A program made the translations under genes and the position numbers. The notes under the pieces are model-generated. The model was not told the DNA's origin and did not search any database. It saw only the letters and a list, made by a program, of their open reading frames with translations. This document shows positions 1 to 64,000 of a DNA stretch of 64,000 nt, piece by piece. This DNA is from Candidatus Evtepia faecigallinarum. Lineage in GTDB: Bacteria > Bacillota > Clostridia > Oscillospirales > Oscillospiraceae. Position 1 is the first letter of the stretch; the number at the start of each line of letters is the position of its first letter. The stretch lies in contig DXEA01000114.1 of NCBI GenBank assembly GCA_019115225.1, positions 16,165 to 80,164 of the forward strand. The letters run 5' to 3'.

Positions 1-410
1 GGGAAGTAGCTGGACAGCTCGTTGAGGAACACGTCCCCCGGGGTGATGGTGCGGTAGATGGCCAAGGTCTCCAGCAGGACCACCTTGGGCTTCTGCTTCT
101 CAAAGGCCCGCTCCAGCATGATTTTGCTATACGTGAGTTTTTGGGCACTGGTGGCACAGACGTAGCTGGTGCCCCCGGTCTGCTTCCACAGCAGCAGGGG
201 AGAGACCGAGCGATAGGCCTCGCTGTCCCCGATGACGCACAGGTCGATGGTGTTGGCAGGCTCGCCCAGGATGCCGTTGGCGGCGGCGTGCTCCATGCCC
301 GCCTCTGTGGTGTTGTCCTTGGGCATCACGATCCAGGATACGACCAGCAGCAGCGCCACCATGGCCGCCGCCAGGGCGGCCAGCGCCAGGGCCCGTTTGA
401 AATAAACCAT
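1..410 (-). CDS. SGNH/GDSL-type accessory protein (DltD/AlgJ-like), N-terminal part only; the 3' end runs off the window
   Basis: Absent from the ORF track because it is open at the window edge. Manual minus-strand translation from the ATG at 410-408 gives MVYFKRALALAALAAAMVALLLVVSWIVMPKDNTTEAGMEH...IDLCVIGDSEAYRSVSPLLLW. This is an N-terminal TM anchor followed by a GDS block-I motif. It starts 11 nt after the MBOAT stop. Confidence 0.6.
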   Translation of the reverse strand, partial: MVYFKRALALAALAAAMVALLLVVSWIVMPKDNTTEAGMEHAAANGILGEPANTIDLCVIGDSEAYRSVSPLLLWKQTGGTSYVCATSAQKLTYSKIMLERAFEKQKPKVVLLETLAIYRTITPGDVFLNELSSYF

Positions 411-420
411 AGTGTATCTC

Positions 421-2022
421 CTAAAATCCCGCATAAATGGGGTCCAGGGGCACATATCCGTACCCGTATGCCCCAAACAGGATCACAGCCAGGAGCATGA
501 GGCAGCAGAGCCCATAGTGCGGCAGAATGTATGTTTGCCAAAAGCGGGGACCGGCGGGCTTGCCCCGCTCCCGCACAAGGCTGACCAGAAAGACCACCAC
601 CAGCATGGCGGCCACCATGAGCCAGTCCATCTTGTCCATGCCCATGGTGAAAATGGTTCGGTCGGCCAGGGAGTTCAGGGAGAACTCCCGGATCATCTTC
701 TCAAACATCTCCAGCCCTGCCCGCAGGCCGTTGGCCCGGAAGAAGAGCTCGCCGATGCACACCAGGATGCCGGTGCGCACGATCTGAAAGACCAGATAGG
801 GCTTGTTGGTGGGGGAGATATGGAGTTTCCTCTTCAGGGCCTTGGTGTACGGGCCGGTGAGGTTTGCCAGCAGGATGCAGGCGAAGTGGTACATGCCAAA
901 AAAGAGATAGCTCCAGGCCGCCCCGTGCCACAGGCCGTTGCATACCCACACCAGAAACAGGGCGATGGTCCCGGCCACCAGGGGGCCGAAGTGGTTGCCC
1001 AGGCGCTTGCGGGCCCGGCCGGTGAGCTTTTTCAGGGGGCCGGACATGGACACGGGATAGAAGATATAGTCCTTGAACCAGGCGCCCAGGGTGATGTGCC
1101 AGCGCTGCCAGAACTCCGAGATGGATTTGGAGAAAAAGGGCTGGCGGAAATTCTCGGGCAGCTGGAAGCCCAAAATCTGCCCGGTGCCCACGGCCAGGTC
1201 CATGGTGCCGGAAAAGTCCATGTAGAGCTGGATGGTGTAGCCCACCGCCGCCAGGGCGATGACGAAGCCGTCGTAGTTTTCATACTGGGTGAACACGGTC
1301 TGGATGAACAGGTTCAGCCGGTCGGCCACGATGATCTTTTTCATCAGGCCGAACAGACACCGCTGCAGCCCCAGGGCAAAGTTCCGGCGGCGGATGGGGG
1401 GCGCGCTCCAGATCTGGGGGGCGGTCTGGTCATAGCGGCAGATGGGGCCCTCCATGATCTGGGGAAAGAAGCTCATGTACAGGGCCAGGCGGAGGAGGTT
1501 CCGGTCGGCCTGGATCTTTTGCCGGTGAACATCGAACAGATAGGACATGGCCTGCATGGTGTAGAAGGAGATGCCCATGGGCAGCAGCAGCTTGGGTACC
1601 TCCACCTGCCAGGAGAGGTGGAGCAGCTGGAAGAAGCTGTTGATGTTGACCGCGAAAAAGGGGCTGTATTTCAGCCCCACCAGCACCCCCAACTGCAGCA
1701 GGACGGCAAAGGCCAGCACCTGCCGCTGCCGCCGGCGGGCGGCTGTCCGCAGGGCCCGCCGTTCCTCCTTGGGCGCGGCCTCCAGGGCCTGGGCGGCGGA
1801 GCGCTGCAGATCTGTCAGCCATAAGCCCATGTGGTGCATGGACAGAATGGAAAAGAGCAGATAGAGGAGCAACTTTCCGCTCACCGCCCAGAAGAACAGA
1901 AAGCTCATCCCCAGCAGCACCGCCCGCCGGCCCCGCTGGGGCATCACCCAGTACAGGGCCAGGGCGGCCGGCAGGAAGAGGCCTAAGTAAGCCGCGGAAA
2001 AGTAGGACGACAGGGAGAGCAT
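421..2022 (-). CDS. MBOAT family O-acyltransferase (DltB/AlgI-like), 533 aa
   Basis: Polytopic hydrophobic protein with typical MBOAT sequence (..FYTMQAMSYLFDV.., ..FWQRWHITLGAWFKDYIFYP.. containing the conserved His). Its start lies 2 nt after the carrier-protein stop. Confidence 0.85.
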   Translation of the reverse strand: MLSLSSYFSAAYLGLFLPAALALYWVMPQRGRRAVLLGMSFLFFWAVSGKLLLYLLFSILSMHHMGLWLTDLQRSAAQALEAAPKEERRALRTAARRRQRQVLAFAVLLQLGVLVGLKYSPFFAVNINSFFQLLHLSWQVEVPKLLLPMGISFYTMQAMSYLFDVHRQKIQADRNLLRLALYMSFFPQIMEGPICRYDQTAPQIWSAPPIRRRNFALGLQRCLFGLMKKIIVADRLNLFIQTVFTQYENYDGFVIALAAVGYTIQLYMDFSGTMDLAVGTGQILGFQLPENFRQPFFSKSISEFWQRWHITLGAWFKDYIFYPVSMSGPLKKLTGRARKRLGNHFGPLVAGTIALFLVWVCNGLWHGAAWSYLFFGMYHFACILLANLTGPYTKALKRKLHISPTNKPYLVFQIVRTGILVCIGELFFRANGLRAGLEMFEKMIREFSLNSLADRTIFTMGMDKMDWLMVAAMLVVVFLVSLVRERGKPAGPRFWQTYILPHYGLCCLMLLAVILFGAYGYGYVPLDPIYAGF

Positions 2023-2023
2023 T

Positions 2024-2254
2024 TCACCCGTCCTCGCGCAGCCGCTGGATCAGGTCCCAGAGCCTGGCGGCAGAGTTGAAGTTTTCCGGAACGATCTCTA
2101 CCGTGGGGATGATGATGTCAAAGACCTCTTCCACCTCGGCCACCAGGGCCAGGATGTCTAAGGAGTCGAGGAAATGGCCGTCGATGAGGGTGTCGCAGTG
2201 GTCATAGTCCACGTTGGGCTGGATCTCGCGCAAAATCTCCAAAAGCTGTTCCAT
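2024..2254 (-). CDS. Acyl/D-alanyl carrier protein (DltC-like), 76 aa
   Basis: Small acidic protein with a ..GHFLDSLDILALV.. phosphopantetheine-attachment Ser motif. It sits between the decarboxylase and the MBOAT gene. Confidence 0.8.
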   Translation of the reverse strand: MEQLLEILREIQPNVDYDHCDTLIDGHFLDSLDILALVAEVEEVFDIIIPTVEIVPENFNSAARLWDLIQRLREDG

Positions 2255-2255
2255 G

Positions 2256-3455
2256 TCAGATGTCCTCCTTGGTGTCGTAGTGGGGGGTGTTGAGAAAATG
2301 GATCTGCCGGGCCTGGCGCAGGGTGCGGATCTGTCCGTCCTGCTGGCGCAGCAGGATTTGGGGCAAATCCCGGCTGAGGAAGAGGGCGATGCCCTCGGTC
2401 ATGCAGTAGGCCCCGGCGCGGTCAAAGACCAGCACATCCCCCAGGCGCAGGTCGGGCAGGGGGAGCTGCTTGACCAGCAGGTCGTTGATGGTACACAGGG
2501 CCCCGCAGATGTTCCACTTCTGCAGGGGCTCGCCCTGGCGCAGGGGGAAGGCGGTGACCGGGGGGCGGTGCATGGCCAGGCTCTGGCCGTAATAGACCAG
2601 CTGGTGGATGCCGCCGTCCACGATGGCGTAGTTCTGGCCGCCGTTGGTCTTGCGATCCACCACCTTGGTGACGTAGCGGCCGCAGGTGGCGGCGATGCTC
2701 CGGCCCAGCTCCAGCACGATCTTGCCCCGGTAGTTCATCTGGGCAAACAAGGCGGCGGCCTGGCGGAGGAACGCCTCCTCCTGCTGGGGGTCCGGCCGGT
2801 CAAAGTAGTCGATGGGGAAGCCGGGGCCGAACTCCAGCTCCCCGACGGGGGCGCCCAGGCGCTGGTGGAGATGGGCAAGAAATTCGTCCAGCATACCAAG
2901 CTCCCGGGCCAACCGTTTGAGGGAGGTCTTTTGGGTGCCGGAGAAATACTGGACCCCGCGAATCTCCAAAACCTCACTGTGCCGGTGCAGGGCGAACAGG
3001 TTTTCCAACTCATCCTTTTCCAGGCCGAACTGGTTGCCGCTGGTCAGCCGCAGCAGCAGGGAGAGCTTTTTGCCGGTAACCTGGGCGGCGTGGTGGAGAA
3101 GCTCAAACTGCTGCAAGGACTCCACCGTAAAGATCATCTCCTCCCCCTGCCGGGCCACCAGGTCCTGCAGCCAGGCGGGGTCCTTGTAGACCCCGGAAAT
3201 GACGAACTGACCGGGGGGCAGGTCCAGCTGGTCGCAGATGGCATACTCGCCGGGGGAGCAGAGCTCCAGCCGGGCCACCAGGGGGCTGACCTCCCGGGCC
3301 AGGAAGGGGTTGGCCTTCAGGGCATAGCACAGCTCCACCTGCCCGGGCAGCAGGGTTTGGAGAAACCGGACGCGCTGCTGGAGCTGCCCGGCATCGAAGA
3401 GATAAAAGGGGGTCTGGTGGGTCTGTAGCAGAGAGAGCACTTCCTGTTCAAACAC
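2256..3455 (-). CDS. PLP-dependent decarboxylase, Orn/DAP/Arg decarboxylase family (fold type III), 399 aa
   Basis: N-terminus TPFYLFD...ELCYALKANP (PLP-Lys motif). Also has ..YFSGTQ.. and the C-terminal ..DRAGAYCMTEG.. typical of group IV decarboxylases. It overlaps the adenylase stop by 8 nt. Confidence 0.8.
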   Translation of the reverse strand: MFEQEVLSLLQTHQTPFYLFDAGQLQQRVRFLQTLLPGQVELCYALKANPFLAREVSPLVARLELCSPGEYAICDQLDLPPGQFVISGVYKDPAWLQDLVARQGEEMIFTVESLQQFELLHHAAQVTGKKLSLLLRLTSGNQFGLEKDELENLFALHRHSEVLEIRGVQYFSGTQKTSLKRLARELGMLDEFLAHLHQRLGAPVGELEFGPGFPIDYFDRPDPQQEEAFLRQAAALFAQMNYRGKIVLELGRSIAATCGRYVTKVVDRKTNGGQNYAIVDGGIHQLVYYGQSLAMHRPPVTAFPLRQGEPLQKWNICGALCTINDLLVKQLPLPDLRLGDVLVFDRAGAYCMTEGIALFLSRDLPQILLRQQDGQIRTLRQARQIHFLNTPHYDTKEDI

Positions 3456-4962
3456 GTTCCCATCCTCCTTCCAGCAGCTTGCGGCGGTCGGTCTTTCCGT
3501 TTTTGGTCAGGGGGAAGTCGGGGACCTGGGCCAAGGTGTTGGGGACCATGAAGGCGGGCAGCTGCTCCCGCAGCTGGCTGCGCAGGGCAGTGGCGTCCAT
3601 CTGGCCGATGTAGTAGCCCCGGATCTTCTGCTTTTCCCCATCAAAGATGCAGCAGCACCGCTCCACCTGGGGAAAGGCGGCGATGGCCCGCTCGATCTCT
3701 TCCAGCTCCACCCGGTGGCCCAGGTGCTTGATCTGAAAGTCCTTCCGGCCCCGGTAGAAAAACTCCCCGTCGCGGGAGAGCCGGCCCAGGTCGCCGGTGC
3801 GGTAGATCCGCTGGGGACACTGGGGGGTGCGGGGGTCGGGGAGGAAGGCGGCGGCGGTCTGCTCCGGGGCGTTGTAGTAGCCCAGGGCCAGGGCGGTGCC
3901 CCGGACGCAGATCTCGCCCACCACGTCGGGCTCCCGGATCTCCTGGTCGGCCTCGTCCAGCAGGAAGACCTCCTCGTTGGGGAAGGGCTGGCCGATGGGC
4001 AGGCCCTGGCTGTAGTCCCGCTGCCGGTCCAGGATGTGATAGGTGCAGTTGCAGGTGATCTCCGTGGGGCCGTAGAGGTTGACGAACTGGGCCTGGGGGA
4101 GCTTGTCCATCCACTGGCGCAGATGCTTCAGGGGCATGACCTCACCGCTGAAGAGGACCTTGCGCACCGTCTCCGGCGTGCGGTAGTCCAGGCCGTGGAG
4201 GGTGCTGATGAGGCACAGGGCGGACACGGCCCAGATCATGGTGGTGATCTCCTGCTGGCAGAGGTAGTCCACCAGCTCCTTGGGGCGGGAGAAGAGGCGG
4301 CGGGGCACGATGACCAGGGTGGCCCCGGTTTTGAGACAGGAGTAGATGTCCTTGACGGAGACATCGAAATCAAAGGGGGCCTGGTTGGCCAGCTTATCCT
4401 GGGCCGTCAGGGCGAAAATGTCGGTAAAGGGGTCGATGAAGTCCAGCACCGAGCGGTGGCTGATGACCACCCCCTTGGGTACCCCCGTGGAGCCGGAGGT
4501 GAAGTTGGCGTACAGGGGATCGGTGTCGATCATGCCGGCCCGGATCTCTGCCAGCCGGTCCTCCTCGGGGGAGACGCTGCACAGCTTTTCCACCAACAGG
4601 ATGGCGTGCTGGGGGAAAAGCTGCTCCATGGTCTTTTGGTGGGCCCGGTCGGTGATGACGCAGCGGGCCCCCAGGACGGACTGGATCTGCCTCAGCCGGG
4701 TTTCAGGAAGCTCTGTATTGAAGGAGACATAAAACCCGCCGGCATATACCGTGCCCAAAAACGCGGCCAGGGCGGCCCCGCTCTGCTCCAGGTAGACCGC
4801 CACCGGCTCCCGGGGGGCGATGAAGTAAGACAGCGCCGTGCCGATGCTGCGGGCCAGCTGTTCCAGCTGTTCAAAGCGATAGCTTCTGTGCTCGTCCACG
4901 CAGGCCAGCTTGTCCGGCATGGCAGCGGCGGTTTTCTCCAGATATTGGAGAACGTTATTCAT
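3448..4962 (-). CDS. Amino-acid adenylation enzyme / D-alanine--carrier protein ligase-like (DltA-like), 504 aa
   Basis: ANL superfamily motifs FTSGSTGVPKGV, YGPTE, YRTGDL and the C-terminal ..LTKNGKTDRRKL. The size and single-domain layout match DltA. Confidence 0.85.
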   Translation of the reverse strand: MNNVLQYLEKTAAAMPDKLACVDEHRSYRFEQLEQLARSIGTALSYFIAPREPVAVYLEQSGAALAAFLGTVYAGGFYVSFNTELPETRLRQIQSVLGARCVITDRAHQKTMEQLFPQHAILLVEKLCSVSPEEDRLAEIRAGMIDTDPLYANFTSGSTGVPKGVVISHRSVLDFIDPFTDIFALTAQDKLANQAPFDFDVSVKDIYSCLKTGATLVIVPRRLFSRPKELVDYLCQQEITTMIWAVSALCLISTLHGLDYRTPETVRKVLFSGEVMPLKHLRQWMDKLPQAQFVNLYGPTEITCNCTYHILDRQRDYSQGLPIGQPFPNEEVFLLDEADQEIREPDVVGEICVRGTALALGYYNAPEQTAAAFLPDPRTPQCPQRIYRTGDLGRLSRDGEFFYRGRKDFQIKHLGHRVELEEIERAIAAFPQVERCCCIFDGEKQKIRGYYIGQMDATALRSQLREQLPAFMVPNTLAQVPDFPLTKNGKTDRRKLLEGGWERV

Positions 4963-5008
4963 GGGGAATCACCTGCTTTCTCAGATGGTGCATTGGTCTG
5001 CTGAACTC

Positions 5009-5062
5009 AGGATAGCAGGCACAGCTTAAGGGTTTGCGAATGAATATCTTAACGTTTCTTAA
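5009..5062 (-). promoter_or_regulatory. Tripartite direct-repeat operator plus -10 element upstream of the dlt-like operon
   Basis: The minus strand reads TTAAGAA-acg-TTAAGAT-N16-TTAAGCT-N8-TATCCT. The hexamer ends 46 nt upstream of the ATG at 4962. The spacing is identical to the plus-strand copy at 5270-5323. Confidence 0.6.
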
Positions 5063-5269
5063 AGTCATTTCCCGGCGGGAGAGGGGGGAGAGAACTTTCT
5101 GGATTTTTAAGAATTTCTTCACCGTTTTTTTCGCAAAACCTTATGAAAAAATAGAAACTCTCTGCTAAACTGACTACCAACCACCGTGGTTCTTATCCTG
5201 TTCCTTATCTAAAAAAGGCCGTCCAAACCGTGCCGGCGGGCGCGTTTTTTTGCCAGAAAACTTGGGCAA

Positions 5270-5323
5270 TTAAGAATCGTTAAGAAGTTCCGTCCGGAAG
5301 CATTAAGAAATGGCGGCTAAAAT
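5270..5323 (+). promoter_or_regulatory. Tripartite direct-repeat operator plus -10 element upstream of the lipoprotein-RR-HK operon
   Basis: The plus strand reads TTAAGAA-tcg-TTAAGAA-N16-TTAAGAA-N8-TAAAAT. The first two repeats have 10-bp phasing, typical of OmpR/PhoB-type response regulator sites. Confidence 0.6.
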
Positions 5324-5397
5324 GACGGCCAACAGGAAATCCCCCCCGTCACGGGCGAGGAACCTGAAATCAAACCAAAGGAAAGGAAGTACGAACC

Positions 5398-5781
5398 ATG
5401 ATGCGTACCACTGGAAAGATGAAAACGAAGAACGTGCTGGCCCTGGCCATGGCACTGCTGCTCTCCCTGTCCCTGCTGGCCGGCTGCGGCAGCCAGAAGG
5501 GCAGTGAGGATCAGAAGGACACCCAGCAGACCCAGACCCAGGAAGCTGAGCAGAAGGACAGCAAGCAGCAGGAGAGCAAGGACCAGAAGAAGGACACCGG
5601 CAAGGAGTCCAAGGACGCGAAAGACACCCAGGACGACACCAAAGACAGCAAAGACACCAAGGACACTGAGGACAGCAAGGACACCGCCAAAACCGACACC
5701 GGCAAGGCCAAGGAGAGCAGCAAGAGCACCACTGCCAAGCAGAGCACCTCCGGCAGCCAGCGTACCGGCAAGAAAAGCTGA
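5398..5781 (+). CDS. Lipoprotein with a low-complexity K/D/T/S/Q-rich mature part, 127 aa
   Basis: Signal peptide with lipobox LLAGC (..ALLLSLSLLAGCGSQ..). The remainder is repetitive KDT/KDS/QKD. RBS aaaggaaagga lies upstream. Confidence 0.7.
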   Translation: MMRTTGKMKTKNVLALAMALLLSLSLLAGCGSQKGSEDQKDTQQTQTQEAEQKDSKQQESKDQKKDTGKESKDAKDTQDDTKDSKDTKDTEDSKDTAKTDTGKAKESSKSTTAKQSTSGSQRTGKKS

Positions 5782-5819
5782 GAGCATTGCGCTGGCACCC
5801 TGCGCACACCGCGCATCCA

Positions 5820-5855
5820 GGGGCCCCTCCCGCACAAGCCTGCGGGAGGGCCCCC
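5820..5855 (+). terminator. GC-rich intra-operon hairpin (possible partial terminator or mRNA stabiliser) between the lipoprotein gene and the RR gene
   Basis: Stem ggggcccctcccgca / tgcgggagggcccc of about 13-14 bp with a 6-nt loop. The U-tract is weak (cattct). Confidence 0.4.
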
Positions 5856-5880
5856 ATTCTGACGAAACGGAGAGGCCACC

Positions 5881-6606
5881 ATGAATGTGCAGACCATTCT
5901 CATCGTGGACGATGACACCGAGATCCGGGAAGGACTCCGCATCCTTCTCAGCGGCGAAAACTATACGATCCTGGAGGCGGCTGACGGGAAGCAGGCCCTG
6001 GACCAGATGTCGGACACCATCGACCTGGTCATTCTGGACATCATGATGCCCGGCATGTCGGGGCTGCATGTCTGCGAAGAGATCCGCAAGCAGTGGGCCG
6101 TGCCCATCCTCTTCCTCACTGCCAAGGCCCAGGAGTCGGACAAGCTGGTGGGACTCATCGCCGGCGGGGACGACTATTTGCCAAAACCCTTTTCCTATGC
6201 CGAGCTCATGGGCCGGGTCAAGGCCCTGCTGCGCCGTTATTGCGTCTACCGGGGCAAGGCCCAGACCGGGATGCTGAGTCAGGACAACATCCTCACCACC
6301 CGGGGCCTGAAGCTCAGCCTGGATTACAACCAGGTGTGGGTGAGGGGACAGGAGGTGGAGCTGACAGAGCTGGAGTACAAGATCCTGCGCCTGCTCATGC
6401 AGAACCCCCAGCGGGTCTTTTCCACCCAGAATATCTATGAGAGCGTTTGGGGCGAGCCCTATTTTTACATTTCCAACGGCACCGTCATGGTGCACATCCG
6501 CAAGCTGCGGGTGAAGATCGAGGAGGACCCGCAGAACCCCCGCTATCTGAAAACCGTATGGGGAAAGGGGTATCGTTTTGAAGTCAGTGCAGACCAAGAG
6601 CCGTAA
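5881..6606 (+). CDS. OmpR/PhoB-family response regulator, 241 aa
   Basis: Receiver domain (ILIVDDD..., LVILDIMMPGMSG, ..FLTAK.., DDYLPKPF) plus a winged-helix C-terminus (..LTELEYKILRLLM.., ..YLKTVWGKGYRF). Confidence 0.9.
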   Translation: MNVQTILIVDDDTEIREGLRILLSGENYTILEAADGKQALDQMSDTIDLVILDIMMPGMSGLHVCEEIRKQWAVPILFLTAKAQESDKLVGLIAGGDDYLPKPFSYAELMGRVKALLRRYCVYRGKAQTGMLSQDNILTTRGLKLSLDYNQVWVRGQEVELTELEYKILRLLMQNPQRVFSTQNIYESVWGEPYFYISNGTVMVHIRKLRVKIEEDPQNPRYLKTVWGKGYRFEVSADQEP

Positions 6607-7903
6607 GCCCAGCAGTCTCACCGCCCAGTTTGCGGGGCTGCTGTGTCTGGCCAGCCTGGCCGGTGTGGTGCTCTTTTTCCTCCTGCGCACCGGTGGGGAT
6701 ACCCTGATCCGCAGCTATTTTTACCACTCCAATTTCCAGCAGCGCTATGTGGAGCACAAAATCGAATCCCTCCAGCAGTATGTGATAGAGAACGACCTGA
6801 CCGCCCAGGATGCCGACGGGCTGAACCAGTGGGTCAGAAAGACCCCCCTTACCCTCATGGCGGTCTACCGGGACAACATCCTGCTCTATGCCTCCTCCGC
6901 GCCGGAGCAGGCCGTTGCTGGGGAGAGTGAGGCGGAGACCCCGTATTATGATTGGGTGTCCTACTATACCGTCACCTTTGCCGACGGGGAGGCAGAGGTG
7001 GTCCTGTATACCGGCAGCACCTATCTGTGGTTTACCTACCTGACCATCGTCAGCCTGCTGCTGTCCTTCCTGTTCTTCCTGGCCATCATCACCGTCAAGA
7101 GCAGGGGGCTGGTGCGGTACATCGGCCAGCTCAGCGATCAGATCCAGGCCATGGAGGGGGGCGACCTGGACCAGGCCATCCTCATCCAGGGCAACAACGA
7201 GCTCTCCCGGCTGGCCCAGGGCCTGGACGCCATGCGCCAGTCCTTCAAGGAGCAGACGGAGCGGGAAAAGGCCATTTTCCGGGCCAACCAGACCATGATC
7301 ACCCAGATGTCCCACGACCTGCGCACCCCCCTGACCGCCTTGCAGATCTATACCGATATCCTCCGCTACCGGAAGTTTGCCGACCGGGGCCAGAGCGATG
7401 AGTATCTGAACAAAATCGACACCAAGGTGGCCCAGATCAAGCAGCTGTCGGAAAACATTTTTGAATACTCCTTAGTCTCCGGCGTCCAGCAGATCGACTT
7501 AGAGCCTCCCCGCCCCGTGCGGGACGTGTTCCACGATACCCTGTCGGAGATGGTGGCCTATCTGGACCAGCACGGCTTTACCTTTGCCCTGGACCTGGAC
7601 TGGCCCCACCGGCAGATCGCCGTCTATCCCCAATACATCAAGCGGCTCATGGACAACGTCATCTCCAACATCACCAAATACGCCCAGCCGGCTGTGCCTG
7701 TGCGCATTGGGGTGAAGGACGAGGGGGAGACCGTCTGCCTGTCCTTTGCCAACGCCATCCGGCCGGACAGCTCCCAGCAGGACAGCAACCGCATCGGCCT
7801 GTCCAACATGCGGGCCATGATGGGCCGCATGGAAGGGGAGCTGCAGGTGTGCAGTGAAGATGGGACCTTTTCGGTCACCCTCTGTTTTCCTGCACGGTGC
7901 TGA
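6578..7903 (+). CDS. Sensor histidine kinase (2 TM, HAMP, HisKA, HATPase), 441 aa
   Basis: TTG start 7 nt after gggaaagggg; overlaps the RR gene by 29 nt. H-box MSHDLRTPLTAL. There are two hydrophobic segments flanking a loop of about 110 aa. C-terminal ATPase motifs (..NITKYA.., ..GLSNMRAMM..). Confidence 0.85.
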   Translation: MKSVQTKSRKPSSLTAQFAGLLCLASLAGVVLFFLLRTGGDTLIRSYFYHSNFQQRYVEHKIESLQQYVIENDLTAQDADGLNQWVRKTPLTLMAVYRDNILLYASSAPEQAVAGESEAETPYYDWVSYYTVTFADGEAEVVLYTGSTYLWFTYLTIVSLLLSFLFFLAIITVKSRGLVRYIGQLSDQIQAMEGGDLDQAILIQGNNELSRLAQGLDAMRQSFKEQTEREKAIFRANQTMITQMSHDLRTPLTALQIYTDILRYRKFADRGQSDEYLNKIDTKVAQIKQLSENIFEYSLVSGVQQIDLEPPRPVRDVFHDTLSEMVAYLDQHGFTFALDLDWPHRQIAVYPQYIKRLMDNVISNITKYAQPAVPVRIGVKDEGETVCLSFANAIRPDSSQQDSNRIGLSNMRAMMGRMEGELQVCSEDGTFSVTLCFPARC

Positions 7904-8026
7904 GAGGACTGCCCGTCCCGCAGACGGCAACACCCCAGGTTTTGGCTCGCCTGGGGCGGCTGCTGTCCGCGGTGCCGGGAAGGTCCCGCCGCCCCCGCAC
8001 AGACGGGGACAGGTGCAGCACCGGAT

Positions 8027-8080
8027 AAAAAAACAGGCATCCATCCCAGCGTCTTTCGCTGAGGATGGATGCCTGTTTTT
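8027..8080. terminator. Bidirectional intrinsic terminator between the convergent HK and aldo/keto reductase genes
   Basis: Perfect 14-bp stem acaggcatccatcc (8033-8046) / ggatggatgcctgt (8063-8076), with an A-tract on one side and a T-tract on the other. Confidence 0.8.
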
Positions 8081-8081
8081 G

Positions 8082-9119
8082 TCAGTGCAGTTCGCTGCCG
8101 GCGGACCAGACGTGGGGGCCGGCGGCGGCAGCGGCGGTGTTCTGGGCCATGACCCCCACCAGGGGATGGGGGGTGTAGAGCTCCTCCAGATAGGAGCATT
8201 CCTCTGCCGTGAGCATCAGATCCACGGCCTTTGCCGCGCCCTCCACGTGATGAAGGCGGGTGGCCCCCACCACCGGGGCGGTCACCTTGGTCAGCAGCCA
8301 GGCCAGAGAGATCTCGGTCATCGAGACCCCGCGGCGGTGGGCCAGTTCCGCCACCCGCGCCAGGATGGGGGCGTCCTGGGCCTGGGCGGCCCCGTATTTC
8401 AGCTGCGCATAGCTGTCCTCCCGGAAGCGCTTGGAGGTCTCTCCGGGCTCCTTGGACAGCCGGCCCCCTGCCAGCGCACTGTAGGGGGTCATGGCGATGC
8501 CCTCCTCCCGGCAGTAGGGGACCATTTCCCGCTCCTCCTCCCGGAAGATCAGGTTGTAATGGCCCTGGACGGAGAGGAACTTGGCAAACCCCTCCCGCTC
8601 GGCCAGGGCGTTGGCCTTGGCCAGCTGCCAGGCGCAGCAGTTGGAGATGCCCAGATAGCGGACCTTGCCCGCCCGGACGGCCCGGGTCAGCCCGTCCAGA
8701 ATGTCATAGATGGGCGTTTGGTGGTCCCACATGTGGTAAATGTAGAGGTCCACATACTCCGTACCCAGGTTTTTCAGACTCTGGTCCAGCATCCGCCGGA
8801 TGTGCTCCTGGCCGCTGACCCCTGCTGCGATCTCCTGGTTGGTCCGGGGCAGAAACTTGGTGGCGATCACCACGTCCTCCCGCCGGGCAAAATCCCGAAG
8901 GGCCCGGCCCAGATACTCTTCGCTGGTGCCCTTTTGGTAGCCGATGGCGGTGTCAAAAAAGTTGATCCCCAGTGCCAGACTGCGCTGGATGATCTGCCGG
9001 GAGGGTCCTTCCCCGAGGGTCCAGGTGTGCTGGCCCTTTTGGGCGTCGCCAAAGCCCATACATCCCAGGCAGATGCGGGAGACCGTCAGGTCGGAAGGAC
9101 CTAAGTTTGTATAGGTCAT
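8082..9119 (-). CDS. Aldo/keto reductase, 345 aa
   Basis: MTYTNLGPSDLTVSRICLGCMGFG...INFFDTAIGY... is a typical AKR N-terminus. I chose the ATG at 9119 rather than the ORF-track start at 9143, because it forms an ATGA overlap with the flavodoxin stop. Confidence 0.85.
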   Translation of the reverse strand: MTYTNLGPSDLTVSRICLGCMGFGDAQKGQHTWTLGEGPSRQIIQRSLALGINFFDTAIGYQKGTSEEYLGRALRDFARREDVVIATKFLPRTNQEIAAGVSGQEHIRRMLDQSLKNLGTEYVDLYIYHMWDHQTPIYDILDGLTRAVRAGKVRYLGISNCCAWQLAKANALAEREGFAKFLSVQGHYNLIFREEEREMVPYCREEGIAMTPYSALAGGRLSKEPGETSKRFREDSYAQLKYGAAQAQDAPILARVAELAHRRGVSMTEISLAWLLTKVTAPVVGATRLHHVEGAAKAVDLMLTAEECSYLEELYTPHPLVGVMAQNTAAAAAGPHVWSAGSELH

Positions 9120-9595
9120 CCCAGCTTCAGCCCCTCGGCCCATTTTTTCAGGGCGGCCTGGCTGGGCCTGCCGTTGAGCAGCTTCCCCTCTAAGATCTTG
9201 GCGCCGGGGGCGCTGGCCTGCAGGGAGGAGACAGCGCCGCTGAGTCCGCTGCCGCCGGAGGTGGCAAAGAGGACCACCGTCTTGCCGGAGAAGTCATAGC
9301 TCTCCAAAAAGGTGTTGATGATGGTGGGGGCCGTATACCACCAGATGGGAAAACCCAGGAAGAGGGTGTCATACCGGTCCACCGGGGCATCCGCAGCGGC
9401 CAGAGGGGGGCGGGAGGATTTGTCCTGCATCTCCACGCTGCTGCGGGAGCCCTTGTCCATCCAGTTCAGATCGGCACTGGTGTAGGGGCGGGCAGGCCGG
9501 ATTTCATACAGCGCTGCGCCCAACGCCTCTGCCAGGGACTTTGCCGCCTTGGCGGTGGTGCCGGTGGCGGAAAAATAAGCGACCATGGTATTCAT
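9116..9595 (-). CDS. Flavodoxin-family protein (cytoplasmic), 159 aa
   Basis: VAYFSATGTTAKAA (FMN phosphate loop), ..LGFPIWWYTAP.., ..LFATSGGSG.. Confidence 0.85.
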   Translation of the reverse strand: MNTMVAYFSATGTTAKAAKSLAEALGAALYEIRPARPYTSADLNWMDKGSRSSVEMQDKSSRPPLAAADAPVDRYDTLFLGFPIWWYTAPTIINTFLESYDFSGKTVVLFATSGGSGLSGAVSSLQASAPGAKILEGKLLNGRPSQAALKKWAEGLKLG

Positions 9596-9751
9596 GGGTC
9601 AAAACCTCCTTTGGCTGATCTTTGGCTCATTGTACCCCTGTTTTTCAAAAATGTAAAATGCCAAAATCCTATCTGCAATCATTCTCAAAAGGCATTTTTC
9701 CCTTGCGGGCGCACACCCCCTGTGTTAGGATGGAGGAAAGGAGGCGGTGGC

Positions 9752-10648
9752 ATGGAACTTCGGGTGCTGAAATATTTCCTGGCAGTGGCCCGGGAGGAGA
9801 ACATCACCAGGGCGGCGGCCCTGCTCCACCTGACCCAGCCCACCCTGTCCCGGCAGCTGATGCAGCTGGAGGAGGAGCTGGGGGTAAAACTGTTTCGCCG
9901 CAGTCAGTATCGCATCATCCTTACCCAGGAGGGGGTGCTCCTGCGCCGCCGGGCCCAGGAGCTGGTGGATTTGGCGGAAAAGACCGCCCTTGAGTTTGCC
10001 TGCCGGGAGAAGGAGCTCATGGGGGAGATCTCCGTCGGCGCCGGGGAGACCCGGAGCATGACCTTTCTCTCCCAAGCCATCCGGACGTTCCGGGCCCGGC
10101 ACCCCAAGGTCACCTTTCGCATTTTCAGCGCCAATGCAGACGATGTGAAGGAGCGGCTGGACCTGGGCCTGCTGGACATGGGCCTTCTGACCGAGCCGGT
10201 GGATGTGGGCCGGTATGCCTTTTGCCGGATGAAGGAGCGGGACCTGTGGGGGGTGCTGGTGCGGGCGGACGCTCCCCTGGCCGCCCAGGAACGGGTCGGC
10301 CCGGAGGATCTTGCCCAAATTCCGCTCATCATCAGCGGGCGGGAGAGCGTGCAGCAGGAGCTGGCCAGCTGGTTTCGTGAGTACTGGGAGAAGTTGGAGA
10401 TCGCGGCGACCTTTAACCTGGGCCTGAACGTCGCCAACATGGTGCGCTGCGGGGTGGGCGCTGCCCTCACCTTTGACCTGAACCTGGCCTTTGAGGACCT
10501 GCGTTTCCTGCCCCTGTCCCCGCCCATGGAGACCGGGACCGTACTGGTGTGGAAGAAGGACACCGTGCTGACGCCGGTGGCGGAGGCCTTTCGCCAGCAC
10601 ATCAAAAATGCCGAACAGACATTTTTGTCCCAAGATAATAGGCATTAG
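9752..10648 (+). CDS. LysR-family transcriptional regulator, 298 aa
   Basis: Starts MELRVLKYFLAVAREENITRAAALLHLTQPTLSRQLMQLEEELG (LysR HTH), preceded by ggaggaaaggagg. The ORF-track start at 9611 adds a non-homologous 47-aa extension. Divergent from the flavodoxin-AKR operon. Confidence 0.9.
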   Translation: MELRVLKYFLAVAREENITRAAALLHLTQPTLSRQLMQLEEELGVKLFRRSQYRIILTQEGVLLRRRAQELVDLAEKTALEFACREKELMGEISVGAGETRSMTFLSQAIRTFRARHPKVTFRIFSANADDVKERLDLGLLDMGLLTEPVDVGRYAFCRMKERDLWGVLVRADAPLAAQERVGPEDLAQIPLIISGRESVQQELASWFREYWEKLEIAATFNLGLNVANMVRCGVGAALTFDLNLAFEDLRFLPLSPPMETGTVLVWKKDTVLTPVAEAFRQHIKNAEQTFLSQDNRH

Positions 10649-10724
10649 ACATTGCTTTGCGTTCCCTTTAGAATGTAGACATCCCCCCATAAAACCATGG
10701 ATGGATCCAAGAAGGGAGCAAGCA

Positions 10725-11333
10725 ATGAGACGATGTTTGATTTTACTGGCCGCCGTGGGCCTGCTGTGGGGCCTGGCCGCCTGCGGAGAGCAGGAGAGCG
10801 CCGGAGAAGCGGCCGCCTCCGGCCAGAGCATAGCGCCTGCCGCCGGTGCGCAGTCCGACGTGCTGGTGGCCTATTTCTCCGCCACCGGCAACACCCGCGG
10901 GATCGCCCGCCACCTCCAGACCATCCTGGGGGCAGACCTGTATGAGATCACCCCGGAAGAGCCCTACACGGAGGACGACCTCAATTACAGCAGCGACGGC
11001 TGCCGGGCCAACCGGGAGCAGAACGACCCCGCCGCCAGACCTGCCATCGCCGGCACGGTGGAAAACATGGCGGAGTATGAGGTGGTGTTTTTGGGCTACC
11101 CCATCTGGTGGGGGCAGGCGCCCAAGATCCTGTACACCTTCCTGGAGTGCTATGATTTTGACGGTGTGACCATCGTGCCCTTCTGCACGTCCGGCTCCAG
11201 CGGGATCGGGGACAGTGCGGACAGATTGGCGGAACTGGCCCCCGGTGGTCACTGGCGCTCCGGCCAGCGCTTCAGCGGCGGTGCGTCGGAGGCTGACGTG
11301 GCCGACTGGGTGTCCGGCCTGGCCGGTTTTTGA
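10725..11333 (+). CDS. Flavodoxin-family lipoprotein (predicted exported), 202 aa
   Basis: MRRCLILLAAVGLLWGLAACGEQ.. is a signal peptide with lipobox LAAC. It is followed by VAYFSATGNTRGIA, ..LGYPIWWGQAP.., ..PFCTSGSSG.., making it a paralog of 9116-9595. RBS gaagggag. The ORF-track start at 10608 was rejected. Confidence 0.75.
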   Translation: MRRCLILLAAVGLLWGLAACGEQESAGEAAASGQSIAPAAGAQSDVLVAYFSATGNTRGIARHLQTILGADLYEITPEEPYTEDDLNYSSDGCRANREQNDPAARPAIAGTVENMAEYEVVFLGYPIWWGQAPKILYTFLECYDFDGVTIVPFCTSGSSGIGDSADRLAELAPGGHWRSGQRFSGGASEADVADWVSGLAGF

Positions 11334-11342
11334 TTGCGCTCA

Positions 11343-11379
11343 TACGCCCCATCGGGATGCAGCATCCCGATGGGGCGTA
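11343..11379 (+). terminator. 18-bp perfect inverted repeat after the lipoprotein-flavodoxin gene (candidate terminator, weak U-tract)
   Basis: tacgccccatcgggatgc a gcatcccgatggggcgta; followed by cgtcttgcc. Confidence 0.4.
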
Positions 11380-11464
11380 CGTCTTGCCGGAGGGAATTGC
11401 TATTTCTGCGGGGATGGGCTATAATGAAGGAACCAATGCAAAAAGAACAGGGGAGGATCCTACC

Positions 11465-12346
11465 ATGAGAGACGTGATCACAGTGGCCACCATGCGGGAG
11501 AGTGACGCCCACACCATCGAGCAGTATATCCCCAGCCGGGAGCTCATGGGCCGGGCGGCCAGAGGAGTCTATCAGGCGGTGAACTGGCATGGCCGGGTGG
11601 CCATCCTCACCGGCGGGGGCAACAACGGCGGGGACGGCTATGCCCTGGCGGGGATTCTGGCCGATGAGGGGATCTCCTGCACGGTCTACCGAGTCTCGGA
11701 GCATTTTTCCGAAGACGGGAAGTTCTATCACGATCAGGCTTTGGAAAAAGGGGTGCCCGTATGCCCCTATACCGGCAGTGAGGATTTTGCCTCCTTTGAC
11801 ATTCTGGTGGACTGTTTGCTGGGTACCGGTTTTTCCGGCCCTGTGCGGGGACTCTTCCGCCAGGCTATCCAGGCCATCAACAGCGCCCGGGCCTATGTGG
11901 TCAGCGTGGACATCAACAGCGGCATGCACGGGGACACCGGCAAGGGAGAACTCATGGTCAAGTCTGACCTGACAGTAACCATCGGGGAGCTGAAGGTGGG
12001 CATGTTTTTGGGCGATGCCGTGTGGCAGATCGGCAAGCTGGCCGTGGCTGACATCGGCATCCGTCTGGTCCGGGAGGACTATTTCCTGGCCAAGCCCGCC
12101 GAGGTGGTCTTCCCCCACACCGCCTTCACCTTAGAGGGTGACCAGGTGGTCCTCATGACCCCCGGCGAGGTGGAGGACCTGACCAAAGGGGGCCAGACCG
12201 TCCCCGAGGTGGCCCAGGAGATCGCCCTGCGGGGCCAGAAGCTGGTCCGGGTCCTGGGTAAGCACTCCCTGGTCACCGACGGCTACCGCACCTACTTTTT
12301 GGAAGAAGGGGAGTACCCCACGCTGCTGACCGTCCGGGGGCAGTAA
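11465..12346 (+). CDS. NAD(P)H-hydrate epimerase (YjeF N-terminal domain) with a C-terminal extension of about 80 aa, 293 aa
   Basis: MRDVITVATMRESDAHTI..., ..ILTGGGNNGGDGYALA.., ..DCLLGTGFSGP.., ..VSVDINSGM.. RBS aggggagga. No carbohydrate-kinase (dehydratase) domain is present. Confidence 0.75.
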   Translation: MRDVITVATMRESDAHTIEQYIPSRELMGRAARGVYQAVNWHGRVAILTGGGNNGGDGYALAGILADEGISCTVYRVSEHFSEDGKFYHDQALEKGVPVCPYTGSEDFASFDILVDCLLGTGFSGPVRGLFRQAIQAINSARAYVVSVDINSGMHGDTGKGELMVKSDLTVTIGELKVGMFLGDAVWQIGKLAVADIGIRLVREDYFLAKPAEVVFPHTAFTLEGDQVVLMTPGEVEDLTKGGQTVPEVAQEIALRGQKLVRVLGKHSLVTDGYRTYFLEEGEYPTLLTVRGQ

Positions 12347-12349
12347 GCT

Positions 12350-12991
12350 ATGGACAGGGATGGTCCGGTCCGGGAGGTGGACCCGCTGACCACCCCCCGG
12401 GCAGCCAGCTGGCAGCTGTTCCGCCATGCCCCCATGCCCATGGTGACGATTTTGCAGACCTGGGACATCACCGGCCTGCTGTCTTTCGGGGAACGAAAGA
12501 GGTATGGCCTGACCAGGCTGCTGTGCTGGTGCATCGGCCAGGCCGCCCGGCAGACGGAGGAATTGTATCTGCTGCCGGCAGGGGAGAAACTGCTGGCATA
12601 CGATAAAGTGGGGGTAAGCGTCATTGTGGCGGCCCGGGGCGGGGGACTCTGCTCCTGCGATCTCCCCCTTTCCGATGACCTTTCGTCCTTTGCCGGGACC
12701 TACCGGACCCTGACCCGGGCAGCGGCGGAGACAGGACAGGACCACACCCTGGCCGACCGCATGATGGTGGGCATCTCCCCTTTAGTGCAGTATGAACTGG
12801 ACGGGGTGATGAACTTCTACAGCGGCGTGTACAACAATCCCATGTTCTTCTGGGGCAAATACCGCCGGGAAGGGGAGGGCGTGAAGCTGCCCGTCTCCTT
12901 CCAGTTCCACCACGTTCAGATGGATGGGTTAGAGGCCTGTGCCTTCCTCCAACGGGTGCAGGAGACCATCCGCGCCCTGGCGGATGGCTAA
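12350..12991 (+). CDS. Chloramphenicol acetyltransferase (CAT) family protein, 213 aa
   Basis: CAT-like layout with the C-terminal motif ..PVSFQFHHVQMDGLEA.. (catalytic His region). Confidence 0.65.
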   Translation: MDRDGPVREVDPLTTPRAASWQLFRHAPMPMVTILQTWDITGLLSFGERKRYGLTRLLCWCIGQAARQTEELYLLPAGEKLLAYDKVGVSVIVAARGGGLCSCDLPLSDDLSSFAGTYRTLTRAAAETGQDHTLADRMMVGISPLVQYELDGVMNFYSGVYNNPMFFWGKYRREGEGVKLPVSFQFHHVQMDGLEACAFLQRVQETIRALADG

Positions 12992-13004
12992 CGATACAGC
13001 AAGG

Positions 13005-13053
13005 AAAAACCGCACGCAGAGACCCTTTCGGGGCCTTTTGCGTGCGGTTTTTT
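13005..13053. terminator. Bidirectional intrinsic terminator between the convergent CAT-like and ABC ATPase genes
   Basis: aaaaaccgcacgca ... tgcgtgcggttttt with an inner GC stem; A-tract and T-tract on the flanks. Confidence 0.7.
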
Positions 13054-13137
13054 GGTCAAAAAAGCAGGTTATTCACCGGAAACAGAATATGTTGCATATT
13101 CATTCGGGAAATAATCACTCCGGCTTCTCCGTGCATA

Positions 13138-13728
13138 TTATTCATTTGCTTCCAGCGGCGTCATGGTCAACACCTCATGGGCCAGGGCATCCCGCTCCTC
13201 CGGGGCGTGGGTGACCAGAAGGAGCGTGCGGCCCTGGGTGTGCGCTTTTAGATAGTCCAATACGATGGCCTTGGTGCCCTGGTCCAGGCCGGTGAAGGGC
13301 TCGTCCAGGATGATCAGCTCCCCCGGCGCCAGCACCGCGCGGGCGATGGCCACCCGGCGCTTCATGCCGCCGCTCAGGGCCCGGACGGGCAGGGACAGGC
13401 TGTCCTTCAGGCCCAGGGCGGTCAGGTGGCGGGCGGCCTCCTGCCGCTGGGCCCTTGGGCAGACCAGGGCGGCGTTGGTGAGGGCAGAGAAGTCTTCAAA
13501 CAGGCGATTTTCCTGAAAGACGGCGGACATGGGAAAGGAGCGGCCCTGAATGGTCCCCCCGTCCAAGGGCTCCAGCCCCAGGATCAGCCGCAGCAGGGTG
13601 GTCTTGCCGCACCCGGAGGGGCCCATGATGCAGGTGCACCGGCTGGCCGGGAAGCGGGCGGAGAAATCCCGGAGGACGGGCCGGTCCCCATAACTCTTTG
13701 TGATGTGGGATAGGATGAGGTCTGTCAC
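13138..13728 (-). CDS. ABC transporter ATP-binding protein (NitT/TauT-like), 196 aa
   Basis: Walker A GPSGCGKTT, signature LSGGMKRR, Walker B ILDEPF. Overlaps the permease stop by 4 nt. Confidence 0.9.
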   Translation of the reverse strand: MTDLILSHITKSYGDRPVLRDFSARFPASRCTCIMGPSGCGKTTLLRLILGLEPLDGGTIQGRSFPMSAVFQENRLFEDFSALTNAALVCPRAQRQEAARHLTALGLKDSLSLPVRALSGGMKRRVAIARAVLAPGELIILDEPFTGLDQGTKAIVLDYLKAHTQGRTLLLVTHAPEERDALAHEVLTMTPLEANE

Positions 13729-14486
13729 AGCTTTTCCAACCTCCCAAACGCCCCCTTGAGCAGGGCCAGAAATCCTTTTTCAAACAACACGCTGATGACC
13801 ACCACGATCACCGTCCAGGCAAACAGGTCCACGGTGTTGAAATAGACCTTGGCATCGTAAAACATCCGCCCGATGGACCCGGCGGGGATGCCGATAATCT
13901 CCGCCGCGATGCCTGCCTTCCAGGAGATGCCCAGACTGACGGTGCAGGCGGAGAGCAGATAGGGCTTTAATTGGGGCAGCCACAGGTAGAGCACCCGCTT
14001 GGGCCAGGACAGGCCAAACACCTTCACCGCCTCCAGCAGCTGTCCGTCCACGCTGCGGATGCTCTGGAGCACGTTGGTGTAAAGGATGGGCAGGACCATG
14101 AGAAAGGAGATGAACACCGACAGCCGGGCCGAGGACATCCAGATCAGGCAGATGATGATGAAGGAGGCCACCGGCACCGACTTGATCATCACCGCCCAGG
14201 GCCGGAAGAGGATCTCAAAGAGGGGAAAGCGCCCGGCCAGCGCCCCCAGGCCCAGCCCGAAGCCCAGCCCCAGGAGAAAGCCCGCGATGATCTTGCGCAG
14301 GGTGAACCACACCGTGGACCAGAAGCCGGACTCCTGCCAGATGTTGCTCAGCCGCACCAGGACGGACAGGGGGGAGGGCACCAGCAGCTGCTGGCCCACG
14401 CTCATGGCAAGCGCCTGCCACACTGCCAGGGCCAGCAGGACGGCGCCCGCCCGCTGGAGAAGGTTTTTGGTTGATCTGGCCTTCAT
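13725..14486 (-). CDS. ABC transporter permease (BPD_transp_1, NitT/TauT-like), 253 aa
   Basis: Start MKARSTKNLLQRAGAVLLALAVW follows RBS caaaggag. EAA-like loop ..LLEAVKVFGLSWPKRVLYLWLPQLKP.. The ORF-track start at 14849 would overlap pcrA and was rejected. Confidence 0.85.
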   Translation of the reverse strand: MKARSTKNLLQRAGAVLLALAVWQALAMSVGQQLLVPSPLSVLVRLSNIWQESGFWSTVWFTLRKIIAGFLLGLGFGLGLGALAGRFPLFEILFRPWAVMIKSVPVASFIIICLIWMSSARLSVFISFLMVLPILYTNVLQSIRSVDGQLLEAVKVFGLSWPKRVLYLWLPQLKPYLLSACTVSLGISWKAGIAAEIIGIPAGSIGRMFYDAKVYFNTVDLFAWTVIVVVISVLFEKGFLALLKGAFGRLEKL

Positions 14487-14605
14487 GGTCTGCTCCTTTG
14501 CTGGTTGGTCGAAACGGTACGCTACAGTATACCACATTTGGCGGAAAAACGCGTTGCTCCGGCAACAAAATTCTGCCGAAGAATGGGGAAGGGGGGATTT
14601 CGCGG

Positions 14606-14634
14606 TTGTAAATTCTCCCGGTTTGGAGTACAAT
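14606..14634 (+). promoter_or_regulatory. Sigma-70-type promoter for pcrA
   Basis: TTGTAA (14606-14611) - 17 nt - TACAAT (14629-14634), 36 nt upstream of the start codon. Confidence 0.5.
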
Positions 14635-14670
14635 GTTGCCCATTGACACAGAAAGATACGGTGAACCACG

Positions 14671-17118
14671 ATGCTTTCAGAAGAAAAACAGACTCGCTTT
14701 GCTAACCTGCGCCGCCAGCTCATCGCCCGGGAGTTTTCCAACATGAACCCCCGGCAGCTGGAGGGGGTCCTGGCCACGGAAGGCCCCCTGCTGCTGCTGG
14801 CCGGGGCGGGCAGCGGAAAGACCACGGTGCTCATCCACCGCATCGCCAACCTCCTGCGCTATGGCCGGGGCTCGGACAGCCGGGAGATCCCGGACTATGT
14901 GACCGAGGAAGATCTGGCCTTTTTGGAAGAGTATGCCCGGGACCCGGACCCCGCCCCCCAGGCGGACAGCCGGGCCAGACTCCTGTGCGCCCTGGAGCCC
15001 GCCGCCCCCTGGCAGGTGATCGCCATCACCTTTACCAACAAGGCCGCCGGGGAACTCAAGCAGCGTTTGGAGGACAAGATCGGCCCCGAGGCACGGGACG
15101 TGTGGGCGGCCACCTTCCACTCGGCCTGCGTGCGTATCCTGCGGCGGTATATTGAACAGCTGGGCTATCCCTCCTCGTTTACCATTTACGACACCGATGA
15201 CTCCCTGCGGGTCATCAAGGAGTCTTTGAAGGAACTGAACATGGACGACAAGTCCTTCCCGCCCCGGGCCGTCCTGAGTACCATCTCCCGGGCCAAGGAC
15301 GAGATGCTCCTGGCCCAGGATTTCCTGGACCAGAGCCGGGCGAAGGGGGATTACCGCCAGCAGAAGATCGCCAACGTCTATCTGGCTTATGAGAAAAAGC
15401 TCCGGGCGGCGGGGGCGCTGGATTTTGATGACATCATCCTGCACACCGTCCGCCTGCTCCAGCAGTTCCCCGAAGCCCGGGAGTATTATCAGAACAAGTT
15501 CCGCTACGTCCTCATCGACGAGTATCAGGACACCAATCACCTGCAATACCTCCTGGCCGCCCTGCTGGCCGGGGGGCGGAAGAACATCTGCGTGGTGGGC
15601 GACGACGACCAGTCCATCTACCGCTTCCGGGGGGCCACCATCGAAAACATCCTCTCCTTTGAGCAGGAGTATCAGAATGCCCGGGTCATCCGGCTGGAGC
15701 AGAACTACCGCTCCACCGGCAATATCCTGGCCGCGGCCAACGGGGTCATTCGCAACAACCGGGGCCGGAAGGGCAAAAAGCTGTGGACCGACCACGGGGA
15801 AGGGGAGAAGGTCTATTTCTACACCGCCGGCAGCGAGCGGGAGGAAGGGTTATATGTGGCCACCCAGCTGCTGCGGGCCTATGGCGAGGGGAGACAGTGG
15901 CGGGACTGCGCCGTCCTGTACCGGATGAACGCCCTGTCCAATCAGATCGAAATGGCACTGAAAAGCAACAGCATCCCCTACCGGGTGGTGGGGGGCTTCC
16001 GCTTCTTCGAGCGGGCGGAGATCAAGGACATGCTCTCCTATCTCTGCGTCATCCACAACCCCCAGGACGACCTGCGCCTGCTGCGGGTGGTGAACAATCC
16101 CCCCCGGGGCATCGGCGCCAAGACCATGGAGACCGCCCGGACCATCGCCGTCCAGGAGGGCCGCAGCCTGTGGGACATCCTCACCAACGCCGCCCAGATC
16201 CCCGCCCTGCAGCGGGCAGCCCCCAAGTTCCAAAAGTTTGTGGACCTGATCCAGGCCATGCAGCGCCTGGCCCAGGAGGCCGACCTGCCGGAGTTTTACG
16301 AAACCCTCATCCAGGAGAGCGGTTATGCCGCCATGCTCTCGGAGAAAAAGGACAACGAGAGCAAGTCCCGCCTGGAGAACATCCACGAGCTGTCCTCCTC
16401 CATCAGCGGCTATTTGGAAAACGCAGAGGAACCCACCCTGGGGGGCTTCCTGGACGAAGTTGCCCTGTACACCGACCTGGACAGCGTGGAGGACGGGGAC
16501 AACTGCGTCACCCTCATGACCATGCACGCGGCCAAGGGGTTGGAGTTTCCCATCGTCTTTTCCGTGGGCATGGAGGAGGGGGTTTTCCCCGGCTACCGTG
16601 CCATCGGGGAGGAGGAAGAGCTGGAAGAGGAGCGCCGCCTGTGCTATGTGGCCCTGACCCGGGCCAAGGAGCGGCTCTATCTCACCTGTGCTGCCCAGCG
16701 GATGCTCTTCGGCCGCACCTCGGCAAACCTCCCCTCCCGGTTCGTCCAGGAGATCCCCCCGGAGCATTTGCAGGCCGGCGGCCGGGTCCGCCAGCCCCGG
16801 CGGGAGATCATTCAGGACAACGACTGGTCCACCGAAGAGCGGTTCTCTCAGCTCCGGCAGCCGGTCTCCCGGTCCCAGATGCCCCGGCCCTCGGGCACCC
16901 GCGCCGCCCCGGCGGCCTATCGCCAGCCTGCCCCCAAGGCAAAACCCCTCATGCAGCTGCGAAAGGGGGAGGTGGTCCGCCACGCCGCCTTCGGTACCGG
17001 CATGGTGCTGTCCATCCAGCCCATGGGCGGGGATGCCCTCATCGAGGTGGCCTTTGACAACGTGGGCACCAAGCGGATGATGCTCAAAGCGGCCTCCCAA
17101 TTTATGACCAAGCTGTGA
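14671..17118 (+). CDS. pcrA: ATP-dependent DNA helicase PcrA/UvrD family, 815 aa
   Basis: ..LLLLAGAGSGKTTVL.. (motif I), ..VLIDEYQDTN.., ..QNYRST.., ..TMHAAKGLEFP.., ..RRLCYVALTRAKERLYL.. Confidence 0.9.
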   Translation: MLSEEKQTRFANLRRQLIAREFSNMNPRQLEGVLATEGPLLLLAGAGSGKTTVLIHRIANLLRYGRGSDSREIPDYVTEEDLAFLEEYARDPDPAPQADSRARLLCALEPAAPWQVIAITFTNKAAGELKQRLEDKIGPEARDVWAATFHSACVRILRRYIEQLGYPSSFTIYDTDDSLRVIKESLKELNMDDKSFPPRAVLSTISRAKDEMLLAQDFLDQSRAKGDYRQQKIANVYLAYEKKLRAAGALDFDDIILHTVRLLQQFPEAREYYQNKFRYVLIDEYQDTNHLQYLLAALLAGGRKNICVVGDDDQSIYRFRGATIENILSFEQEYQNARVIRLEQNYRSTGNILAAANGVIRNNRGRKGKKLWTDHGEGEKVYFYTAGSEREEGLYVATQLLRAYGEGRQWRDCAVLYRMNALSNQIEMALKSNSIPYRVVGGFRFFERAEIKDMLSYLCVIHNPQDDLRLLRVVNNPPRGIGAKTMETARTIAVQEGRSLWDILTNAAQIPALQRAAPKFQKFVDLIQAMQRLAQEADLPEFYETLIQESGYAAMLSEKKDNESKSRLENIHELSSSISGYLENAEEPTLGGFLDEVALYTDLDSVEDGDNCVTLMTMHAAKGLEFPIVFSVGMEEGVFPGYRAIGEEEELEEERRLCYVALTRAKERLYLTCAAQRMLFGRTSANLPSRFVQEIPPEHLQAGGRVRQPRREIIQDNDWSTEERFSQLRQPVSRSQMPRPSGTRAAPAAYRQPAPKAKPLMQLRKGEVVRHAAFGTGMVLSIQPMGGDALIEVAFDNVGTKRMMLKAASQFMTKL

Positions 17119-17144
17119 TCGCCCCCAGCGGGTGTGACGGAAAG

Positions 17145-17196
17145 AAAAAAACGGTGTTCCGCTCCAGAAAAGCCTGGAGCAGAACACCGTTTTTTC
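17145..17196. terminator. Bidirectional intrinsic terminator between convergent pcrA and the glycosylase gene
   Basis: aaaaaaacggtgttccgctccag ... ctggagcagaacaccgtttttt. Confidence 0.75.
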
Positions 17197-17206
17197 AAAG
17201 AAAGGG

Positions 17207-17827
17207 TCATGGGGCGATGAGATACCGCCAGGGGAAGTGGACGGCCTCCTGGGCGTAGCCGATGCCCACCCGCGGGCCGGTGGAGACGGAGAAGGGGAGA
17301 AGGTCCTCCGGCGGGGTGGTCAGGCCGATGTCCTCCAGCCGGTCGCAGAGAAAGAGGGTGTCCCCCAGCAGGGAGATGCCGTTTTCCTCTCTGGTCAGAT
17401 TTAAAGCCTTGCAGAGCTTGCCGGGGCCGTTGAGGAAATTTTTCCGCTGATAGCTGCTCAGTTCTTTCTGGGACTTGCCATAACGGTTCCAGGCCAGGGC
17501 CTCCCGATGGCTCCGGGGCTGGCCGCCCCGGAGCAGGACGGCGCAGGGCTCCCCCTGGGCCTCTGTCACACAATTCAGGCAGTGGTACATACCATAAATG
17601 AAGTAGATATAAGCCGTTCCCGGCGGGGCGAACAAGGTCTCGGTCCGGGCCGTGCGGCGGTAGTTGTAGGCGTGGCAGGCTTTGTCCAGGCGGCCGATAT
17701 AGGCCTCGGTCTCGCACAGCCGCACGGCCAAGGGCAGACCGTCCTGCACCCGCACCAGATACTTTCCCAACAGCTCCCGGGCCACGGTACGGGTGTCCCG
17801 GTTGTAAAAATCCTGTGTCAGCTTCAT
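17207..17827 (-). CDS. DNA-3-methyladenine glycosylase (Mpg/AAG family), 206 aa
   Basis: MKLTQDFYNRDTRTVARELLGKYLV..., ..ETEAY.., ..AYIYFIYGMYHCLN.., ..NGPGKLCKAL.. The start at 17827 forms an ATGA overlap with the PPTase stop. The 393-aa ORF-track version is an artefactual upstream extension. Confidence 0.85.
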   Translation of the reverse strand: MKLTQDFYNRDTRTVARELLGKYLVRVQDGLPLAVRLCETEAYIGRLDKACHAYNYRRTARTETLFAPPGTAYIYFIYGMYHCLNCVTEAQGEPCAVLLRGGQPRSHREALAWNRYGKSQKELSSYQRKNFLNGPGKLCKALNLTREENGISLLGDTLFLCDRLEDIGLTTPPEDLLPFSVSTGPRVGIGYAQEAVHFPWRYLIAP

Positions 17828-18321
17828 GGCGCCTCCATCCAGCAGATCGTTTCCGGTGGTTCCTCCTCGCCGCACACGGCGGCCCGCCAGGTTTCCCCGG
17901 CGTAGGTGCGGAAGTACAGCCCCTCCTGGGGCGGAGCTTCCCCCCACCGGCGGCCCAGGCCCTCGCCGGTGTATTTGCACCAGGCCTCCTTGCGGGTCCA
18001 GAGGGTGTAAAAGGCGGGCCAGTCCCCTCCCAGCGCCTGGTACCGGGCATATTCCTCCGGCGTCAGGGCATACCGGGGGAGGGAGGCGCCCCGGGGGCGC
18101 ATGACCTCGATGTCCACGCCCACAGGCCGGTCCGACAGCACGCACAGGGTCAGTTGGCCGCTGTGGCTCCAGTTGAAATGGAGGTGGGGGTAATCCGGCA
18201 GATACGGCTTGCCCAGGGGCGTCCGGGCCAGAGGGGGCAGAACGGACAGACCGTAAGCACGGGCCAGGGCATCGCCCAGGAGGGTTTGGGGTGTGGTGTT
18301 CCGGGAACCATAGAGGTACAT
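17824..18321 (-). CDS. 4'-phosphopantetheinyl transferase, Sfp type, 165 aa
   Basis: ..HFNWSHSG.., ..VGVDIE.., ..FYTLWTRKEAWCKYTGEG.. (W/KEA motif). Confidence 0.8.
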   Translation of the reverse strand: MYLYGSRNTTPQTLLGDALARAYGLSVLPPLARTPLGKPYLPDYPHLHFNWSHSGQLTLCVLSDRPVGVDIEVMRPRGASLPRYALTPEEYARYQALGGDWPAFYTLWTRKEAWCKYTGEGLGRRWGEAPPQEGLYFRTYAGETWRAAVCGEEEPPETICWMEAP

Positions 18322-18381
18322 GGCAAACTCCTTTCGGGGTGGAAAATTTCCCGGCAGAGAGGGAAAAGCCGTCGGAAAGGC

Positions 18382-18411
18382 TTGCCAATCTCAGGGGAAT
18401 TGGATTATAAT
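18382..18411 (+). promoter_or_regulatory. Sigma-70-type promoter for murC
   Basis: TTGCCA (18382-18387) - 18 nt - TATAAT (18406-18411). Confidence 0.45.
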
Positions 18412-18525
18412 ATCAGACTGACATATTCTTCTAAAGAGAACTGCGGTTTGGGCGCAGCCCACTTTGCCCGCGTCAGGCCGCAGGATAGTTCTATTATAGC
18501 GGAAGGGAAAAGGTGTGTAAAGCCA

Positions 18526-19911
18526 ATGGAAAAGGATCGAATCCATGACTATATCGTGCCCGGCAAGAAGGCACATTTGGTGGGGATCGGCGGTGTGTCC
18601 ATGTCCCCCCTGGCAGAGGTGCTGCAGGGAGAGGGGCTGAACATCTCCGGCTCGGATATGCAGGAGAGCCCGGCGGTGGAGCATCTGCGGTCCCTGGGCA
18701 TCCCCGTGGTCATCGGCCACCTGCCGGAAAGCGTGGAGGGGAAGGACCTGGTCATCCGCACCGCCGCCGTCCACGACAACAACCCTGAAATCGCTGCCGC
18801 CCACGCGCTGGGCATCCCCGTCTTTGAGCGGGCCCAGGCCTGGGGCTCCATCATGCGCCGGTATGAAAATGCCCTGTGCATCTCCGGCACCCACGGCAAG
18901 ACCACCACCACCTCCATGTGTACCCACATCGCCATGGCCGCCCGCATCGACCCCACGGTGATGATCGGCGGCACCCTGCCCATCTTAGGCACGGGCCACC
19001 GGGTGGGGAAGGGGAAGACCATCATTTTGGAGTCCTGTGAATACTGCAACTCCTTCCTCTCCTTCTATCCCACCGTGGCGGTGATCCTGAACATCGAGGC
19101 CGACCATCTGGACTTTTTCAAAGACCTGGAGGACGTGGAGCACTCCTTCCGGGCCTTTGCCGACCTGGTACCGCCGGGGGGCACGGTCCTGGCCAACGGA
19201 GAGGACAAGAACACCATGGATGCCCTGGCAGGCAAGAAGGGCGTGCGCACCTTTGGCCTGCATGAGGGGGATTTCCACGCGGAAAATCTCACCTGGGACC
19301 ACGGCTTCCCCTCCTTTGACGTGGTGCAGGACGGCAAGCCTGCCGTCCACATCACCCTCCAGGTCCCCGGTGAGCACAATGTGAAAAATGCCATCGCCGC
19401 CGCTGCCGCCGCCCTCATCCTGGGCCTGCCCGCCCAGGCCGTTGCCCAGGGGCTCAAGGACTTCCGGGGGGCCGGCCGCCGCTTTGAGTACAAGGGAGAG
19501 GTGAAGGGGGCGACTGTCTATGACGACTACGCCCACCACCCCGGCGAGCTGAAGGCCCTGCTGGACACCGCCGCCAAGCTGGACTACAAGCGGGTGATCT
19601 GCGCCTTCCAGCCCCACACCTACACCCGCACCAAGGCCCTGTTCTCGGAGTTTGCCGAAGTGCTGCAGCACGCAGACGTGACCTTCCTGGCAGAGATCTT
19701 CGCCGCCCGGGAAAAGAACGAGGTGGGGATTTCCTCCCAGGACCTGGCCGCCGCCATTCCTGGCGCGAAAGCCGCCAAAGACTTTGCCCAGCTCACCGAC
19801 TGGCTCTACGACCTGGCCCAGCCGGGGGACCTGATCCTCACGGTGGGGGCCGGGGATGTCTACACCGTCGGGGAGGAATTGGTCCGCCGGGGCCGGAAGG
19901 CCCAGGGCTGA
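18526..19911 (+). CDS. murC: UDP-N-acetylmuramate--L-alanine ligase, 461 aa
   Basis: MEKDRIHDYIVPGKKAHLVGIGGVSMSPLAEVL..., ..ISGTHGKTTTTSM.. The in-frame start at 18526 was chosen; the ORF-track start at 17815 overlaps two minus-strand genes. Confidence 0.9.
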   Translation: MEKDRIHDYIVPGKKAHLVGIGGVSMSPLAEVLQGEGLNISGSDMQESPAVEHLRSLGIPVVIGHLPESVEGKDLVIRTAAVHDNNPEIAAAHALGIPVFERAQAWGSIMRRYENALCISGTHGKTTTTSMCTHIAMAARIDPTVMIGGTLPILGTGHRVGKGKTIILESCEYCNSFLSFYPTVAVILNIEADHLDFFKDLEDVEHSFRAFADLVPPGGTVLANGEDKNTMDALAGKKGVRTFGLHEGDFHAENLTWDHGFPSFDVVQDGKPAVHITLQVPGEHNVKNAIAAAAAALILGLPAQAVAQGLKDFRGAGRRFEYKGEVKGATVYDDYAHHPGELKALLDTAAKLDYKRVICAFQPHTYTRTKALFSEFAEVLQHADVTFLAEIFAAREKNEVGISSQDLAAAIPGAKAAKDFAQLTDWLYDLAQPGDLILTVGAGDVYTVGEELVRRGRKAQG

Positions 19912-19977
19912 GCGGCCCGGATACAACACCCCTCCCCCCGCCTTTTTTCACCGGGGGAGGTTTGGAGAAGAGAGAAG

Positions 19978-20967
19978 ATGGAAAAAATCCAATTACATGA
20001 AATCCCCGGCTTTTCCGTGGGCCAGGTCCAGGACCTGGCCGGGGGTACCGGCTGCACGGTGATCCTATGTCCCCAAGGGGCGGTCACCGGCGTAGATGTG
20101 CGGGGGGGCTCCCCCGGCACCCGGGACACGGACGCCCTGGACCCGGTGTGCAACCGGGAGGTGGTCCACGCGGTGGTCCTCACCGGCGGCAGCGCCTTTG
20201 GGCTGGATGCCGCCGGCGGGGTGATGGCCCGGCTGGAGGAGGAAAAGATCGGCCGGGACGTGGGGGTGACGGTGGTGCCCAATGTGTGCGCCGCCGTGCT
20301 CTTTGACCTCAAGTGCGGGGCCACGGACGTGCGGCCCGATGCCGCCATGGGCCGGGCCGCCTGTGAGGCCGCCCTGGCGGGCGGCCCCTTCCAAGAGGGG
20401 AACTTCGGGGCGGGGACCGGCTGCACCGTGGGCAAGATCCGCGGGCCCCAGTGGGCCATGAAAGGCGGCATCGGCGCCTGCGCCTTCCGCCAGGGGGAGC
20501 TGATGGTGGGGGCCATCGTGGCCTGCAACGCCATGGGCGACATTTTGGAAAATGGCAAAACCATTGCCGGGGCCCGCACCGAGGACGGAACCGGCTTCCT
20601 CGGCACCGAGGACTGGCTTGTTGCCCACGGCCAGCGCCAGCGGGACATTTTCAGCGGCAAGCTGGTGGGGGAGAACACCGTCATCGGCTGTGTCATCACC
20701 AACGCCGCCATGACCAAGGCCCAGGCCACCAAGCTGGCCGCCGTGGCCCAGAACGGGATCGCCCGGGCCGTCCGCCCCGCCAACGCCACCTTTGACGGCG
20801 ACAGTATGTTCGCCATGTGCCGGGGCACGGTGGGGGCCGACCCGGACGCGGTGGGCATCTTGGCCGCCCGGGCCGTGGAGGAGGCCATCGTCCGGGGCGT
20901 CAAGGCCGCCGAGACCGCCTATGGCCGCACCGCCCTCCGGGACCTGCCCGCCGGGACGAAACCATAA
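19978..20967 (+). CDS. P1/S58 family peptidase (DmpA-like L-aminopeptidase/D-esterase), 329 aa
   Basis: ..GFSVGQVQDLAGGTGCTVILCP.., ..VDVRGGSPGTRDTD.., ..LTGGSAFGLDAA.., ..NTVIGCVITNA.. Confidence 0.8.
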   Translation: MEKIQLHEIPGFSVGQVQDLAGGTGCTVILCPQGAVTGVDVRGGSPGTRDTDALDPVCNREVVHAVVLTGGSAFGLDAAGGVMARLEEEKIGRDVGVTVVPNVCAAVLFDLKCGATDVRPDAAMGRAACEAALAGGPFQEGNFGAGTGCTVGKIRGPQWAMKGGIGACAFRQGELMVGAIVACNAMGDILENGKTIAGARTEDGTGFLGTEDWLVAHGQRQRDIFSGKLVGENTVIGCVITNAAMTKAQATKLAAVAQNGIARAVRPANATFDGDSMFAMCRGTVGADPDAVGILAARAVEEAIVRGVKAAETAYGRTALRDLPAGTKP

Positions 20968-20998
20968 CCGGCATCCTTTGCCAGAAAGGAACCCATTT

Positions 20999-22708
20999 AT
21001 GCAGAAAGTATCCCAACTGCCCTATACACGCCTGTCCCTGGAGGAGTTCGCCCAGGAGGCCCGGCAGATCATTGACCAGGTGAAGGGGGCAGCCTCCGCC
21101 CAGGAGGTCCTGGCCGCCCGGGACAAGTGCAACCAGCTGGTCATCCGTCTGGAGACCGCCCAGGCCCTGTCCTACATGCGCTACAGCATCAACACCGCCG
21201 ACGAGTTCTATCTGGCGGAGAAGGATTACTATGACGAGATGGGCCCCCAGGCCCAGAACTATTTGTTGGAGTATACCCGCGCCATGCTGGCCTCCCCCTT
21301 CCGCAAGGAGCTGGAGGGGACGGGGGAGATCATCCCCCTGGTTTTCCGCTCCTTTGAAGTGGAGCTCAAGTCCATGTCTCCCGAGATTATCGAGGACATG
21401 GTGGAGGAGAACCGGGTGGTCAGCCAGTACTCCCAGCTCATGGCTGGCATGGAGTTTGTATTCCGGGGCGAAAAGCTCCCCCGGCCCATGCTGATGAAGT
21501 ATGCCAAATCCCCCGACCGGGCCACCCGGAAGGAGGCCTATGAGGTCCTGGGCCGCACCTTACAGGCCCACAGCCAGCAGTTGGACAGCATCTTTGACCA
21601 GCTGGTCCACATCCGGGACCGGATGGCCAAGAAGATGGGGTATAAAAACTTCGTCGAGCTGGGCTATTACCGCATGGGCCGCCTGTGCTACGGCCCGGAG
21701 GAGGTCAAACAGTTCCGGGAAAACATCCGCCGGGACATTGTGCCCTTGGTGGCCCGGCTGCGCACGGAGATCGGCAAAAAGCTGGGGGTGGACACCCTCA
21801 TGCTCTATGACTACGACCTGATCTTCCCCCAGGGGGACCCCGCTCCCCAGGGCGGCAAGGAGGAAATTTTTGCCGCCGCCAAAGAGATGTACCACAGCAT
21901 GAGCAAGGAGACCGGGGAATTTATCGACTTCATGCTGGAAACGGAAGCCTTTGACGTGGAGTCCCGGAAGAACAAGTGGGGAGGCGGCTACTGCACCAGC
22001 TTCCCGGCCTACCACCAGCCCTTCATCCTGGCCAACTTCAACGGCACCTCCGGGGACGTGGACGTGGTCACCCACGAGGCCGGCCACGCCTTTGCCGACT
22101 ACACCACGGCCCACAATCGGTATATTGTGGAGCTGGGCGTGGGCGGCATGGAGACCGCCGAGACCCACTCCATGAGCATGGAGTTTTTCGCCTGGCCCTA
22201 TATGGAGCATTTCTTTGGGGAGGATGCCGGCCGGTACAAGTTCATGCACCTGCTGGACGCCCTGTCCTTCCTGCCCTACGGCACCATCGTGGACGACTTC
22301 CAGCGCCAGGTCTATGAAAACCCCGACTGGACCCCGGAAGAGCGCAAGGCCGCCTGGCGGAAATTAGAGGCGGACTTCCGGCCCCACCTTACCTTTGACG
22401 GCATCCCCTATCTGGAAGAGGGGACCCGGTGGCAGTACCAGATGCACATTTACGAGACCCCCTTCTATTATATTGACTACTGCCTGGCCCAGACGGCGGC
22501 CCTCCAGTTCCTGCTAAAAGCCCGGAAGGACTACGACGACGCGTTCCGGCGCTACGTTCACTTCCTCTCCCAGGGCGGAGAGAAGGTGTTTACCGACCTG
22601 CTCCAGGAGGCCGGCCTGCGCTCTCCCTTCCAGGAGGGCGCCCTCCAGGCCGTGGCCCGGGAGAGCGAGGTGCTGCTCCGGGAACTGGCGGTACAGGCGG
22701 GGGTCTGA
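20999..22708 (+). CDS. M3 family oligoendopeptidase (PepF-like), 569 aa
   Basis: Zinc motif HEAGHAF. Start MQKVSQLPYTRLSLEEF follows agaaagga. The ORF-track start at 20792 overlaps the previous gene. Confidence 0.85.
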   Translation: MQKVSQLPYTRLSLEEFAQEARQIIDQVKGAASAQEVLAARDKCNQLVIRLETAQALSYMRYSINTADEFYLAEKDYYDEMGPQAQNYLLEYTRAMLASPFRKELEGTGEIIPLVFRSFEVELKSMSPEIIEDMVEENRVVSQYSQLMAGMEFVFRGEKLPRPMLMKYAKSPDRATRKEAYEVLGRTLQAHSQQLDSIFDQLVHIRDRMAKKMGYKNFVELGYYRMGRLCYGPEEVKQFRENIRRDIVPLVARLRTEIGKKLGVDTLMLYDYDLIFPQGDPAPQGGKEEIFAAAKEMYHSMSKETGEFIDFMLETEAFDVESRKNKWGGGYCTSFPAYHQPFILANFNGTSGDVDVVTHEAGHAFADYTTAHNRYIVELGVGGMETAETHSMSMEFFAWPYMEHFFGEDAGRYKFMHLLDALSFLPYGTIVDDFQRQVYENPDWTPEERKAAWRKLEADFRPHLTFDGIPYLEEGTRWQYQMHIYETPFYYIDYCLAQTAALQFLLKARKDYDDAFRRYVHFLSQGGEKVFTDLLQEAGLRSPFQEGALQAVARESEVLLRELAVQAGV

Positions 22709-22724
22709 TCCTGCGCTGCTGCAA

Positions 22725-22758
22725 GGGAAGGTATCCCGGGATGGGATACCTTCCCTTT
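22725..22758 (+). terminator. Intrinsic terminator after the pepF-like gene
   Basis: gggaaggtatccc gggat gggataccttccc ttt. Confidence 0.65.
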
Positions 22759-22795
22759 GACGAAGACGGACCCCCTGGAGAAGGGGGGAATGTCC

Positions 22796-22824
22796 TTGAC
22801 TTTCCGGGAGGGACGTGCTACAGT
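22796..22824 (+). promoter_or_regulatory. Sigma-70-type promoter for the acyl-CoA synthetase / TrpR-like / iorAB cluster
   Basis: TTGACT (22796-22801) - 17 nt - TACAGT (22819-22824). Confidence 0.5.
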
Positions 22825-22898
22825 AGACTCAGCACACTATGGATTTAAAGCTGTAAAGGTCAAGAGAGCCTTTCCAGCCAAAGAAAGGATCGTCCGTC

Positions 22899-24533
22899 AT
22901 GCCTGTGACAGATTTTTTGGAACGCAATGTAAAGCTTTACGGGAATGAGACCGCCCTGGTGGAGCTCAACCCCGAGATGAAGGAGACCCGCCGGATCACC
23001 TGGAAGGAGTATGACCTCATCCAGCCCACCACCGACGAGCCCTACCGCCGGGAAATCACCTGGAACGTGTTCAATGAAAAGGCCAACCGCTTTGCCAACA
23101 TGCTCCTCTCCCGGGGGGTGAAGAAGGGGGACAAGGTGGCCATCCTCATGTACAACTGTCTGGAGTGGCTGCCTATCTACTTCGGGGTACTCAAGGCGGG
23201 GGCTCTGGCCGTGCCCTTCAACTTCCGTTACTCTGCGGAAGAAATTCAGTACTGCGCCGACCTGGCCGAAGTCCAGGTGCTGGTCTTTGGGCCGGAGTTC
23301 ATCGGGCGCATTGAGAGCGTGGCGGACAAGCTCAGCAAGGGCCGCCTGCTCATCTATGTGGGGGACAACTGCCCCACCTTTGCCGAGAGCTATCGGGAGT
23401 TAGCTGCCGACTGCTCCTCCGCACCCCCCCAGGTCCTCATCACCGACGATGACGACGGGGCCATCTATTTCTCCTCCGGCACCACCGGCTTTCCCAAAGC
23501 CATTTTACATAAACACCGCAGCCTCACCCAGGCCGCGGAGATGGAACAGAAGCACCACCAGATCACCCACGAGGACACCTTCCTGTGCATCCCGCCCCTG
23601 TACCACACCGGGGCCAAGTTCCACTGGATGGGCAGCCTCTTTGCCGGCAGCAAGGCCGTGCTGCTGAAGGGGGCCACGCCGGAGATCATCCTCAAGGCGG
23701 TCTCTGACGAGCAGTGTACCGTGGTCTGGCTCTTGGTGCCCTGGGCCCAGGACATCCTGGACGCCCTGGACCGGGGGGACCTGAAACTGTCTGACTACAA
23801 GCTGGACCAGTGGCGGCTGATGCACATCGGGGCCCAGCCGGTGCCTCCCTCCCTCATCCGCCGCTGGCGGGCCTATTTCCCCCACCACCAGTACGACACC
23901 AACTATGGCCTGTCTGAGTCCACCGGCCCGGGCTGTGTCCACCTGGGCATGGAGAACATCGACAAGGTGGGCGCCATCGGCGTGCCCGGCTATCGCTGGG
24001 AAGTCAAGGTGGTGGACGAGAACGGCAACCAGGTCCAGCAGGGCGAGGTGGGCGAGCTGTGCGTCAAGGGCCCCGGCCTCATGACCTGCTATTACAACAA
24101 CCCCGAGGCCACTGCCGAGGTTCTGAAAGACGGCTGGCTCTACACCGGTGACATGGCCATGCAGGACCCCGACGGCTTCTACTTCCTGGTGGACCGGAAG
24201 AAGGACGTGGTGGTCAGCGGCGGCGAGAACATCTATCCCGTCCAGATCGAGGACTTCCTGCGGGGCAACGACAAGATCAAGGACGTGGCCGTCATCGGCC
24301 TGCCGGACAAGCGTCTGGGCGAGATCTGCGGCGCCATCATCGAGGTCAAGGAGGGGGCCACCTGCACCGAGGAGGAGATCCAGGACTTCTGCATGAGCCT
24401 GCCCCGGTATAAGCGGCCCCGGAAGATCATCTTTGCCGAGATCCCCCGCAACGCCACCGGCAAGATCGAAAAGCCCGCCCTGCGCAAGCGCTACGGGGCA
24501 GAGCACCTGGTGGCCCAGCAGAACAGAAGCTGA
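22899..24533 (+). CDS. AMP-dependent acyl-CoA synthetase/ligase, 544 aa
   Basis: ANL motifs FSSGTTGFPKAI, ..YGLSEST.., ..YTGDMA.., ..PRNATGKIEK. Confidence 0.85.
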   Translation: MPVTDFLERNVKLYGNETALVELNPEMKETRRITWKEYDLIQPTTDEPYRREITWNVFNEKANRFANMLLSRGVKKGDKVAILMYNCLEWLPIYFGVLKAGALAVPFNFRYSAEEIQYCADLAEVQVLVFGPEFIGRIESVADKLSKGRLLIYVGDNCPTFAESYRELAADCSSAPPQVLITDDDDGAIYFSSGTTGFPKAILHKHRSLTQAAEMEQKHHQITHEDTFLCIPPLYHTGAKFHWMGSLFAGSKAVLLKGATPEIILKAVSDEQCTVVWLLVPWAQDILDALDRGDLKLSDYKLDQWRLMHIGAQPVPPSLIRRWRAYFPHHQYDTNYGLSESTGPGCVHLGMENIDKVGAIGVPGYRWEVKVVDENGNQVQQGEVGELCVKGPGLMTCYYNNPEATAEVLKDGWLYTGDMAMQDPDGFYFLVDRKKDVVVSGGENIYPVQIEDFLRGNDKIKDVAVIGLPDKRLGEICGAIIEVKEGATCTEEEIQDFCMSLPRYKRPRKIIFAEIPRNATGKIEKPALRKRYGAEHLVAQQNRS

Positions 24534-24562
24534 CCGCTTTTTCGGCGAGAGGAGGGAGCAGG

Positions 24563-24880
24563 ATGCCGAGAGCCAAGAAAAAAGAACGCAGCATGGACCT
24601 GTACGAACACATCGCCGCCCTGAGCAGTGTGGAGGAGTGCTGCCGCTTCTTCGACGATCTGTGTGCTGTCACCGAGCTGCGGGCCATGGAGCAGCGGTTC
24701 GATGTGGCCAAAATGCTCCACGCGGGAAAGGTCTACACCACCATCCTCAACGAGACCGGGGCCAGCTCCGCCACGGTCAGCCGGGTCAACCGGGTGCTCA
24801 ACTACGGCACCGGCGCCCTGGCTGAGGTGATGGACCGGGTGGGCCAGACCCAGGCCGCCCCCCCAGGGGGCAGACGATGA
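24563..24880 (+). CDS. TrpR-related YerC/YecD-family DNA-binding protein, 105 aa
   Basis: ..CCRFFDDLCAVTELRAMEQRFDVAKML..GKVYTTILNETGASSATVSRVNRVLNYG.. matches the YerC/YecD family pattern. Confidence 0.8.
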   Translation: MPRAKKKERSMDLYEHIAALSSVEECCRFFDDLCAVTELRAMEQRFDVAKMLHAGKVYTTILNETGASSATVSRVNRVLNYGTGALAEVMDRVGQTQAAPPGGRR

Positions 24881-24898
24881 AACGACAGGGAGGACAGA

Positions 24899-26629
24899 AT
24901 GAAGGAACTGATGTTGGGCAACAAAGCCGTTGCCCGTGGACTTTATGAGGCCGGCTGCTGTGTGATCTCCAGCTACCCCGGCACCCCCAGCACCGAGATC
25001 ACGGAAGAGGCCGCCAAATACCCCGAAATCTATTGCGAGTGGGCCCCCAACGAAAAGGTCGCCTTAGAGGTGGCCCACGGGGCCGCCGTGGGCGGCAAGC
25101 GGGCCGCCTGCTGCATGAAGCACGTGGGCCTGAACGTGGCGGCAGACCCCCTGTTCACCATCTCCTATCAGGGGGTGGATGCGGGGCTGGTCCTGTGCGT
25201 GGCCGACGACCCGGGTATGTTCTCCTCCCAGAATGAGCAGGACTCCCGGCACTATGCCATTGCCGCCAAGGTGCCCATGCTGGAGCCCTCGGACTCCCAG
25301 GAGGCCCTGGACTTCACCAAAGAGGCTTTTCGGCTGTCGGAGGAATACCACACCCCCGTGCTGGTGCGCATGTGTACCCGCATCTCCCACTCCCAGAGCA
25401 TCGTCACCCAGGGCCAGCGCCAGGAGGTGCCCCGGAAGCCCTATGTGAAGGATACCCAGCGGGTGATGATGACCACCAACTCCCTGAAAGCCCACTACCG
25501 GGTGGAGGAGCGCACCAAGGCCATGACGGCCCTGGCCGAGACCAGCTGGCTCAACCGGACGGAGATGGGGGAGGACACCTCCCTGGGCATCATCACCTCC
25601 TCCACCAGCTACCAGTATGTGCGGGAAGTCTTTGGAGACAAGGCGTGCGTGCTGAAGCTGGGCCTGTCCTGGCCCATGCCGGTGGAGAAGATTAAGGATT
25701 TTGCGTCCAAGGTGGACCAGGTCCTGGTGGTGGAGGAGCTGGAGCCCATCATTGAAAACCACTGCCGCCAGATCGGCGTGGCCGTCACCGGCAAGGAGAA
25801 GATCCCCCTGGTGGACGAGCTCACCCAGGGGGTCATTGCCCGCAGTCTGGGCCGGCCGGAGAAGCCCACCCTCACCCTGGAGGACCCCATCCCCGGCCGT
25901 CCTCCGGTGATGTGCGCCGGATGTCCCCACCGGGGCGTGTTCTACACCCTGGCCAAGAACAAGTGCATGGTCTATGGCGACATCGGGTGCTATACCCTGG
26001 GCGTGATGCCCCCCCTGAACGCCATGGACCTGAATGTGTGCATGGGTGCCTCCTGCTCGGGCCTGCACGGGTTCAACCTGGCCGGCGGGTCAGAGCACGA
26101 AAAGCACAGCGTGGCGGTGATCGGGGACTCCACCTTTGCCCACTCGGGCATCACCGGCATCGCGGATATCGCCTACAACCGCAGTAACTCTACGGTCATC
26201 ATTCTGGATAACTCCATCACCGGCATGACCGGCCACCAGCAGAACCCCACCACCGGCAAGACCCTGCGGGGAGAGCCGGCGGGGAAGATCGACCTGGAGG
26301 CCCTGTGCCGCGCCATCGGCTTTGACCGGGTGCGGGTGGTGGACCCCAACCAGCTCAAAGAGATGGACAAGGTCCTCAAGGAGGAGCTGGCCGCAGAGGA
26401 GCCCTCGGTGATCATCACCCGGTCCCCCTGCGTGATGCTCAAGGACGTGCCCAAGGCACCCCCGCTGAAGGTGGACGAGGACAAGTGCAACGGCTGCAGC
26501 CTGTGCATGCGCATCGGCTGCCCCGCCCTGAGCCTGCGGGGAGAAAAGGTAGAGATCGACAGGACCCAGTGCATCGGCTGCCAGGTGTGCATGCAGATGT
26601 GCCACCGGGACGCCCTGATCGTGGGATAA
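24899..26629 (+). CDS. iorA: Indolepyruvate:ferredoxin oxidoreductase subunit alpha, 576 aa
   Basis: MKELMLGNKAVARGLYEAGCCVISSYPGTPSTEI..., a TPP-binding region and two C-terminal 4Fe-4S motifs (CNGCSLCMRIGCP, CIGCQVCMQMCH). Confidence 0.9.
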   Translation: MKELMLGNKAVARGLYEAGCCVISSYPGTPSTEITEEAAKYPEIYCEWAPNEKVALEVAHGAAVGGKRAACCMKHVGLNVAADPLFTISYQGVDAGLVLCVADDPGMFSSQNEQDSRHYAIAAKVPMLEPSDSQEALDFTKEAFRLSEEYHTPVLVRMCTRISHSQSIVTQGQRQEVPRKPYVKDTQRVMMTTNSLKAHYRVEERTKAMTALAETSWLNRTEMGEDTSLGIITSSTSYQYVREVFGDKACVLKLGLSWPMPVEKIKDFASKVDQVLVVEELEPIIENHCRQIGVAVTGKEKIPLVDELTQGVIARSLGRPEKPTLTLEDPIPGRPPVMCAGCPHRGVFYTLAKNKCMVYGDIGCYTLGVMPPLNAMDLNVCMGASCSGLHGFNLAGGSEHEKHSVAVIGDSTFAHSGITGIADIAYNRSNSTVIILDNSITGMTGHQQNPTTGKTLRGEPAGKIDLEALCRAIGFDRVRVVDPNQLKEMDKVLKEELAAEEPSVIITRSPCVMLKDVPKAPPLKVDEDKCNGCSLCMRIGCPALSLRGEKVEIDRTQCIGCQVCMQMCHRDALIVG

Positions 26630-26647
26630 AGAAGGAGGAGACACGTT

Positions 26648-27223
26648 TTGGAAACTGTGAATATTATGCTCGTTGGTGTGGGGGGCCAGGGCTCCCTGCT
26701 GGCCTCGAAGATGCTGGGCCATCTGCTGGTAAATGCAGGCTATGACGTCAAGGTCTCGGAAGTCCACGGCATGAGCCAGCGGGGGGGCAGCGTGGTCACC
26801 TATGTCCGCTTTGGGGACAAGGTGTACTCTCCCATCATCGACAAGGGGGAGGCAGACTTCATCGTCTCCTTCGAGCTGCTGGAGGCCGCCCGCTGGGTGG
26901 AGTATCTCAAGCCCAACGGCCGCATCGTCACCAACACCCAGCAGATGGAGCCCATGCCCGTCATCGCCGGCCTGGCCGAGTACCCGGAAAACCTGGTGGA
27001 GAAGATGCAGGCCAAGGGCATCCAGGTGGACGCCATGGACTGCCTGGCCCTGGCGGAAGAGGCCGGCTCGGCCAAGGCGGTGAACATGGTCCTCATGGGC
27101 CGCCTGTCCCACTACTTCCCGGATATTCCTCTGGACGCCTGGCACGCCTCTCTGGAGGCCAACGTGCCGGCCAAGCTGGTGGAGCTGAACCACAAAGCCT
27201 TTGCCCTGGGCCAGAAGGGCTGA
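26648..27223 (+). CDS. iorB: Indolepyruvate:ferredoxin oxidoreductase subunit beta, 191 aa
   Basis: ..IMLVGVGGQGSLLASKML.., ..SEVHGMSQRGGSV.. TTG start about 10 nt after aaggagg; an ATG 18 nt downstream is an alternative. Confidence 0.85.
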   Translation: METVNIMLVGVGGQGSLLASKMLGHLLVNAGYDVKVSEVHGMSQRGGSVVTYVRFGDKVYSPIIDKGEADFIVSFELLEAARWVEYLKPNGRIVTNTQQMEPMPVIAGLAEYPENLVEKMQAKGIQVDAMDCLALAEEAGSAKAVNMVLMGRLSHYFPDIPLDAWHASLEANVPAKLVELNHKAFALGQKG

Positions 27224-27247
27224 CCGGCACGACCCAAATGTCCTATG

Positions 27248-27285
27248 GAGCGGGCAGGAGAGTTTCTCCTGCCCGCTTTCTTTCA
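27248..27285 (+). terminator. Intrinsic terminator after iorB
   Basis: gagcgggcaggaga gtt tctcctgcccgct tttctttc. Confidence 0.7.
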
Positions 27286-27328
27286 CCCTGGTTTGGAGAA
27301 AACCGTCCTGCCTCATACTTTGGACGGA

Positions 27329-27358
27329 TTTACATGTGCCGGAATTTTATAGTAAAAT
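27329..27358 (+). promoter_or_regulatory. Sigma-70-type promoter for the 682-aa orphan gene
   Basis: TTTACA (27329-27334) - 18 nt - TAAAAT (27353-27358). Confidence 0.45.
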
Positions 27359-27427
27359 GAAAAAAATATACCCCAACGAAGCCCGCCGGGGCAGGATGCC
27401 CTTCTGCGGAGGAGAGGAGAGACCTGT

Positions 27428-29476
27428 ATGACGCGAAAAACGCAGGCCCTGTGGATCCTTTTGATCCTGGTGATCGCAATATGCCTTCTGTATTTCGCCA
27501 CTGCCTCTGACAGGAGCCAGAGCAGCGACGCCCAGGAGAGCCAGACCGCCCTGGTCCCCCGGCCCATGGCCCCCAAGGAGGTGGCCGAAAACCCCTACAT
27601 GGCGGCCAGTGACAACGCCATTCACAACGACATCTACGCCTCTGATGTCACCGATGCGGTGGCGCCCCTGGGCATCTGCTCCCAGCTGAGCACTTCTGTG
27701 GAGACCCAGAACAAACAGGCCCCTTCGGCGGCCTTTTATGACACCAAGGGCAACGCCGTCACCCCCTACTTAGGGGGTATCGCCATCGTGACCATGGACG
27801 GGGAGCAGGTGGAGCATTTGGGCTCCTTCGTGCCCAGCCGGGACGACGGCGGGGGCTATGCCTTCCAGATCTCCTACTCCTTCGTGGACAGCAGGGACAA
27901 TGTGGTGGCCCCTACCTCCGACGGACGCATCCTGGTGCTGCGGACCATGGACGAGGCGGGAAATATCCTGCCTGTGTTTGAAAAGGTCATGGACATCGAC
28001 CTGATGGCCCAGGCGGAGGCCCAGCTGGCCGAGGAGATCGGGCAGAACCTGCTGAGCATCGTCTATGACTATGAGGGCAACCTGTGGTTTACCACCGGCG
28101 GCTTCCGCATCTATCCCGACCGGGGAGACCAGGGCTTTATCGGCTACATTTCCAAAGAGTATATGCAGCAGGAGGCGGGGGAGAATGTCTCCCTGGCGGA
28201 GCACATCTTCTTCTATCCCCTAAAACCGGGGGAAGGGGCAGAAAACGGCATCGCCGCCAACGAGGACGGGGCGGTCATCCTGACCAACCTGGCCTGCTAC
28301 ATGCTCACGGCGGAGGAGGGCGTCCAGATCTCCTGGCGCACCCCCTATGAGAGCAACGGGGCCAACGACGCCGAGGCGGATTCCGGTTACACCGGCGGCG
28401 GCTTGGCCTGGGGCAGCGGCACCAGCCCCACCCTCACCAACGACTTGGTCATTTTTACGGACAACCTGGACCCTGTGAACCTCATCGCCCTCTCCTCCGA
28501 GACCGGGGAGGTGGCAGCCCAGCTCCCTGTCCTGGATGAGCTGGGGGAGGATACGCCGGTGTCGGTGGAAAACTCCATTCTGGTCTATGCGTCCGGGGAT
28601 GGCTCGGCCACGGTGATTGTGGCCAACTGGTTCGGGGCGGGCAACGCCGGCCTGGCAGCCCCCGATGCCGACTCCTCCATCCAGAGCTATGAGAACATCT
28701 ATGACGCCAACTGGACCGCCTATGGCAACGCCTATATTGCCCCCGGCGTGGAGCGGGTGGACTTTGTGAAAACCGACCAGGGCTATGAGGCCAAAAAGGT
28801 CTGGTCCCGGGCGGACTTGCGGGAAACCGCCATGATCAAGCTCAGCACCGCCACCGGCTACCTCTATGGCTACTGGCAGGACCTGGACAGCGGCATGTGG
28901 GTCTATGAGGCGCTGGACTTCGCCACCGGCCAGACCGTGCTGCGCCAGGAGGTTTCTACTCTGAACGGCTACAACAACATGGCCGTGGGCCTCATCATCG
29001 ACCCTGACGGCAACGGCATCTACTGCCCCACCAACATCATGGAAATGGTGTGCTGGCAGGACGATTTTGCCTACCTGCCCAACAGTCCCGCCAAGGAGAT
29101 TTCTCCCCAGAACCAGGCCCGGACCTCCCTCTATAGCCAAGAACTGCCGGGAGACCGGACCGCGGCCAGCTATCTGATGACCGTGACGGTGGACAACCTG
29201 CGGGAAGAGGACACCCTGGCCCTGCGCCTGAACGGTCTGACCGCTTCGCCCCAGGACTATGTGCTGCTGTATGAGGATCAGAAGGGCGATCTTTGGGAGG
29301 TCCCCGTCTCCTGGTCCCTCTGCGCCGCCGGGGGCGGGGAGCTGAAGGCAGACCAGGCCCTTTCTGAGGACACCCTGTATGAAGTGCGCCTCTCCATTGC
29401 CGACGGGTCTCAGCTGGACCTGTCCGGCCAGGATTATCAGGGGGTTTTCTCTGTGATGCTGGCGGTGAAAGGATAA
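27428..29476 (+). CDS. Membrane-anchored extracytoplasmic protein of unknown function, 682 aa
   Basis: N-terminal anchor ALWILLILVIAICLLYF followed by a long hydrophilic, beta-rich looking body. I recognise no catalytic motif. The unit is monocistronic, with its own promoter and terminator. Confidence 0.6.
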   Translation: MTRKTQALWILLILVIAICLLYFATASDRSQSSDAQESQTALVPRPMAPKEVAENPYMAASDNAIHNDIYASDVTDAVAPLGICSQLSTSVETQNKQAPSAAFYDTKGNAVTPYLGGIAIVTMDGEQVEHLGSFVPSRDDGGGYAFQISYSFVDSRDNVVAPTSDGRILVLRTMDEAGNILPVFEKVMDIDLMAQAEAQLAEEIGQNLLSIVYDYEGNLWFTTGGFRIYPDRGDQGFIGYISKEYMQQEAGENVSLAEHIFFYPLKPGEGAENGIAANEDGAVILTNLACYMLTAEEGVQISWRTPYESNGANDAEADSGYTGGGLAWGSGTSPTLTNDLVIFTDNLDPVNLIALSSETGEVAAQLPVLDELGEDTPVSVENSILVYASGDGSATVIVANWFGAGNAGLAAPDADSSIQSYENIYDANWTAYGNAYIAPGVERVDFVKTDQGYEAKKVWSRADLRETAMIKLSTATGYLYGYWQDLDSGMWVYEALDFATGQTVLRQEVSTLNGYNNMAVGLIIDPDGNGIYCPTNIMEMVCWQDDFAYLPNSPAKEISPQNQARTSLYSQELPGDRTAASYLMTVTVDNLREEDTLALRLNGLTASPQDYVLLYEDQKGDLWEVPVSWSLCAAGGGELKADQALSEDTLYEVRLSIADGSQLDLSGQDYQGVFSVMLAVKG

Positions 29477-29495
29477 AACAGGGGAGTGCCTGTTG

Positions 29496-29535
29496 TGAAA
29501 AAACAGCGCCTGCGAACTTCGCAGGCGCTGTTGCC
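29496..29535. terminator. Bidirectional intrinsic terminator between the convergent orphan gene and the preA-like gene
   Basis: aaaaaacagcgcctgcgaa c ttcgcaggcgctgtt. Confidence 0.65.
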
Positions 29536-29547
29536 GTTTGTCTTGGG

Positions 29548-30982
29548 TTATGGTGTTTCCCGGGAAATGCGTTTTCCAAACCCGCTCACAGCGTGCTGGG
29601 GGCAGACCAGCACGCACAGATGACAGCCCACACAGGCCTTGGGGTCCATGGCGGGATGGCCCCGGCGCATGGTGAGGGCCTCGTGGCCTCCGTCCCGGCA
29701 GGACAGGACGCACCGGCCGCAGCCCACGCACTTGTGCCGGTCAAACTTGGGCAGCAGGACGCTGGTCCGCTCCAGGCTCTCCAGGGCGGCCACATTGCCC
29801 ACCCCCAGGCCCTCCAGGCCGGCTGCCCGCCCCAGGGCCTTTTCCCGCAAATAGCAGGTCAGCCCGTCCAGCAGGTCGTCGATGATCCGGTAGCCATACT
29901 GCATCACCGCCGTGGTCACCTGGACGTGGTTGGCCCCCAGCAGGAGGAATTCTGCTGCGTCCCGCCAGGTCTCGATCCCGCCCATGCCGCTGATGGGGAT
30001 GCCTTTCAGTTCCGGGCAGGCGGCCAGCTCCCACACAAAGCGCAGGGCGATGGGCTTGACGGCTTTGCCGGAATACCCGCCGATGCCCGACATCCCCCGC
30101 ACAGAGGGGCTGGTGGCATAGGTGTCCAGGTTCATGCCCATGATGCTTTTGACGGTGTTGATGGCCGCCAGGCCGTCTGCGCCGTTTTGCACCGCCGCTA
30201 TGGCCATGGGGCGCATGTCGCCCACGTTGGGGGTGAGCTTGGCCAGCAGGGGCAGGCGGGTGCCCCGGCGGGCAGCGGCGGTGTATCTGGCCACGGCCTC
30301 CGGGCTCTGGCCCACGTCCACCCCTAAGCCGTCCTCCTCCATGTTGGGGCAGGAGAAGTTACATTCCACCATGTCCGCCCCAGCTTCCTCCACCAGGCGG
30401 GCCAGCCGGGTCCACTCCTCCTCGGTGCGGCCCATGATGGAGGCGATGAGGACCTTTTGGCTGCTCGATGTTCTTAAAGCCATAAAAGGAGCGCTCCCCC
30501 TCCAGCGCGCCGTAACGGGGCGAGGCCTCCCGGGGGATGAAGTTGCAGATGGTCTTGAAGCACGCCCCCGCCCAGCCCAGCCGGAAGGCCCGGGCGATCT
30601 TTTCATAAGTGCTGGCCACCACGGAGGAGGACAGCAGGAAGGGATTTTCCAACTTCACCCCACAGAAGGTGCAGGACAGGTCCACCTCCCCTGGGGCCAG
30701 GTCCTCCATCTTGGCCCGGTCGGCCCCCAGGGCGGTACACACCCGCTGGACTTTGATGGGATACTCCCGCCGCAGACAGGCGGTCTCGCAGGGGGCGTGG
30801 CAGGTGCCGCAGGGGAGCTCTTTGGGCAGACGGTGGGCGGCGCCCACCTGGTTGTCAAACCGGATGCTGCGGATGAGCCCCGCCGGGTCCAGCCCGTGGG
30901 GACAGGCAGCGGAGCAGGGGGCCTCGTGGCAGAGGAGACATCGGTTGACCTCTTCGGCAGGGATGACGGATTCCCAGAGCAT
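29548..30982 (-). pseudogene. Dihydropyrimidine dehydrogenase PreA-like (DHOD family plus Fe-S domains), interrupted by a +1 frame change
   Basis: Two overlapping ORFs (30359-30982 and 29548-30606) together cover a PreA-like protein. The upstream frame ends its homology at ..SFYGFKNIEQ. The second frame resumes at ..KVLIASIMGRTEEEW..ECNFSCPN..GYSGKAVKPIALRF.. with C-terminal CVGCGRC / CVGCHLC clusters. The break lies at ccaaaaggtc (30451-30460). Confidence 0.55.
30451..30460 (-). other. Frame-change site within the preA-like gene
   Basis: The minus strand reads cca aaa g gtc ctc. Removing one G restores ..NIEQPKVLIASIMG.. Confidence 0.5.
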
Positions 30983-31173
30983 AGTGAGCGCTCCTTTCAC
31001 AGTGGTGTGGTCTGAGTGAAAAAGGGGGCCACAGCCCCCTTTCCGTCCCAGGAGAGGTTCCCTCCTGAGAAAAAATATCCGCTTTTCAAGGGACTGTCTG
31101 CATTTTATCACGGCAGATTCCGGCCTGTCAATCGGTCCAAAGGATGAGCGGACCGCCCCTCAGAGGGCCCTGT

Positions 31174-31608
31174 TCACATCTCCTTGTCATACTTGATCCG
31201 GTAGTAGATGCTGCATCCCACCACCAGCAGATAGGCAAAGACCAGCAGGAGCAGGGGGGCCAGGTCCATCCCCATCAGGCCGAAGGAGACCAGCAGCGCG
31301 CCGTAGACATAGATCATGATATCAAAGGCCTTACCCTTGGCCCGGTTGGCCAGGGCGATGTTGCGCTCGTCCTGCTGCTCGATGGCCAGGGACCGGGCCA
31401 GCTCCGGGTCACTCGCCAGGGCCTTGCGGCTGAGGAGGTCCCCCATGCCGTGGCCGAAGGCGCCGCAGCCGATGCCCAGGCAGACGAAGGGGAGCACGGC
31501 CATGACACCCTCTGCGTGGTCATAGTGCCGCAGGGCAAAAAGGGAACCGATGCCCAGCAGAATGCCCCCGATGATTTTGACCCAGTTCCAAGTGCGTTCG
31601 TTCATCAC
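31174..31608 (-). CDS. Small integral membrane protein (4 TM), partner of the XRE regulator, 144 aa
   Basis: Hydrophobic segments WVKIIGGILLGIGSLFAL, VLPFVCLGIGCGAFG, IMIYVYGALLVSFGLM, LLLLVFAYLLVVG. ATGA overlap with the upstream HTH gene. Confidence 0.6.
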   Translation of the reverse strand: MMNERTWNWVKIIGGILLGIGSLFALRHYDHAEGVMAVLPFVCLGIGCGAFGHGMGDLLSRKALASDPELARSLAIEQQDERNIALANRAKGKAFDIMIYVYGALLVSFGLMGMDLAPLLLLVFAYLLVVGCSIYYRIKYDKEM

Positions 31609-31805
31609 GACTCCTCCTCATAGATAAAAATTTCCTCAATGGTCCGGTGAAAATACCGGGCGATCTTAAAGGCCAGCAGGATAGAGGGGTTATATCGGCC
31701 CTTTTCCAGGGAGCCGATGGTCTGGCGGGTGACCTCCAGGTGGTTTGCCAGCTCCTCCTGGCTGATCCCCCGTTCCTTGCGCAATGCTTCCAGTCGGTTC
31801 TTCAA
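31605..31805 (-). CDS. XRE-family helix-turn-helix transcriptional regulator, 66 aa
   Basis: TTG start 7 nt after aaaggagg. (M)KNRLEALRKERGISQEELANHLEVTRQTIGSLEKGRYNPSILLAFKIARYF.. The upstream part of the 197-aa ORF-track version is non-homologous. Confidence 0.75.
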   Translation of the reverse strand: MKNRLEALRKERGISQEELANHLEVTRQTIGSLEKGRYNPSILLAFKIARYFHRTIEEIFIYEEES

Positions 31806-31962
31806 GGGTTGGCCTCCTTTCTGATGGAAAGCGTCCTTTCCATCAAAGGGAAAAGAATGGGCGGCCGGAGCCGCATGTCTCTGAGACGGGATGGAAAGGA
31901 AACTTTCCATCTGTAGGATAGCACAGTCTTGCCGGAATGTCAAGCACACTTTCCATTTTTGC

Positions 31963-32006
31963 AAAAAAAGCCCCCGCCCCCCGGCAGAGCAGGGGACGGG
32001 TGCGGG
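31963..32006 (-). terminator. Candidate intrinsic terminator after the symporter gene
   Basis: The minus strand has a GC-rich imperfect stem cccgcacccgtcccc...ggggggcggggg followed by cttttttt. Confidence 0.45.
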
Positions 32007-32013
32007 AAAGGAC

Positions 32014-33564
32014 TCAGTCGCTGAGGGCTTTTTTCTGGGAGACCGGCGCCTTCTTTTCATAGCAGGCGAAGGCTTCCTCCACCATGGCCCTGTCAGGCTT
32101 TTGGGTGAAGAGACTGACCACCGGCACGATGACCAGCCCAGCCAGCATGGCGAATGCGCCGCAGTTGATGGAGGACTGGAGGAGGGTGGGGAAGGCAAAG
32201 GCCCCGGTGGAGTTGGAGATCAGGTTCAGGGTCATGATCCCCGCGCCAAAGACGAAGGAGACCCAGCAGGCGGCCTTGGTGGCCTTTTTCCAATACAGGC
32301 CATAGAGGAAGGGGGCCAGGAAGGCACCGGCCAGAGCGCCCCAGGAGACGCCCATGAGCTGGGCGATGAAGCTGATGGAGAACTTATACTGGACGATGGC
32401 GATGACCATGGAGATGACCACAAAGACCACCACGAAGCAGCGGATGATAAAGACCGCCTCAAAGTCGGTCATCTTCTTGACAATGTTCCCCCGCAGCAGG
32501 TCGATGGTGAGGGTGGAGGAGGAGGCGATGACCAGGGAGGACAGGGTGGACATGGAGGCGGAGAGCACCAGGATGACCACGATGGCGATGAGGATGTCCG
32601 GCAGGTCGGAGAGCATGGCGGGGATGATGGCGTCGTAGCCGTCGGCAGCGATGTCCACCCGGTCGGAGAAGAGCCGGCCAAAACCGCCTAAGAAGTAGCA
32701 GCCCCCGGCCACCACCAGGGCGAAGAGGGTGGAGATGATGGTCCCCTTGTGGATGGAGTCCTCCGACTTGATGGCATAGAATTTTTGGACCATCTGGGGC
32801 AGACCCCAGGTGCCCAGACTGGTCAGCAGGACCACGCCCAGCAGGTTAATGGGGTCCGGGCCAAAGAAGGAGGCAAAGATCCCCGGCACCTCGCCGTTGA
32901 CCGAAGTGGGATCGGTGACGGCGGCCAGACTGTGCAGCGCCTCACTAAGACCTCCCTGGGTGTTGAGGACCGCGGCAATGACCACGCAGATGCCCACCAG
33001 CATGACGCAGCCCTGGACAAAGTCGTTGATGGCGGTGGCCATGTAGCCGCCGGCGATGACGTAAATCCCCGTCAGCACCCCCATGAGGATGATGCAGACC
33101 ACATAGTCAATGTGGAAGGCCATGCCGAAGAGGCGGGAGAGGCCATTAAAGAGGGAGGCGGTATAGGGGATGAGGAAGATAAAGACGATGATGGAGGCCC
33201 CGATCTTCAGCCCCTTGCTCTGGAACCGCTGGCCAAAGAACTGGGGCATGGTGGCGGAGTTGAAGTGCTGGGTCATGATCCGCGTCCGGCGGCCCAGAAC
33301 GGCCCAGGCCAGCAGGGAGCCCAAAATGGCGTTGCCCAGCCCGGCCCAGGTGGCGGCGATGCCGTACTTCCAGCCGAACTGACCGGCATAGCCCACAAAG
33401 ACCACGGCGGAGAAATAGGACGTGCCGTAAGCGAAGGCGGTCAGCCAGGGGCCCACCGAGCGTCCACCCAGCACGAAGCCATTGAGGTCCGTGGTGTGTT
33501 TGCGGCAATAGATGCCGATGCCTACCATGATGGCGAAATAAATCACCAGCAGCGCGAGTTTCAC
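32014..33564 (-). CDS. Sodium:solute symporter family (SSF) transporter, about 516 aa
   Basis: ..LNGFVLGGRSVGPWLTAFAYGTSYFSAVVFVGYAG.. is a typical SSF N-terminus. The GTG start at 33564 (7 nt after ggagg) is preferred. The ATG at 33606 lies inside the predicted -10 element. Confidence 0.85.
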   Translation of the reverse strand: MKLALLVIYFAIMVGIGIYCRKHTTDLNGFVLGGRSVGPWLTAFAYGTSYFSAVVFVGYAGQFGWKYGIAATWAGLGNAILGSLLAWAVLGRRTRIMTQHFNSATMPQFFGQRFQSKGLKIGASIIVFIFLIPYTASLFNGLSRLFGMAFHIDYVVCIILMGVLTGIYVIAGGYMATAINDFVQGCVMLVGICVVIAAVLNTQGGLSEALHSLAAVTDPTSVNGEVPGIFASFFGPDPINLLGVVLLTSLGTWGLPQMVQKFYAIKSEDSIHKGTIISTLFALVVAGGCYFLGGFGRLFSDRVDIAADGYDAIIPAMLSDLPDILIAIVVILVLSASMSTLSSLVIASSSTLTIDLLRGNIVKKMTDFEAVFIIRCFVVVFVVISMVIAIVQYKFSISFIAQLMGVSWGALAGAFLAPFLYGLYWKKATKAACWVSFVFGAGIMTLNLISNSTGAFAFPTLLQSSINCGAFAMLAGLVIVPVVSLFTQKPDRAMVEEAFACYEKKAPVSQKKALSD

Positions 33565-33606
33565 AAGAATTCCTCCAATCAAAGGGTGTTGCTTTAATGC
33601 TTTCAA

Positions 33607-33635
33607 ACTTTAACACCAAAAAGCTAAAAAGTCAA
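33607..33635 (-). promoter_or_regulatory. Sigma-70-type promoter for the symporter gene
   Basis: Minus strand TTGACT (33635-33630) - 17 nt - TAAAGT (33612-33607). Confidence 0.5.
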
Positions 33636-33654
33636 GAAGTTTTCCGGGATGGGA

Positions 33655-33694
33655 CAAAAAAATCCCCTCTTCCCGAAAGACCGGGGAGAGGGGA
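33655..33694 (-). terminator. Intrinsic terminator after prfB
   Basis: Minus strand tcccctctccccg gtctt tcgggaagagggga ttttttt. Confidence 0.7.
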
Positions 33695-33708
33695 GGGGGG
33701 AAAGGGTG

Positions 33709-34830
33709 TTATTTGGTGGCCCAGTTGCCGGTGGCCTGGGCGGTGAGGTAGGCGTTGATGAAGCCGTCCAGGTCGCCGTCCATGACGCCATTGACGTTGC
33801 TGGTCTCATAGGCGGTGCGGGTATCCTTGACCAGGGTGTAGGGCATGAAGACATAGGAGCGGATCTGACTGCCCCACTCGATCTTCAGCTGGACCCCCTT
33901 CAGGTCGGAGATCTTTTCGGCCTTTTCCTGCATCTGCAGCTCCACCAGCTTGGCCCGGAGCATCTTCATACAGTTGTCCTTGTTCTGGAACTGGCTGCGC
34001 TCGGTCTGGCAGGAGACCACCACCCCGGTGGGGATGTGGATGAGGCGGACGGCAGAGGAGGTTTTGTTCACGTGCTGGCCGCCGGCGCCGCTGGCGCGAT
34101 AGACCTGCATCTCGATGTCCTCGGGGCGGATCTCCACCTCCACGTCCTCGGGCAGGTCGGGCATGACCTCCACCGAGGCGAAGGAGGTCTGGCGGCGGGC
34201 GTTGGCGTCAAAGGGGGAGACCCGGACCAGCCGGTGGACCCCGTGCTCACCCCGGAGGTAGCCATAGGCGTTCTCGCCCTCGATCATGATGGTGGCGGAC
34301 TTCAGGCCGGCCTCGTCAGCCTCCTGATAGTCCAGCACTTTATAGGTAAACCCGTGGCGCTCAGCCCAGCGGGTGTACATGCGATAGAGCATCTGGGCCC
34401 AGTCCTGGGCCTCGGTGCCGCCGGCCCCGGCGTGGAAGGCCAGGATGGCGTTGGAGGCGTCGTATTCGCCGGTGAGCAGGGTCTGCAGCTTGGCGCTTTC
34501 GATGCTCTTGACCAGGGCGTCAAACTCCTGCTCCAGCTCGGGCAGAAGGGACTCGTCCTCCTCCTCGTTGCCCATCTCGCACAGGACCATCATGTCCTCC
34601 CAGGAGGAGCGGCGCTTGGCCTGGGACTCCAGCTTGCCCTTCTCCTGCTTGAGCTTCTGCAGCACCCGCTGGGATTTGGCGGGATCGTCCCAAAAGCCGT
34701 CGGCGGCGCACTGGGCCTCTAAAAAGTCCACCTCCCGGGCGGCGTTTTCCAGGTTCAGGGCCTGCTCCAGCTCGTCCAGCTGGGGCAGGAGATTGTTGAG
34801 TTTTACCTTATATTCATCAAATTGAAGCAT
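33709..34830 (-). CDS. prfB: Peptide chain release factor 2, 373 aa, encoded in one uninterrupted frame
   Basis: SPF tripeptide (..VRVSPFDAN..), GGQ motif (..RASGAGGQHVNKT..). The N-terminus aligns through the position where many bacteria have the CUU UGA C frameshift site. Confidence 0.9.
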   Translation of the reverse strand: MLQFDEYKVKLNNLLPQLDELEQALNLENAAREVDFLEAQCAADGFWDDPAKSQRVLQKLKQEKGKLESQAKRRSSWEDMMVLCEMGNEEEDESLLPELEQEFDALVKSIESAKLQTLLTGEYDASNAILAFHAGAGGTEAQDWAQMLYRMYTRWAERHGFTYKVLDYQEADEAGLKSATIMIEGENAYGYLRGEHGVHRLVRVSPFDANARRQTSFASVEVMPDLPEDVEVEIRPEDIEMQVYRASGAGGQHVNKTSSAVRLIHIPTGVVVSCQTERSQFQNKDNCMKMLRAKLVELQMQEKAEKISDLKGVQLKIEWGSQIRSYVFMPYTLVKDTRTAYETSNVNGVMDGDLDGFINAYLTAQATGNWATK

Positions 34831-35092
34831 TTTGACGCTCCCTCACATTCTGAAAAGATTGAATTTGAACTGGTATATTATATCCGATGTTCCACAAAAA
34901 AGCAATAAAAAGAAGGCCGGACAAAAAGAAAAGGATACTCTGGCGGCAATCTTTCGCCTCTCCTTGAAATCCGGGGGATTTCAGCGTATAATAAAATGTC
35001 TGTTTTTCTATGCCGCCGGGTCTGGGACCCCAGGGCGGCTGGGTGAGTTTCGCGGCCAGGGTGTGCCGCAGTTTGAGAAGGAGGAAGGGCCC

Positions 35093-36472
35093 ATGACACT
35101 GCAGGACTATCTGGCATCCCTTCGGGGAAAACGCGTGGCCGTCATCGGCATTGGGGTGTCCAACACCCCGCTGATCAAAACCTTGCTCCAGGCGGGAATC
35201 TCCGTGACCGCCTGTGACAAGGCCCCAAAATCCAGCTTTGGCGCACTGGCGGAGGAATTGGAGGCCTTGGGCGCCCAGCTGCGGCTGGGCCCGGACTATC
35301 TGGAGGGACTGGACCAGGACGTGATCTTCCGCTCCCCCGGCATCCGGCCGGACATCCCGCCCTTCCTGGCAGCAATCGAGAAGGGGAGTGTGCTGACCTC
35401 GGAGATGGAGGTCTTTTTCCAGGTCTGCCCCTGCAAGATCATCGCCGTCACCGGCAGCGACGGCAAGACCACCACCACCACCCTCATCTCGGAAATGCTG
35501 AAAAACGCCGGCTATACCGTCCACCTGGGGGGGAACATCGGCAAGCCCCTGCTCTCGGAGGCCGGGGAGATGGGGAAGGACGACGTGGCAGTGCTGGAGC
35601 TGTCCTCCTTCCAGCTCATGACCCTCCAGGCCAGCCCCCACATCGCCGTCTTTACCAACCTCTCTCCCAACCATCTGGACATTCACAAGTCCATGGAGGA
35701 GTACGCCCTGGCCAAGGAGAACATCTTCTGCCACCAGGGCCCGGGGGACATTGCCATCTTCAACCGGGACAACGACCTGACCAATGAAATGGCCGGCCGC
35801 GCTCCCGGTCAGGTAAAATTGTTCAGCCGCCAGAAGGCCCTCACCGACGGGGTGTATGTGCAGGACGGCACCATCGTGGTGGCGGAGAACGGGGAAAAGC
35901 GGCAGCTGTTTTCCACCGGCCGCATCCTCATCCCCGGCCAGCACAACGTGGAGAACTACCTGGCGGCCATCGCCGCCGTCCAGGGCATGGTGTCTGACGA
36001 GGTCATCCTCCACACGGCGGAGACCTTCCCCGGTGTGGAGCACCGCATCGAGCTGGTGCGCACCCTCAACGGGGTGAAGTATTATAACGACTCCATCGCC
36101 TCCAGCCCCACCCGGACCATTGCGGGGCTGCGGTCGTTCCACCAAAAGGTCATCCTCATCGCCGGGGGCTATGATAAGAAAATTCCCTTTGAGGTATTGG
36201 GCGCGGAGGTGCTGGAGCGGGTCAGGACCCTGGTCCTCACCGGCCACACAGCAGAAAAGATCTATCAGGCGGTGGTCAGCGCGCCGGGTTATCGGGAGGG
36301 CCACCCGGACATTCTCATGGAGGAGGATTTCACCAAAGCGGTCCTGGCGGCCTCTCAGGCGGCCAAGGAGGGGGACATTGTGATCCTCTCGCCCGCCTGT
36401 GCCTCCTTTGACCACTTTAAGAATTTCGCCCAGCGTGGCCAGACGTTTAAGGCCATCGTGAACGGGCTGTAA
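35093..36472 (+). CDS. murD: UDP-N-acetylmuramoyl-L-alanine--D-glutamate ligase, 459 aa
   Basis: MTLQDYLASLRGKRVAVIGIGVSNTPL..., ..AVTGSDGKTTTTT.. RBS gagaaggagga. The ORF-track start at 34832 adds a spurious 87 aa. Confidence 0.9.
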   Translation: MTLQDYLASLRGKRVAVIGIGVSNTPLIKTLLQAGISVTACDKAPKSSFGALAEELEALGAQLRLGPDYLEGLDQDVIFRSPGIRPDIPPFLAAIEKGSVLTSEMEVFFQVCPCKIIAVTGSDGKTTTTTLISEMLKNAGYTVHLGGNIGKPLLSEAGEMGKDDVAVLELSSFQLMTLQASPHIAVFTNLSPNHLDIHKSMEEYALAKENIFCHQGPGDIAIFNRDNDLTNEMAGRAPGQVKLFSRQKALTDGVYVQDGTIVVAENGEKRQLFSTGRILIPGQHNVENYLAAIAAVQGMVSDEVILHTAETFPGVEHRIELVRTLNGVKYYNDSIASSPTRTIAGLRSFHQKVILIAGGYDKKIPFEVLGAEVLERVRTLVLTGHTAEKIYQAVVSAPGYREGHPDILMEEDFTKAVLAASQAAKEGDIVILSPACASFDHFKNFAQRGQTFKAIVNGL

Positions 36473-36484
36473 AGGAGGGGTTTC

Positions 36485-37531
36485 ATGGCTATGGATACCC
36501 TTGCAAGCCTGACCGCCCTGTGTACGGCCAATGGTCCCTCCGGTCGGGAGGGGCTTGCCCTGGACCGGGCCGCAGACCTGCTGCGCCCCCTTGTGGACCA
36601 GGTGTGGCAGGACCCCTTCGGCAACGTGGTGGGGGTCCGCCGGTGCGGGCAGGAGAACGCCAGGCGGGTGGTCATAGATGCCCACCTGGATGAAGTAGGG
36701 CTGGTGATCACCGGGGCCAAGGAGGGTTTTCTCACCTTCCGCCCGGTGGGGGGCATCGACCCCCGCATCCTGCCCGACCAGGAGGTCACCATCCTCTCCC
36801 AGCCCCCCCGCCTGGGGGTGGTGGCCGTGCTGCCCCCTCATGTGCAAAAGGCAGGGGAGGGGGACAAGAGCTTGGACATGGACCAGCTCTGCCTGGATGC
36901 CGGCCTGACCAAAAAGGAGGGGGAGGCCCTGGTGGGCACGTTTGCCGTGCCCAGGTCCCGGGTGCGCTCCCTGCTCAACGGAAGAGTCAGCGGGAAAGCC
37001 CTGGATGACCGGGCGGGGTTCGTCACCCTCCTGCGCACCGCCCAGCTGCTGCGGGACGTCCCCCTGGATGTGGACCTGTATTTCCTGGGCAGCAGCCGGG
37101 AGGAGACCAACGGCGGCGGGGCGCTGGTGGGAGCCTTCGCCCTGGACCCCCACTGCTTTGTGGCGGTGGATGTCACCCACGCCCGCACCCCCGACGGCCC
37201 CAAGGAGGGGACCTTCCCTGCCGGGGAGGGGACGGTCATCGGCCTGGGCCCCAACATCGCCCGCTGGATGAGCCGGCGGCTGATGGACAAGGCCGAGGCA
37301 AACCAGCTGCCCTATGCCCTGGAAGTGATGACCGGCCACAGCGGCACCAACGCCTGGCGGGTCCAGACCGCCCGGGAGGGGATCGCCACGGCGGTGCTCT
37401 CCCTGCCGCTAAAGTACATGCACAGCCCGGTGGAGACCTTGGATCTGGCCGACCTGGAGACCACCGCCGCCCTCTTGGCGGCCTTCGTCACCGATCTGGC
37501 CAAGGAAGGAGGGGCGTGGCTTGCTGATTGA
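36485..37531 (+). CDS. M42 family metallopeptidase (paralog 1 of 3), 348 aa
   Basis: ..ANGPSGRE.., ..VIDAHLDEVGLVIT.., ..RPVGGID.., ..ALDDRAG.., ..REETNGGGA.., ..YMHSPVET.. Confidence 0.85.
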   Translation: MAMDTLASLTALCTANGPSGREGLALDRAADLLRPLVDQVWQDPFGNVVGVRRCGQENARRVVIDAHLDEVGLVITGAKEGFLTFRPVGGIDPRILPDQEVTILSQPPRLGVVAVLPPHVQKAGEGDKSLDMDQLCLDAGLTKKEGEALVGTFAVPRSRVRSLLNGRVSGKALDDRAGFVTLLRTAQLLRDVPLDVDLYFLGSSREETNGGGALVGAFALDPHCFVAVDVTHARTPDGPKEGTFPAGEGTVIGLGPNIARWMSRRLMDKAEANQLPYALEVMTGHSGTNAWRVQTAREGIATAVLSLPLKYMHSPVETLDLADLETTAALLAAFVTDLAKEGGAWLAD

Positions 37532-38549
37532 TACGTTAAAAGAACTGTGTGCCCTGCCCGGCGTATCCAGCCGGGAGGACGAGGTGCGGGATTACCTGCG
37601 CGCCCTGGCTGCCCCTTATGCAGAGAAGATCCGGGTGGACACCATGGGCAACCTGATTGTGGAGAAAAAGGGCCTTGTGCCGGGAGCCAAAAAGCTCATG
37701 CTGGCCGCCCACATGGATGAGGTGGGCCTGATGGTCCACACCATCACCGACGAGGGCTTTTTGAAGTTTGACACCGTAGGCGGCATCGACCGCCGGGTCC
37801 TGCTGGGCAAGTCCGTGCTGGTGGGGGAGGAAAAGCGCCCCGGCATCATCGGCCTGAAGGCTTATCACCTGACCGGCAGGGAAGAGGTCAAGAACGTGCC
37901 GAAGGTGAAAGACCTTTACATCGACATCGGCGCAAATAGCAAGGAGGAGGCCAGCGCCCACGTCTCCCTGGGGGATGTAGCGGTTTTCGATACAGAGCCG
38001 GAGGAGTTCGGCAACGGCTTCCTCAAGGCCAAGGCCATCGACGACCGCATCGGCTGCGCCGTCATGGCCGAGCTCCTCCAGGAACCCCTCCCCATGGACT
38101 GCACCTTCGTCTTTACCGTCCAGGAGGAGGTGGGGACCCGGGGGGCCTTCGGCGCGGCCTTCTCCGTCAAGCCGGACATTGCCTTAGTGCTGGAGGGGAC
38201 CACCGCCGCCGACCTGCCCGACATGGACAGCCACAAAAAGGTGTGTGCCCCCGGCAAGGGGCCGGTGATCCCCTATATGGACGGGGGGACCGTCTACGAC
38301 CGGGAGCTCTTTGAACTGCTGCGCACCCTGGCCGAGCAGAGCCGCACCCCCTGGCAGACGAAGGAATATCTCTCCGGCGGCACCGACGCCGCTGCCATCC
38401 AGCGCACCCGGGAGGGGGTGCGGGTGGCGGCCCTGTCCACCGCCGTGCGCTACCTCCACGCCCCCGCCAGTGTGGCGGCGGTGGAGGACTGTCAAAATAT
38501 GCTCATTCTGGCCCGGCGCTTTTTGCAGGCCGTGGCCGCCATGGAATAA
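37521..38549 (+). CDS. M42 family metallopeptidase (paralog 2 of 3), 342 aa
   Basis: TTG start 7 nt after aaggaaggagggg. ..LPGVSSREDEV.., ..LAAHMDEVGLMV.., ..AIDDRIGCA.., ..VQEEVGTRGA.., ..YLHAPASV.. Confidence 0.85.
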   Translation: MLIDTLKELCALPGVSSREDEVRDYLRALAAPYAEKIRVDTMGNLIVEKKGLVPGAKKLMLAAHMDEVGLMVHTITDEGFLKFDTVGGIDRRVLLGKSVLVGEEKRPGIIGLKAYHLTGREEVKNVPKVKDLYIDIGANSKEEASAHVSLGDVAVFDTEPEEFGNGFLKAKAIDDRIGCAVMAELLQEPLPMDCTFVFTVQEEVGTRGAFGAAFSVKPDIALVLEGTTAADLPDMDSHKKVCAPGKGPVIPYMDGGTVYDRELFELLRTLAEQSRTPWQTKEYLSGGTDAAAIQRTREGVRVAALSTAVRYLHAPASVAAVEDCQNMLILARRFLQAVAAME

Positions 38550-38564
38550 GGAGGCGACTGCACT

Positions 38565-39569
38565 ATGGACTATTTGTCTGTCATCGAAATGCTCAACGCC
38601 TGCCACGGGCCGGCGGGGGATGAGCGGCAGATCGCCGCCACCCTGAAACGGCTGGCAGAGCCCTATGCCGACGAATGCTGGCAGGACACCATGGGCAACC
38701 TCATCGTCCACAAAAAGGGACCGGGACCCAAGGTGATGTTCGCCGCCCACATGGACTCGGTGGGCCTCATCGTCACCCACATCCACAAGGACGGCTATCT
38801 CTCCTTTGGCAAGCTGGGGGGCATCCGCCCGGAGAGTATTTTACATACCCCCTTCCGGTTCAAGAACGGGGTGTGCGGGGTGGTCTCCCTGCGGCAGAAG
38901 GTGGCGCTGAAGGACATGACCATCAACGACCTCTACCTGGACATCGGGGCCAAAAACGAGGCCCACGCCCGCCGGATGGTCCAGGTGGGGGACACGGCGG
39001 TCCTTCGCCTGCCCGCCTTTACCAATGAGAACCGGCTGGTCTCCCCCTATCTGGATGACCGGATCGCCTGCGCGGTGATGCTGGATGCCATCAGCCACAT
39101 CCGGTCCTATACCAACGACCTGTACTTTGTCTTTACCGTCCAGGAGGAGCTGGGCCTGCGGGGGAGCAAACCCGCCGCCTTTGCCATCGACCCCGAGTAC
39201 GGCATCGCCGTGGACGTGACCGCCGCGGAAGAGCTGGACGAAAAGACCAGGCACAGCACCGTCCTGGGGGGCGGGGCTGCCATCAAGGTCATGGACAGTT
39301 CCGTCATTTGCCACCCGGAAGTGGTGCAAACCCTTGAAGAGCTTGCAAAGGAAAGTAAAATCCCTTGTCAGAGAGATGTGATGACCACCGGCGGCACCGA
39401 TGCCGGTTCCATCCATATTTCCCGGGGAGGGGTGCTCACCGGCGGCATCTCCATCCCGTGCCGGTACATCCACTCGCCGGTGGAGACGGTGGACCTGTCT
39501 GACGTATCCGCCGCCGCCAAATTGATGATCACATTTGCCCAGAAAAGTCTTGAAAGCAAAAGGATGTAA
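38565..39569 (+). CDS. M42 family metallopeptidase (paralog 3 of 3), 334 aa
   Basis: ..CHGPAGDERQ.., ..FAAHMDSVGLIVT.., ..YLDDRIACA.., ..VQEELGLRGS.., ..YIHSPVET.. Confidence 0.85.
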   Translation: MDYLSVIEMLNACHGPAGDERQIAATLKRLAEPYADECWQDTMGNLIVHKKGPGPKVMFAAHMDSVGLIVTHIHKDGYLSFGKLGGIRPESILHTPFRFKNGVCGVVSLRQKVALKDMTINDLYLDIGAKNEAHARRMVQVGDTAVLRLPAFTNENRLVSPYLDDRIACAVMLDAISHIRSYTNDLYFVFTVQEELGLRGSKPAAFAIDPEYGIAVDVTAAEELDEKTRHSTVLGGGAAIKVMDSSVICHPEVVQTLEELAKESKIPCQRDVMTTGGTDAGSIHISRGGVLTGGISIPCRYIHSPVETVDLSDVSAAAKLMITFAQKSLESKRM

Positions 39570-39575
39570 TGTAAA

Positions 39576-40826
39576 ATGCCTTTACAGATAAGTGACCGTG
39601 TCCGCGCCCTGGGCGATCAGGCCCAGCAGGCGCTGGCAGACCAGTTTGCCCGCATCGACCAGATTGCGGAGTTCAACACCCAAAAAGTGCTCTCGGCCTT
39701 CCAAACCCATAAAGTTTCCGAAACCTTCTTCCACGGCACCACCGGCTACGGGTATGACGATTTGGGGCGGGATACTTTGGGAAAAATCTATGCAGAGATC
39801 TTCTGCACCGAGGACGCCATGGTGCGCATCACCTTTGTCAACGGCACCCATGCCATTTCCTCTGCCCTGTATGGGGTCCTGCGGCCGGGGGATACCCTGG
39901 TCTCCGCCATCGGCGCCCCCTATGACACCCTGCAGGGGGTCATTGGCATCACGGGCAATGGGGTGGGCTCCCTGAAGGAGTTCGGCATCCACTACCGTCA
40001 GGTGGACCTGACCCCGGAGGATACCCCCGACCTGCCCGGCATCGTCCAGGCAGTCCAGGAGCCGGGGGTGAAGGCAGTGCTCATCCAGCGCTCCCGGGGC
40101 TATGCCACCCGGGCCTCCCTGTCTGTGGAGACCATCGGGGAGATCTGCCAGGCCATCCGGCAGGTGAACCCCACGGTAAACATTTTGGTGGACAACTGCT
40201 ATGGGGAGTTCGTGGAGACCATCGAGCCCACCCAGGTGGGGGCCGACCTGATCATGGGGTCGCTCATCAAAAATCCCGGCGGCGGTCTGGCCCCCATGGG
40301 GGGCTATGTGGCCGGCCGGCAGGACCTGGTAGAGGCCACCGCCACCCGCATGACCGTCCCCGGCATCGGCCGGGAGTGCGGCGCTTCCCTGGGAAATAAC
40401 CGCGCCCTGTATCAAGGTCTTTTCCTTGCCCCCCACACTGTGGCCCAGGCCACCAAGACGGCGGTCTTTGCCGCGAAAGTCATGGAACTGCTGGGCTATC
40501 GCACGGACCCCGGCTCCCAGGACATCCGCCACGACATCATTCAGATGATCCACCTGGAACAGCCCCAGGCGGTAGAAAAATTCTGCCGGGGGATTCAGAT
40601 GGGCGCGCCGGTGGACTCCTATGTCACCCCCGTGCCCTGGGACATGCCCGGCTACGACTGCCCGGTGATCATGGCCGCCGGGGCCTTCATCCAGGGGGCC
40701 TCCATCGAGCTCTCTGCCGACGCCCCCATGCGCCCGCCCTATACGGTGTATATGCAGGGGGGGCTGACCTACGAGTCGGGAAAGCTGGGCATTCTTCTGG
40801 CTGCCCAGGAGCTTTTGGGGGAATGA
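39576..40826 (+). CDS. Met_gamma_lyase / aluminium-resistance family PLP-dependent protein (YnbB-like), 416 aa
   Basis: ..FNTQKVLSAFQTHKVSETFFHGTTGYGYDDLGRDTL.., ..FVNGTHAIS.., ..GSLIKNPGGGLAPMGGY.. Confidence 0.8.
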   Translation: MPLQISDRVRALGDQAQQALADQFARIDQIAEFNTQKVLSAFQTHKVSETFFHGTTGYGYDDLGRDTLGKIYAEIFCTEDAMVRITFVNGTHAISSALYGVLRPGDTLVSAIGAPYDTLQGVIGITGNGVGSLKEFGIHYRQVDLTPEDTPDLPGIVQAVQEPGVKAVLIQRSRGYATRASLSVETIGEICQAIRQVNPTVNILVDNCYGEFVETIEPTQVGADLIMGSLIKNPGGGLAPMGGYVAGRQDLVEATATRMTVPGIGRECGASLGNNRALYQGLFLAPHTVAQATKTAVFAAKVMELLGYRTDPGSQDIRHDIIQMIHLEQPQAVEKFCRGIQMGAPVDSYVTPVPWDMPGYDCPVIMAAGAFIQGASIELSADAPMRPPYTVYMQGGLTYESGKLGILLAAQELLGE

Positions 40827-40856
40827 TCCTACCATCACAAGGAAAAGGAGCGGACT

Positions 40857-42872
40857 ATGGACCCATCCAAACGGGCGGAAGAACTGCGCGCCCTGCTCAA
40901 CCACCACAGTGACCTATACTACAACCAGGATGCCCCCGCCATCTCCGACCAGGAATACGACGGTCTGATGCGGGAGCTGAAGGCACTGGAGAAAGACCAT
41001 CCGGACCTCATCACCCCGGACTCGCCCACCCAGAAGGTGGGGGGGACCGCCAAGCGCACCGCCGGGGTGCTGGTGGCCCACCGGGTGCCCATGCTGTCCA
41101 TGCAGGACCTGTTTACCAGGGAGGACGTGGACCATTTCCTGGACGACTGCTGGGAAAAGCTGGGGGAGGAGATCAGCTTTTTGGTGGAAACCAAAATCGA
41201 CGGCCTGTCCATGGCCCTGCGCTATGAGAACGGCGTGCTGGTCACCGCCCTGACCCGGGGGGACGGGCGGACCTTCGGCGAGGATGTCACCGCCAACGCC
41301 AAGGTCATCGGCGACGTGGCCCTCACCCTGAAGCACCCCATCGAATACCTGGAGCTGCGGGGAGAGGTCTACATGACCAACGAGGCCTTTGAGGCCGTGA
41401 ACGAAAAGCAGACCCTGCTGGGCAAAAAACCCTTTGCCAACCCCCGCAACTGTGCCGCCGGCACCCTGCGGCAGCTGGATGCGGAGGTCACCCGGGAACG
41501 GGGGCTGTCCTTCTTCGTCTTTAACGTCCAGGACATCCGGGGCAAGGACCTGGCCACCCACCAGGAGGCCTATGACTTCCTCACCTCCTGCGGGGTCACC
41601 GTCATCCCCAACCGCTTTGTGTGCCAAACCCGCCAGGAGGTCTGGCAGGCCATCGAGGCCATTGGGGAGATGCGGGGGAGCCTGCCCTATGACATCGACG
41701 GGGCGGTGATCAAGGTCAACAACCTGGCCCTGCGCCAGGTACTGAAGGACACGGCAAAGAATGCCGGCTATCAGGTGGCCTATAAATATCCCCCGGAGCG
41801 GAAAGAGACCAAGCTGCAAACCATCGAACTGTCTGTGGGGCGGACAGGAAAGATCACCCCCACCGCCATTTTCGATCCCGTCCGCCTGTGCGGCACCACC
41901 GTCTCCCGCTGCACCCTCCACAACCAGGACTTCATCACCAACCTGGGCATCTGCCTGGGCTCCACCCTGCTCATTGAGAAGTCGGGAGAGGTCATCCCCA
42001 AGTGTGTGGGGGTGGTGGCGGAAAAGCAGCCGGAAGGGGGAGAGGTCTATCAGATCCCCATGGTCTGCCCCGTCTGCGGCTCCCCGGCGGTGCGGGAGGA
42101 TACGGCGGACATCAAGTGCGTCAATCTGAACTGTCCCGCCCAGCTGGAGCGGCTCATTGGCCACTTTGTGGGCCGGGGGGCGATGGACATCAAGGGCTTT
42201 GGCGTGGTCTATGTCCACGACCTGATCAAGCTGGGGTACCTGACCGACGTGGCAGATATTTTTACGCTGTTCCGCCACCGGGAAACCCTCATCCAAAAGG
42301 GGATCGTGGGCAAGGAGAAGAACACCGATAAACTCCTGGCCGCCATCGAAAAGGCCAAGGGCAATCCCCCCGACCGCCTGCTGACGGGGTTGGGGATCGC
42401 CAACGTGGGAAAATCCGCGGCGCAAGCGCTGCTGAACCACTTCGGTACCGTGGATGCCCTGGCCGCCGCCACGGTGGATGAGATGGTGGAGATCGACGAC
42501 ATCGGCCCCATCTCTGCCCAAGCTGTCTATGACTACTTCCGCCAGCCCCACAACCAGGAGGTTTTTCAAAAACTGAAGGACGCCGGGGTCAACATGACCC
42601 AGGAGGTGGTGGTCAGAGACACCCAGGGCCTTCCCCTTGACGGCCAGACCGTGGTGATCACCGGCACCCTGCCGGGAATGAGCAGGGAAGAGGCCGCCAT
42701 CCTCATTCAGGAAAACGGGGGAAAGGTGACAGGAAGCGTTTCCAAACGGACCACCTTCCTGCTGGCCGGGGAAAACGGCGGCAGCAAGCTGGAGAAAGCC
42801 AACACCCTGGGCATACCCGTGCTCAGTTTGGAGGAACTACAGGAGAAACTGGGGAAAACTTCTCCCCAATGA
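40857..42872 (+). CDS. ligA: NAD-dependent DNA ligase, 671 aa
   Basis: ..ISDQEYDGLMRELKALE.., adenylation motif ..VETKIDGLS.., a Zn-finger Cys cluster (CPVCGS...CVNLNCPAQ), HhH repeats and a C-terminal BRCT (..GQTVVITGTLPG..). Confidence 0.92.
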   Translation: MDPSKRAEELRALLNHHSDLYYNQDAPAISDQEYDGLMRELKALEKDHPDLITPDSPTQKVGGTAKRTAGVLVAHRVPMLSMQDLFTREDVDHFLDDCWEKLGEEISFLVETKIDGLSMALRYENGVLVTALTRGDGRTFGEDVTANAKVIGDVALTLKHPIEYLELRGEVYMTNEAFEAVNEKQTLLGKKPFANPRNCAAGTLRQLDAEVTRERGLSFFVFNVQDIRGKDLATHQEAYDFLTSCGVTVIPNRFVCQTRQEVWQAIEAIGEMRGSLPYDIDGAVIKVNNLALRQVLKDTAKNAGYQVAYKYPPERKETKLQTIELSVGRTGKITPTAIFDPVRLCGTTVSRCTLHNQDFITNLGICLGSTLLIEKSGEVIPKCVGVVAEKQPEGGEVYQIPMVCPVCGSPAVREDTADIKCVNLNCPAQLERLIGHFVGRGAMDIKGFGVVYVHDLIKLGYLTDVADIFTLFRHRETLIQKGIVGKEKNTDKLLAAIEKAKGNPPDRLLTGLGIANVGKSAAQALLNHFGTVDALAAATVDEMVEIDDIGPISAQAVYDYFRQPHNQEVFQKLKDAGVNMTQEVVVRDTQGLPLDGQTVVITGTLPGMSREEAAILIQENGGKVTGSVSKRTTFLLAGENGGSKLEKANTLGIPVLSLEELQEKLGKTSPQ

Positions 42873-42875
42873 GCA

Positions 42876-42914
42876 AAAACCCGTATGTTTTTCCACAAAC
42901 ATACGGGTTTTTTG
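42876..42914 (+). terminator. Intrinsic terminator after ligA
   Basis: aaaaacccgtatgttt ttccac aaacatacgggtttttt. Confidence 0.75.
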
Positions 42915-42982
42915 CGCGTTTCTCCATGGAAACGGCATAAATTGTGGACAAAATCCGCGCCGGATGCGAAGAGTTTTCCACA
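42889..42982. promoter_or_regulatory. Cluster of three DnaA-box-like 9-mers in a convergent intergenic region
   Basis: TTTTCCACA (42889-42897), TGTGGACAA, which is TTGTCCACA on the minus strand (42943-42951), and TTTTCCACA (42974-42982). Each has one mismatch to TTATCCACA. Confidence 0.35.
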
Positions 42983-43115
42983 AAACGGCCGGGGACAGGA
43001 GGGGAGTGCTGTAAAGGAATTTCCCTTGCCGACTGCTTCCATCAAAATAACACCTGTTTTGGGCAGATTTTTCAGAGGGGCAGATACGACAAGGGAAAAT
43101 ACTTTACAGAAATAT

Positions 43116-44111
43116 TTAAGACTCCCGTTTCTTCACACGCGCCAAGGGATTGGCGTCTACTGCCTGCTTCATGTTGGCATCGGAGATATGGGTATAGATC
43201 TGTGTGGTACCCAAATTCTCATGACCCAGCACATCCTGCAGGGTGCGGATGTCCACGCCATTGTTGAGCATCAGGGTGGCCGCCGTGTGGCGCAGCTTGT
43301 GGGGGGAATACTTGGGGTCCAGGCCGGCCTGGGTGACGGCCTTTTGCACGATATTCTCCACAGACCGGGTGGTCAGCCGGGTGCGGTTCCGGGAGACAAA
43401 GAGGGCGTCCCGGTGCCGGGGCTCGTCCTTGGGGTCCGGGCGGACGGCCAGGTAGGCTTGGATGGCGTCCAGGCAGGCCTGGTTCAGATAGAGCTGCCGC
43501 TCTTTGTTGCCCTTGCCTAACACCCGCACCGTATCCTCCCGGATGTCCTGAATGTTTAAGCCCACCAGTTCGCCCACCCGCAGGCCGCAGTTGAGGAACA
43601 GGGTGAGGATGCAGTAATCCCGGACCTCGTTGGGGCCGGAGACCGCCTCCAGCAGCTGGAGGCTTTCCGCCAGGGAGAGATACCGGGGCAGGCTCTTTCG
43701 CAGCTTGGGGTTGTTCAGGGCCTGGGTGGGGTCGGTATCCAGCTGATGGGCGTGGACGCAGAGGTATTGATAAAAGGAGCGGATGGCGGCACATTTCCGG
43801 GCCCGGGTGGAGGACTCGGCCTTGCCGGCCTTGGCGCCGCCGGTGAGGAAGGTCAGAAAGCCATAGATCTCCGACAGCTGGGTTTTGGCCACAAAGGCCA
43901 GGTCCACATCCAGAATGGAGATCTCCTGAAAGGGCACGTCAGCCAGACCGGGGTCCCGCCGCAGTTTCAGATAGCGGAAAAAGGCCCGCAGGTCCAGAAA
44001 GTATTCATCCACGGTCTTGGCCGAGTGGGACAGGATGGACTCATGGTAATTGAGGAATTCCTGTAAAATGGGGGGCGCTTCCAGCCAATAGTCTGCCATG
44101 GAAGGGGTCAC
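43116..44111 (-). CDS. Tyrosine recombinase XerC/XerD family, 331 aa
   Basis: ..LFLNCGLRVGELVGL.. (catalytic Arg), ..HKLRHTAAT.., ..LGHENLGTTQIYTH.. (HxxR, catalytic Tyr). Adjacent to spoIIM, as in Bacillus. Confidence 0.85.
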   Translation of the reverse strand: MTPSMADYWLEAPPILQEFLNYHESILSHSAKTVDEYFLDLRAFFRYLKLRRDPGLADVPFQEISILDVDLAFVAKTQLSEIYGFLTFLTGGAKAGKAESSTRARKCAAIRSFYQYLCVHAHQLDTDPTQALNNPKLRKSLPRYLSLAESLQLLEAVSGPNEVRDYCILTLFLNCGLRVGELVGLNIQDIREDTVRVLGKGNKERQLYLNQACLDAIQAYLAVRPDPKDEPRHRDALFVSRNRTRLTTRSVENIVQKAVTQAGLDPKYSPHKLRHTAATLMLNNGVDIRTLQDVLGHENLGTTQIYTHISDANMKQAVDANPLARVKKRES

Positions 44112-44166
44112 CTCGCTTTTCTATGGTCCCAACTTCGCAAAATCTACATTATGCGAAGTTAGCTGC

Positions 44167-44196
44167 AAAAAAAGGGCACTCCCCTCAGGGAGTGCT
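44167..44196 (-). terminator. Intrinsic terminator after spoIIM
   Basis: Minus strand gcactccc tgag gggagtgc cc ttttttt. Confidence 0.65.
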
Positions 44197-44241
44197 TTTC
44201 ATTATACCTGCTCTGTCTGGAAAAGGCAAGCAGAAATCCCC

Positions 44242-44820
44242 CTATCCCTCTGCCATGGCTTTCAGCAGGAAATGCAGCAGTCTGGGCACCACCGCCCGGT
44301 CCAGGCACACGCACAGGACCAGTGCCGGCAGGCAGAGCACGGCAAAGCGGATGGGTCTTTTCCTGCCCGTTCCCAGCAGCTCCGCCGTACCCAGCACGAA
44401 GAAGGCCGGCACCGCAAGCAGACAGGTGGGCCCAAAGACGATGCCCGCCCACAGCAGCCCCGTGGCGCCTGGGCCCTCCATCAGGGCGACGATCCCATAG
44501 GAAAGGAAAAATCCCCGAAAGAAAAACAGCACCGGCACCGTCAGCCCGGCCAGCGGCAGAAAACCCAGAACCATCACCGCCGCCGGCCAGCGGAACACCG
44601 TCCACAGCTCCCGCCAGACAGACGGGGCCACGGCGCTCTGGGTACTCTGGGCCAGGAAGTCACTGATGTATGTACCGGCAGACAGTTTCCCCTCCAGCAG
44701 GCACCCCAGGATGCCGCCGATGAGAAAGGCCACCGACAGGATCATCAGCACCGTGTCCCGGTTCTTCTGCTCCTGTTTCTGCAGCTCCTTCTTGCTTCCC
44801 TTTTTGGTCGCCAGCTTCAT
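44242..44820 (-). CDS. spoIIM: Stage II sporulation protein M, 192 aa
   Basis: Size, five hydrophobic segments and SpoIIM-like sequence (..FRWPAAVMVLGFLPLAGLTVPVLFFFRGFFLSYG..). Confidence 0.7.
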   Translation of the reverse strand: MKLATKKGSKKELQKQEQKNRDTVLMILSVAFLIGGILGCLLEGKLSAGTYISDFLAQSTQSAVAPSVWRELWTVFRWPAAVMVLGFLPLAGLTVPVLFFFRGFFLSYGIVALMEGPGATGLLWAGIVFGPTCLLAVPAFFVLGTAELLGTGRKRPIRFAVLCLPALVLCVCLDRAVVPRLLHFLLKAMAEG

Positions 44821-44823
44821 GGC

Positions 44824-45243
44824 TCACCGCTTCTTTTTCTTGCGCTTACTCTTTCGCCCCAGCAGCCCGGCCAGACAGCCGCCGGCCAGCGTCATGAGCA
44901 GCAGGCTCACAAAGGGCCCGTGGAAGCCGCCGGTCCCCGCAGTGCCCCAGCACACGGAGAGCAGGACCAGGCACAGCAGGCCTCCGGTTCCCCCGCCCAC
45001 CAGCATGGGCGGGCCGCCGCTCCCCTTCTGAATGGCCACCCGGCCGGCGGCAAAGGGACAGAGAAAGGCCGCGGCTGTCAGCATCAGGTTGGTCACCGTC
45101 TCCGGCACCAGCCCGCCCCACACCAGGGCCGCCGCCACCAGGGCCAGCAGCAGAAGAAGCACCAGCCCCAAGGCCGTCCCAAAGAGGACCGAGAGAAGCG
45201 CGGCGGTGGACGATGTCTTTTTCTGCTCCTCTTTTCTTTCCAT
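44824..45243 (-). CDS. Small integral membrane protein with a polybasic C-terminus (possibly TIGR04086/YrzE-like), 139 aa
   Basis: Four hydrophobic, Gly-rich segments; the tail is ..GRKSKRKKKKR. Confidence 0.5.
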   Translation of the reverse strand: MERKEEQKKTSSTAALLSVLFGTALGLVLLLLLALVAAALVWGGLVPETVTNLMLTAAAFLCPFAAGRVAIQKGSGGPPMLVGGGTGGLLCLVLLSVCWGTAGTGGFHGPFVSLLLMTLAGGCLAGLLGRKSKRKKKKR

Positions 45244-45312
45244 AAAAAATCCCTCCCCGAAGAGAATCTCTGATGGATTCTATGTGGGGAGGGCGTTTTC
45301 TATGCCGTTGTA

Positions 45313-45588
45313 TTACTGCTGTGCCTGGTCGGAGACCCCTCTGTTCATGATGGCCCAGGTGGCGTACTCCAGACGGACACGGTCGGCGCCGGTCTCGATG
45401 ACCACGGTCTTTTCCTTCACGGCGCAGATGTTGCCGATCATGCCGTCGATCATGGTCACGGGGTCACCGGGGGCTAACGCCCGCTTCATGGCTTCCTGTT
45501 CCTTTTTGCGCTGCTTCTCCGGACGCATTTTCAAGAAGTAGAAAATGGCGATATAGAACACAATGAGGACAATAATCAGAATTTCCAA
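45313..45588 (-). CDS. yajC: Preprotein translocase subunit YajC, 91 aa
   Basis: TTG start 7 nt after ggaggg. One TM segment followed by ..RPEKQRKKEQEAMKRALAPGDPVTMIDGMIGNI.. Confidence 0.85.
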   Translation of the reverse strand: MEILIIVLIVFYIAIFYFLKMRPEKQRKKEQEAMKRALAPGDPVTMIDGMIGNICAVKEKTVVIETGADRVRLEYATWAIMNRGVSDQAQQ

Positions 45589-45624
45589 AGTGATTCCCTC
45601 CGCTGTAAAAATAACTTTCTCCTA

Positions 45625-45653
45625 ATTATAAAAGAGATTTTAAGATTTGACAA
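45625..45653 (-). promoter_or_regulatory. Sigma-70-type promoter upstream of yajC
   Basis: Minus strand TTGTCA (45653-45648) - 17 nt - TATAAT (45630-45625). Confidence 0.55.
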
Positions 45654-45679
45654 GCCCTTTTTTGCTCAGACGTCAGTTT

Positions 45680-46810
45680 TTATAGTTTGGCGGCCAGCTT
45701 CTGGCGGTACTCCTGGTAAAAGGACTGGAATTCCCCCTGGTCCAGGGCCTGACGGATCTTGGCCATCAGGTCATTGTAGAAGTACAGGTTGTGCATCACC
45801 GCCAGGCGCATGGCCAGCATCTCCCCTGCCACAAACAGGTGGCGCAGGTAGCCCCGGGAGAAGGTTTGGCAGACCGGGCAGCTGCACGCGGGATCAATGG
45901 GCCGGTCGTCGTTTTTGTACTTTTCATTCTTGATGTTCAGCGCCCCCGCCCAGGTATACAGCTTTCCGTGGCGGGCGTTGCGGGCGGGCAGGACACAGTC
46001 GAACATGTCGATGCCCCGGGCCACGCTTTCCAGGATATTCACCGGCGTGCCCACCCCCATGAGATAGCGGGGCTTATGGGCGGGCATGTGGGGCTCCACC
46101 ACGTCGATGATCTCATACATGGTCTCCGTGGGCTCCCCCACTGCCAGGCCGCCGATGGCGTAGCCGTCACAGTCCAGGGCGGCGATCTGGTCCATGTGCC
46201 ACACCCGCAGGTCCGGCACCACGCCCCCTTGGTTGATGCCGAAGAGCATCTGCTGGGGATTGACCGCATCGGGCAGGCTGTTGAGCCGGTCGTGCTCCTG
46301 CTTGCACCGGGCCAGCCAGCGCAGGGTGCGCTCGCAGGACTGCTTGACATAGTCGTAGGGGGCGGGGTTCTCCACGCACTCATCAAAGGCCATGGCGATG
46401 TCCGAGCCTAAGTTGGCCTGGATCTGCATGCTCTCCTCCGGCCCCATAAAAATCTTCCGGCCGTCAATGTGGGAGGCAAAGGTCACCCCTTCCTCCTTGA
46501 TCTTGCGCCTGCTGGCCAGGGAAAAGACCTGAAACCCGCCGCTGTCGGTGAGGATGGGGCCATCCCAGCGCATAAACCTGTGCAGGCCCCCCATTTCTTT
46601 TATGAGCTTGTCCCCCGGCCGCAGGTGGAGGTGATAGGTATTGGACAGCTCGATCTGGCAGCCGATCTCTTTCAGGTCCAGGGCGGACAGGGCGCCCTTG
46701 ATGGCCCCCTGGGTCCCCACGTTCATGAATACCGGGGTCTGGGCCGTACCGTGGGCGCAGGTGAGGGTACCGCGCCGGGCGCGGCCTTCTGTCTTTAAGA
46801 GGGTAAACAA
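45680..46810 (-). CDS. tgt: Queuine tRNA-ribosyltransferase, 376 aa
   Basis: TTG start 7 nt after ggagg. (M)FTLLKTEGRARRGTL..TPVFMNVGT.., ..ILTDSGGFQVFSL.., Zn site ..CSCPVC... Confidence 0.9.
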   Translation of the reverse strand: MFTLLKTEGRARRGTLTCAHGTAQTPVFMNVGTQGAIKGALSALDLKEIGCQIELSNTYHLHLRPGDKLIKEMGGLHRFMRWDGPILTDSGGFQVFSLASRRKIKEEGVTFASHIDGRKIFMGPEESMQIQANLGSDIAMAFDECVENPAPYDYVKQSCERTLRWLARCKQEHDRLNSLPDAVNPQQMLFGINQGGVVPDLRVWHMDQIAALDCDGYAIGGLAVGEPTETMYEIIDVVEPHMPAHKPRYLMGVGTPVNILESVARGIDMFDCVLPARNARHGKLYTWAGALNIKNEKYKNDDRPIDPACSCPVCQTFSRGYLRHLFVAGEMLAMRLAVMHNLYFYNDLMAKIRQALDQGEFQSFYQEYRQKLAAKL

Positions 46811-46823
46811 TGGAACACCTCCG

Positions 46824-47849
46824 TCAATAGATGAACATGGCGTCGCCAAAGGAGAAGAAGCGGTATTTTTCCCGCACCGCCTCCTCATAGGCCGCCAGCA
46901 CATGCTCCCGCCCGGCCAGGGCGGAGACCAGCATGATGAGGGTGGACTCTGGCAGGTGGAAGTTGGTCACCAGCCCGTCCAGGACCTTGAAGCGGTAGCC
47001 GGGATAGATAAAGATGTTGGTCCACCCGGCGGCCTCCTGCATGGTGCCGTCCTCCCCTGCCCAGCTCTCGATGGTCCGGCAGGAGGTGGTGCCCACGCAG
47101 ATCACCCGGCCCCCCGCCGCCTTGGTGCGGTTGATGGTCTGGGCGGTCTCGGCAGAGATGATGCAGTATTCGCTGTGCATCTGGTGGTCGGTGATCTCCT
47201 CCGCCTTCACCGGGCGGAAGGTCCCCAGGCCCACATGGAGGGTCACATAGCAGATGGCGACCCCCATGGCCCGGATCTCCTCCAACAGCTCCGGGGTGAA
47301 GTGCAGGCCGGCGGTGGGGGCAGCGGCGGAACCCACCTCTCTGGAGTACACCGTCTGATAGCGCTCAGCGTCCTGAAGCTCCTCCTTGATGTAGGGGGGC
47401 AGGGGCATTTTGCCCAACCGCTCCAACTGCTCCAGAAAGATCCCCTCATAGGAAAAGCGGATGAGCCGGTTGCCATTGTCCAGCACCTGGGTGATCTCCC
47501 CTGTCAGCTCCCCCTCCCCGAAGGAGATTTTGGCCCCCTCCCGCAGCTTCTTGCCGGGGCGGACCAGGCACTCCCAGGTATTCTCCCCCCGGTCGATGAG
47601 CAGGACCACCTCGCAGGCCCCGCCGGTGGGCACCCGGTGGCCGATGAGGCGGGCGGGCAGGACCCGGGAGTCGTTGAGGACCAGGCAGTCCCCCGGCCGC
47701 AGGAAGGAGGGCAGGTCGTAGAAATGGCAGTGGCCGGTCTCCCCTGTCTCCTTGTTCAGGGTGAGCAGCCGGGAGGCATCCCGCTGGGGAATGGGGGTCT
47801 GGGCGATGAGCTCCGGGGGCAGGTCGTAGTAAAAATCGTGTGTCTTAAT
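46824..47849 (-). CDS. queA: S-adenosylmethionine:tRNA ribosyltransferase-isomerase, 341 aa, apparently starting at ATT
   Basis: The ORF track reports only residues from an internal GTG (47633). Manual upstream translation gives (I)[36 protein letters not shown]...[16 protein letters not shown], the conserved QueA N-terminus. There is no ATG/GTG/TTG between the in-frame stop (47886-47888) and this sequence. ATT at 47849-47847 lies 9 nt after aaagga. Confidence 0.8.
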
Positions 47850-48069
47850 AGTGATCCATCCTTTATCCTGTAAAGTAGTTCCCCTTTATCTGTTCTCTTG
47901 TCCAACACTTTTCCGCAAGATTCGGCAGTATCCTTTTGGGCGTCTCAGCAGACCGGGCAAAGTATTTTCCCCTGCCCAGTGGCAGCGCCCCCCGGTGGGA
48001 CATAGGATAAGGTCAGACCGGCGGACGCCCCGCCCCGGCTTTTTTCTCCGGAGGGATGGGCTTTTATCA

Positions 48070-48098
48070 TTGACAGACAAAGTGATCTGTGCTATCTT
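48070..48098 (+). promoter_or_regulatory. Sigma-70-type promoter upstream of asd (leader about 155 nt)
   Basis: TTGACA (48070-48075) - 17 nt - TATCTT (48093-48098). Confidence 0.45.
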
Positions 48099-48259
48099 TA
48101 TCAAGTGAACATTTGTCCCCTTCCCAAACACAGGCAGCGGCAGGGCAGACAAAATTCAACTTATTATAGTACACATGCCACCGGCTTTTCAACTCTTTTT
48201 TCCGGTGTTGGGGGAAGAGCTTGGTTTGGCAATTTCACAACGATCAGGAGGTCCTTCTC

Positions 48260-49345
48260 ATGAAAAAGTATGCTGTGGGTGTGGTGGGTGCCACCGGAAT
48301 GGTGGGCCAGCGGTTTGTGACCCTGTTGGAAAACCATCCCTGGTTCCAGCTGACCGTGGTGGCGGCCAGTGCCCGCTCCGCCGGGAAAACCTATGAAGAG
48401 GCCGTGGGCCCCCGCTGGGCCATGCCCACCCCCATGCCCCAGGAGGCCAAGTCCCTGGTGGTCCTGGATGCCCAGGGCGACATGGAGAAGGTGGCAGCTG
48501 CCGTGGACTTCATCTTCTGCGCCGTAGACATGAAAAAGGAGGACATCCGGGCCCTGGAAGAGGCCTATGCCAAGCTGGACTGCCCCGTCATCTCCAACAA
48601 CAGCGCCCACCGCTGGACCCCCGACGTGCCCATGGTCATCCCCGAGGTCAACCCCGAGCACCTGAAGGTTATCCCCGCCCAGCAGGCCCGCCTGGGCACC
48701 AAGCGGGGCTTCATCGCCGTCAAGTCCAACTGCTCCATCCAGTCCTACGCCCCCGCCCTGCACCCCCTGCGGGCCTTTGGCATCAAAGAGGTCCTGGTGT
48801 GTACCTACCAGGCTATCTCCGGAGCGGGCAAGACCTTTGCCACCTGGCCGGAGATGGTGGACAACGTAATCCCCTACATCGGCGGCGAGGAGGAGAAGTC
48901 GGAGAAGGAACCCTTAAAGGTCTGGGGCACCGTGGAAAACGGCCAGATCGTGACGGCCTCCTCCCCCTCCATCACCGCCCAGTGCCTGCGGGTCCCCGTC
49001 TCCGACGGCCACACCGCCGCGGTCTTTGTCTCCTTTGAAAAAAAGCCCACCGAGGAGGAGATCAAGACCCTGTGGAAGAACTTCCAGGGCCGGGCCCAGG
49101 AGCTGGAGCTGCCCAGCGCCCCCAAGCAGTTCCTCCACTACTTTGAGGAAAACGACCGGCCCCAGCCCAAGCTGGACCGGGACCTGGAGGGCGGCATGGC
49201 CGTCACCCTGGGCCGTCTGCGGCCCGACACTCAGTACGACTACAAGTTCGTGGGCCTGTCCCACAACACCCTGCGCGGCGCGGCCGGCGGCGGCGTTCTG
49301 CTGGCTGAGCTGCTGTGCGCGGAGGGGTATATCCTCCCCCGCTAA
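48260..49345 (+). CDS. asd: Aspartate-semialdehyde dehydrogenase, 361 aa
   Basis: MKKYAVGVVGATGMVGQRF.., active-site ..SNCSIQ.., ..YQAISGAG.. RBS aggagg. Confidence 0.9.
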   Translation: MKKYAVGVVGATGMVGQRFVTLLENHPWFQLTVVAASARSAGKTYEEAVGPRWAMPTPMPQEAKSLVVLDAQGDMEKVAAAVDFIFCAVDMKKEDIRALEEAYAKLDCPVISNNSAHRWTPDVPMVIPEVNPEHLKVIPAQQARLGTKRGFIAVKSNCSIQSYAPALHPLRAFGIKEVLVCTYQAISGAGKTFATWPEMVDNVIPYIGGEEEKSEKEPLKVWGTVENGQIVTASSPSITAQCLRVPVSDGHTAAVFVSFEKKPTEEEIKTLWKNFQGRAQELELPSAPKQFLHYFEENDRPQPKLDRDLEGGMAVTLGRLRPDTQYDYKFVGLSHNTLRGAAGGGVLLAELLCAEGYILPR

Positions 49346-49364
49346 CGTCCTAAAAAATACGGAC

Positions 49365-49420
49365 GCAGCCCGGATGGGATTCTGTACAAAAGAGTCAGGA
49401 TCTCATCCGGGCTGTTTTTT
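49365..49420 (+). terminator. Intrinsic terminator/attenuator between asd and dapA
   Basis: gcagcccggatgggat ... gatctcatccgggctg tttttt; the dapA RBS follows about 15 nt later. Confidence 0.6.
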
Positions 49421-49444
49421 CGTCCAATCGGGAAAGGAGTTTTT

Positions 49445-50332
49445 ATGAAAACACCTGTCTTTACCGGCACCTGCACCGCCCTCATCACCCCCTTCCAGTC
49501 CTCCGGGAGCATCGACTACGCCGCCTTTGACCGGCAGATCGACCGCCAGCTGGAGTCCGGCGTGGACGCCCTGTGCGTCTGCGGCACCACCGGCGAGAGC
49601 TCTGCCCTCACCGTCCAGGAGCACGTGCGCCTGGTGGACCACTGCGTCTCCCATGTGGCCGGGCGGTGCAAGGTGGTGGCGGGCTCCGGCAGCAACGACA
49701 CCGCCGCCGCCCTCTACCTGTGCCAGAAGGCCCAGGACGCCGGGGCGGACGCCCTGCTGCTGGTGACCCCCTATTACAACAAGACCACCCAGACCGGCCT
49801 CATCCACCACTATGAGTACTTAGCCGATCAGCTGGACCTGCCCATCATCCTCTACAACGTCCCCTCCCGCACGGGCCTCTCCTTCACCGCCGAGACCTAC
49901 CGCATTCTCAGTCAGCACCCCCGCATCAACGGCACCAAGGAGGCCTCTGGGAACTTCTCCCTCCTGGCCGAGACCATGGCCTTCTGCGGCGATGAGCTCA
50001 ACGTCTGGTCGGGCAACGACGACCAGACCCTCCCCATGCTGGCCCTGGGGGCCAAGGGGCTCATCTCCGTGGTCTCCAACCTGGTGCCGGAGCCCATGGC
50101 CGAGCTCACCCACAGCTACTTCCGGGGAGAGACAGAGCAGGCCAGAGAGCTCCAGCTCTCCTACCTGCCCCTGATGAATGTCCTCTTCTCCCAGGTCAAC
50201 CCCATCCCCATCAAGGCCGCCATGGCCGCCCTGGGGCTGGACAGCGGCATCCTCCGCCAGCCTCTCTGGACCATGGACCCCATTCCCCGAAAAGCACTCT
50301 TGGATACCCTGAGCGCCTTTGAGCTGCTCTGA
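49445..50332 (+). CDS. dapA: 4-hydroxy-tetrahydrodipicolinate synthase, 295 aa
   Basis: ..GTCTALITPF.., ..VCGTTGES.., ..VTPYYNK.., ..ILYNVPSRTG.., ..GTKEASG.. Confidence 0.9.
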   Translation: MKTPVFTGTCTALITPFQSSGSIDYAAFDRQIDRQLESGVDALCVCGTTGESSALTVQEHVRLVDHCVSHVAGRCKVVAGSGSNDTAAALYLCQKAQDAGADALLLVTPYYNKTTQTGLIHHYEYLADQLDLPIILYNVPSRTGLSFTAETYRILSQHPRINGTKEASGNFSLLAETMAFCGDELNVWSGNDDQTLPMLALGAKGLISVVSNLVPEPMAELTHSYFRGETEQARELQLSYLPLMNVLFSQVNPIPIKAAMAALGLDSGILRQPLWTMDPIPRKALLDTLSAFELL

Positions 50333-50334
50333 GG

Positions 50335-50385
50335 GAAAAACAAGGCGCGGGACAGAATTTCTCTCTCCCGCGCCTTGTTCTCTTG
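50335..50385. terminator. Bidirectional intrinsic terminator between convergent dapA and the flavoprotein gene
   Basis: aaaaacaaggcgcggga ... tcccgcgccttgttctc, a 14-bp perfect stem. Confidence 0.7.
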
Positions 50386-50388
50386 CCG

Positions 50389-51447
50389 TCAGGATTTCTG
50401 CTGCATCACTGCAACCAGGTTGTCTGCAAATTGCGTCAGCCGCTCCCCGATCCCCGGCATGGTTTTTGCCGAGCCCGGGTCATTGGCCGTCTGCATCAGG
50501 CAGAACCGGGGGGGCAGCATGGCGGTCTTGTTAAAGCACATGGCCCCCAGCAGCTGCTGGGCCACCAGATCACTGCCCGAATACCCCGAGACCACGATGC
50601 CGAAGAGGTATTTGTCAAACAGGTCCCGCTGGGTAAGCAGGCTGGTCAGGCGGTTGAAGAGGGCCATGATGTTGGCGGAAACGGCGTCGTTGTAGTTGGG
50701 GCAGAGGAAAAGCATGCCATCGCAGGCTTCGATGGAAGGCAGCACATCCTCATTGATGACACCACCGTAAAAGCAGGTATGCTGCTGGGCGAAGTGCAGA
50801 CAGGCCGTATAGGAACACCCCCGGCAGTCCTGGATGGTGCCGTTTTGCAGGCAGAGTTCGTCGCAGGAGAAGTGTGCCGGCAGGCGCTTGAGGACCTCTC
50901 GCCCCATCCAAACGGTGTTGGAGCGGCTGTTATCCGAGGCGTGGATCATCAGCAGCCTGGGCCGCTCAAAAGCCGGAGGGGCAAAGGTGAACACCCGCTG
51001 GGCCAGTTCCCGGATGCGGTGGGCATACGTCTCCTCCCAGGTCAGGCCCAGGTTTTTCGCCAGAATATGCTGGTTATACAGGGACCCCGTCCCTTCCACC
51101 AGCGGTTTCCCGGGGAAAAGACATCCGGCCAGGTTTGCGGCCAGCACCAGCGTTCGGCCAGCACATTTGGTATACAGCTCGCTCTGCCCATCCACGACCA
51201 CACCGGCTATCGCACCATCCAGGCTGTTGGTGTGCTGCCGGAACCAGCGCACCATGGCATAGAACGCCGGGGAAGGGCCAAACTCATCGGTACCGATCAA
51301 AAAGAGGATGCGGCGGCCGGCGAGAGCGTTTTGGGAAAATTCTTCCGGTGTGAGGGTTTCTGTGGGGATGCCCTCCAGGGCTTGTCCCAGCAGAGCGTTC
51401 AGGCGGGGGCTCTCCCCCATCGGGATCAGCGTCAGCGTCTCTTTCAT
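50389..51447 (-). CDS. Two-lobed flavodoxin-fold protein; the C-terminal half is NADPH-dependent FMN reductase / iron-sulfur flavoprotein-like, 352 aa
   Basis: C-terminal half: ..PRLLMIHASDNSRSNT.., ..CRGCSYTAC.., ..DGMLFLCPNYNDAVSANIMALFNRL.. N-terminal half: ..RRILFLIGTDEFG..AGVVVDGQSE.. The start at 51447 forms an ATGA overlap with the upstream gene. Confidence 0.65.
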   Translation of the reverse strand: MKETLTLIPMGESPRLNALLGQALEGIPTETLTPEEFSQNALAGRRILFLIGTDEFGPSPAFYAMVRWFRQHTNSLDGAIAGVVVDGQSELYTKCAGRTLVLAANLAGCLFPGKPLVEGTGSLYNQHILAKNLGLTWEETYAHRIRELAQRVFTFAPPAFERPRLLMIHASDNSRSNTVWMGREVLKRLPAHFSCDELCLQNGTIQDCRGCSYTACLHFAQQHTCFYGGVINEDVLPSIEACDGMLFLCPNYNDAVSANIMALFNRLTSLLTQRDLFDKYLFGIVVSGYSGSDLVAQQLLGAMCFNKTAMLPPRFCLMQTANDPGSAKTMPGIGERLTQFADNLVAVMQQKS

Positions 51448-52688
51448 GGCACGATCAGCTCCCTCAGCTGCCGATGGGTCTGTGCCAGACGGTCCAGCAA
51501 GGGCTGGCACAGGTCCTCCCGCACCACCGCCAGACCTTGTCTGGTGTAGCGGCTGCGGCAGCCAAAATAGGCCCCCGCCAGGGGGACTGCCCCGTAGTGG
51601 TCCTCCCCCCGCAGCAGCTGGAGCAGGGAGATGGCCGCCGAGGACAGGCCGGGGGCGATGTAGGGCTTGAAGCCCAGGTCCCGGACCCGCAGGTTGGCCT
51701 CCCGTGTCTGCCTTGTCAGCTCTTCCGACAGGGCGGCATCGTAGCGATCTCCGGCCCAGTGGTTGGCGATCACCAGCCCCTGGCCGTGGGGGCCGTAAGC
51801 CCGGCCCTGGGAAAAGTCCGCCCCCACCTTTTGGGCGTAGTAGGCCGCCCGGGCGGCCATGACCCCTAAGCCAAAGCCCTGGACCTGCTCAGGCAGCAGG
51901 CCGGCAAAGTCATAGCGCCCCTGTCTGTCCCGGTTGCTGGCCAGAAAGACAGACCGGGAGAGAAGGTCCACCGGGTCAGAGATCTGGCAAAAGACCCCTT
52001 GGAACGCTGCGTCCCGGGCCTTTTGGGCATAGCTGTCCAGCATCTGGCGGTTGGCCTCAAACTGGGCCATACGCACGTCTGCCACCCCGCTGTCCAGCCC
52101 CGGCACCCCCCGGGAGGCGGTGAAGGCGAACAGGTCGCACTGGAACAGCTCCTCCTCTTTGCAGATCGTTACCCTTGGCAGCGGCCCGCCGTCCGGGGAG
52201 AGGACCTGGTTGAGCTCCATCTCATACCGGGCGCACTGGGCCTGGTTGGGGTCGTAGATGGCGATTTCCCCAATCTCCCGCCCCAGGAGTTTCAGTCCCG
52301 TAAGCACTGTGCCGCCCACGTCTCCCAGGCCCACCAAGGTGACCCGAAAACCGGTCTTTTTGGGGGCCTTGTGGGCCAGCAGCCAGGCGAAGGCGCGGCC
52401 AAAGGACACGTTCAGCACCCCAGCCCCGACAGCTGACACCAGGACAGCCAATTCTTCCGGCACCGACGGGGGAACCTGTGCCCGGCAGGGGGTCAGAAGG
52501 TTTATCCCCTCCCCTTCCCAGAGTTCCTCCAGCCGTTGGATGGCAAAAAAGCCGCGGCTGGTCATGGGGTCCCGCCGGACCAGAAAAACCAGGGGGGCAA
52601 AAGGAGACGGCGCCGCCTCAGCCCCCAGGGGAAAAACGTCGTCGGTCTCTGCGCACAGGCAGAAACCCTGCCAGGATTTATAGATCAT
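51444..52688 (-). CDS. Lactate/malate dehydrogenase-like NAD(P) oxidoreductase with an N-terminal extension of about 100 aa, 414 aa
   Basis: Rossmann motif ..RVTLVGLGDVGGT.., ..ISDPVDLL.., ..GPHGQGLV.. (LDH GEHG-like). The start overlaps the giant ORF stop by 11 nt, and a gggagg RBS lies inside the giant ORF. Confidence 0.6.
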   Translation of the reverse strand: MIYKSWQGFCLCAETDDVFPLGAEAAPSPFAPLVFLVRRDPMTSRGFFAIQRLEELWEGEGINLLTPCRAQVPPSVPEELAVLVSAVGAGVLNVSFGRAFAWLLAHKAPKKTGFRVTLVGLGDVGGTVLTGLKLLGREIGEIAIYDPNQAQCARYEMELNQVLSPDGGPLPRVTICKEEELFQCDLFAFTASRGVPGLDSGVADVRMAQFEANRQMLDSYAQKARDAAFQGVFCQISDPVDLLSRSVFLASNRDRQGRYDFAGLLPEQVQGFGLGVMAARAAYYAQKVGADFSQGRAYGPHGQGLVIANHWAGDRYDAALSEELTRQTREANLRVRDLGFKPYIAPGLSSAAISLLQLLRGEDHYGAVPLAGAYFGCRSRYTRQGLAVVREDLCQPLLDRLAQTHRQLRELIVP

Positions 52689-55600
52689 AGTAATGGGGAC
52701 CTCCCTTTCGTGACATGCGCGCCAGCTGCTCCAGATCGTCCTCCAGATAGGCCGAGGCGGGCAGGGCGGGGTCGTACTGCATCCGGCTGCCCTTGTCCGG
52801 CAGGCGGGGCCGCAGCAGGGCCTCCCCCAGCCGCCCCAGGGTGAGGGCGGTGTTGAACTGACGCTGGTGTTCCTTTTCCAGGGCTTTTAAGATCTCATAG
52901 GCATTTTCCAACGCCGTCTGGCTCAGGGCCCGGATGCCCTGGTCCGTGGCGTCGGCCAGATAGTTGGGATAGATATAGGGCAGGATGAGGTTGATGGACC
53001 GGGGCAAGGTCTCCCCCGGCCGGGCCTGGCCGATGCTGTCCCCTCCCAGGAAGGGATAGAGCAGGCTCTCCGTGACCCAGTAGTGGAGGTTGGGGATGAA
53101 ATACTCACAGTCCACCTGCCGCTGCTGCACCTGCATCAGGTCCCGGCCATAGCCCGACATCACCGCCACGATCAGCCGCTGGATGCTCAGCCCCTCCTGG
53201 CGCATCAGCCGGTCCAGCTGCTCCATCCGGTAGCCCCGGTGGAGGAGGTCATCCACCAGGATCACCGGCCGGCGGAAGGATTTCAGGGTCCTGACCTGGT
53301 TGGGCAGGGGGGAATAGCCGGGGTATTCCACAATCTCAAAGCCCTCCATGTTGGCGTGGAAGCATTTTTCCACATGCAGGGTCTTGGTCACCGTGTTGGG
53401 GACGATCTCATCGGCCAGAATCTTCCCATAGGGCACGCACATGGACGGCCCCAGCTGGCGCACCCCCGGCGGCACGTCTTGCACCCCATTCAAGAGCTCT
53501 ACCCGCTCCATCAGGGCCTGGTTGAGAATTTCCGAGTCGAAGCAGAGCACCAGCATCCCCGGAAACAGGTCGGCCAGGGCCCGGCGCAGCCGGGGCCGGG
53601 TCCGGCCCACCACCTCTTTGATCTGGTCGCTGTCGTGGTGGGGTTTTTTGATGCGCAGCATCACGTCCTGCAGCAGCATCACCGGCGAGCGCATGTCCAC
53701 ATAATAGATGTCCTCCTGGCCGCTGACGGGCAGAAAGCCCAGCTGGTCCAGGGCGTACTGCATGGGGGCATCCTCCCGGCCGCAGCGGCAGACGGCATAG
53801 GTGTGGTCATACTCCAGGCTGCGGGCCAGCAGTTCGTTCAGCAGCATCCGGCAGGTGGCCCCCTGCTGCTCGGGAGAGCTCTCGGGGCACACCTTGTCCA
53901 CCAGCAGGATGCGGCCGGAGGTGTGGCGGCGGACATAGCTGGCCCCCTCAATGGACTGCAGGGCCTCATACAGGTCCGCCCCGCCCAGGGTGTGGCCCAC
54001 CGCCCACCCCAGCAGCGCCTGGGGCCGGGCCCGGAGGACCACCCCCAGGGCATTCTTCCGGTGTTCAAAAAGGTCGTTCATGGCTTTGGGCTGGTCCGGG
54101 GCCGCCCCCCGGCAGCGGCGGAAATAGAGGTCCTCCCGCCGCAGCACATTTTTGCGCTCGGGGGTGCGGACATACAGCCGGTTTTCATAGATGAAGGACT
54201 GGACCACCGGGGCCACCAGCATGGAGATGTCCAGGTTCCGGTCCACATACTCCCGGATACGGGTGGAGCTGACCGACTCAAAGAAGGGGGGCAGGGAGAC
54301 CGTCACCAGCTTGCCCCGGATGAGCTTGCTCAGCGGCACCGCCTGGGCCCCCTCCTGGGGCCGGTGAAAGACGATGTGGTTGTACTCCGCCGCCGAGCCG
54401 GGCTCCCGGCTGCGGTAGGCGGAGGCGTTGCGGATGACATCGCTCCCCGCCACCAAATAGAGCTCCGTGTCCCCCAGCAGCTGCCGCAGGCGGGCCAGGT
54501 CCTGGGGGTTGGCGATGTTCACGGGGATGTCATCGGGGAAGAGATAGGTGTCCCACTGGTCGGCCACGGACATGACCACGATCTGCCGCCGCTGGAGCTT
54601 GGCCAAGGTGCGCTTGCTCCAGGAAAATTCGTCCACGGCCAGATAGACCTGAAAGCCTCTGGCCAAAATCTCCTCCACGATCTTTTTGTGGCCCACGGAG
54701 AAGGGGTCAAAGGTGCCGGGGAAGAAGGCCGCCGGCTTGGGGGGCGGGAAGCGGAACTCTCCCCGCTGGACCTCGCAGGCCACCAGGAAGCGGTAGAGGT
54801 AGTTGAGCATGGCCGCCCGGTTGAAGAACGTCAGCTTCCCCCGCCGGGGCTCAGAGAGGATGGTCAGCAGCTTTTTGTGCAGGAGGACAAAGTAGTCATA
54901 CCGGTCCTCCAGGGGGATGCGGCGGCTGCCAAAGATCTCCCGGCACAGGACCACCAGCGCAGCCCGGTGGATCTCCCGGTGGTAGTGGCTGACCCCCATC
55001 ATCACCCCGCCCAGCACCCGCCGGGGCAGGGTGGGATGGCCCACAGAGGCATTGAGGATCTCCCCCAAGGTAAACAGGGCCGTCCGGGCCGGACGCACCG
55101 AGTCCCCCTGGAGCAGGTTTTCCAGCAGCTCCACTGCCTCCAGCAGCTCCTTTTCCGGCAGCATGCAGATGATCTGCCCCAGGTAAGGGGGGATGACGCG
55201 GGAGATCTGATCCTGGCCGCTCTCCAGCTCCCGCAGCAGGTCAATGGTGATCTCGTTGATCTGGGAGACCGTCAGCTGGCGGCAGACCTCGATCAGCCGC
55301 TGGCCGGCGTACTGGCGCACAGGCCGGTGCTCACTGATAGACAGAAGGTTCGACAGGTGCATGGCCGTGTGGAAGGCGCTGGCGGGGTGGCTGACCGCGT
55401 GGTCGCACAGCAGGTCGATCTGCACCAGCTTCACCGTCCAATGCACGGCATTTTTCAGATTGCTGAGGTAGAAATCCGAAACCTCCTCCGGCCGGATCTC
55501 CTGGGGGGCCCGGCCCAGGACCCGGCGGCGCATGCAGTCCAGGGCCAGGAAAAACTCCCCCGGCTGGGCCCGGAAGTTCAGGACCAGGGCCTGGATCTGC

Positions 55601-57375
55601 TCGGTGACCTCCGGCCGGTGCCGGCGCAGCTGCTCTAAGCAGCGCAGGCTATTGAGCTGCAGGCGGACCTCCCGGCTGGGGAGCATCCTGCCCAGTGCCT
55701 CCACGGTGGGGGCCAGGTCCTGGGCGGGCAGATAGGCACAGGGGACCTGACTCAGGGCGTCCACCAGGGTAAAGCGCTCCTCTCCCCTTGCCTTCCACAG
55801 GCGCTCCAGCAGGGGCCGCAGCAGGGGCTGGGCCTCCTTTTCATCGCAGCTGGCAAACAAACTCTGACAGATGGTTTTCAGGCCGTTGGAGATCCGCAGG
55901 GCGTGCTTGGACGAAATCTTCCGGTCCGGGTGCAGGCACAGAAGGATGTAGTGATCCCACAGGGCCACTGCCTCGTCCAGCAGGGCCATCATGGTGGGGG
56001 TCACCGCCCCCTTCCGGGCAGAGCCCGGCCGCTCCTTTCGGTACTTGGGGCCGCTGTTGGCCAGAATCAGGCCCATGATCCGCCCTGCGGTGTGGCGCAC
56101 GTCCCCCTCCGGGTGCATGAGCAGCTCGTAGAGCAGGGCCAGGGTCTTTTTCTTGTTGGCGGCGGTCAGATAGGTGCTGTATTCCTCCAGCAGGTGCAGA
56201 TAGGTGCGGATCTGCTGAAAATTCTTCTCACTCTTGGCCTGCTCCAGCAGCAGGTTGAAGGACTCGTCGGTGGTCACCATCCGCATCAGGCGAATGGCGT
56301 TTGCCAGGGTCATGTGCCGCAGGGCCTGGAGGGCCTGGGGAGAGGAGAGGAGGGAGGGGTCCGTGTGGGACACAGGCAGCAGCTCCTCCTCCCCCACCTG
56401 GGTGGGCACCCCCTGGGTGCGGAGATAGGACTCAAAGTCCCGCAGCTTATAGTACACCGTCTGATACCGCCGCTGCTTCTCCGGGGTCATGTTGTACAGC
56501 TTGGAAAAGACCATCTCATAGGCCTCGTCCAGGGTATAGATGGCCATGTGCTCCCTGCCGTCCTCCCCCCGGGTCCCCCGGACCCGGAAGTCGGCATAGA
56601 TGAGCAGCAGGGACTCGATGGGCAGGTTTTCAAACTCCAGGTCCCAGGTAGAGTGGTTGGCGGAGATGTAGCCGATCTCCTCCAACCCCAGCTGGCTGAA
56701 CCACTGCCAGGTGTAGTAGTAGTGCAGATACGGGATGCGCCGGGCGTCCTCCCCCCGGCAGCCGAACTTGCCCACGTCGTGGCCCAGGGCCGCCCCGCTG
56801 ACCAGAGGCAGGTCCACGGGGATGCCCGCCTTCACCGCCATCTTGGCCGTGTGCAGGGCCACGTTGTGCACGCCGATGGTGTGAGAGGCGGGGTCAAAGG
56901 GCATGATCTCCCGGCCGATGCGCATGAGGGCCAGCAGGTGGCTCTCCTCCACCGCCTGGCAGAAGCGGCGGTATTGGTCCTCCACCCGGCTGCCGGCGCT
57001 CTCCCCCTCCTCCACAGGCAGGAGGTCCAATAAGGGGTCCCAGGTCTCCTCCCGCCAGGACAGGACCATCTCCAGCACCGTCAGATACAGGATCTCGTCC
57101 GGGCGCAGGGGGGAGGCCCCGTGGCCCAGGGCCTCATCGGGGAAGAGGTTATCCGACAGGTGGACATACAGGCGCTCCAGCCAGCTCTCCTTGGCCTCGG
57201 CGGCCAGCCGCTCCATGCCTGACCAGCACAGGTCCAGCACCTGGGTGCACACGCCGGCGCTGTGGGGGGAGAGATGGCTCAGAGCTTCCGCCGTCTCCTC
57301 CAGCACCAGCAGTCCCCGCACGCGCCGGTCCAGATAGTCGTATACTTGCTCATAGGTCCAGATGGGTCCTGACAT
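52678..57375 (-). CDS. Giant multi-domain protein: HD phosphohydrolase, helical-repeat region, NadD/NMNAT-like nucleotidyltransferase, GNAT-like, PRTase-like; 1,565 aa
   Basis: Single uninterrupted 4,698-nt ORF with codon bias like its neighbours. Domain motifs are listed in the four sub-features below. RBS aaaggag lies 10 nt upstream of the ATG. Confidence 0.85.
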   Translation of the reverse strand: MSGPIWTYEQVYDYLDRRVRGLLVLEETAEALSHLSPHSAGVCTQVLDLCWSGMERLAAEAKESWLERLYVHLSDNLFPDEALGHGASPLRPDEILYLTVLEMVLSWREETWDPLLDLLPVEEGESAGSRVEDQYRRFCQAVEESHLLALMRIGREIMPFDPASHTIGVHNVALHTAKMAVKAGIPVDLPLVSGAALGHDVGKFGCRGEDARRIPYLHYYYTWQWFSQLGLEEIGYISANHSTWDLEFENLPIESLLLIYADFRVRGTRGEDGREHMAIYTLDEAYEMVFSKLYNMTPEKQRRYQTVYYKLRDFESYLRTQGVPTQVGEEELLPVSHTDPSLLSSPQALQALRHMTLANAIRLMRMVTTDESFNLLLEQAKSEKNFQQIRTYLHLLEEYSTYLTAANKKKTLALLYELLMHPEGDVRHTAGRIMGLILANSGPKYRKERPGSARKGAVTPTMMALLDEAVALWDHYILLCLHPDRKISSKHALRISNGLKTICQSLFASCDEKEAQPLLRPLLERLWKARGEERFTLVDALSQVPCAYLPAQDLAPTVEALGRMLPSREVRLQLNSLRCLEQLRRHRPEVTEQIQALVLNFRAQPGEFFLALDCMRRRVLGRAPQEIRPEEVSDFYLSNLKNAVHWTVKLVQIDLLCDHAVSHPASAFHTAMHLSNLLSISEHRPVRQYAGQRLIEVCRQLTVSQINEITIDLLRELESGQDQISRVIPPYLGQIICMLPEKELLEAVELLENLLQGDSVRPARTALFTLGEILNASVGHPTLPRRVLGGVMMGVSHYHREIHRAALVVLCREIFGSRRIPLEDRYDYFVLLHKKLLTILSEPRRGKLTFFNRAAMLNYLYRFLVACEVQRGEFRFPPPKPAAFFPGTFDPFSVGHKKIVEEILARGFQVYLAVDEFSWSKRTLAKLQRRQIVVMSVADQWDTYLFPDDIPVNIANPQDLARLRQLLGDTELYLVAGSDVIRNASAYRSREPGSAAEYNHIVFHRPQEGAQAVPLSKLIRGKLVTVSLPPFFESVSSTRIREYVDRNLDISMLVAPVVQSFIYENRLYVRTPERKNVLRREDLYFRRCRGAAPDQPKAMNDLFEHRKNALGVVLRARPQALLGWAVGHTLGGADLYEALQSIEGASYVRRHTSGRILLVDKVCPESSPEQQGATCRMLLNELLARSLEYDHTYAVCRCGREDAPMQYALDQLGFLPVSGQEDIYYVDMRSPVMLLQDVMLRIKKPHHDSDQIKEVVGRTRPRLRRALADLFPGMLVLCFDSEILNQALMERVELLNGVQDVPPGVRQLGPSMCVPYGKILADEIVPNTVTKTLHVEKCFHANMEGFEIVEYPGYSPLPNQVRTLKSFRRPVILVDDLLHRGYRMEQLDRLMRQEGLSIQRLIVAVMSGYGRDLMQVQQRQVDCEYFIPNLHYWVTESLLYPFLGGDSIGQARPGETLPRSINLILPYIYPNYLADATDQGIRALSQTALENAYEILKALEKEHQRQFNTALTLGRLGEALLRPRLPDKGSRMQYDPALPASAYLEDDLEQLARMSRKGGPHYYDL
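53026..53448 (-). other. Phosphoribosyltransferase-like segment of the giant protein (aa about 1310-1450)
   Basis: ..FRRPVILVDDLLHRGYRM.. resembles the type-I PRT PRPP loop (hydrophobic4-DD-x2-TGxT), but HRGY replaces TGxT. Confidence 0.45.
53671..54153 (-). other. GNAT-like segment of the giant protein (aa about 1075-1235)
   Basis: ..RILLVDKVCPESSPEQQGATCRMLLNELLARS..(motif-A-like)..ALDQLGFLPV.. Confidence 0.35.
54181..54729 (-). other. Cytidylyltransferase-fold (NadD/NMNAT-like) segment of the giant protein (aa about 883-1065)
   Basis: FFPGTFDPFSVGH (HxGH-type motif, aa 884-896) and ESVSSTRIREYV (ISSTxxR-type motif, aa 1033-1044). Confidence 0.65.
56566..56898 (-). other. HD-domain segment of the giant protein (aa about 160-270)
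   Basis: H165/H170 ... GHD(199-200)VGKF ... ANH(241) ... YAD(262). Confidence 0.6.
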
Positions 57376-57429
57376 AGGGCTTGCACTCCTTTGGCCGTTT
57401 CCGGGCTGTCTTTTGTCATATAGATTATT

Positions 57430-57458
57430 ATTATAAAGAACTCCGGCCCATTTTTCAA
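57430..57458 (-). promoter_or_regulatory. Near-consensus sigma-70 promoter directly upstream of the giant ORF
   Basis: Minus strand TTGAAA (57458-57453) - 17 nt - TATAAT (57435-57430), about 55 nt upstream of the ATG at 57375. Confidence 0.6.
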
Positions 57459-57463
57459 TTCCC

Positions 57464-58396
57464 TCACAGGGCCAGCAGGGTAATTTCTGTGGGATAGATG
57501 GGCGAACCCTTGTAGCGCAGGTAGAAGCGATAATCCGCCGCCAGCTGGTGGATCATCTGGGGGAGCTTCCAAAGGTCCTCGTTGTTGTGATAGACCGACA
57601 GCAGCAGCTTGGGGTGGTCCTCCCGGATGTGCCGCTGGGCGCCCCGGATGGCCTTTTGCTCAAAGCCCTCGATGTCGGCCTTGAGGAGGGTGATGGGCTC
57701 CTGGATGTCCTCGTCCAGGGTGGTCATCTCCACCACTGTCCCCCCCTTGCTGTCCTGGCCCAGGGTGTTGGCCGAGGCACCGCCCTGGCTGCCCACCAAG
57801 GATAAGCTGCCCGCCTGGTCCCCTACCCCTTTCCGGCGCAGGTCGATGTTGGGATAGTGGCCCACGTTCTTCTGCAGCTGGGCAAAGGTTTCGGGGGTGA
57901 TTTCATAGCAGTAGATCTTTTGGTAACAGTCTTCCCCGTAGTTGGCTAAGTAAGACAGCACCGTGTCCCCCACAAAGGCCCCCAGGTCCACAAAGACCTC
58001 CCGCCGGCTGCAGCGGACCAGGTCCAGGTCAAAATAGTCGTCAAAGAGGACCTCCTTGGTCTGGGCCGTGGTGGTGAAATCATAGCGGTACCAGTTGTTC
58101 AGAATGGCAAAAAGGGTCTTCCGGGACCGGTAGTCGGCCAGATGCTCATACACCCAGACAAAGTCATCCATGTGGGCAAAGAGGGCGTCTGCCTTCCCCT
58201 CGATCTCCTCATAGACCCCGTTGTCCGGGTCCAGCCGGCCCCAGAAGCCGAACTTGTTAAAGAAGTCCATACAGCTTTTCTGGGTGGCATAGGGCACGGC
58301 GTCAAAGGCCTTGCGGATGCGGTAATAGATCTCCTTTTCGCTCAGCCCCTTGATCTCGTTGGCCAAGGCGAAAAAGTTCTTGTCGATGCCATGCAT
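57464..58396 (-). CDS. FkbM-family SAM-dependent methyltransferase, 310 aa
   Basis: ..VFVDLGAFVGDTV.. (SAM motif I), ..LLKADIEGFEQKAI.. (FkbM signature). Confidence 0.8.
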   Translation of the reverse strand: MHGIDKNFFALANEIKGLSEKEIYYRIRKAFDAVPYATQKSCMDFFNKFGFWGRLDPDNGVYEEIEGKADALFAHMDDFVWVYEHLADYRSRKTLFAILNNWYRYDFTTTAQTKEVLFDDYFDLDLVRCSRREVFVDLGAFVGDTVLSYLANYGEDCYQKIYCYEITPETFAQLQKNVGHYPNIDLRRKGVGDQAGSLSLVGSQGGASANTLGQDSKGGTVVEMTTLDEDIQEPITLLKADIEGFEQKAIRGAQRHIREDHPKLLLSVYHNNEDLWKLPQMIHQLAADYRFYLRYKGSPIYPTEITLLAL

Positions 58397-58450
58397 GTCA
58401 TCACACTCCTATCTCTCCACACTATGCCGGCGTGAGGAAGCTGTGACAGC

Positions 58451-58500
58451 AAAAAAAGCAGACACCCACGGTCGTACGATCGCGGTGTCTGCTCTTTTCT
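58451..58500 (-). terminator. Intrinsic terminator after the V-ATPase operon
   Basis: Minus strand gcagacaccgcg atcgtacgac cgtgggtgtctgc ttttttt. Confidence 0.7.
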
Positions 58501-58516
58501 CTGTTTGGTTTCTGGC

Positions 58517-59206
58517 TCAGGTCGCGGCCTGCCGGACGGCCTCTTGGTCATGCTGACGCTTTTCCTCAATGGCCTCGGCCAGGAGCATATCCTTCACCTT
58601 CATCAGGCGGATGATGTTGTTGCGCTCGTTCTCCTCCAGCTTCATGGAGATATACTTGATGCTCTCCTGCATCCGGGGGATCATCACATACTCCAGGGCG
58701 TTGACCCGGCGGCGGGTCTTTTCGATCTCTTCCGCCAGCAGCTGGGAGGCCTTTTCCACCTGGGCCAGCTTCAGCATGTCCTGGAACACCGAGGACAGGG
58801 CTTCCACTGCCCCGTCCACCTCGCAGGAGGTGGTGGCAAAGCCGTAGGGGTAGATGTCCCCTCCCTCGCTGCCTTTGGTTTCAAAGTGGTACACGGGCAC
58901 ATTCACCGACATGATGTTGCGAAAGGTCATCTCCAGCTCCACGCTCTGCTTGGGATAGAGCAGGGCCTGCTCCAGGGCTTCCGGGGACATGAGGGCCGAG
59001 GCCACGGTGAACGACCCGTGGGCCCGGTTCAGCCCCTCCTCCACCCGGCGGCGGAGGGCCCGGTTTTCCTGAATGACCTCCAAAAACTGCTTCATCAGCT
59101 CATCCCGCTTATCCTTCAGGAGCTTGTGGCCCCGGACGGCCGTCTTCAACCGGCCCTTCAGGCGGGTCAGCTCCATGCGGGTGGCGTTTACTGTGGCAGA
59201 GGGCAT
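58517..59206 (-). CDS. atpD: V-type ATP synthase subunit D, 229 aa
   Basis: ..NATRMELTRLKGRLKTAVRGHKLLKDKRDEL.. is a typical subunit D N-terminus. Confidence 0.9.
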   Translation of the reverse strand: MPSATVNATRMELTRLKGRLKTAVRGHKLLKDKRDELMKQFLEVIQENRALRRRVEEGLNRAHGSFTVASALMSPEALEQALLYPKQSVELEMTFRNIMSVNVPVYHFETKGSEGGDIYPYGFATTSCEVDGAVEALSSVFQDMLKLAQVEKASQLLAEEIEKTRRRVNALEYVMIPRMQESIKYISMKLEENERNNIIRLMKVKDMLLAEAIEEKRQHDQEAVRQAAT

Positions 59207-59218
59207 TTCCCCACCTCC

Positions 59219-60595
59219 TTACGCCTTCTTGGGCAGGTATTTGTCAATGTGCTCCTGCTTGATGCGCTTGAGCTCGGTCTCGGGCAGGATGGACAGCAGC
59301 TCCCAACCGATCTCCAGGGTGTCAAAGATGGAGCGGTTCTCCTCAAAGCCCTGGCCCACATACTTCTTCTCAAACTCTTCGGCAAACTTGGCATAGAGCA
59401 GGTCCACCGGCGACAGGGCGGCCTCGCCCAGGATGGACATGAGCTCCTTGGCCTGCTTGCCTGCCGAGTAGGCGGCGAAGAGCTGGTTCATGGTGCCCGA
59501 GTGGTCCTCACGGGTCTTGCCTTCACCGATGCCCTTGTCCTTCAGACGGGACAGGGAGGGCAGCACGTCGATGGGAGGCTGGACACCCGCCCGGTGGAGT
59601 TCCCGGGAGAGGATGATCTGACCCTCGGTGATGTACCCGGTCAGGTCGGGGATGGGGTGGGTCTTGTCGTCCTCGGGCATGGTCAGGATAGGGATCATGG
59701 TGATGGACCCCTCCTTCCCCACCTGCCGGCCGGCACGCTCGTACATGGTGGCAAGGTCGGTGTACAGATAGCCGGGGTAGCCGCGGCGGCCGGGGACCTC
59801 TTTCTTAGCCGCCGAGATCTCACGCAGGGCCTCGGCGTAGTTGGTGATGTCGGTGAGGATGACCAGCACGTGCATCCCCTCATGGAAGGCCAGATACTCC
59901 GCCGCGGTCAGGGCCATACGGGGGGTGGCGATACGTTCCACGGCGGGGTCGTTGGCCAGGTTGGTGAACAGAACGGTACGGTCGATGGCGCCGGTGCGGC
60001 GGAACTCTTCGACGAAGTAGTTGGACTCCTCAAAGGTGATGCCGATGGCGGCAAAGACTACGGCGAAGTTGGACTCGCCGTCGAGCACCTTGGCCTGCCG
60101 GGCGATCTGGGCAGCCAGGGCCGCGTGGGGCAGACCGGAGCCGGAGAAGATGGGAAGCTTCTGGCCGCGGACCAGAGTGTTCAGGCCGTCGATGGCGGAG
60201 ATGCCCGTCTGGATAAACTCGTTGGGGTAGGCCCGGGCGGCGGGGTTCATAGCTAAACCGTTGATGTCCCGGTACTCGTCGGCCAGGATCTCGGGGCCGT
60301 CGTCGATGGGGTGGCCCATGCCGTTGAAGACCCGGCCCAGCATGTCCCGGGAAACGGCCAACTGGAGGGGGTGGCCCAGAAAACGGACCTTGGAGTTGGC
60401 CAGGTTGATGCCGGCGCTGGCCTCAAAGAGCTGGACCACGGCGCTGTCGCCGTTGACCTCCAGCACCTTACCCCGGCGCATGGAGCCGTCAGCCAGCTCG
60501 ATCTCCACCAGTTCGTCAAAGGTAGCGCCTTCCACCTGCCGGACCACCATCAGGGGGCCGGAGATCTCGGCGATGGTACGATATTCCTTCATCAT
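59219..60595 (-). CDS. atpB: V-type ATP synthase subunit B, 458 aa
   Basis: ..[16 protein letters not shown].., ..[14 protein letters not shown].., ..[14 protein letters not shown].. Confidence 0.92.
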
Positions 60596-62370
60596 GCGCC
60601 CTCTCCTCCTTTCTCCACCAGCTGGGCGATCTGATCTTCCATGTCGGTGGCCATCTGTTCATAGGCACCTTGGTAGCTCTCTTCGGGGACACTCTTGGCC
60701 CGGCCGATGGCAGCCCGTACCGGGATGCTGAACAGGTCATAGGGTGCCACACCCTTCTCCAGGGCGTCCCGGCAGAGCTTGTCGTAATCCAGAATGATCT
60801 GCATCAGTCTGGCCTGACGGTCATAGTTGGAGAAGGAGTCGATGTCCACGAAGGCGTTTTGCTGCAGGAAGTCCTCCCGGATCATCTTGGCGGTCTCCAG
60901 GGTCAGCTGGTCGCCGGGGGCCAGGCCGTCCTTACCAACCAGCTGCACGATCTCGTTGAGGTTGGCCTCCTGCTGCAGCAGGCTCATGGCCTTGGCCCGG
61001 TTCTGGAAGAAGTGCTTGCCCAGATACTCATCGGACCAGGGCTTGAGGGAGTCCAGATACAGGGAGTAGGAGTTGAGCCAGTTGACTGCCGGGAAGTGAC
61101 GGGCATAGGCCAAGGAGGAATCCAGGGCCCAGAACACCTTGACGATACGCATGGTGCCCTGGGAGACAGGCTCGGACAGGTCGCCGCCGGGAGGCGAGAC
61201 CGCGCCCACTGCCGTCAGGGAGCCCCGGCGTCCGTCGGAGCCCACGCACTGGACCACGCCGGCCCGCTCATAGAACTGAGACAGACGGGAGGCCAGGTAG
61301 GCGGGATAGCCTTCCTCGCCGGGCATCTCTTCCAGACGGCCGGACATCTCACGCAGAGCCTCGGCCCAGCGGGAGGTGGAGTCGGCGATGACGGCCACAT
61401 CGTAGCCCATGTCCCGGAAGTACTCGGCGATGGTGATGCCGGTGTACACCGAGGCCTCACGGGCGGCCACAGGCATGTCGGAGGTGTTGGCGATGAGCAC
61501 CGTCCGCTTCATCAGGGACTCGCCGGTGCGGGGGTCCACCAGTTCGGGGAACTCCTGCAGCACGTCGGTCATCTCATTGCCGCGCTCGCCGCAGCCGATA
61601 TAGACCACCACATCCACGTCAGACCACTTGGCCAACGCATGCTGCACCACAGTCTTGCCCGAGCCGAAGGGGCCGGGCACGGCTGCCGTGCCGCCCTTGG
61701 CCACGGGGAACATGGTGTCGATGACCCGCTGGCCGGACTGGAGGGGGGTGTTGGGGGCGAACTTTTTGGCATAGGGCCGGCCCACACGGACGGGCCACTT
61801 CTGCATCATGGTCAGTTCCTTTTCCTTCCCCTGGTCGGTCTCCAGCACGGCCACCGTTTCGGTGACGGTATAGGAGCCGGACTGGATGGAGCGGATGGTG
61901 CCGGACAGGCCGATGGGGACCATGATCTTGTGCTGAACCGAGGGGGTCTCCCGGACGGTGCCGATGATGTCCCCTTCCGACACATGGGTCCCGGGGGCCA
62001 CTGCGGCCTTAAAGTCCCACTTGCGCTCCCGGTTCAGGGCGGGCACTTCCACGCCCCGGGGGAGGTTGTTGGAGCCGGTCAGCTCGGCGATGGCCTCCAA
62101 GGGCCGCTGGATGCCGTCATAGATCATCTCAATCAGACCAGGCCCCAGCTCTACGGACAGGGGGGCGCCGGTGGTCTCCACCACGGCGCCGGGACCCAGG
62201 CCCGAGGTCTCCTCGTAGACCTGGATGGATGCGGCGTCCCCTGTCATGGTCAGCACCTCGCCGATGAGCCGCTGCTCACCCACACGGACCACGTCGGCCA
62301 TGTTCGCCTCAGCAAGGCCCGTGGCCACCACCAGGGGGCCGGAAACTTTCACAACTTTGCCGCTGCTCAT
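60592..62370 (-). CDS. atpA: V-type ATP synthase subunit A (catalytic), 592 aa
   Basis: Walker [10 protein letters not shown], ..[13 protein letters not shown].., ..[10 protein letters not shown].. Overlaps the subunit B start by 4 nt. Confidence 0.92.
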
Positions 62371-62457
62371 AGGTTACTCTTCCCTTCTTTCAACCAATGG
62401 GCCTTGCCAGGAGCAAGGGCCGGTTTTTTCTCGCGTTTCTGCCGGGGCCGCGCCCCA

Positions 62458-62766
62458 TCACAGAATATCGGCACCCACGGCGCGTTCCACCGCCGAGGTG
62501 ATGTTTTTCATGCCAATGCCCAGGGACCCCTCCTTGCCGGGGATGAGGATGATGGCCGGGGTCACCTGGCTTTGATAGCGGGCCAGCAGGTCCGCCAGCT
62601 GCTGCCCCAGCTGTTCCGTCAGATAGAGGATGGCATAGTCCTCCTTGGCCAGCTGGTTGACAGTCTGCCGGGCCTGCTCTACCGTCTCGGTGGGAAAAAC
62701 CGACAGCCCCAGGGCCTGAAAGCCCAGGACGCTGTCCCGGTCCCCCACTACAGCGATCTTATACAT
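62458..62766 (-). CDS. V-type ATP synthase subunit F, 102 aa
   Basis: MYKIAVVGDRDSVLGFQALG.. The ATG at 62766 overlaps the subunit C stop by 8 nt. The ORF-track start at 62775 is an alternative. Confidence 0.85.
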   Translation of the reverse strand: MYKIAVVGDRDSVLGFQALGLSVFPTETVEQARQTVNQLAKEDYAILYLTEQLGQQLADLLARYQSQVTPAIILIPGKEGSLGIGMKNITSAVERAVGADIL

Positions 62767-63763
62767 AAGCCTCACGCAGCCTTTCTCGGATCACGTCGGT
62801 GGGCAGGCCCGCCAGACGGCCGGTCATGATAATGCGGATGGCCACGATCTCCGCCTCCTTGGCGGCCAGGTAAGCGATCACCGGCGCCTCGCCGAAAGAG
62901 ACGAACCGGGCGTCCTTGATGTAGTCGATGATGGTGTCGTCGCAGAGTTTTTCAAACAGGGTCAAACTCTCCCCCCGCACAGCGGCCGCGCCCGCCTCAG
63001 CGGCTTTGGCCAGGGGTGTGGGTGCATAGAGCTCTTCCAGCATGGCGCCGGCGTTGACGCTGTCTATCAGCCGTCCGGCCTCCATGGTGCCGCCCTCAAA
63101 GAGGATGCCCTCCAAAAATTCTCCGCCCTTGCCCATCCGAAGCACCCGGACCACCGTGCGCAGGTTGGCGGTGTCGATGGACCGCTGGACGTACCCCTCC
63201 AGGAAGGACGAGCCCGTTTTTTGGGCGATCTGCCACAGCTCCTGGAAGTAGTAACGGTCTAAGGTAAAGTCCCCCAGCTGGGGGTCCCGGGTGGTGGAAA
63301 GGACCTGCCGGGCCTCCAGAAGGGCCTGCCCCAGCAGAGGGGGCAGGTCCATGGACTCCCCGCCCCGCAGGGCGGCGGCCATGGTCTCGGAGGGGATGCG
63401 GCCGGTCTCCACCAGCAGGCGGTCTGCCTGGGTCCCGGTGGCCTCGCTTTTCAGCAAAACCTTCCCGTTGTGATAGTCATACTGGATCTGAAAGACCGCC
63501 AGGATGGCCGGGTCAGGCACCAGCTGACTCAGATCCTCCATGACCCGCTCCCGCTCCCGGGTGAGCATCTCCCCTACGGTGGCGCCGGTGACCAGCTCCA
63601 GCTCGGGGTAGCCGCAGTCGCTGAGCATGCGGGCCGCGTCCTCCGGGGTGGTTGCCTCCAGCATCTGGTCCATCTTGCTCCGGTCCAGCAGCTGACACTC
63701 CAGGGCCCGGACCCGGGTGGTCAAAAACAGATAGTCAGTGTCGCGTCGTTTCTCATCCAACAT
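62759..63763 (-). CDS. V-type ATP synthase subunit C (d-type), 334 aa
   Basis: ..DYLFLTTRVRALE.. N-terminus. Size and position between E and F are as in the ECFABD operon order. Confidence 0.85.
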   Translation of the reverse strand: MLDEKRRDTDYLFLTTRVRALECQLLDRSKMDQMLEATTPEDAARMLSDCGYPELELVTGATVGEMLTRERERVMEDLSQLVPDPAILAVFQIQYDYHNGKVLLKSEATGTQADRLLVETGRIPSETMAAALRGGESMDLPPLLGQALLEARQVLSTTRDPQLGDFTLDRYYFQELWQIAQKTGSSFLEGYVQRSIDTANLRTVVRVLRMGKGGEFLEGILFEGGTMEAGRLIDSVNAGAMLEELYAPTPLAKAAEAGAAAVRGESLTLFEKLCDDTIIDYIKDARFVSFGEAPVIAYLAAKEAEIVAIRIIMTGRLAGLPTDVIRERLREAYV

Positions 63764-63787
63764 GGTCTCCCCCCCTTTCCTGGGCTC

Positions 63788-64000
63788 TCACAGCCCTTTG
63801 GTCCGGGGGTAGAGAATCTCCGCCACCTGGCCGCCGAGCTGGGTCCGCCGCTGACGGACCAGCATTTCAAAGGTGCAGTTGGCATCCACCGCCCCCTGGC
63901 GCAGGATGCAGCCGCCCTGGATCTCCGGGTCCTCCAGGCCCAGGGTCAGCCGGCCGCCCTGGATGAGGGCGTTGGCCTGGTCCACCACCTTCTGCCCATA
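63788..64000 (-). CDS. V-type ATP synthase subunit E, C-terminal part only (5' end beyond the window)
   Basis: ..GGCILRQGAVDANCTFEMLVRQRRTQLGGQVAEILY.. resembles subunit E C-termini, and the operon position fits. Confidence 0.65.
   Translation of the reverse strand, partial: YGQKVVDQANALIQGGRLTLGLEDPEIQGGCILRQGAVDANCTFEMLVRQRRTQLGGQVAEILYPRTKGL

Follow-up and report, generated by a model that had tools for sequence, protein, structure and literature searches.

At one end of the 64-kb stretch of DNA analysed here (the window), five minus-strand genes lie head to tail, and their coordinates bear out the tight array described in the first-pass annotation, with spacings from an 8-nt overlap to a 10-nt gap. 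In order of transcription, they encode a stand-alone amino-acid adenylation enzyme (3448-4962; 504 aa), a PLP decarboxylase of alanine-racemase fold with a GTG start (2256-3455; 399 aa), a carrier protein of 76 aa (2024-2254) in which D-S-L marks the phosphopantetheine attachment site (Ser31), a 533-aa MBOAT protein (421-2022) in which a DltB-like core (residues ~116-428) is joined by two extra C-terminal TM helices, and an SGNH-fold protein represented by its N-terminal 136 codons (1-410), with the rest of its 316 aa beyond the window edge. The decarboxylase start overlaps the adenylase stop by 8 nt, 1-nt gaps separate the carrier gene from those of the decarboxylase and the MBOAT, and the SGNH gene starts at an ATG (410-408) after a 10-nt gap; two of the cassette junctions overlap or abut, and a Shine-Dalgarno-like GGAGG/AGGAG, within or just past the upstream gene, precedes every downstream start. 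Beyond the adenylase start, a divergent promoter region (4963-5397) in which TTCTTAA/TTAAGAA boxes recur leads to a plus-strand unit that opens with a lipoprotein (5398-5781; 127 aa, lipobox LLAGC) and continues with an OmpR/VanR-type response regulator (5881-6606; 241 aa) and a sensor histidine kinase (6578-7903; 441 aa). The gene content, conserved synteny, catalytic residues, folds and motifs of the cassette are observed features of these loci.

The first-pass annotation had suggested a comparative survey of the five-gene arrangement, and this recovered a colinear cassette: the order adenylase-decarboxylase-carrier-MBOAT-SGNH was unchanged in 73 of 75 complete related loci, which were drawn from at least 581 species-level matches and span Oscillospiraceae, Lachnospiraceae, Acetobacterium, Streptococcus suis, and Eggerthellaceae, i.e., two phyla. 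The cassette is present in hundreds of gut Clostridia. Neither glycosyltransferase nor teichoic-acid genes were among its conserved neighbours, a search for decarboxylase-carrier or adenylase-decarboxylase fusion proteins found none, which leaves physical coupling unproven, and our literature searches found no paper describing the five-gene cassette.

The adenylase is DltA-like in architecture and, as judged from its residues, has a different specificity pocket. It passed the TIGR01733 AA-adenyl-dom cut-off (342.8 vs 317.4 bits), scored 295-299 bits with DltA models whose cut-offs are 476-560, and is 30-33% identical to the DltA proteins of B. subtilis and B. cereus. In its specificity code (D-V-K-I-L-S-L-C-N-K vs D-L-M-T-M/L-C-T-V-A-K in DltA), eight of the nine variable positions depart from DltA, with Ser in place of Cys269 and Lys in place of Met among the changes. 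Across 78-79 orthologues, D235, V236, K239, and S301 never vary, and C330 and N331 rarely do. A domains that activate Glu, iso-Asp, or iso-Glu typically carry a cationic residue at 239 (Lys239 is found in alpha-activating Glu domains too), and in beta-Ala-activating A domains the Asp is moved to position 236, a shift absent from this pocket. The invariant Lys239 suggests that the adenylated species still has a carboxylate and hence that decarboxylation would follow loading. Of the two products envisaged in the first-pass annotation, a bare amine is ruled out as the species that undergoes adenylation; the group finally attached is probably a decarboxylated amino acid. The idea of a modification other than D-alanylation gains support from a pocket that is not a D-Ala pocket, with no experimental data on the chemistry.

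Matches of the 76-aa carrier to PP-binding_2, DltC, and ACP were weak and all below cut-off (Pfam, NCBIfam), and an L-x-S-L-x-I motif is conserved in 77 orthologues. The MBOAT protein matched PF03062 (Pfam) and aligned to TIGR04091 DltB over residues 116-428 at 164 bits (cut-off 375), with His309 and His366 invariant in its orthologues. Its length beyond that of a typical DltB, already remarked upon from the sequence, is accounted for by two added hydrophobic segments predicted as TM helices (465-483 and 499-517) together with a fused DltX/PatA-type acyl-shuttle motif (FxYxxF), the C-terminal hexapeptide P-I-Y-A-G-F (424-441, minus strand). This motif, as P-[I/M/L]-Y-A-x-F, forms the exact C-terminus of all 75 complete MBOAT orthologues, and no separate DltX-like micro-ORF occurs in the locus. 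The acyl-Tyr shuttle of DltX and PatA is proven, and the FxYxxF motif and its role have been described (PMC12148441). Given the invariant shuttle motif at the MBOAT C-terminus, DltX is in effect fused to the MBOAT.

The full-length SGNH gene was recovered on an ENA contig encoding an identical MBOAT protein (L001:11613-12563). Its product has one N-terminal TM helix (residues 10-28) and no significant Pfam, NCBIfam, or PDB-sequence matches. An AlphaFold (AF2) model (pLDDT 86.6) matched SGNH hydrolases (e.g., TesA; E 1.5e-6, probability 1.0) in Foldseek, and G61-D62-S63 and D264-x-G-x-H268 are invariant in orthologues. By its predicted structure, the fifth protein is a membrane-anchored extracytoplasmic SGNH fold and not a recognisable DltD; the earlier SGNH (GDS motif) call is without sequence-search support but is sustained by the model, the TM helix, and the invariant motifs. 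With NCBIfam curated equivalog cut-offs used for all Dlt comparisons, those for DltA, DltB, and DltC were missed, there was no DltD-family match, and a separate DltX was lacking, in agreement with the view of this cassette as non-canonical dlt.

The decarboxylase matched Pfam PF02784 and PF00278, and its Orn/DAP/Arg-family call, like those of the adenylase and the MBOAT, is backed by Pfam/NCBIfam matches above cut-offs. NCBIfam dCO2ase_PEP1 gave 160 bits (cut-off 478) and lysA 147.5 bits (cut-off 298). A family-profile PDB search placed BtrK on top at 154 bits and the best DAPDC at 144 bits, while a single-sequence comparison gave 94 bits for BtrK and 97 bits for DAPDC, a small lead that counts against the model proposed below; the structural neighbours of the predicted model were SbnH, DAPDC, and BtrK, without discrimination among them. 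Orthologues show no variation at PLP-binding Lys47, at Cys321, or in the GAY motif, and with such conserved catalytic motifs the enzyme is probably active. Its YFSGTQ and C-T-x-N-D motifs resemble VYTGTQ and CTPED of BtrK and not HIGSQ and CE[ST]GD of LysA, with aromatic-for-His and Cys-Thr features common to the decarboxylase and BtrK. In DAPDC, a specificity-helix Arg binds the distal carboxylate and an acidic residue after the catalytic Cys binds the distal amine (PMC7857480); here, these are replaced by Tyr288 and Thr322. On sequence grounds, we place the decarboxylase in the DAPDC/BtrK/SbnH clade and not with LysA, though this clade does not imply action on a carrier, since its members SbnH, FigC, and LysA act on free small molecules.

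Elsewhere in the window lie asd and dapA, and no second lysA was seen within its 64 kb. This, along with the adenylase, carrier, MBOAT, and SGNH architecture and the presence of DltA and DltB among the best named NCBIfam matches, would be compatible with a divergent dlt operon for ordinary teichoic-acid D-alanylation into which a housekeeping lysA was inserted. Such a reading is disfavoured and, we think, highly improbable, because every Dlt equivalog cut-off was missed widely, the adenylase pocket differs from DltA at the eight positions given above, the decarboxylase has neither a LysA cut-off score nor the DAP-binding residues, and the insertion is conserved over families and two phyla, which is unexpected for chance. 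The decarboxylase, found between the adenylase and carrier genes in 73 of 75 loci, is better viewed as integral to the cassette, as the first-pass annotation had supposed, though whether each genome encodes a separate lysA was not checked.

As in DltXABCD of Firmicutes, the cassette adenylase is stand-alone and the carrier small, the MBOAT is accompanied by an extracytoplasmic SGNH protein anchored in the membrane, a Tyr-containing acyl-shuttle hexapeptide is present, and there is a link to envelope-stress two-component regulation. The cassette differs in the extra PLP decarboxylase between adenylase and carrier, in gene order (A-decarboxylase-C-B-D vs X-A-B-C-D), in a DltX motif that follows two extra TM helices as part of the MBOAT itself instead of forming a separate microprotein, and in an SGNH protein without detectable DltD sequence similarity. 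PatA/PatB, AlgI/AlgJ/AlgX, and WssH-type O-acetyltransferases also have an MBOAT with two extra C-terminal TM helices and an FxYxxF-type end (FIYANF in N. gonorrhoeae PatA vs PIYAGF in the cassette MBOAT) as well as a separate SGNH partner, but they rely on acetyl-CoA and, as stated in PMC12148441, have no carrier protein, whereas the cassette has a dedicated adenylase, carrier, and decarboxylase. Hence, the cassette combines the two known MBOAT-SGNH designs in one hybrid. An adjoining AMP-ligase and DAPDC-like decarboxylase also occur as the exosortase-A (PEP-CTERM) pair TIGR03098/TIGR03099 in exopolysaccharide loci; TIGR03099 was the top NCBIfam match of the decarboxylase and TIGR03098 spans the adenylase end to end, but the cassette falls far below both cut-offs (160 vs 478 and 206 vs 592, respectively) and is without exosortase, and that pair is proteobacterial and functionally uncharacterised.

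Other related systems pair a decarboxylase with a carrier. BtrI/BtrJ/BtrK of the butirosin side chain likewise combine a carrier protein with an alanine-racemase-fold decarboxylase, though BtrJ is an ATP-grasp ligase and not an adenylation domain, the product feeds a cytoplasmic antibiotic pathway and not an MBOAT-SGNH export route as proposed for the cassette, and identity between the cassette decarboxylase and BtrK is only ~23%. VinN/VinL/VinO and, similarly, FlvN/L/O, of macrolactam starter-unit biosynthesis, present the same triad as the cassette (adenylation enzyme, stand-alone carrier, and PLP decarboxylase; no sequence comparison with VinO was made), though VinN/L/O belong to an actinomycete polyketide pathway with a second adenylase and an acyltransferase downstream, feeding a PKS. 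Decarboxylation takes place only after carrier loading in BtrI/BtrK (PMC7857480) and VinN/VinL/VinO (PMC11284099): BtrK removes the alpha-carboxylate of carrier-bound gamma-glutamate to yield GABA-S-carrier (PMC7857480), and the 3-methyl-Asp of the macrolactam starter unit is decarboxylated only after thioesterification (PMC11284099).

Our main reading, to which we assign a probability of roughly 0.5, is a carrier-dependent MBOAT-SGNH system for Dlt-like envelope acylation with a different aminoacyl group that is decarboxylated on the carrier. The adenylase would activate an amino acid that keeps a second anionic group, most likely Asp or Glu joined via the side-chain carboxyl (an alpha-linked Asp or Glu would have no alpha-carboxylate left to remove), and load it on the 76-aa carrier as a thioester. 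The BtrK/VinO-like PLP enzyme would then strip the free alpha-carboxylate to leave a beta-alanyl- or gamma-aminobutyryl-type thioester, the MBOAT would move the acyl group across the membrane to the Tyr of its own C-terminal hexapeptide, and the SGNH Ser would accept it and esterify an extracytoplasmic acceptor, with a teichoic-acid-like polymer, a wall polysaccharide, and a tethered protein as candidates. We acknowledge that substrate identity, product, step order, acceptor, and regulation are all inferred, with no experimental data of any kind. The first-pass annotation had allowed that the decarboxylase generates or edits the substrate; editing on the carrier, as by BtrK and VinO, is favoured here, and generating it is less favoured.

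The latter would have the decarboxylase act on a free metabolite, such that beta-Ala, GABA, Lys, or a D-amino acid is made in solution and the adenylase then loads the product. We consider this unlikely, though most characterised DAPDC-clade members (LysA, SbnH, FigC, and D-Orn/Lys decarboxylase) do use free molecules, SbnH and DAPDC are among the top structural neighbours, and the fusion proteins were not found: the invariant Asp235 and Lys239 suggest a substrate that still bears a free anionic group besides its amine and hence is not yet decarboxylated, the beta-Ala-type Asp at 236 is not seen in the adenylase, BtrK is the best profile match, and Lys and other common amino acids need no dedicated supply enzyme, yet this one is operon-fixed in 73 of 75 loci. 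Less plausible again is that meso- or LL-diaminopimelate is loaded by one end and decarboxylated at its distal centre on the carrier, giving a lysyl-carrier and a lysyl ester on the envelope. The decarboxylase is a close relative of DAPDC, its Arg to Tyr288 change would fit a distal carboxyl tied up as a thioester, and the far carboxylate of DAP might be held by Lys239 of the adenylase, but the Thr after the catalytic Cys is as in BtrK, whose substrate has no distal amine, though DAP would retain one, and free L-Lys is abundant and directly loadable.

For the main reading, i.e., acylation with a group decarboxylated on the carrier, the neighbouring lipoprotein bears on the choice of acceptor. 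Its mature part is wholly disordered and K/D/T/S/Q-rich (29 Ser+Thr, 21 Lys, and 22 Asp+Glu in 98 residues), and similar lipoproteins lie beside the cassette or two-component system in nine other loci from at least four lineages, with the Agathobaculum one 43 nt ahead of the adenylase and in the same orientation. This recurrence, and the lack of glycopolymer genes among the conserved neighbours, would suit a cassette for protein/lipid O-aminoacylation, with this Ser/Thr/Lys-rich lipoprotein, another protein, or a lipid as acceptor. We find that improbable, as only ~10 of the 70 loci whose upstream sequence reaches far enough have such a lipoprotein, Firmicutes commonly encode low-complexity lipoproteins of this sort, and the characterised bacterial MBOAT-SGNH pairs covered in PMC12148441 all modify envelope polymers (teichoic acid, peptidoglycan, alginate, and cellulose). 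The lipoprotein may be a sensor accessory, since it is linked to the cassette no more tightly than to the two-component system.

That system, transcribed divergently from the cassette, comprises a response regulator with Pfam Response_reg and Trans_reg_C (best NCBIfam match VanR-ABDEGLN, 232 bits, below the cut-off of 350) and a histidine kinase with two TM helices, a ~118-aa extracytoplasmic loop, HAMP, HisKA, and HATPase. In ~35 of 76 loci a homologous pair adjoins the cassette, in most cases on its upstream side, and such pairs also occur beside it in further lineages (loci L082-L085); adjacency in only about half of loci counts against the main model. The window holds seven TTCTTAA heptamers, a number reached in none of 100 shuffles, and five of them fall inside the 435-bp intergenic region (5056-5062, 5107-5113, 5270-5276, 5280-5286, and 5303-5309). 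Many orthologous loci have TTAAGAA/TTAAG repeats ~100 nt ahead of the adenylase start, and the promoter region had no Rfam match. The adjacent regulator and kinase and the enrichment of shared operator-like motifs between the two units, both picked out in the first-pass annotation, are thus real, and the cassette is probably expressed under this VanRS-like system via the TTCTTAA boxes, although regulation is inferred. If such control is true, the cassette would represent an inducible, charge-modifying envelope defence.

At the left end of the window, five minus-strand genes follow one another almost without a break: an adenylase (3448-4962, 504 aa), a PLP decarboxylase (2256-3455, 399 aa, with a GTG start and an 8-nt overlap with the adenylase stop), a carrier protein (2024-2254, 76 aa, after a 1-nt gap), an MBOAT (421-2022, 533 aa, after another 1-nt gap), and a fifth gene encoding an SGNH protein, which starts at position 410 after a 10-nt gap and runs past the window edge. 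The fifth gene is complete (316 aa) in L001, an ENA contig carrying an MBOAT protein identical to that of the window. GGAGG-like Shine-Dalgarno sequences stand ahead of each downstream start codon, inside or just past the preceding gene, while no credible terminator was found between the cassette genes, and searches for internal promoters and terminators returned only chance-level consensus matches within coding sequence, with no convincing minus-strand sigma-70 promoter. The five back-to-back genes were thus accurately described in the first-pass annotation. No plasmid match was found for the locus.

The arrangement is widely conserved. A scan of one genome per species recovered at least 581 loci that encode a decarboxylase relative, the best 80 of which came from Oscillospiraceae, Lachnospiraceae, Acetobacterium, Streptococcus suis, and Eggerthellaceae/Gordonibacter. 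Among these best 80 loci, all five genes were present in 75, lay on a single strand in the order adenylase, decarboxylase, carrier, MBOAT, and SGNH in 73, and were tightly packed in 71; four of the five incomplete loci were merely cut by a contig end. Because the cassette is kept over two phyla and a GC range of 26% to 63%, there is strong evidence, from gene conservation, that the five products would work together. The same synteny bears on the possibility, raised in the first-pass annotation, that the decarboxylase is a housekeeping gene inserted into the operon by chance, as conservation across two phyla argues against such an insertion and marks the decarboxylase as part of the cassette. 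No second LysA or dlt paralogue is present in the 64-kb window, which was the only region examined for these genes. Elsewhere in the window, an aspartate-semialdehyde dehydrogenase-like ORF (48221-49345, plus strand) and a dihydrodipicolinate synthase-like ORF (49445-50332, plus strand) were identified, each judged by its N-terminal sequence; both enzymes belong to the lysine/DAP pathway, and no lysA was found beside these ORFs or elsewhere in the window.

Exceptions to the gene order were rare among the related loci, comprising rearranged orders in L071 and L081 and large gaps in L058. In another locus (L048), adenylase, decarboxylase, and carrier are followed by 2.9 kb without an MBOAT or SGNH gene, and this trio may be coupled to a different downstream partner. 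Rosetta-stone fusions of decarboxylase with carrier, or of adenylase with decarboxylase, were not found, and the seemingly long ORFs were overlaps or artefacts.

The adenylase is recognizable as an amino-acid-activating enzyme, passing the amino-acid adenylation model TIGR01733 (342.8 bits vs a cut-off of 317.4) and possessing the core motifs SGSTG, YGPTE, and NGK (A10 Lys). It misses both DltA equivalog cut-offs, however, scoring 295.3 and 299.2 bits vs 559.85 for TIGR01734 and 476 for NF003417, and shares 30-33% identity with the B. subtilis and B. cereus DltA structures. When the adenylase was aligned with the B. subtilis DltA, B. cereus DltA, and GrsA-PheA sequences taken from PDB alignments, its specificity code read D-V-K-I-L-S-L-C-N-K vs D-L-M-T-M/L-C-T-V-A-K in DltA, so that eight of the nine variable positions differ, including a Ser in place of DltA Cys269 and a Lys in place of Met. 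This comparison indicates that the pocket is not the D-Ala pocket of DltA, as the proposal of a modification other than D-alanylation had implied. D235, V236, K239, and S301 do not vary across 78-79 adenylase orthologues, C330 and N331 hardly vary, and position 278 is mostly Ile. A cationic residue at 239 is characteristic of A domains activating Glu and of those activating iso-linked MeAsp/Glu, and the invariant Asp235/Lys239 pair fits a substrate still bearing both its ammonium and a carboxylate.

The decarboxylase matches the general families PF02784 (41.9 bits) and PF00278 (58.0 bits; cut-offs of ~23), while missing the LysA cut-off by a wide gap (147.5 bits vs 297.9 for TIGR01048). Its top NCBIfam match is the uncharacterised exosortase-associated decarboxylase TIGR03099, again far below the cut-off (160.0 bits vs 478), and the adenylase likewise falls short of the exosortase-associated ligase model TIGR03098 (206.4 bits vs 592). 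The enzyme is probably active, given that the PLP-binding Lys47 and catalytic-loop Cys321 are invariant and the remaining catalytic motifs show little or no variation. In diaminopimelate decarboxylase (DAPDC), a specificity-helix Arg binds the DAP carboxylate and an acidic residue beside the catalytic Cys binds the distal amine (PMC7857480). The Arg of the LysA motif L-I-R-P aligns with Tyr288 of the cassette enzyme, and the LysA motif C-E-[ST]-G-D corresponds to C-T-I-N-D, with Thr322 invariant and position 288 conserved at ≥95% across 81 orthologues. Judged by this alignment, two DAP-specific determinants are lost and, together with the missed TIGR01048 cut-off, this sets the decarboxylase apart from LysA.

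A closer affiliation is harder to fix. BtrK carries the local motifs V-Y-T-G-T-Q and C-T-P-E-D where the cassette enzyme has Y-F-S-G-T-Q and C-T-I-N-D, with two features in common, and BtrK was also the top entry in a family-profile search of the PDB (154 bits, ahead of 144 for the best DAPDC and 139 for SbnH). The predicted structure (pLDDT 80) has SbnH, DAPDC, and BtrK as near-equal neighbours (TM ~0.8), and these structural neighbours do not separate BtrK from SbnH or DAPDC as the relative of the decarboxylase. The clade containing these enzymes is known for acting on conjugated amino-acid moieties, for instance citryl conjugates, a microcin intermediate, and the carrier-bound glutamate of BtrK (PMC7857480). 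Within the AlphaFold fold, the only low-confidence stretches were residues 284-294, 321-324, and 354-361 (window ~2372-2605, minus strand), which map to the specificity helix, to the loop of the catalytic Cys, and to the stretch past the GAY motif; on this model, contact with the substrate or the carrier would be made by these elements.

An alpha-decarboxylase requires a free pair of alpha-amino and alpha-carboxylate groups, and a substrate held on the carrier would therefore have to be tied through its other carboxyl, i.e., the beta-carboxyl of Asp, the gamma-carboxyl of Glu, or the far end of DAP. Two natural-product pathways provide exact precedents for a PLP decarboxylase that is combined with a stand-alone carrier and an enzyme that adenylates or ligates: in BtrI/J/K, decarboxylation occurs only after thioesterification and yields a gamma-aminobutyryl-S-carrier (PMC7857480), and in VinN/L/O, 3-methyl-Asp is converted, again only after thioesterification, to a 3-aminoisobutyryl-S-carrier (PMC11284099). 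Given these precedents, the need for a free alpha pair, and the Asp235/Lys239 pocket, we favour a model in which Asp or Glu would be loaded on the carrier and decarboxylated there to a beta-alanyl or GABA-type group, which would then be transferred, though both the substrate and the order of steps are inferred. We acknowledge that support for BtrK/VinO-type action on a carrier-bound substrate is only indirect, resting on the top profile match, the shared motifs, and the position of the decarboxylase gene between those of adenylase and carrier. It remains possible that the decarboxylase acts on free substrate before loading, or that DAP is loaded on the carrier and decarboxylated to Lys. The Asp/Glu route with decarboxylation on the carrier remains our favoured reading.

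The downstream proteins resemble Dlt components only in general terms. The carrier has the generic Ser in a D-S-L motif but misses the DltC model NF003464 (24.7 bits vs a cut-off of 68), and the MBOAT meets the general family PF03062 (66.7 bits vs 27) while scoring 164.2 bits vs 375 on the DltB model TIGR04091, with a match confined to residues 116-428. Two further hydrophobic helices (465-483 and 499-517) follow this DltB-like core and account for the length of the protein, which had been noted as greater than that of typical DltB. The C-terminus reads P-I-Y-A-G-F, and P-[I/M/L]-Y-A-x-F closes the protein exactly in 75 of 75 complete orthologues; this is the extracytoplasmic acyl-shuttle motif FxYxxF with its invariant Tyr, with Pro in place of Phe at the first position. 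Through the Tyr of this hexapeptide, the acyl group passes from the MBOAT to its SGNH partner. In Dlt, the motif resides on the microprotein DltX; in PatA, AlgI, and similar proteins, it is part of the MBOAT itself, preceded by two extra helices, and these fused-motif systems are stated to lack carrier proteins since acyl-CoA is used (PMC12148441). No separate DltX-like ORF was found in the locus.

The fifth protein has one N-terminal TM helix and, in an AlphaFold model (pLDDT 86.6) reached using database homologues, matches SGNH hydrolases (TesA at E 1.5e-6 and many GDSL esterases), with G-D-S63 and D264-x-G-x-H268 invariant. The SGNH fold and N-terminal anchor described earlier are thus supported, while membership in the DltD family is not supported by sequence: no DltD or other family match was found in Pfam, NCBIfam (for DltD even at E = 10), or PDB sequences, and no entry described as DltD appeared among the top 50 structural matches. 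All named homologues are "hypothetical protein" and none carries a Pfam domain. On this predicted fold, the protein is a candidate SGNH transferase rather than a recognizable DltD.

Taken as a whole, the cassette failed the tests of Dlt membership except for generic features (MBOAT family, SGNH fold, carrier Ser, and shuttle motif), which bears out the proposal of a non-canonical dlt operon. The system works like Dlt, with its chemistry inferred, and uses a carrier-protein donor as Dlt does together with a fused shuttle as in PatA-type MBOATs; because the fused-motif systems are stated to lack carriers, yet the cassette has one, we regard it as a hybrid of the two designs, with decarboxylation on the carrier borrowed from BtrK/VinO-type pathways. 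Literature searches found no description of this cassette.

Divergent from the cassette lie genes for a lipoprotein, a VanR-like response regulator, and a histidine kinase with a HAMP domain; the two-component system reported beside the cassette is real. In ~35 of 76 loci, a homologous regulator-kinase pair adjoins the cassette, mostly upstream, and in further lineages such pairs stand directly upstream on the same strand. Of the seven TTCTTAA heptamers of the 64-kb window, five fall in the 435-bp shared promoter region (none of 100 shuffles reached seven), one pair of boxes being spaced 10 bp apart, and the region had no Rfam match to a riboswitch or T-box leader. The boxes are concentrated in the divergent promoter at window 5047-5309. 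Many orthologous loci, those of S. suis among them, also have TTAAGAA/TTAAG repeats ~100 nt ahead of the adenylase start, and the boxes keep this position even in distant loci (L002-L014, L023, L031, L035, L036, L038, L047, L049, L059, L062, and L063 have such a box at about -100). These boxes are a candidate operator for the VanR-like regulator, as predicted from sequence alone, with consensus and spacing undefined; they resemble VanR-binding sites, a likeness that serves only as a lead. A strict TTAAG-N6-TTAAG operator was enriched (19 of 72 loci vs ~2 expected) but was rejected, since it skips the 10-bp-spaced boxes of the window and does not follow kinase adjacency. The earlier suggestion of shared operator motifs is hence upheld for box enrichment in the promoter and recurrence in orthologues, but not for a defined consensus.

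In some loci, the neighbourhood also includes an ABC/FtsX transporter, an additional two-component system, or a beta-lactamase-family protein. In one lineage, a 1004-aa ABC_tran+FtsX fusion (L084:13162-16176) immediately follows the cassette, and in another a beta-lactamase/PBP-family gene (L082:17891-19185) lies near it; by analogy, such contexts are reminiscent of antimicrobial-peptide defence or peptide-antibiotic resistance neighbourhoods. Past the left edge of the window, the identical-MBOAT contig (L001:12867-15356) has a second response regulator and histidine kinase on the SGNH strand after the SGNH gene, along with a 215-aa protein without a Pfam match, and in L082 and L083, too, the cassette is followed by a second two-component system.

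The divergent lipoprotein (5398-5781, plus strand) has a mature part of 98 residues that is wholly disordered, with 29 Ser+Thr, 21 Lys, 22 Asp+Glu, and no hydrophobic residues. Similar lipoproteins occur in nine other loci from at least four lineages (L084:4645-5127; L047:2603-3010; L052:1898-2284; L033:5971-6444; L053:272-733; L070/L079:5980-6444; L076:4091-4453; L080:6073-6444), where they precede the regulator-kinase pair or, in Agathobaculum, stand 43 nt upstream of the adenylase. They have a lipobox L-[LA]-[AT]-G-C and mature parts composed of repeats of S, T, K, D, and Q (e.g., KDT, SKD, and KKxSS). The lipoprotein could be a sensor accessory or, more speculatively, a tethered hydroxyl-rich acceptor for the aminoacyl group. 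The boldest reading is that many gut Clostridia, some streptococci, and Eggerthellaceae bear on their envelope an undescribed cationic omega-aminoacyl ester (of the beta-alanyl or GABA type) made by decarboxylation of an acidic amino acid on the carrier, with the acceptor in some lineages being this membrane-tethered, fully disordered Ser/Thr/Lys-rich lipoprotein, which would then be a protein analogue of lipoteichoic acid; we give this reading roughly one chance in eight.

Dlt D-alanylation is the textbook means by which Gram-positive bacteria adjust the charge of their surface; resistance to host defensins and cationic antibiotics rests on it, and it is a drug target. The cassette points to a second route of aminoacylation, chemically distinct from the first, in several hundred species or more; most of these are gut Oscillospiraceae and Lachnospiraceae, abundant yet little studied. 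To our knowledge, carrier-protein donors have been known only from Dlt, and MBOATs with a fused acyl-Tyr shuttle only from acetyl-CoA systems; the cassette unites these two, which the literature has kept separate, and introduces into cell-envelope biology the on-carrier decarboxylation known from the natural products butirosin and vicenistatin. Confirmation would give a function to a family of "hypothetical" SGNH partners and to a family annotated as "diaminopimelate decarboxylase family", and would establish a new envelope modification possibly affecting antimicrobial-peptide resistance, immune recognition, and commensal colonisation.

Follow-up and report, generated by a model that had tools for sequence, protein, structure and literature searches.

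Described regulators of the same type

Operators of OmpR/PhoB-type response regulators are built of 6-7-bp head-to-tail repeats with a phasing of about 10-11 bp, which adjoin or overlap the -35 region. In the core regions read by PhoP of Bacillus subtilis, four TT(A/T/C)ACA-like repeats cover roughly -60 to -20; they are occupied by two dimers and take the place of the -35 element. Besides, several autoregulated systems are known to add positive charge to the envelope, namely GraRS and VirRS in Firmicutes (dlt, mprF) and PmrAB in enterobacteria (arn, eptA); GraR and VirR are BceR-like and use other boxes, whereas PmrA reads YTTAAK-type direct repeats. An arn-promoter oligonucleotide used in EMSA, and referred to there as a "QseB-binding site", contains CTTAAGgttaaGTTAAT (PMC10729948).

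Three further regulators are closer in terms of the recognised sequence. The footprinted VanR box is the 12-bp sequence (T/C)CGTANGAAA(T/A)T, found as two or three direct-repeat boxes per promoter in the enterococcal van operators, PR and PH of Tn1546 and PYG of vanG, with a poor -35 at the target promoters; in both the VanA and VanB systems, regulatory and target promoters carry VanR boxes, providing autoregulation (PMC4405338). The activator site of streptococcal CiaR is NTTAAG-N5-TTTAAG, located 10 nt from the -10 (PMC3091779), and its regulon includes dltABCD as well as its own operon (PMC8317062). Finally, a one-hybrid screen and EMSA assigned two direct repeats of DRTTAAGNWWW to RR_1586 of Clostridioides difficile (PMC6222199).

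Two tripartite box sets in a divergent spacer

The window analysed here is a stretch of 64,000 nt from contig DXEA01000114.1 (GCA_019115225.1) of Candidatus Evtepia faecigallinarum. It contains an intergenic spacer of 435 bp (4963-5397) between a dltA-like operon on the minus strand and an operon coding for a lipoprotein, a response regulator (RR) and a histidine kinase (HK) on the plus strand. Both operons are preceded by the same arrangement, heptamer-N3-heptamer-N16-heptamer-N8-(-10), at 5270-5323 on the plus strand and 5062-5009 on the minus strand; a preliminary description had reported this layout, and all its coordinates and spacings proved correct when re-read, as did the position of a 13-nt palindrome between the two box sets. 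The features of the spacer are as follows:

5270-5276, plus strand: R1 of the lipoprotein-RR-HK promoter, TTAAGAA, invariant in 5 lineages and 11 strains
5280-5286, plus strand: R2 of the same promoter, TTAAGAA, phased by 10 bp with R1 and predicted at about -50 to -44
5293-5299, plus strand: weak and uncertain third half-site, TCCGGAA, 10 bp 5' of R3, from a scan with TCCGGAAgcaTTAAGAA (3 mismatches)
5303-5309, plus strand: R3, TTAAGAA, in the -35/-10 spacer, its TTAAG 10 nt 5' of the -10
5318-5323, plus strand: predicted -10 hexamer TAAAAT (in 5 lineages, TAAAAT or TAGAAT stands N8 away from R3)
5062-5056, minus strand: R1 of the dltA-like promoter, TTAAGAA, kept in lineages whose RR is 95% and 87% identical
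5052-5046, minus strand: R2, TTAAGAT, separated from R1 by acg and kept across lineages
5040-5034, minus strand: weak and uncertain third half-site, TTCGCAA (locus L107 has TTCGGAA there)
5029-5023, minus strand: R3, TTAAGCT (TTAAGCT, TTAAGCT and TTAAGCA in 3 lineages)
5014-5009, minus strand: predicted -10 hexamer TATCCT (TATCCT, TATGCT and TATGAT in 3 lineages)
5101-5215: central conserved block, containing the palindrome TTAAGAAtTTCTT at 5107-5119

An independent repeat-finder run detected the two box sets as a 50-nt inverted repeat with 70% complementarity. The two copies have only the boxes and their spacing in common, the letters of their spacers being unrelated, so that they do not represent a recent inverted duplication.

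The number of boxes is far above what composition predicts. With at most one mismatch, TTAAGAANNNTTAAGAW has two matches in the 64 kb, both of them in this spacer, for an expected 0.00 (100 shuffles). The window contains 7 exact TTAAGAA heptamers for 1.5 expected, and five of these seven copies lie inside 5056-5309. The intergenic region has a GC content of 46%, compared to 62% for the window, and a stricter null was obtained by shuffling the AT-richer spacer on its own: such shuffles contain 0.18 copies on average, and none of 20,000 reached the five observed.

Conservation of the boxes

A scan of genome contigs yielded a best relative at 62% identity, and closer lineages were reached by exact-protein look-ups. 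A cultured relative, Pseudoflavonifractor sp. 524-17, has an RR with 81% identity. At the lipoprotein promoter, compared over five lineages (RR 100, 95, 85, 82 and 80% identical), 25 of the 27 box and -10 positions are invariant, versus 16 of the 83 others (Fisher p=7e-12). The dltA-like promoter, available from three lineages, shows the same bias, with 22/27 box positions and 23/83 other positions invariant (p=1e-6); TTC-TTC-CA, at the weak half-site of the minus strand, is among the invariant positions in these lineages. The lengths of N3, N16 and N8 are constant across lineages while their letters differ, the exception being an N16 of 15 nt in lineage L177. Within the species, 11 strains have no polymorphic position among the 54 of the boxes, compared to 40 of 381 elsewhere in the spacer (p=0.004), and the N3 between R1 and R2 on the plus strand, tcg in the window, reads tcg or aca among strains whose boxes are constant.

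The central block at 5101-5215 is conserved as well. It falls outside the operator model, and was counted against it; weaker minus-strand pairs of half-sites lie within it at 5121-5104 and 5207-5190. Other candidate features of the spacer were considered. A structured or small RNA between the operators is not supported, with no match in Rfam at a permissive threshold over 4500-6000 and no stable fold, the folding z-scores being -0.04 for 5160-5255 (plus strand) and +0.21 for 5100-5255 (minus strand). A DltX-like small open reading frame at 4955-5122, running across the minus-strand boxes, was rejected, as it is unconserved at 5076-5100 and has no codon-like pattern. As for a terminator-like hairpin at 5229-5244, a candidate bidirectional terminator, the stretch is not conserved in the lineage whose RR is 95% identical.

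Promoter architecture

A TAnnnT hexamer is kept at N8 from R3, which is predicted to place R1-R2 5' and R3 3' of the -35 position. R1-R2 are thus predicted just upstream of the -35, and, as a correction to the preliminary reading, R3 is placed in the -35/-10 spacer instead of on the -35 itself. The match to TTGACA averages 1.3/6 in the promoters with R3, versus 2.6/6 (TGGAAA) in R1-R2 promoters lacking R3 (p=0.008, small n), as would be expected if R3 substitutes for the -35; such a near-absent -35 is a signature of activator dependence. The extended box consensus is TTAAGAAaTT.

Regarding N16, its length stands, but its reading as a plain spacer does not, since it is best seen as a degenerate fourth half-site, the third in order. 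Its content holds little information, with only a weak C/G preference at positions 14-16. The Lachnospiraceae versions, in turn, show four explicit half-sites at 0, 10, 21 and 32, with N8 and GATAAT behind the last one, and their middle repeat is well formed (TTCGGAA or TTAAGGA), being the counterpart of TCCGGAA on the plus strand. In the Oscillospiraceae, this third half-site is weak and shows no clear conservation, so that R3 may be contacted by one protomer alone or have a different function. The gap between the pairs of half-sites is 12-13 bp, and the strong R1-R2 pair ends 31 nt from the -10.

Comparison with the described systems reveals likenesses to several of them. The locus resembles VanR systems by its OmpR-family RR, its directly repeated boxes, their presence at both the own and the target promoters and a poor -35. 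The VanR core GTAnGAAAwT and TTAAGAAaTT agree from TA-GAAAwT on, with T for G and no conserved CG before it in the present box. VanR boxes are all located 5' of the -35, in contrast to the box found here in the -35/-10 spacer, and VanR targets genes for D-Ala-D-Lac or D-Ser ligases (vanHAX-type) instead of envelope acylation genes. With CiaR, the locus shares the TTAAG core, a proximal repeat 10 nt upstream of the -10 (R3) and a presumably activator-dependent promoter. However, CiaR uses a single pair with 11-bp phasing that abuts the -10, while the strong pair here is phased by 10 bp and stands 33 nt further upstream; at the CiaR position, a single strong half-site (R3) is found, the position 11 bp upstream of it being degenerate, and the promoter departs from the CiaR type. 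PhoP provides the likeness of four head-to-tail half-sites with about 11-bp periodicity over -60 to -20, but differs in half-site sequence, and the present locus in the degenerate third half-site of the Oscillospiraceae and in the 12-13-bp pair gap. RR_1586 is likewise a clostridial OmpR-family RR acting on TTAAG direct repeats, with 11-bp phasing only, a role reported to be mainly repressing, putative ion-transport and sporulation targets and no tripartite layout described.

The two operons

The genes on either side of the spacer are the following:

3448-4962, minus strand: amino-acid adenylation enzyme, DltA-like and NRPS A-domain-like, first target gene
2256-3455, minus strand: fold-type III PLP decarboxylase, DAP-decarboxylase-like and BtrK-like
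2024-2254, minus strand: small carrier protein
421-2022, minus strand: MBOAT membrane acyltransferase, DltB-like, 533 aa
1-409, minus strand: SGNH-like membrane-anchored protein of 316 aa containing a GDSE motif, last gene, only its 5' part in the window
5398-5781, plus strand: lipoprotein with an LAGC lipobox, its low-complexity body rich in Lys, Asp, Thr and Gln, first gene of the regulator operon
5881-6606, plus strand: OmpR-family VanR-like response regulator (receiver and winged helix), proposed binder of the boxes
6578-7903, plus strand: histidine kinase (HAMP, HisKA, HATPase_c)

The "dlt-like" operon of the preliminary description turned out not to be a canonical dlt operon, given the extra PLP decarboxylase and Dlt equivalog scores that all remain below cut-off. 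For DltA, DltB and DltC in turn, these scores are 295 vs 559.85 (TIGR01734), 164 vs 375 (TIGR04091) and 24.7 vs 68 (NF003464); the adenylation enzyme reaches 401 bits with NRPS A domains, compared to 216 bits with solved DltA. The decarboxylase is inserted directly after the first gene, whereas canonical dltABCD contains DltD and no further enzymes. The 316-aa GDSE protein is complete in locus L182, on the same contig; it has no Pfam family in the gene tables, and a Pfam scan of its counterpart in L002 gave no match. A literature search on decarboxylase-containing dlt-like operons returned nothing relevant. Presumably, the products of this operon attach an amino-acyl group to an envelope polymer through an ester bond.

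In the regulator operon, the RR contains PF00072 (2.6e-29) and PF00486 Trans_reg_C (4.1e-27), and its best family is VanR (NF033117), at 232.1 bits, below the cut-off of 350. Its recognition helix reads TVMVHIRKLRVKI, with NGTVMVHIRKLRVKI at the place of the CiaR helix, compared to VVEVYVSKVRKKL in CiaR (PMC3091779). The position of the lipoprotein is held by repeat-rich lipoproteins in loci L173 and L180.

Association with the regulator clade

The tripartite site follows the regulator: it was found in 16 of 47 RR-anchored loci with an RR at least 49% identical, and in none of 113 with an RR below 49% (p=4e-10). These sites lie just after the kinase gene or at most 0.8 kb upstream, with a single exception 4 kb upstream. 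Over the 2.03 Mb of loci fetched, the same box grammar yields 25 distinct sites, versus 0 in reversed-sequence controls, and it also stands at unrelated promoters in other families. The phasing of R1 and R2, start to start, is 10 bp in both copies of the window and 10-11 bp in relatives. A search for exact TTAAG-N5-TTAAG retrieved almost none near the regulator genes of the first 80 loci; a mismatch-tolerant scan is required, since relatives have N3/N4 spacings and degenerate first repeats. Layout, statistical excess, conservation and co-occurrence with the RR clade are all direct observations.

In five Lachnospiraceae loci (L001, L002, L107, L108 and L109), the five-gene enzyme operon is fused co-directionally with the RR-HK genes, and boxes lie upstream of the first gene of the fused operon in L002, L107 and L108. 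The same grammar precedes envelope operons adjoining related two-component systems, the box-preceded genes of relatives including DedA-Pss-Psd-PAP2, MacAB-like and YfhO/GtrA/GT2. By these additions to the regulon of relatives, and by the carrier-protein-type decarboxylase of the present locus, the system is distinguished from GraRS/VirRS and PmrAB.

Proposed mechanism and alternatives

The two box sets are likely to be operators of the adjacent VanR-like RR (5881-6606), which would activate both operons as tandem dimers. Each promoter would hold four head-to-tail half-sites, with the strong R1-R2 pair 10 bp apart and predicted to span about -60 to -44, the degenerate third one inside N16 and R3 predicted at about -27 to -21. 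Once phosphorylated by the kinase (6578-7903), the RR would bind as two dimers in tandem, the promoter-proximal one replacing the missing -35 and recruiting sigma-A RNA polymerase. Activation of the lipoprotein-RR-HK operon would then result in positive autoregulation, and the divergent operon (adenylation enzyme, PLP decarboxylase, carrier, MBOAT and SGNH-like protein) would be activated simultaneously. The autoregulatory copy combines perfect boxes with a better -10 (TAAAAT), the enzyme-operon copy being weaker (TTAAGAT, TTAAGCT and TATCCT), so that the regulator-phosphate level needed for a response probably differs between the promoters. Autoregulation and co-control of the divergent operon by the adjacent OmpR-type RR had been put forward from the start, and box conservation, clade co-occurrence, operon fusion and VanR-box likeness all argue for it. 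We infer from this genomic evidence the binding of the RR, activation rather than repression, the transcription starts and the sensed signal.

An operator in the -35/-10 spacer can also repress. The adjacent RR could accordingly bind with net repression as the outcome, or as a dual switch, R3 occluding the polymerase until phosphorylation releases or rearranges the complex. R3 does sit within the promoter spacer, and a promoter-like TTGCCA-N16-AAGAAT (5250-5277) overlaps R1, although L175 and L171 do not preserve its TTGCCA element. With RR_1586 of C. difficile, which reads TTAAG direct repeats, reporters and the own promoter are reportedly repressed until phosphorylation (PMC6222199); CiaR, by contrast, activates from a repeat at exactly the distance of R3. 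The essentially absent -35 (1.3/6) and the better -35 of the R3-less promoters of the same family also speak against repression, which makes this reading unlikely.

A binder other than the adjacent RR is to be considered as well. Two further OmpR-type regulators with similar recognition helices are encoded in or near such loci, so that the identity of the binder falls short of proof. The boxes could be real but mainly bound by the VanR-like RR downstream or by a paralog, the adjacent RR acting elsewhere. A VanR/VanS-like pair indeed lies beyond the left edge of the window, after the enzyme operon on the same contig (L182, 12867-14685); its RR has a VanR-like recognition region, NNTVMAHIARLREKM, and the boxes are similar to those of VanR, yet no TTAAGAA cluster stands upstream of this second RR in L182. 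In the same line, a paralog sharing 58% identity with the RR of the window (L171; also L173 and L180) adjoins promoters with near-identical boxes. Nevertheless, the tripartite site accompanies orthologues of this adjacent RR in loci showing no VanR-like pair in the vicinity (L091-L106, L116 and L155), and it precedes the adjacent RR's own operon in five lineages. A different main binder is thus quite improbable, whereas cross-talk with a second regulator is possible and would leave the main assignment to the adjacent RR unchanged.

Finally, that the repeats are non-functional, either clustered by chance in an AT-rich spacer or left over from an ancient inverted duplication, is effectively refuted by the spacer shuffles, by boxes that stay invariant across lineages and strains while the spacers diverge, by the co-occurrence with the RR clade, by the same grammar at unrelated promoters in other families and by the unrelated spacers of the two copies.

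Biological meaning

It is conceivable, albeit tentatively, that the tripartite box defines an envelope-remodelling regulon of an uncharacterised clade of two-component systems in gut Clostridia (Oscillospiraceae and Lachnospiraceae), whose flagship target would be a new polymer modification instead of D-alanylation. An amino diacid would be loaded on the carrier protein and decarboxylated while tethered by the BtrK-like PLP enzyme, yielding for instance a gamma-aminobutyryl- or beta-alanyl-type thioester, which the MBOAT and SGNH-like pair would move outward; the charged, repeat-rich lipoprotein would take part in a sensing or protective response.

Autoregulated OmpR-type activators acting on tandem direct repeats belong to textbook knowledge, and the locus offers no new principle, being a further example of a well-known bacterial switch; it is thus of use mainly for annotation and for drawing attention to an unusual enzyme operon. 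The envelope functions of the box-linked genes in relatives suggest that the system answers to antimicrobial peptides or to stress on the envelope; the organisms concerned are not easily accessible to genetics. For this VanR-related clade, common in human-gut Clostridia, the operator grammar R1-N3/4-R2-(weak half-site)-R3-N8-(-10) is testable, and it makes the regulon readable from sequence alone.

Proposed operator layout in the divergent promoter region

The 435-bp spacer (4963-5397) that separates the divergent enzyme operon from the lipoprotein-RR-HK operon, RR being the response regulator and HK the histidine kinase, is flanked by the following genes:

5398-5781, plus strand: lipoprotein, 127 aa, LAGC lipobox, rich in Lys, Asp, Thr and Gln
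5881-6606, plus strand: OmpR-family regulator (RR)
6578-7903, plus strand: HAMP/HisKA kinase (HK)
3448-4962, minus strand: amino-acid adenylation enzyme
2256-3455, minus strand: fold-type III PLP decarboxylase
2024-2254, minus strand: carrier protein, 76 aa
421-2022, minus strand: MBOAT protein, 533 aa
409-1, minus strand: membrane-anchored GDSE-motif protein, start only

Each operon is faced by an array of TTAAGAA-type heptamers, termed R1, R2 and R3 in their order toward a predicted -10 hexamer. On re-reading of the sequence, the coordinates and the 3/16/8-nt spacings that the preliminary description had given for both box sets proved exact, and the palindrome that it had placed at 5107-5119 is present:

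5270-5276, 5280-5286, 5303-5309 and 5318-5323, plus strand: TTAAGAA, tcg, TTAAGAA, 16 nt, TTAAGAA, 8 nt, TAAAAT
5062-5056, 5052-5046, 5029-5023 and 5014-5009, minus strand: TTAAGAA, acg, TTAAGAT, 16 nt, TTAAGCT, 8 nt, TATCCT
5107-5119: palindrome TTAAGAAtTTCTT

A repeat finder lists the pair as an inverted repeat of 50 nt with 70% complementarity; the sequences between the boxes are unrelated, only the boxes and their distances being common to both. The pair pattern TTAAGAANNNTTAAGAW, with at most one mismatch, matches twice in 64 kb (0.00 expected), at the two operators, and five of the seven exact TTAAGAA heptamers of the window lie within 5056-5309. Since the GC content of the spacer is 46% and that of the window 62%, the spacer was shuffled by itself: its five exact heptamers compare with a mean of 0.18, and none of 20,000 shuffles reached five.

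Conservation in strains and lineages

Within the species, sampled as ten metagenomic contigs encoding an identical regulator, the intergenic regions are 96% identical to that of the window, and the 54 positions of boxes and -10 hexamers are all constant, whereas 40 of the 381 other spacer positions vary (Fisher p=0.004); the strain substitutions sit exactly between boxes, e.g. tcg to aca between R1 and R2. Orthologous promoters were obtained by exact-protein look-ups of homologues of 80-96% identity.

Lipoprotein promoters, by identity of the lineage's regulator to the window RR (R1-gap-R2; N16; R3; 8 nt; -10)
100% and 95%: TTAAGAA-tcg-TTAAGAA; gttccgtccggaagca; TTAAGAA; atggcggc; TAAAAT
85%: TTAAGAA-tcg-TTAAGAA; gttcacaggtaaagga; TTAAGAA; atggggag; TAAAAT
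82%: TTAAGAA-tcg-TTAAGGA; cttcgcaggtaaagga; TTAAGAA; ttgagcgg; TAGAAT
80%: TTAAGAA-tca-TTAAGAA; ttttagtcctaaagga; TTAAGAA; cttaccaa; TAGAAT

Across lineages, 25 of the 27 box positions of this promoter are invariant, vs 16 of the 83 remaining positions (p=7e-12). The 95% and 87% lineages also retain the dltA-like promoter (22 of 27 invariant vs 23 of 83; p=1e-6), which reads TTAAGAA-aaa-TTAAGGA-N16-TTAAGCA-N8-TATGAT in the 87% lineage. There, a further gene has entered the region between the operons without loss of the operator of either promoter, one site having a gap of 15 nt and not 16.

Half-site anatomy and proposed mechanism

Lachnospiraceae operators display four head-to-tail half-sites at 0, 10, 21 and 32, followed by 8 nt and GATAAT (e.g. 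TTTAGAT-ttg-TTAAGAA-N4-TTCGGAA-N4-TTAAGGT-N8-GATAAT). The 16-nt gap of the window is therefore read, by comparison with these versions, as holding a degenerate third half-site:

5293-5299, plus strand: TCCGGAA
5034-5040, minus strand: TTCGCAA

With the -10 set at -12 to -7, R1-R2 would span about -60 to -44, the weak site about -37 to -31 and R3 -27 to -21. The match to TTGACA is 1.3 of 6 at R3-bearing promoters vs 2.6 of 6 at R3-less promoters of the family (p=0.008, small sample).

In B. subtilis, the PhoP core regions span -60 to -20 with four repeats; PmrA recognises YTTAAK repeats at the arn and ept promoters. CiaR activates from NTTAAG-N5-TTTAAG, 10 nt from the -10 (PMC3091779), and controls dltABCD as well as its own operon (PMC3091779; PMC8317062); the TTAAG of R3 in the window lies at exactly the CiaR distance from the -10, but the partner half-site of R3 is degenerate and the recognition helix of the window RR is different. 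In the case of VanR, regulatory and resistance promoters alike have a poor -35 preceded by direct repeats of a 12-bp box, (T/C)CGTANGAAA(T/A)T, on which the protein leaves its footprint (PMC4405338); the corresponding extended box of the present sites is TTAAGAAaTT. C. difficile RR_1586 binds TTAAG direct repeats with 11-bp phasing (PMC6222199). The best NCBIfam model for the window RR is the VanR family, at 232 bits vs a cut-off of 350. Membership tests placed the window system outside VanR, CiaR and canonical dlt, and the site belongs to the OmpR-family tandem-repeat operator class as a new example.

Binding by the adjacent regulator is inferred, as are the start sites, the signal and whether control is positive or negative. 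In the proposed model, two regulator dimers would sit in tandem on each operator, the promoter-proximal one replacing the -35 and recruiting RNA polymerase; the regulator operon and its divergent neighbour would be activated together. Repression via R3, for which RR_1586 is a precedent, is a less likely reading, poorly compatible with the lack of a -35 and with the CiaR case. Judged from its perfect boxes and TAAAAT, the autoregulatory copy is predicted to be the stronger and the enzyme-operon copy (TTAAGAT, TTAAGCT, TATCCT) the weaker, a difference that suggests graded thresholds.

The same grammar at other loci

In two regulator-anchored scans, the tripartite site occurs in 16 of 47 loci (numbered L below) whose regulator is at least 49% identical to the window RR; it is absent from all 113 loci (1.35 Mb) in which the OmpR-type regulator is more distant (p=4e-10). 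The 2.03 Mb of retrieved loci hold 25 distinct tripartite matches vs 0 in reversed-sequence controls. The site lies directly after the kinase gene or at most 0.8 kb upstream, apart from a single case where it is 4 kb upstream. Gut Oscillospiraceae with a regulator 67-70% identical carry the same layout at the promoter directly downstream of the kinase gene, e.g. TTAAGCA-agtc-TTAAGAA-N16-TTAAGAA-N8-TATACT, whose target is a MacAB-like exporter of membrane-fusion, ABC and FtsX proteins; the promoter of the regulator itself in this group (TTAAGAT-ttc-CTAAGAA, then 31 nt, i.e. 16+7+8, and TATACT) is devoid of R3 but has a correctly spaced (17 bp) -35-like TGGAAA. Divergent back-to-back copies recur in L116 and L118, one upstream of YfhO and the other upstream of PIG-L-RR-HK, and further targets are PAP2-DedA-Pss-Psd (L006), DedA-Pss-Psd-PAP2 (L171, L173) and GtrA with a family-2 glycosyltransferase (L155). 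In five Lachnospiraceae or metagenome loci, the window-type enzyme operon and RR-HK form one co-directional operon, and boxes lie upstream of its first gene in all three whose upstream sequence was examined (L002, L107, L108).

A different regulator as the main binder is unlikely, although some cross-binding may occur; the candidates are a true VanR/VanS-like pair, encoded directly outside the window on its left side, and paralogs that share 58% identity with the window RR. The boxes follow the clade of the adjacent regulator, and a TTAAGAA cluster is absent upstream of the VanR/VanS-like pair. The adjacent regulator as autoregulator and co-controller of the divergent operon, proposed in the preliminary description, is supported computationally, with three corrections: the target is not a canonical dlt operon, the 16-nt gap is best taken to hold a degenerate half-site, and R3 is placed within the -35/-10 spacer and not at the -35. 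Chance clustering or a relic as the source of the repeats is excluded by the shuffles, the strain and lineage conservation and the tripartite matches elsewhere.

The VanR/VanS-like pair (12867-14685 in L182, the window's own contig) is separated from the end of the enzyme operon by 300 nt, and its VanR-like regulator (232 aa) is 42% identical to the window RR. Besides, a paralogous two-component system, whose RR in L171 is 58% identical to that of the window, is divergent from the DedA-Pss-Psd-PAP2 operon (L171 3400-3600; L173 2760-3010; L180 3285-3580). Since the operator of the latter, TTCAGAT-ttc-TTAAGAT-N16-TTAAGGA-N8-TATACT, is near-identical, window-type and paralogous systems may cross-talk at the DNA level.

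Other elements of the spacer

A central block of 115 bp (5101-5215) has been kept in both the window and the 95-96% lineage, its two flanks having diverged, and contains, besides the palindrome:

5121-5104 and 5207-5190, minus strand: weaker half-site pairs
5130-5143: TTCGCAAAACCTTA, 14 nt, with 93% complementarity to part of the dltA-side operator (5027-5040)

The block, which gave neither an Rfam match nor a stable fold, could be a second promoter, the decayed remnant of a third operator, or a set of accessory regulator sites serving the weaker promoter. A terminator-like hairpin (CGTGCC-GGCG-GGCGCG and T7, with an A-run before it) stands amid the divergent promoter region at 5229-5251 (+), a stretch that is not conserved in the 95% lineage. 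A sigma-70-like TTGCCA-N16-AAGAAT (5250-5277, +), whose -10 overlaps R1, is probably fortuitous, since TTGCCA is not conserved in relatives. Finally, A[A/T]CAGG is conserved in five lineages 8-13 nt downstream of the lipoprotein-promoter -10, near the predicted start (window 5331-5336; aligned positions in L175, L171, L180 and L173).

The operons under proposed control

The regulator operon always starts with a lipoprotein gene (window 5398-5781, +; L173 6238-6927; L180 5948-6856), the body of the protein being highly charged and either of low complexity or repetitive, with KKDSG or TKKDA repeats in relatives, and Lys-rich proteins of similar kind adjoin related systems in L002, L004 and L110. 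This charged lipoprotein may act as an accessory of the sensor or as a surface protein with a protective role.

The name "dlt-like operon" used in the preliminary description holds for the logic of the enzyme operon, which is not a canonical dlt operon because the Dlt equivalog scores of its proteins are all far under cut-off and its PLP decarboxylase has no counterpart in dltABCD. BtrK is an L-glutamyl-[acyl-carrier-protein] decarboxylase, whose substrate is glutamate tethered to the carrier protein BtrI. Together with diaminopimelate decarboxylases, it is among the best solved relatives of the PLP decarboxylase (2j66, 7ru7; E about 7e-26), and the adenylation enzyme resembles NRPS A domains more closely than DltA. 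These relationships suggest a modification other than D-alanylation, in which the operon (1-4962, -) may transfer a decarboxylated carrier-tethered amino acid via MBOAT/SGNH, and not D-alanine.

The mechanism is of an already known kind, here in an uncharacterised regulator clade, and its value lies mainly in a regulon grammar that can be applied at once to gut Clostridia, and in the unusual enzyme operon presumed to be under its control.

Follow-up and report, generated by a model that had tools for sequence, protein, structure and literature searches.

A conserved clostridial gene cassette built around a giant protein with HD, nucleotidyltransferase and PRTase-fold domains

The 64-kb window, by which we mean the whole stretch of DNA analysed here, carries a cassette of three genes for a giant five-domain protein, an LDH-like dehydrogenase and a flavoprotein (Table 1), and hundreds of gut and anaerobic Clostridia species host this cassette. 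Because of the folds of these proteins, their invariant motifs, the conservation of the cassette, the gene overlaps, the precedent of NadD-YqeK and the NAD-related neighbours, we tentatively propose that the three proteins may form a complex building and hydrolysing a metabolite of the phosphoribosyl (di)nucleotide type.

Table 1. Features of the cassette and its surroundings (positions in the window)
Feature	Position	Strand	Description and basis
Flavoprotein gene, FMN_red-like	50389-51447	-	352 aa counted from ATG 51447
LDH/MDH-superfamily dehydrogenase-like gene	51444-52688	-	414 aa; N-terminal extension ~105 aa
Giant gene	52678-57375	-	1565 aa; ORF list; HD - HEAT/ARM - nucleotidyltransferase - GNAT-fold - PRTase-fold
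Type-I purine-type PRTase-fold + helical tail (aa ~1250-1565)	52681-53628	-	Pfam, Foldseek
GNAT-fold domain (aa ~1083-1240)	53656-54129	-	Secondary-structure order, Foldseek; least conserved module
NadD/PPAT-like HIGH-type nucleotidyltransferase (aa 876-1072)	54160-54750	-	GTFDPFSVGH, SSTRIRE; Pfam, Foldseek
HEAT/ARM-type alpha-solenoid (aa ~336-875)	54751-56370	-	AlphaFold2 model + Foldseek
HD phosphohydrolase domain, HDIG-type (aa ~131-335)	56371-56985	-	Pfam HD; invariant columns
Predicted ribosome-binding site AAAGGAG	57386-57392	-	10 nt ahead of giant-gene ATG; read in sequence
Putative sigma-70-like promoter TTGAAA-17 nt-TATAAT	57430-57458	-	Consensus match only
FkbM gene	57464-58396	-	ORF list

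Gene order and conservation of the cassette

The uninterrupted 4.7-kb reading frame of the giant protein noted in a preliminary description of this DNA is present, as are the expression signals read there. The near-perfect promoter is a candidate that agrees with the consensus at 11 of 12 positions and lies directly 3′ of the FkbM stop codon. Reading of the sequence also confirmed that the giant and LDH-like genes overlap by 11 nt, with a GGGAGG 12 nt upstream of the LDH-like ATG, and that an ATGA overlap joins the LDH-like stop codon to the start of the flavoprotein gene. Judged from these junctions, the three cassette genes are predicted to be translationally coupled. The ORF list begins the flavoprotein gene at GTG 51510; the 21 extra codons are found in none of the orthologs, and since the ATGA overlap puts the start at 51447 we take this to be the real one.

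Homologs of the giant gene occur in at least 584 Clostridia species genomes, and full-length homologs number in the thousands. The unit had been called an orphan, which holds for the literature, where our search found no paper on the giant protein, but not for the size of the family. Databases name the protein 'hypothetical' or, via one domain, 'nicotinate-nucleotide adenylyltransferase'. In 92 of 97 non-redundant loci both partner genes, LDH-like and FMN-reductase-like, lie directly 3′ of the giant gene and in two more the giant is fused to the LDH-like protein, so that the linkage is kept in 94/97; in one clade no partner genes lie near the giant gene. Such near-universal linkage makes the earlier suggestion of a dedicated nucleotide pathway with redox steps a reasonable reading. 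Its methylation step and its fourth gene did not survive: the FkbM gene adjoins the cassette here but is present at 1 of 85 loci, shared with the nearest relative only, and we have therefore dropped both and rejected the FkbM methyltransferase as a cassette member.

It is extremely improbable that the cassette serves anti-phage defence or represents a mobile-element system. Systems of these kinds often include HD nucleases, large scaffolds and enzymes that modify nucleotides, the giant is a large multidomain protein without assigned function, and in some family members the HD domain is weakly similar to Cas10 and Cas3 HD models. However, throughout whole families the cassette is single-copy and its surroundings are housekeeping genes (dapA, asd, V-ATPase, GDH, GS), PADLOC gave 0 matches for the three proteins, GC content is even over the whole window, and neither an integrase nor repeats were noticed.

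Domains of the giant protein

All five domain assignments of the giant protein hold, with confident AlphaFold2 models for the nucleotidyltransferase-GNAT-PRT half (pLDDT 89, pTM 0.88) and for the all-helical half with the solenoid (pLDDT 88). The rigid and confident model of the former suggests that it may act as one functional unit. The HD motif set described earlier was borne out: in 34-39 homologs of 33-86% identity, H165, H199-D200, H241 and D262 are invariant and H170 is kept in at least 90%. H218 is a further invariant histidine of this domain, beyond that set. Pfam HD matches 33 of 34 family members (best E 4.7e-7), the HDIG model 27/34 and the HD part of the DVU_1551-family model all 34/34; the domain is predicted to be a hydrolase domain of the binuclear type. 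The helical repeats that follow proved by AlphaFold2 and Foldseek to be a HEAT/ARM solenoid of ~530 aa, with matches to PP2A-A, CAND1, importins and designed armadillo proteins (E ~1e-5).

The cytidylyltransferase fold was likewise recovered. Its motifs GTFDPFSxGH and SSTRIR are invariant in the same homologs, Pfam CTP_transf_like scores 31 bits (cutoff 21), PDB entries are also matched in a profile search, and in Foldseek residues 882-1070 resemble M. tuberculosis NadD (E 1.3e-8, TM 0.79), a phage 'citrate lyase ligase' being among the other structural matches. Since neither the HD nor the nucleotidyltransferase motifs vary, both domains are probably catalytic. It is very unlikely that the giant is the cell's NadD (nicotinate-mononucleotide adenylyltransferase) with accessory domains, acting in ordinary NAD biosynthesis. 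NCBI, UniRef and JGI label several members 'nicotinate-(nicotinamide) nucleotide adenylyltransferase', NadD enzymes are the best structural matches and TIGR00482 (NadD) is the best NCBIfam match, but with 43 bits against an equivalog cutoff of 112 bits, and the cutoffs of all other NadD models are missed by wider margins. Moreover, the N-terminal transferase motif is PPAT-like (PGTFDPxSxGH), PPAT ranks alongside NadD in sequence searches, and an invariant DEFSWSK occupies what we take to be the place of the P..P.K mononucleotide site of NadD. The other 1,370 residues and both partners would be superfluous for a canonical NadD.

The GNAT-like block stands as a fold, by its secondary structure and by many Foldseek matches to GNAT acyltransferases (E 2.6e-4 and weaker), but not by an acyl-CoA-binding signature: Pfam GNAT matches only 1 of 34 family members, and the homologs have no conserved P-loop of the acyl-CoA type (Q/R-x-x-G-x-G/A) in this domain. 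The PRTase-fold domain is the most conserved module and is common to the HD-less paralogs. Among segments, HD and PRT show the highest mean column identity (64% and 63%; GNAT 40%), which fits catalytic sites. Pfam Pribosyltran matches 16 of 33 members, an APRT model 21/33 (best 3.4e-5) and HPT 12/33, while Foldseek returned a PRT-domain protein, Hpt, OPRT, APRT and PRPP synthetase. The PRPP-loop-like segment, VILVDDLLHRGYR, had been described as having its TGxT replaced, and this was confirmed: in the loop VILVDDLLH(K/R)GYR of the 34-39 homologs, D1375, D1376, H1379 and R1383 are invariant and G1381 is kept in at least 90%, that is, the acidic DD pair is intact and T-G-x-T is swapped for a basic H-K/R-G-x-R. 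As T-G-x-T is absent and, on inspection of the sequence, a basic residue was not seen where the PPi loop usually has one, the domain may serve to bind PRPP or a nucleotide and do no PRPP chemistry.

The HD-less paralogs keep the overall architecture and the PRT-like motifs; their transferase motifs are often degenerate (GH to RD; SSTRIR lost), and they pair, again with translational coupling, with an ATP-grasp (PPDK_N) protein and not with the redox partners. A sequence of PRT, then nucleotidyltransferase, then HD action is thus not the job of the shared core everywhere. The architecture retained despite the frequent loss of transferase motifs, the change of partners between subfamilies under constant coupling, the fusions of the giant to the LDH-like protein and the GNAT fold without a cofactor loop would suit a core (HEAT-nucleotidyltransferase-GNAT-PRT) that consists of partly inactive folds and serves mainly as scaffold or chaperone-like adaptor to assemble or control the partner enzymes, the chemistry being that of the partners (LDH-like protein and flavoprotein in the main family, PPDK_N ATP-grasp in the paralogs). 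We consider this unlikely. The giant of this window belongs to the main, HD-bearing family, in which the HD and transferase motifs do not vary among members of 33-86% identity, unexpected for dead domains, and the PRT-like motifs are kept even between subfamilies.

The two partner proteins

The LDH/MDH-like assignment is sound at the family level, and so is the N-terminal extension; the single sequence, however, reaches only 21.8 bits in Pfam, below the cutoff of 27. The family profile finds PDB LDHs with an E of 6e-7, and the C-terminal part is colinear with LDHs in the alignment. Like L-lactate/malate dehydrogenases, the protein retains a Rossmann motif and equivalents of R109, R171 and H195; R206, R280, H301 and M277 are invariant in the family, and GLGDVGG and D146 are kept in at least 90%. 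Unlike these enzymes it has, besides the ~105-aa extension and the sub-cutoff score, an 11-residue insert and an invariant Met in place of the catalytic Asp168.

The flavoprotein had been described as a double flavodoxin fold, and its C-terminal half is indeed FMN_red (47 bits, Pfam cutoff 24), whereas the N-terminal 160 aa matched nothing. The FMN motifs PNYND and SGYSG are invariant in the family, as are four cysteines of the FMN_red half (C-x2-C-x4-C-x8-C). In its FMN_red score the protein is like NADPH-dependent FMN reductases and in its compact four-Cys motif like Isf, although the Cys spacing presumably differs from the Isf motif and Isf lacks the extra N-terminal domain. These motifs point to a protein that would bind FMN and probably an Fe-S cluster.

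Proposed function and gene neighbourhood

In the scheme that we propose, the PRTase-fold domain would bind or form a 5-phosphoribosyl compound, to a phosphate of which the transferase domain would add AMP (or another NMP) from an NTP. By analogy with NadD, PPAT and FMN adenylyltransferase, the product would be pyrophosphate-linked and NAD-like or of the dinucleotide type, and the HD domain may cleave this product, or analogues made in error, in the way of the YqeK domain of NadD-YqeK. The GNAT-fold domain would bind a ligand other than acyl-CoA, and the HEAT solenoid would be the docking site for the LDH-like dehydrogenase and the flavoprotein. These two, the former as an NAD-dependent dehydrogenase of the 2-hydroxy/2-oxo-acid type, would act as redox enzymes, with the non-nucleotide part or the product as their substrate. 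Against this model are the GNAT fold without CoA signature, the Met for Asp168 and the clade without partners.

The link between NadD and HD proteins that had been invoked has a characterised precedent in the NadD-YqeK fusion JCVISYN3A_0380 of Mycoplasma, whose HD domain hydrolyses the transferase's dinucleotide products and analogues (PMC9426524). Like NadD-YqeK (PRK07152), the giant unites a NadD-class transferase and an HD phosphohydrolase on one chain. Unlike it, the giant has the reversed domain order with the ~530-aa solenoid in between, an HDIG-like HD domain with no YqeK model among the NCBIfam matches of the protein, a transferase under every NadD equivalog cutoff, three additional modules and two obligatory partners. 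The analogy to pyridine salvage was apt as to the two folds: as in NadR and NadM-Nudix, a PRTase fold and an NMNAT fold are accompanied by a hydrolase of pyrophosphate bonds, which is Nudix in NadM and HD in the giant. It is nonetheless loose, because the PRTases of NAD salvage, PncB and NadV, are type II while the PRT domain of the giant is type I and purine-PRT-like, with a phosphate loop HKGYR and not TGxT; the HEAT, GNAT-fold, LDH-like and flavoprotein parts have no counterpart there. Citrate lyase ligase CitC also joins GNAT and HIGH-type nucleotidyltransferase folds in one protein; in the giant, however, their order is reversed and the GNAT fold has no CoA-binding loop. Pfam Citrate_ly_lig finds no match in the giant, and no acyl-carrier or citrate-lyase genes lie near its locus.

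NAD-related neighbours are a NudC-like gene in 4/48 loci, Carb_kinase (NAD(P)HX dehydratase family) in 7/48, and a NadR-type AAA_28 and an ADP-ribosylglycohydrolase at one locus each. Enrichment is strongest for nitrogen-assimilation genes, which the phosphoribosyl-metabolite model leaves unexplained: of 48 long loci, 17, from three distant clades, have GDH, GS/GSIII or AsnB within 10 kb of the giant, frequently as its immediate neighbour, and at one locus (L170) a main-family giant gene lies 3′ of pxpBCA (5-oxoprolinase genes). Such neighbours would suit a machine that senses or regulates nitrogen or redox status rather than a biosynthetic one. Its transferase and HD domain would be a write/erase pair, as in GlnD (nucleotidyltransferase + HD) or GlnE (with a second transferase domain), attaching nucleotides to a partner protein and removing them again, or making and degrading a signal nucleotide. 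Like GlnD/GlnE, the giant has a transferase and a hydrolase together with extra putative ligand-binding domains and adjoins glutamine synthetase and GDH genes; its GNAT and PRT folds would bind effectors (cf. PurR/PyrR and the ACT domain of GlnD) and its HEAT repeats, typical scaffolds for protein binding, the targets. The GNAT fold without a catalytic cofactor loop, the non-canonical PRT loop and the exchange of partners among paralogs point the same way. We still regard a regulatory role as somewhat unlikely. GlnD/GlnE are of the Pol-beta type, unrelated in fold to the HIGH/Rossmann-type transferase of the giant, and we know of no protein modification by HIGH-type (NadD/PPAT-class) transferases. 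The nitrogen genes are transcribed as units apart from the giant gene, under a T-box or riboswitch of their own, GlnR/TnrA, Rex, CodY and sigma-54 boxes are not enriched upstream of the giant gene, and the very high conservation of the PRT fold is more like that of an active site than of an allosteric site. No PII genes were seen.

The cassette is widespread in Clostridia, and its genomic surroundings hint that the phosphoribosyl-type metabolite that we propose may be connected with the metabolism of glutamate, glutamine or 2-oxoacids.

Organization and spread of the cassette

The giant gene, together with the genes for an LDH-like dehydrogenase and an FMN_red-like flavoprotein, forms a cassette that specifies a very widespread, strongly conserved and uncharacterised putative enzyme complex of gut Clostridia. 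Two protein searches, each scoring 8,000 candidates, returned at least 6,894 and at least 7,867 clusters of giant homologs at 90% identity (E ≤ 0.001), and a scan with one genome per species yielded at least 584 carrier species. A profile search that used no word index and took the C-terminal 490 aa as query gave 557 clusters at 50% identity; the top 150 are without exception members of the giant family or fragments of such members. The family is concentrated in gut and anaerobic Clostridia, some clusters comprising thousands of metagenomic sequences. Carriers include Oscillospiraceae (among them Faecousia, Vescimonas, Evtepia and Avoscillospira), Christensenellaceae, Anaerovoracaceae, Anaerotignum, Blautia, Clostridium aminobutyricum, Sinanaerobacter and Chakrabartyella. 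Searching the literature by architecture, gene combination and accession numbers, we found no paper on the giant family.

The expected co-occurrence of the giant gene with its two partners was borne out. The LDH-like and flavoprotein genes lie directly downstream on the same strand in 92 of 97 non-redundant loci with enough downstream DNA, and two others contain an in-frame fusion of the giant with the LDH-like gene (ORFs of ~2,006 aa). The flavoprotein gene has moved upstream in one locus and is undetectable in another, and a single locus, the cluster represented by L013 at 90% identity, lacks both partners within 8-10 kb. The natural fusion suggests that the giant and the LDH-like protein operate together in a physical complex. 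Giant-LDH-like single ORFs of ~2,006-2,055 aa followed by a flavoprotein gene were seen on three metagenome contigs (table), and an intact full-length giant with no partner gene within 8-10 kb on either side was seen in L013, L114, L130, L131, L132, L135 and L158.

The preliminary description had counted a possible fourth gene, for an FkbM methyltransferase, and with it a methylation step. Of 85 loci, L006, a relative with 86% identity, is the only one in which FkbM lies beside the cassette; it is therefore a local neighbour outside the unit, and we have rejected it as a fourth operon gene and dropped the methylation step. FkbM is situated between a V-type ATPase operon and the cassette in the lineage of the window only, with the genes for subunits D, B and A immediately upstream of it as judged from their translations, and it gives a weak PADLOC candidate match (PDC-S05, E 4e-4).

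All four ORFs of the preliminary description were found at their positions, and the thousands of full-length homologs establish the 1,565-aa frame as the real one. The G+C content of the window is uniform (~62%), and a G+C content of 62-65% accounts for the long shadow ORFs antisense to real genes, the 851-aa ORF opposite the giant gene being one of them. The expression signals read from the sequence also agree with the preliminary description. The promoter-like site is one of only two of its kind within the 8.7-kb region, and the ATG of the giant gene is preceded by the ribosome-binding site AAAGGAG. The start of the LDH-like gene overlaps the giant stop by 11 nt, with a GGGAGG 12 nt upstream, and its own stop overlaps the ATG of the flavoprotein gene in the sequence ATGA. 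This ATG is the real start of the flavoprotein gene; the 21 codons preceding it in the ORF list are missing from all flavoprotein orthologs. The three cassette genes are translationally coupled. We found no known RNA element upstream of the cassette, whether in the window or at six diverse loci, and no enrichment of GlnR/TnrA, Rex, CodY or sigma-54 boxes upstream of 135 unique loci.

Coordinates of features in the window and in homologous loci (L numbers)
Feature	Locus	Coordinates	Strand	Remarks
Giant gene	window	52678-57375	-	1,565 aa
LDH-like gene	window	51444-52688	-	414 aa
Flavoprotein gene	window	50389-51447	-	352 aa; start ATG 51447
Flavoprotein gene, ORF-list form	window	50389-51510	-	start GTG 51510
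FkbM gene	window	57464-58396	-	
Promoter-like site TTGAAA-17-TATAAT	window	57458..57430	-	11/12 positions match
V-type ATPase subunit D, B, A genes	window	58517-62370	-	
Shadow ORF	window	53083-55638	+	851 aa; not a gene
Shadow ORF	window	50383-51549	+	388 aa; not a gene
Shadow ORF	window	55903-57033	+	376 aa; not a gene
Giant-LDH-like single ORF	L116	2737-8754		
Giant-LDH-like single ORF	L120	2437-8454		
Giant-LDH-like single ORF	L122	3-6167		
Main-family giant gene	L170	1-3873	-	1,535 aa; runs off the locus
PPDK_N gene and HD-less paralog	L170	7317-13303		
PPDK_N gene and HD-less paralog	L171, L172	7426-13198		
T-box leaders before asnB, lysine riboswitch before dapA operon	L002; L080	17173-17417, 4822-4994; 19012-19252		

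Domains of the giant protein

In the window giant Pfam recognizes a cytidylyltransferase-like domain alone (aa 884-1042, 31 bits). As the NadD match was also below cutoff, we turned to alignments of diverse homologs and to structure prediction in two halves, which gave confident models (aa 1-880, pLDDT 88, pTM 0.86; aa 866-1565, pLDDT 89, pTM 0.88). All five domains called in the preliminary description stand as folds, with the qualifications that the GNAT-fold domain probably lacks acyl-CoA acetyltransferase activity and that the canonical phosphate loop is absent from the PRTase-fold (PRT) domain.

The Pfam HD profile (PF01966) scores 13.8 bits against a cutoff of 22 with the window sequence alone and matches 33 of 34 family members (best E 4.7e-7). 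The best NCBIfam matches of the HD segments are the DVU_1551-family, TIGR00295 and HDIG models, HDIG being matched by 27 of 34 segments and the HD portion of the 'DVU_1551 family NTP transferase' model by all 34. H165, H199-D200, H218, H241 and D262 are invariant in homologs of 33-86% identity, a six-ligand set which we take to be of the binuclear HD type. The H...HD...D ligand motif and the helical nature of the region in the predicted model place the N-terminal domain in the HD phosphohydrolase superfamily. A model for the YqeK Ap4A/dinucleotide hydrolases (COG1713) is absent from the NCBIfam matches of the giant and of the 34 HD segments, and a sequence-profile search of the PDB with the HD segment gave no match. 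The HD domain is followed by a predicted HEAT/ARM solenoid (aa ~345-870). When the half-models were compared with the PDB by Foldseek, the top-50 lists were taken up by NadD and HEAT proteins, the solenoid of the N-terminal half matching PP2A-A, CAND1, importins and designed armadillo proteins.

The nucleotidyltransferase (NTase) domain scores 31.2 bits with Pfam PF01467 (cutoff 21), and in the C-terminal model it superimposes on Mycobacterium tuberculosis NadD (Foldseek E 1.3e-8, TM 0.79, 25% identity). The motifs F-D-P-F-S-x-G-H (SVGH) and S-S-T-x-I-R (SSTRIR) are invariant across 33-86% identity and correspond to the N-terminal (H/T)xGH and C-terminal ISSTxxR signatures; together with the predicted Rossmann-like fold they assign the domain to the NadD/cytidylyltransferase-like superfamily. 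That the giant is a plain NadD is nevertheless very unlikely. NadD is its best NCBIfam match, but with TIGR00482/PRK00071 it reaches 43.1 bits against an equivalog cutoff of 112.45, and all other NadD models are likewise far below cutoff, so that canonical NadD membership was rejected. Members of the family are named 'hypothetical protein' or 'nicotinate-(nicotinamide) nucleotide adenylyltransferase' in the databases. These names are uninformative or probably wrong, and could mislead reconstructions of NAD biosynthesis in the carrier organisms.

Because NadD matches crowded the PDB list, the C-terminal model was rerun against a library of viral structures, which has fewer NadD-like folds; this revealed matches to GNAT acyltransferases and type-I PRTases in the last ~490 residues of the giant. 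The GNAT-fold segment has many viral GNAT matches (E 2.6e-4 to 1e-2, target TM up to 0.63) and, in the model, the element order beta1-alpha1-alpha2-beta2-4-alpha3-beta5-alpha4-beta6, both of which predict a GNAT fold. The acyl-CoA pyrophosphate loop Q/R-x-x-G-x-G/A between beta4 and alpha3 is not conserved, its length and sequence varying across the family, and Pfam GNAT models are matched by just one of 34 members. This domain is also the least conserved, with a mean column identity of 40% compared with 63-64% for the HD and PRT domains. It is probably not an acyl-CoA-dependent acetyltransferase.

The viral matches of the PRT segment comprise a PRT-domain protein (3.8e-4), Hpt (4.5e-4), OPRT, APRT and PRPP synthetase. 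Pfam Pribosyltran (PF00156) is matched by 16 of 33 members, the window sequence scoring 11.1 bits against a cutoff of 26.3, while the NCBIfam adenine-PRT (APRT) model is matched by 21 of 33 (best 3.4e-5) and archaeal HPT by 12 of 33. A sequence-profile search of the PDB with the segment gave no match. The domain contains VILVDD; D1375, D1376, H1379 and R1383 are invariant and G1381 is at least 90% conserved at 33-86% identity. Model and alignment thus agree on a predicted type-I PRT fold with its hydrophobic strand and the acidic pair characteristic of the PRPP-ribose/Mg site. The canonical 5-phosphate loop (S/T)-G-x-(S/T) is not present after the DD pair; a family-wide L-L-H-(K/R)-G-Y-R takes its place and forms a predicted loop that is non-canonical and basic. 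In the model, the NTase, GNAT and PRT domains pack rigidly into one half.

Partner proteins and HD-less paralogs

The LDH-like protein of the window scores 21.8 bits with Pfam Ldh_1_N (cutoff 27). Searched against the PDB, its family profile matches L-LDHs over their NAD-binding domains (E 6e-7), and a profile of the C-terminal half has LDHs as its sole matches, weak but colinear. R206, R280 and H301, aligned to R109, R171 and H195 of LDH, are invariant, and GLGDVGG and D146 are at least 90% conserved. An invariant methionine, M277, stands where LDH and MDH have their catalytic Asp168. From the alignment, a methionine here with the Arg and His equivalents kept departs from what is usual in the superfamily, and it may point to an altered chemistry. 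A bona fide LDH was sought in the locus flanks as a check on the alignment and none was found. The N-terminal extension of ~105 aa is absent from some distant orthologs, the C. aminobutyricum gene being called at 330 aa.

The flavoprotein had been described as a double flavodoxin-fold protein, a description for which support was found in its C-terminal half only (aa 185-338; Pfam FMN_red, PF03358, 47.3 bits, cutoff 24). No Pfam family was matched by the first 160 aa in ten diverse orthologs, and hhalign gives a probability of 0.6% for their relation to the C-terminal half; an internal duplication thus has no support. Four invariant cysteines with the spacing C-x2-C-x4-C-x8-C and the FMN-type motifs PNYND and SGYSG suggest an Isf-like Fe-S flavoprotein with a predicted Fe-S cluster.

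The profile search also recovered paralogs of ~1,050-1,300 aa whose alignment with the giant begins at residue ~340-380, so that the HD domain is missing from them. Transferase motifs are degenerate in many of them (GH to RD; SSTRIR lost), while the PRT-fold motifs LVDDxxHKGxR, CVPFGK, ESDLYPFxGGD and SINxILPY are kept. Exact look-ups provided their gene context, the metagenome scan having yielded main-family loci only, that is, giants with an HD domain. For two HD-less paralogs on unrelated contigs, the LDH-like and flavoprotein genes are not downstream; each instead overlaps by 4-8 nt an upstream gene of ~860-895 aa with a central PPDK_N domain (ATP-grasp, PEP-synthase-like). This pair is a second, equally uncharacterised two-gene system. 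Translationally coupled PPDK_N genes and HD-less paralogs (1,065-1,100 aa, degenerate transferase motifs) were noted in L170, L171 and L172; the regions on either side of PPDK_N were unrecognised. The contig of L170 bears a main-family giant and an HD-less paralog ~9 kb apart, so both subfamilies can occur in one genome. These features identify the HEAT-NTase-GNAT-PRT core, above all its PRT-fold domain, as the constant ancestral part, whereas only the main family has the HD domain and the redox partners. The giant could also be a largely non-catalytic adaptor for variable partner enzymes, a reading for which degenerate transferase motifs and a different partner gene in the paralogs are of relevance; we consider it quite improbable.

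Genomic neighbourhood and possible function

Beyond the three cassette genes the flanks are variable, with two recurrent themes, glutamate/glutamine enzymes and NAD-related genes. In 17 of the 48 long loci, GDH, GS/GSIII or AsnB is encoded no more than 10 kb away, against a chance expectation that we roughly estimate at a few per cent. The loci concerned belong to Oscillospiraceae, Anaerovoracaceae and Anaerotignum; in many cases the enzyme genes are immediate neighbours or are divergently transcribed. The NAD-related neighbours comprise a NudC-like Nudix protein (4/48), a Carb_kinase (7/48), and two families each seen at a single locus, a NadR-type AAA_28 kinase and an ADP-ribosylglycohydrolase. 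In the window the neighbours are dapA and asd. The main-family giant gene of L170 lies 62 nt downstream of pxpB-pxpC-pxpA (5-oxoprolinase). The T-box leaders before asnB near the cassette and the lysine riboswitch before the dapA operon indicate that the nitrogen and amino-acid neighbours are independently regulated units. A GlnD-like write/erase regulatory machine linked to nitrogen status would relate to the first of these themes and is, in our estimation, unlikely. A defence system is hardly conceivable and was rejected, since PADLOC-DB defence models gave no match for the three cassette proteins and the genomic context is housekeeping.

We tentatively favour a three-gene complex handling a phosphoribosyl-type compound. 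The PRT-fold domain would bind or form a 5-phosphoribosyl compound and the NadD/PPAT-like domain would nucleotidylylate a phosphate, giving a pyrophosphate-linked product. The HD domain would hydrolyse this product or wrong analogues, the role played by the HD domain of YqeK in NadD-YqeK fusions (PMC9426524). The HEAT solenoid would serve as the scaffold on which the LDH-like and flavoprotein oxidoreductases dock, and these would have either the non-nucleotide moiety or the product as their substrate. There is also a limited chance that some explanation outside the five considered here applies.

The nucleotide pathway of the preliminary description is thus partly supported, for a unit of three genes and without the methylation step, while its analogy with pyridine salvage by a PRTase and an NMNAT is a loose one. 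We regard the giant as a multidomain nucleotide- or dinucleotide-metabolising enzyme on the NadD-HD theme. Among characterised proteins, its closest relatives are NadD-YqeK fusions, bifunctional NMNATs from NAD salvage, and CitC, which combines GNAT with a HIGH-type transferase; all of these are without a HEAT solenoid, a basic-loop type-I PRT and the LDH-like and flavoprotein partners. The NTase domain of the giant does not reach the NadD equivalog cutoffs, and its HD domain has no YqeK model in its list of NCBIfam matches.

A broader reading, which we hold to be possible though rather unlikely, is that the cassette makes, uses and destroys an undescribed ribonucleotide-derived cofactor or signal of anaerobic Clostridia, including many abundant human-gut Oscillospiraceae, with the giant as synthase and hydrolase and the partners as dedicated redox enzymes, tied to glutamate/glutamine (nitrogen) metabolism. 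If true, this would represent a new kind of metabolic system and not a variant of NAD salvage. Since carriers exist in culture (Anaerovorax odorimutans, C. aminobutyricum, Anaerotignum, Sinanaerobacter, Chakrabartyella and Faecousia intestinalis), the cassette can be tested directly. The giant family is large, uncharacterised and abundant in gut and anaerobic Clostridia, and its strong conservation and almost obligatory link to redox partners indicate an important, unrecognised nucleotide or cofactor biochemistry that is possibly linked to nitrogen.
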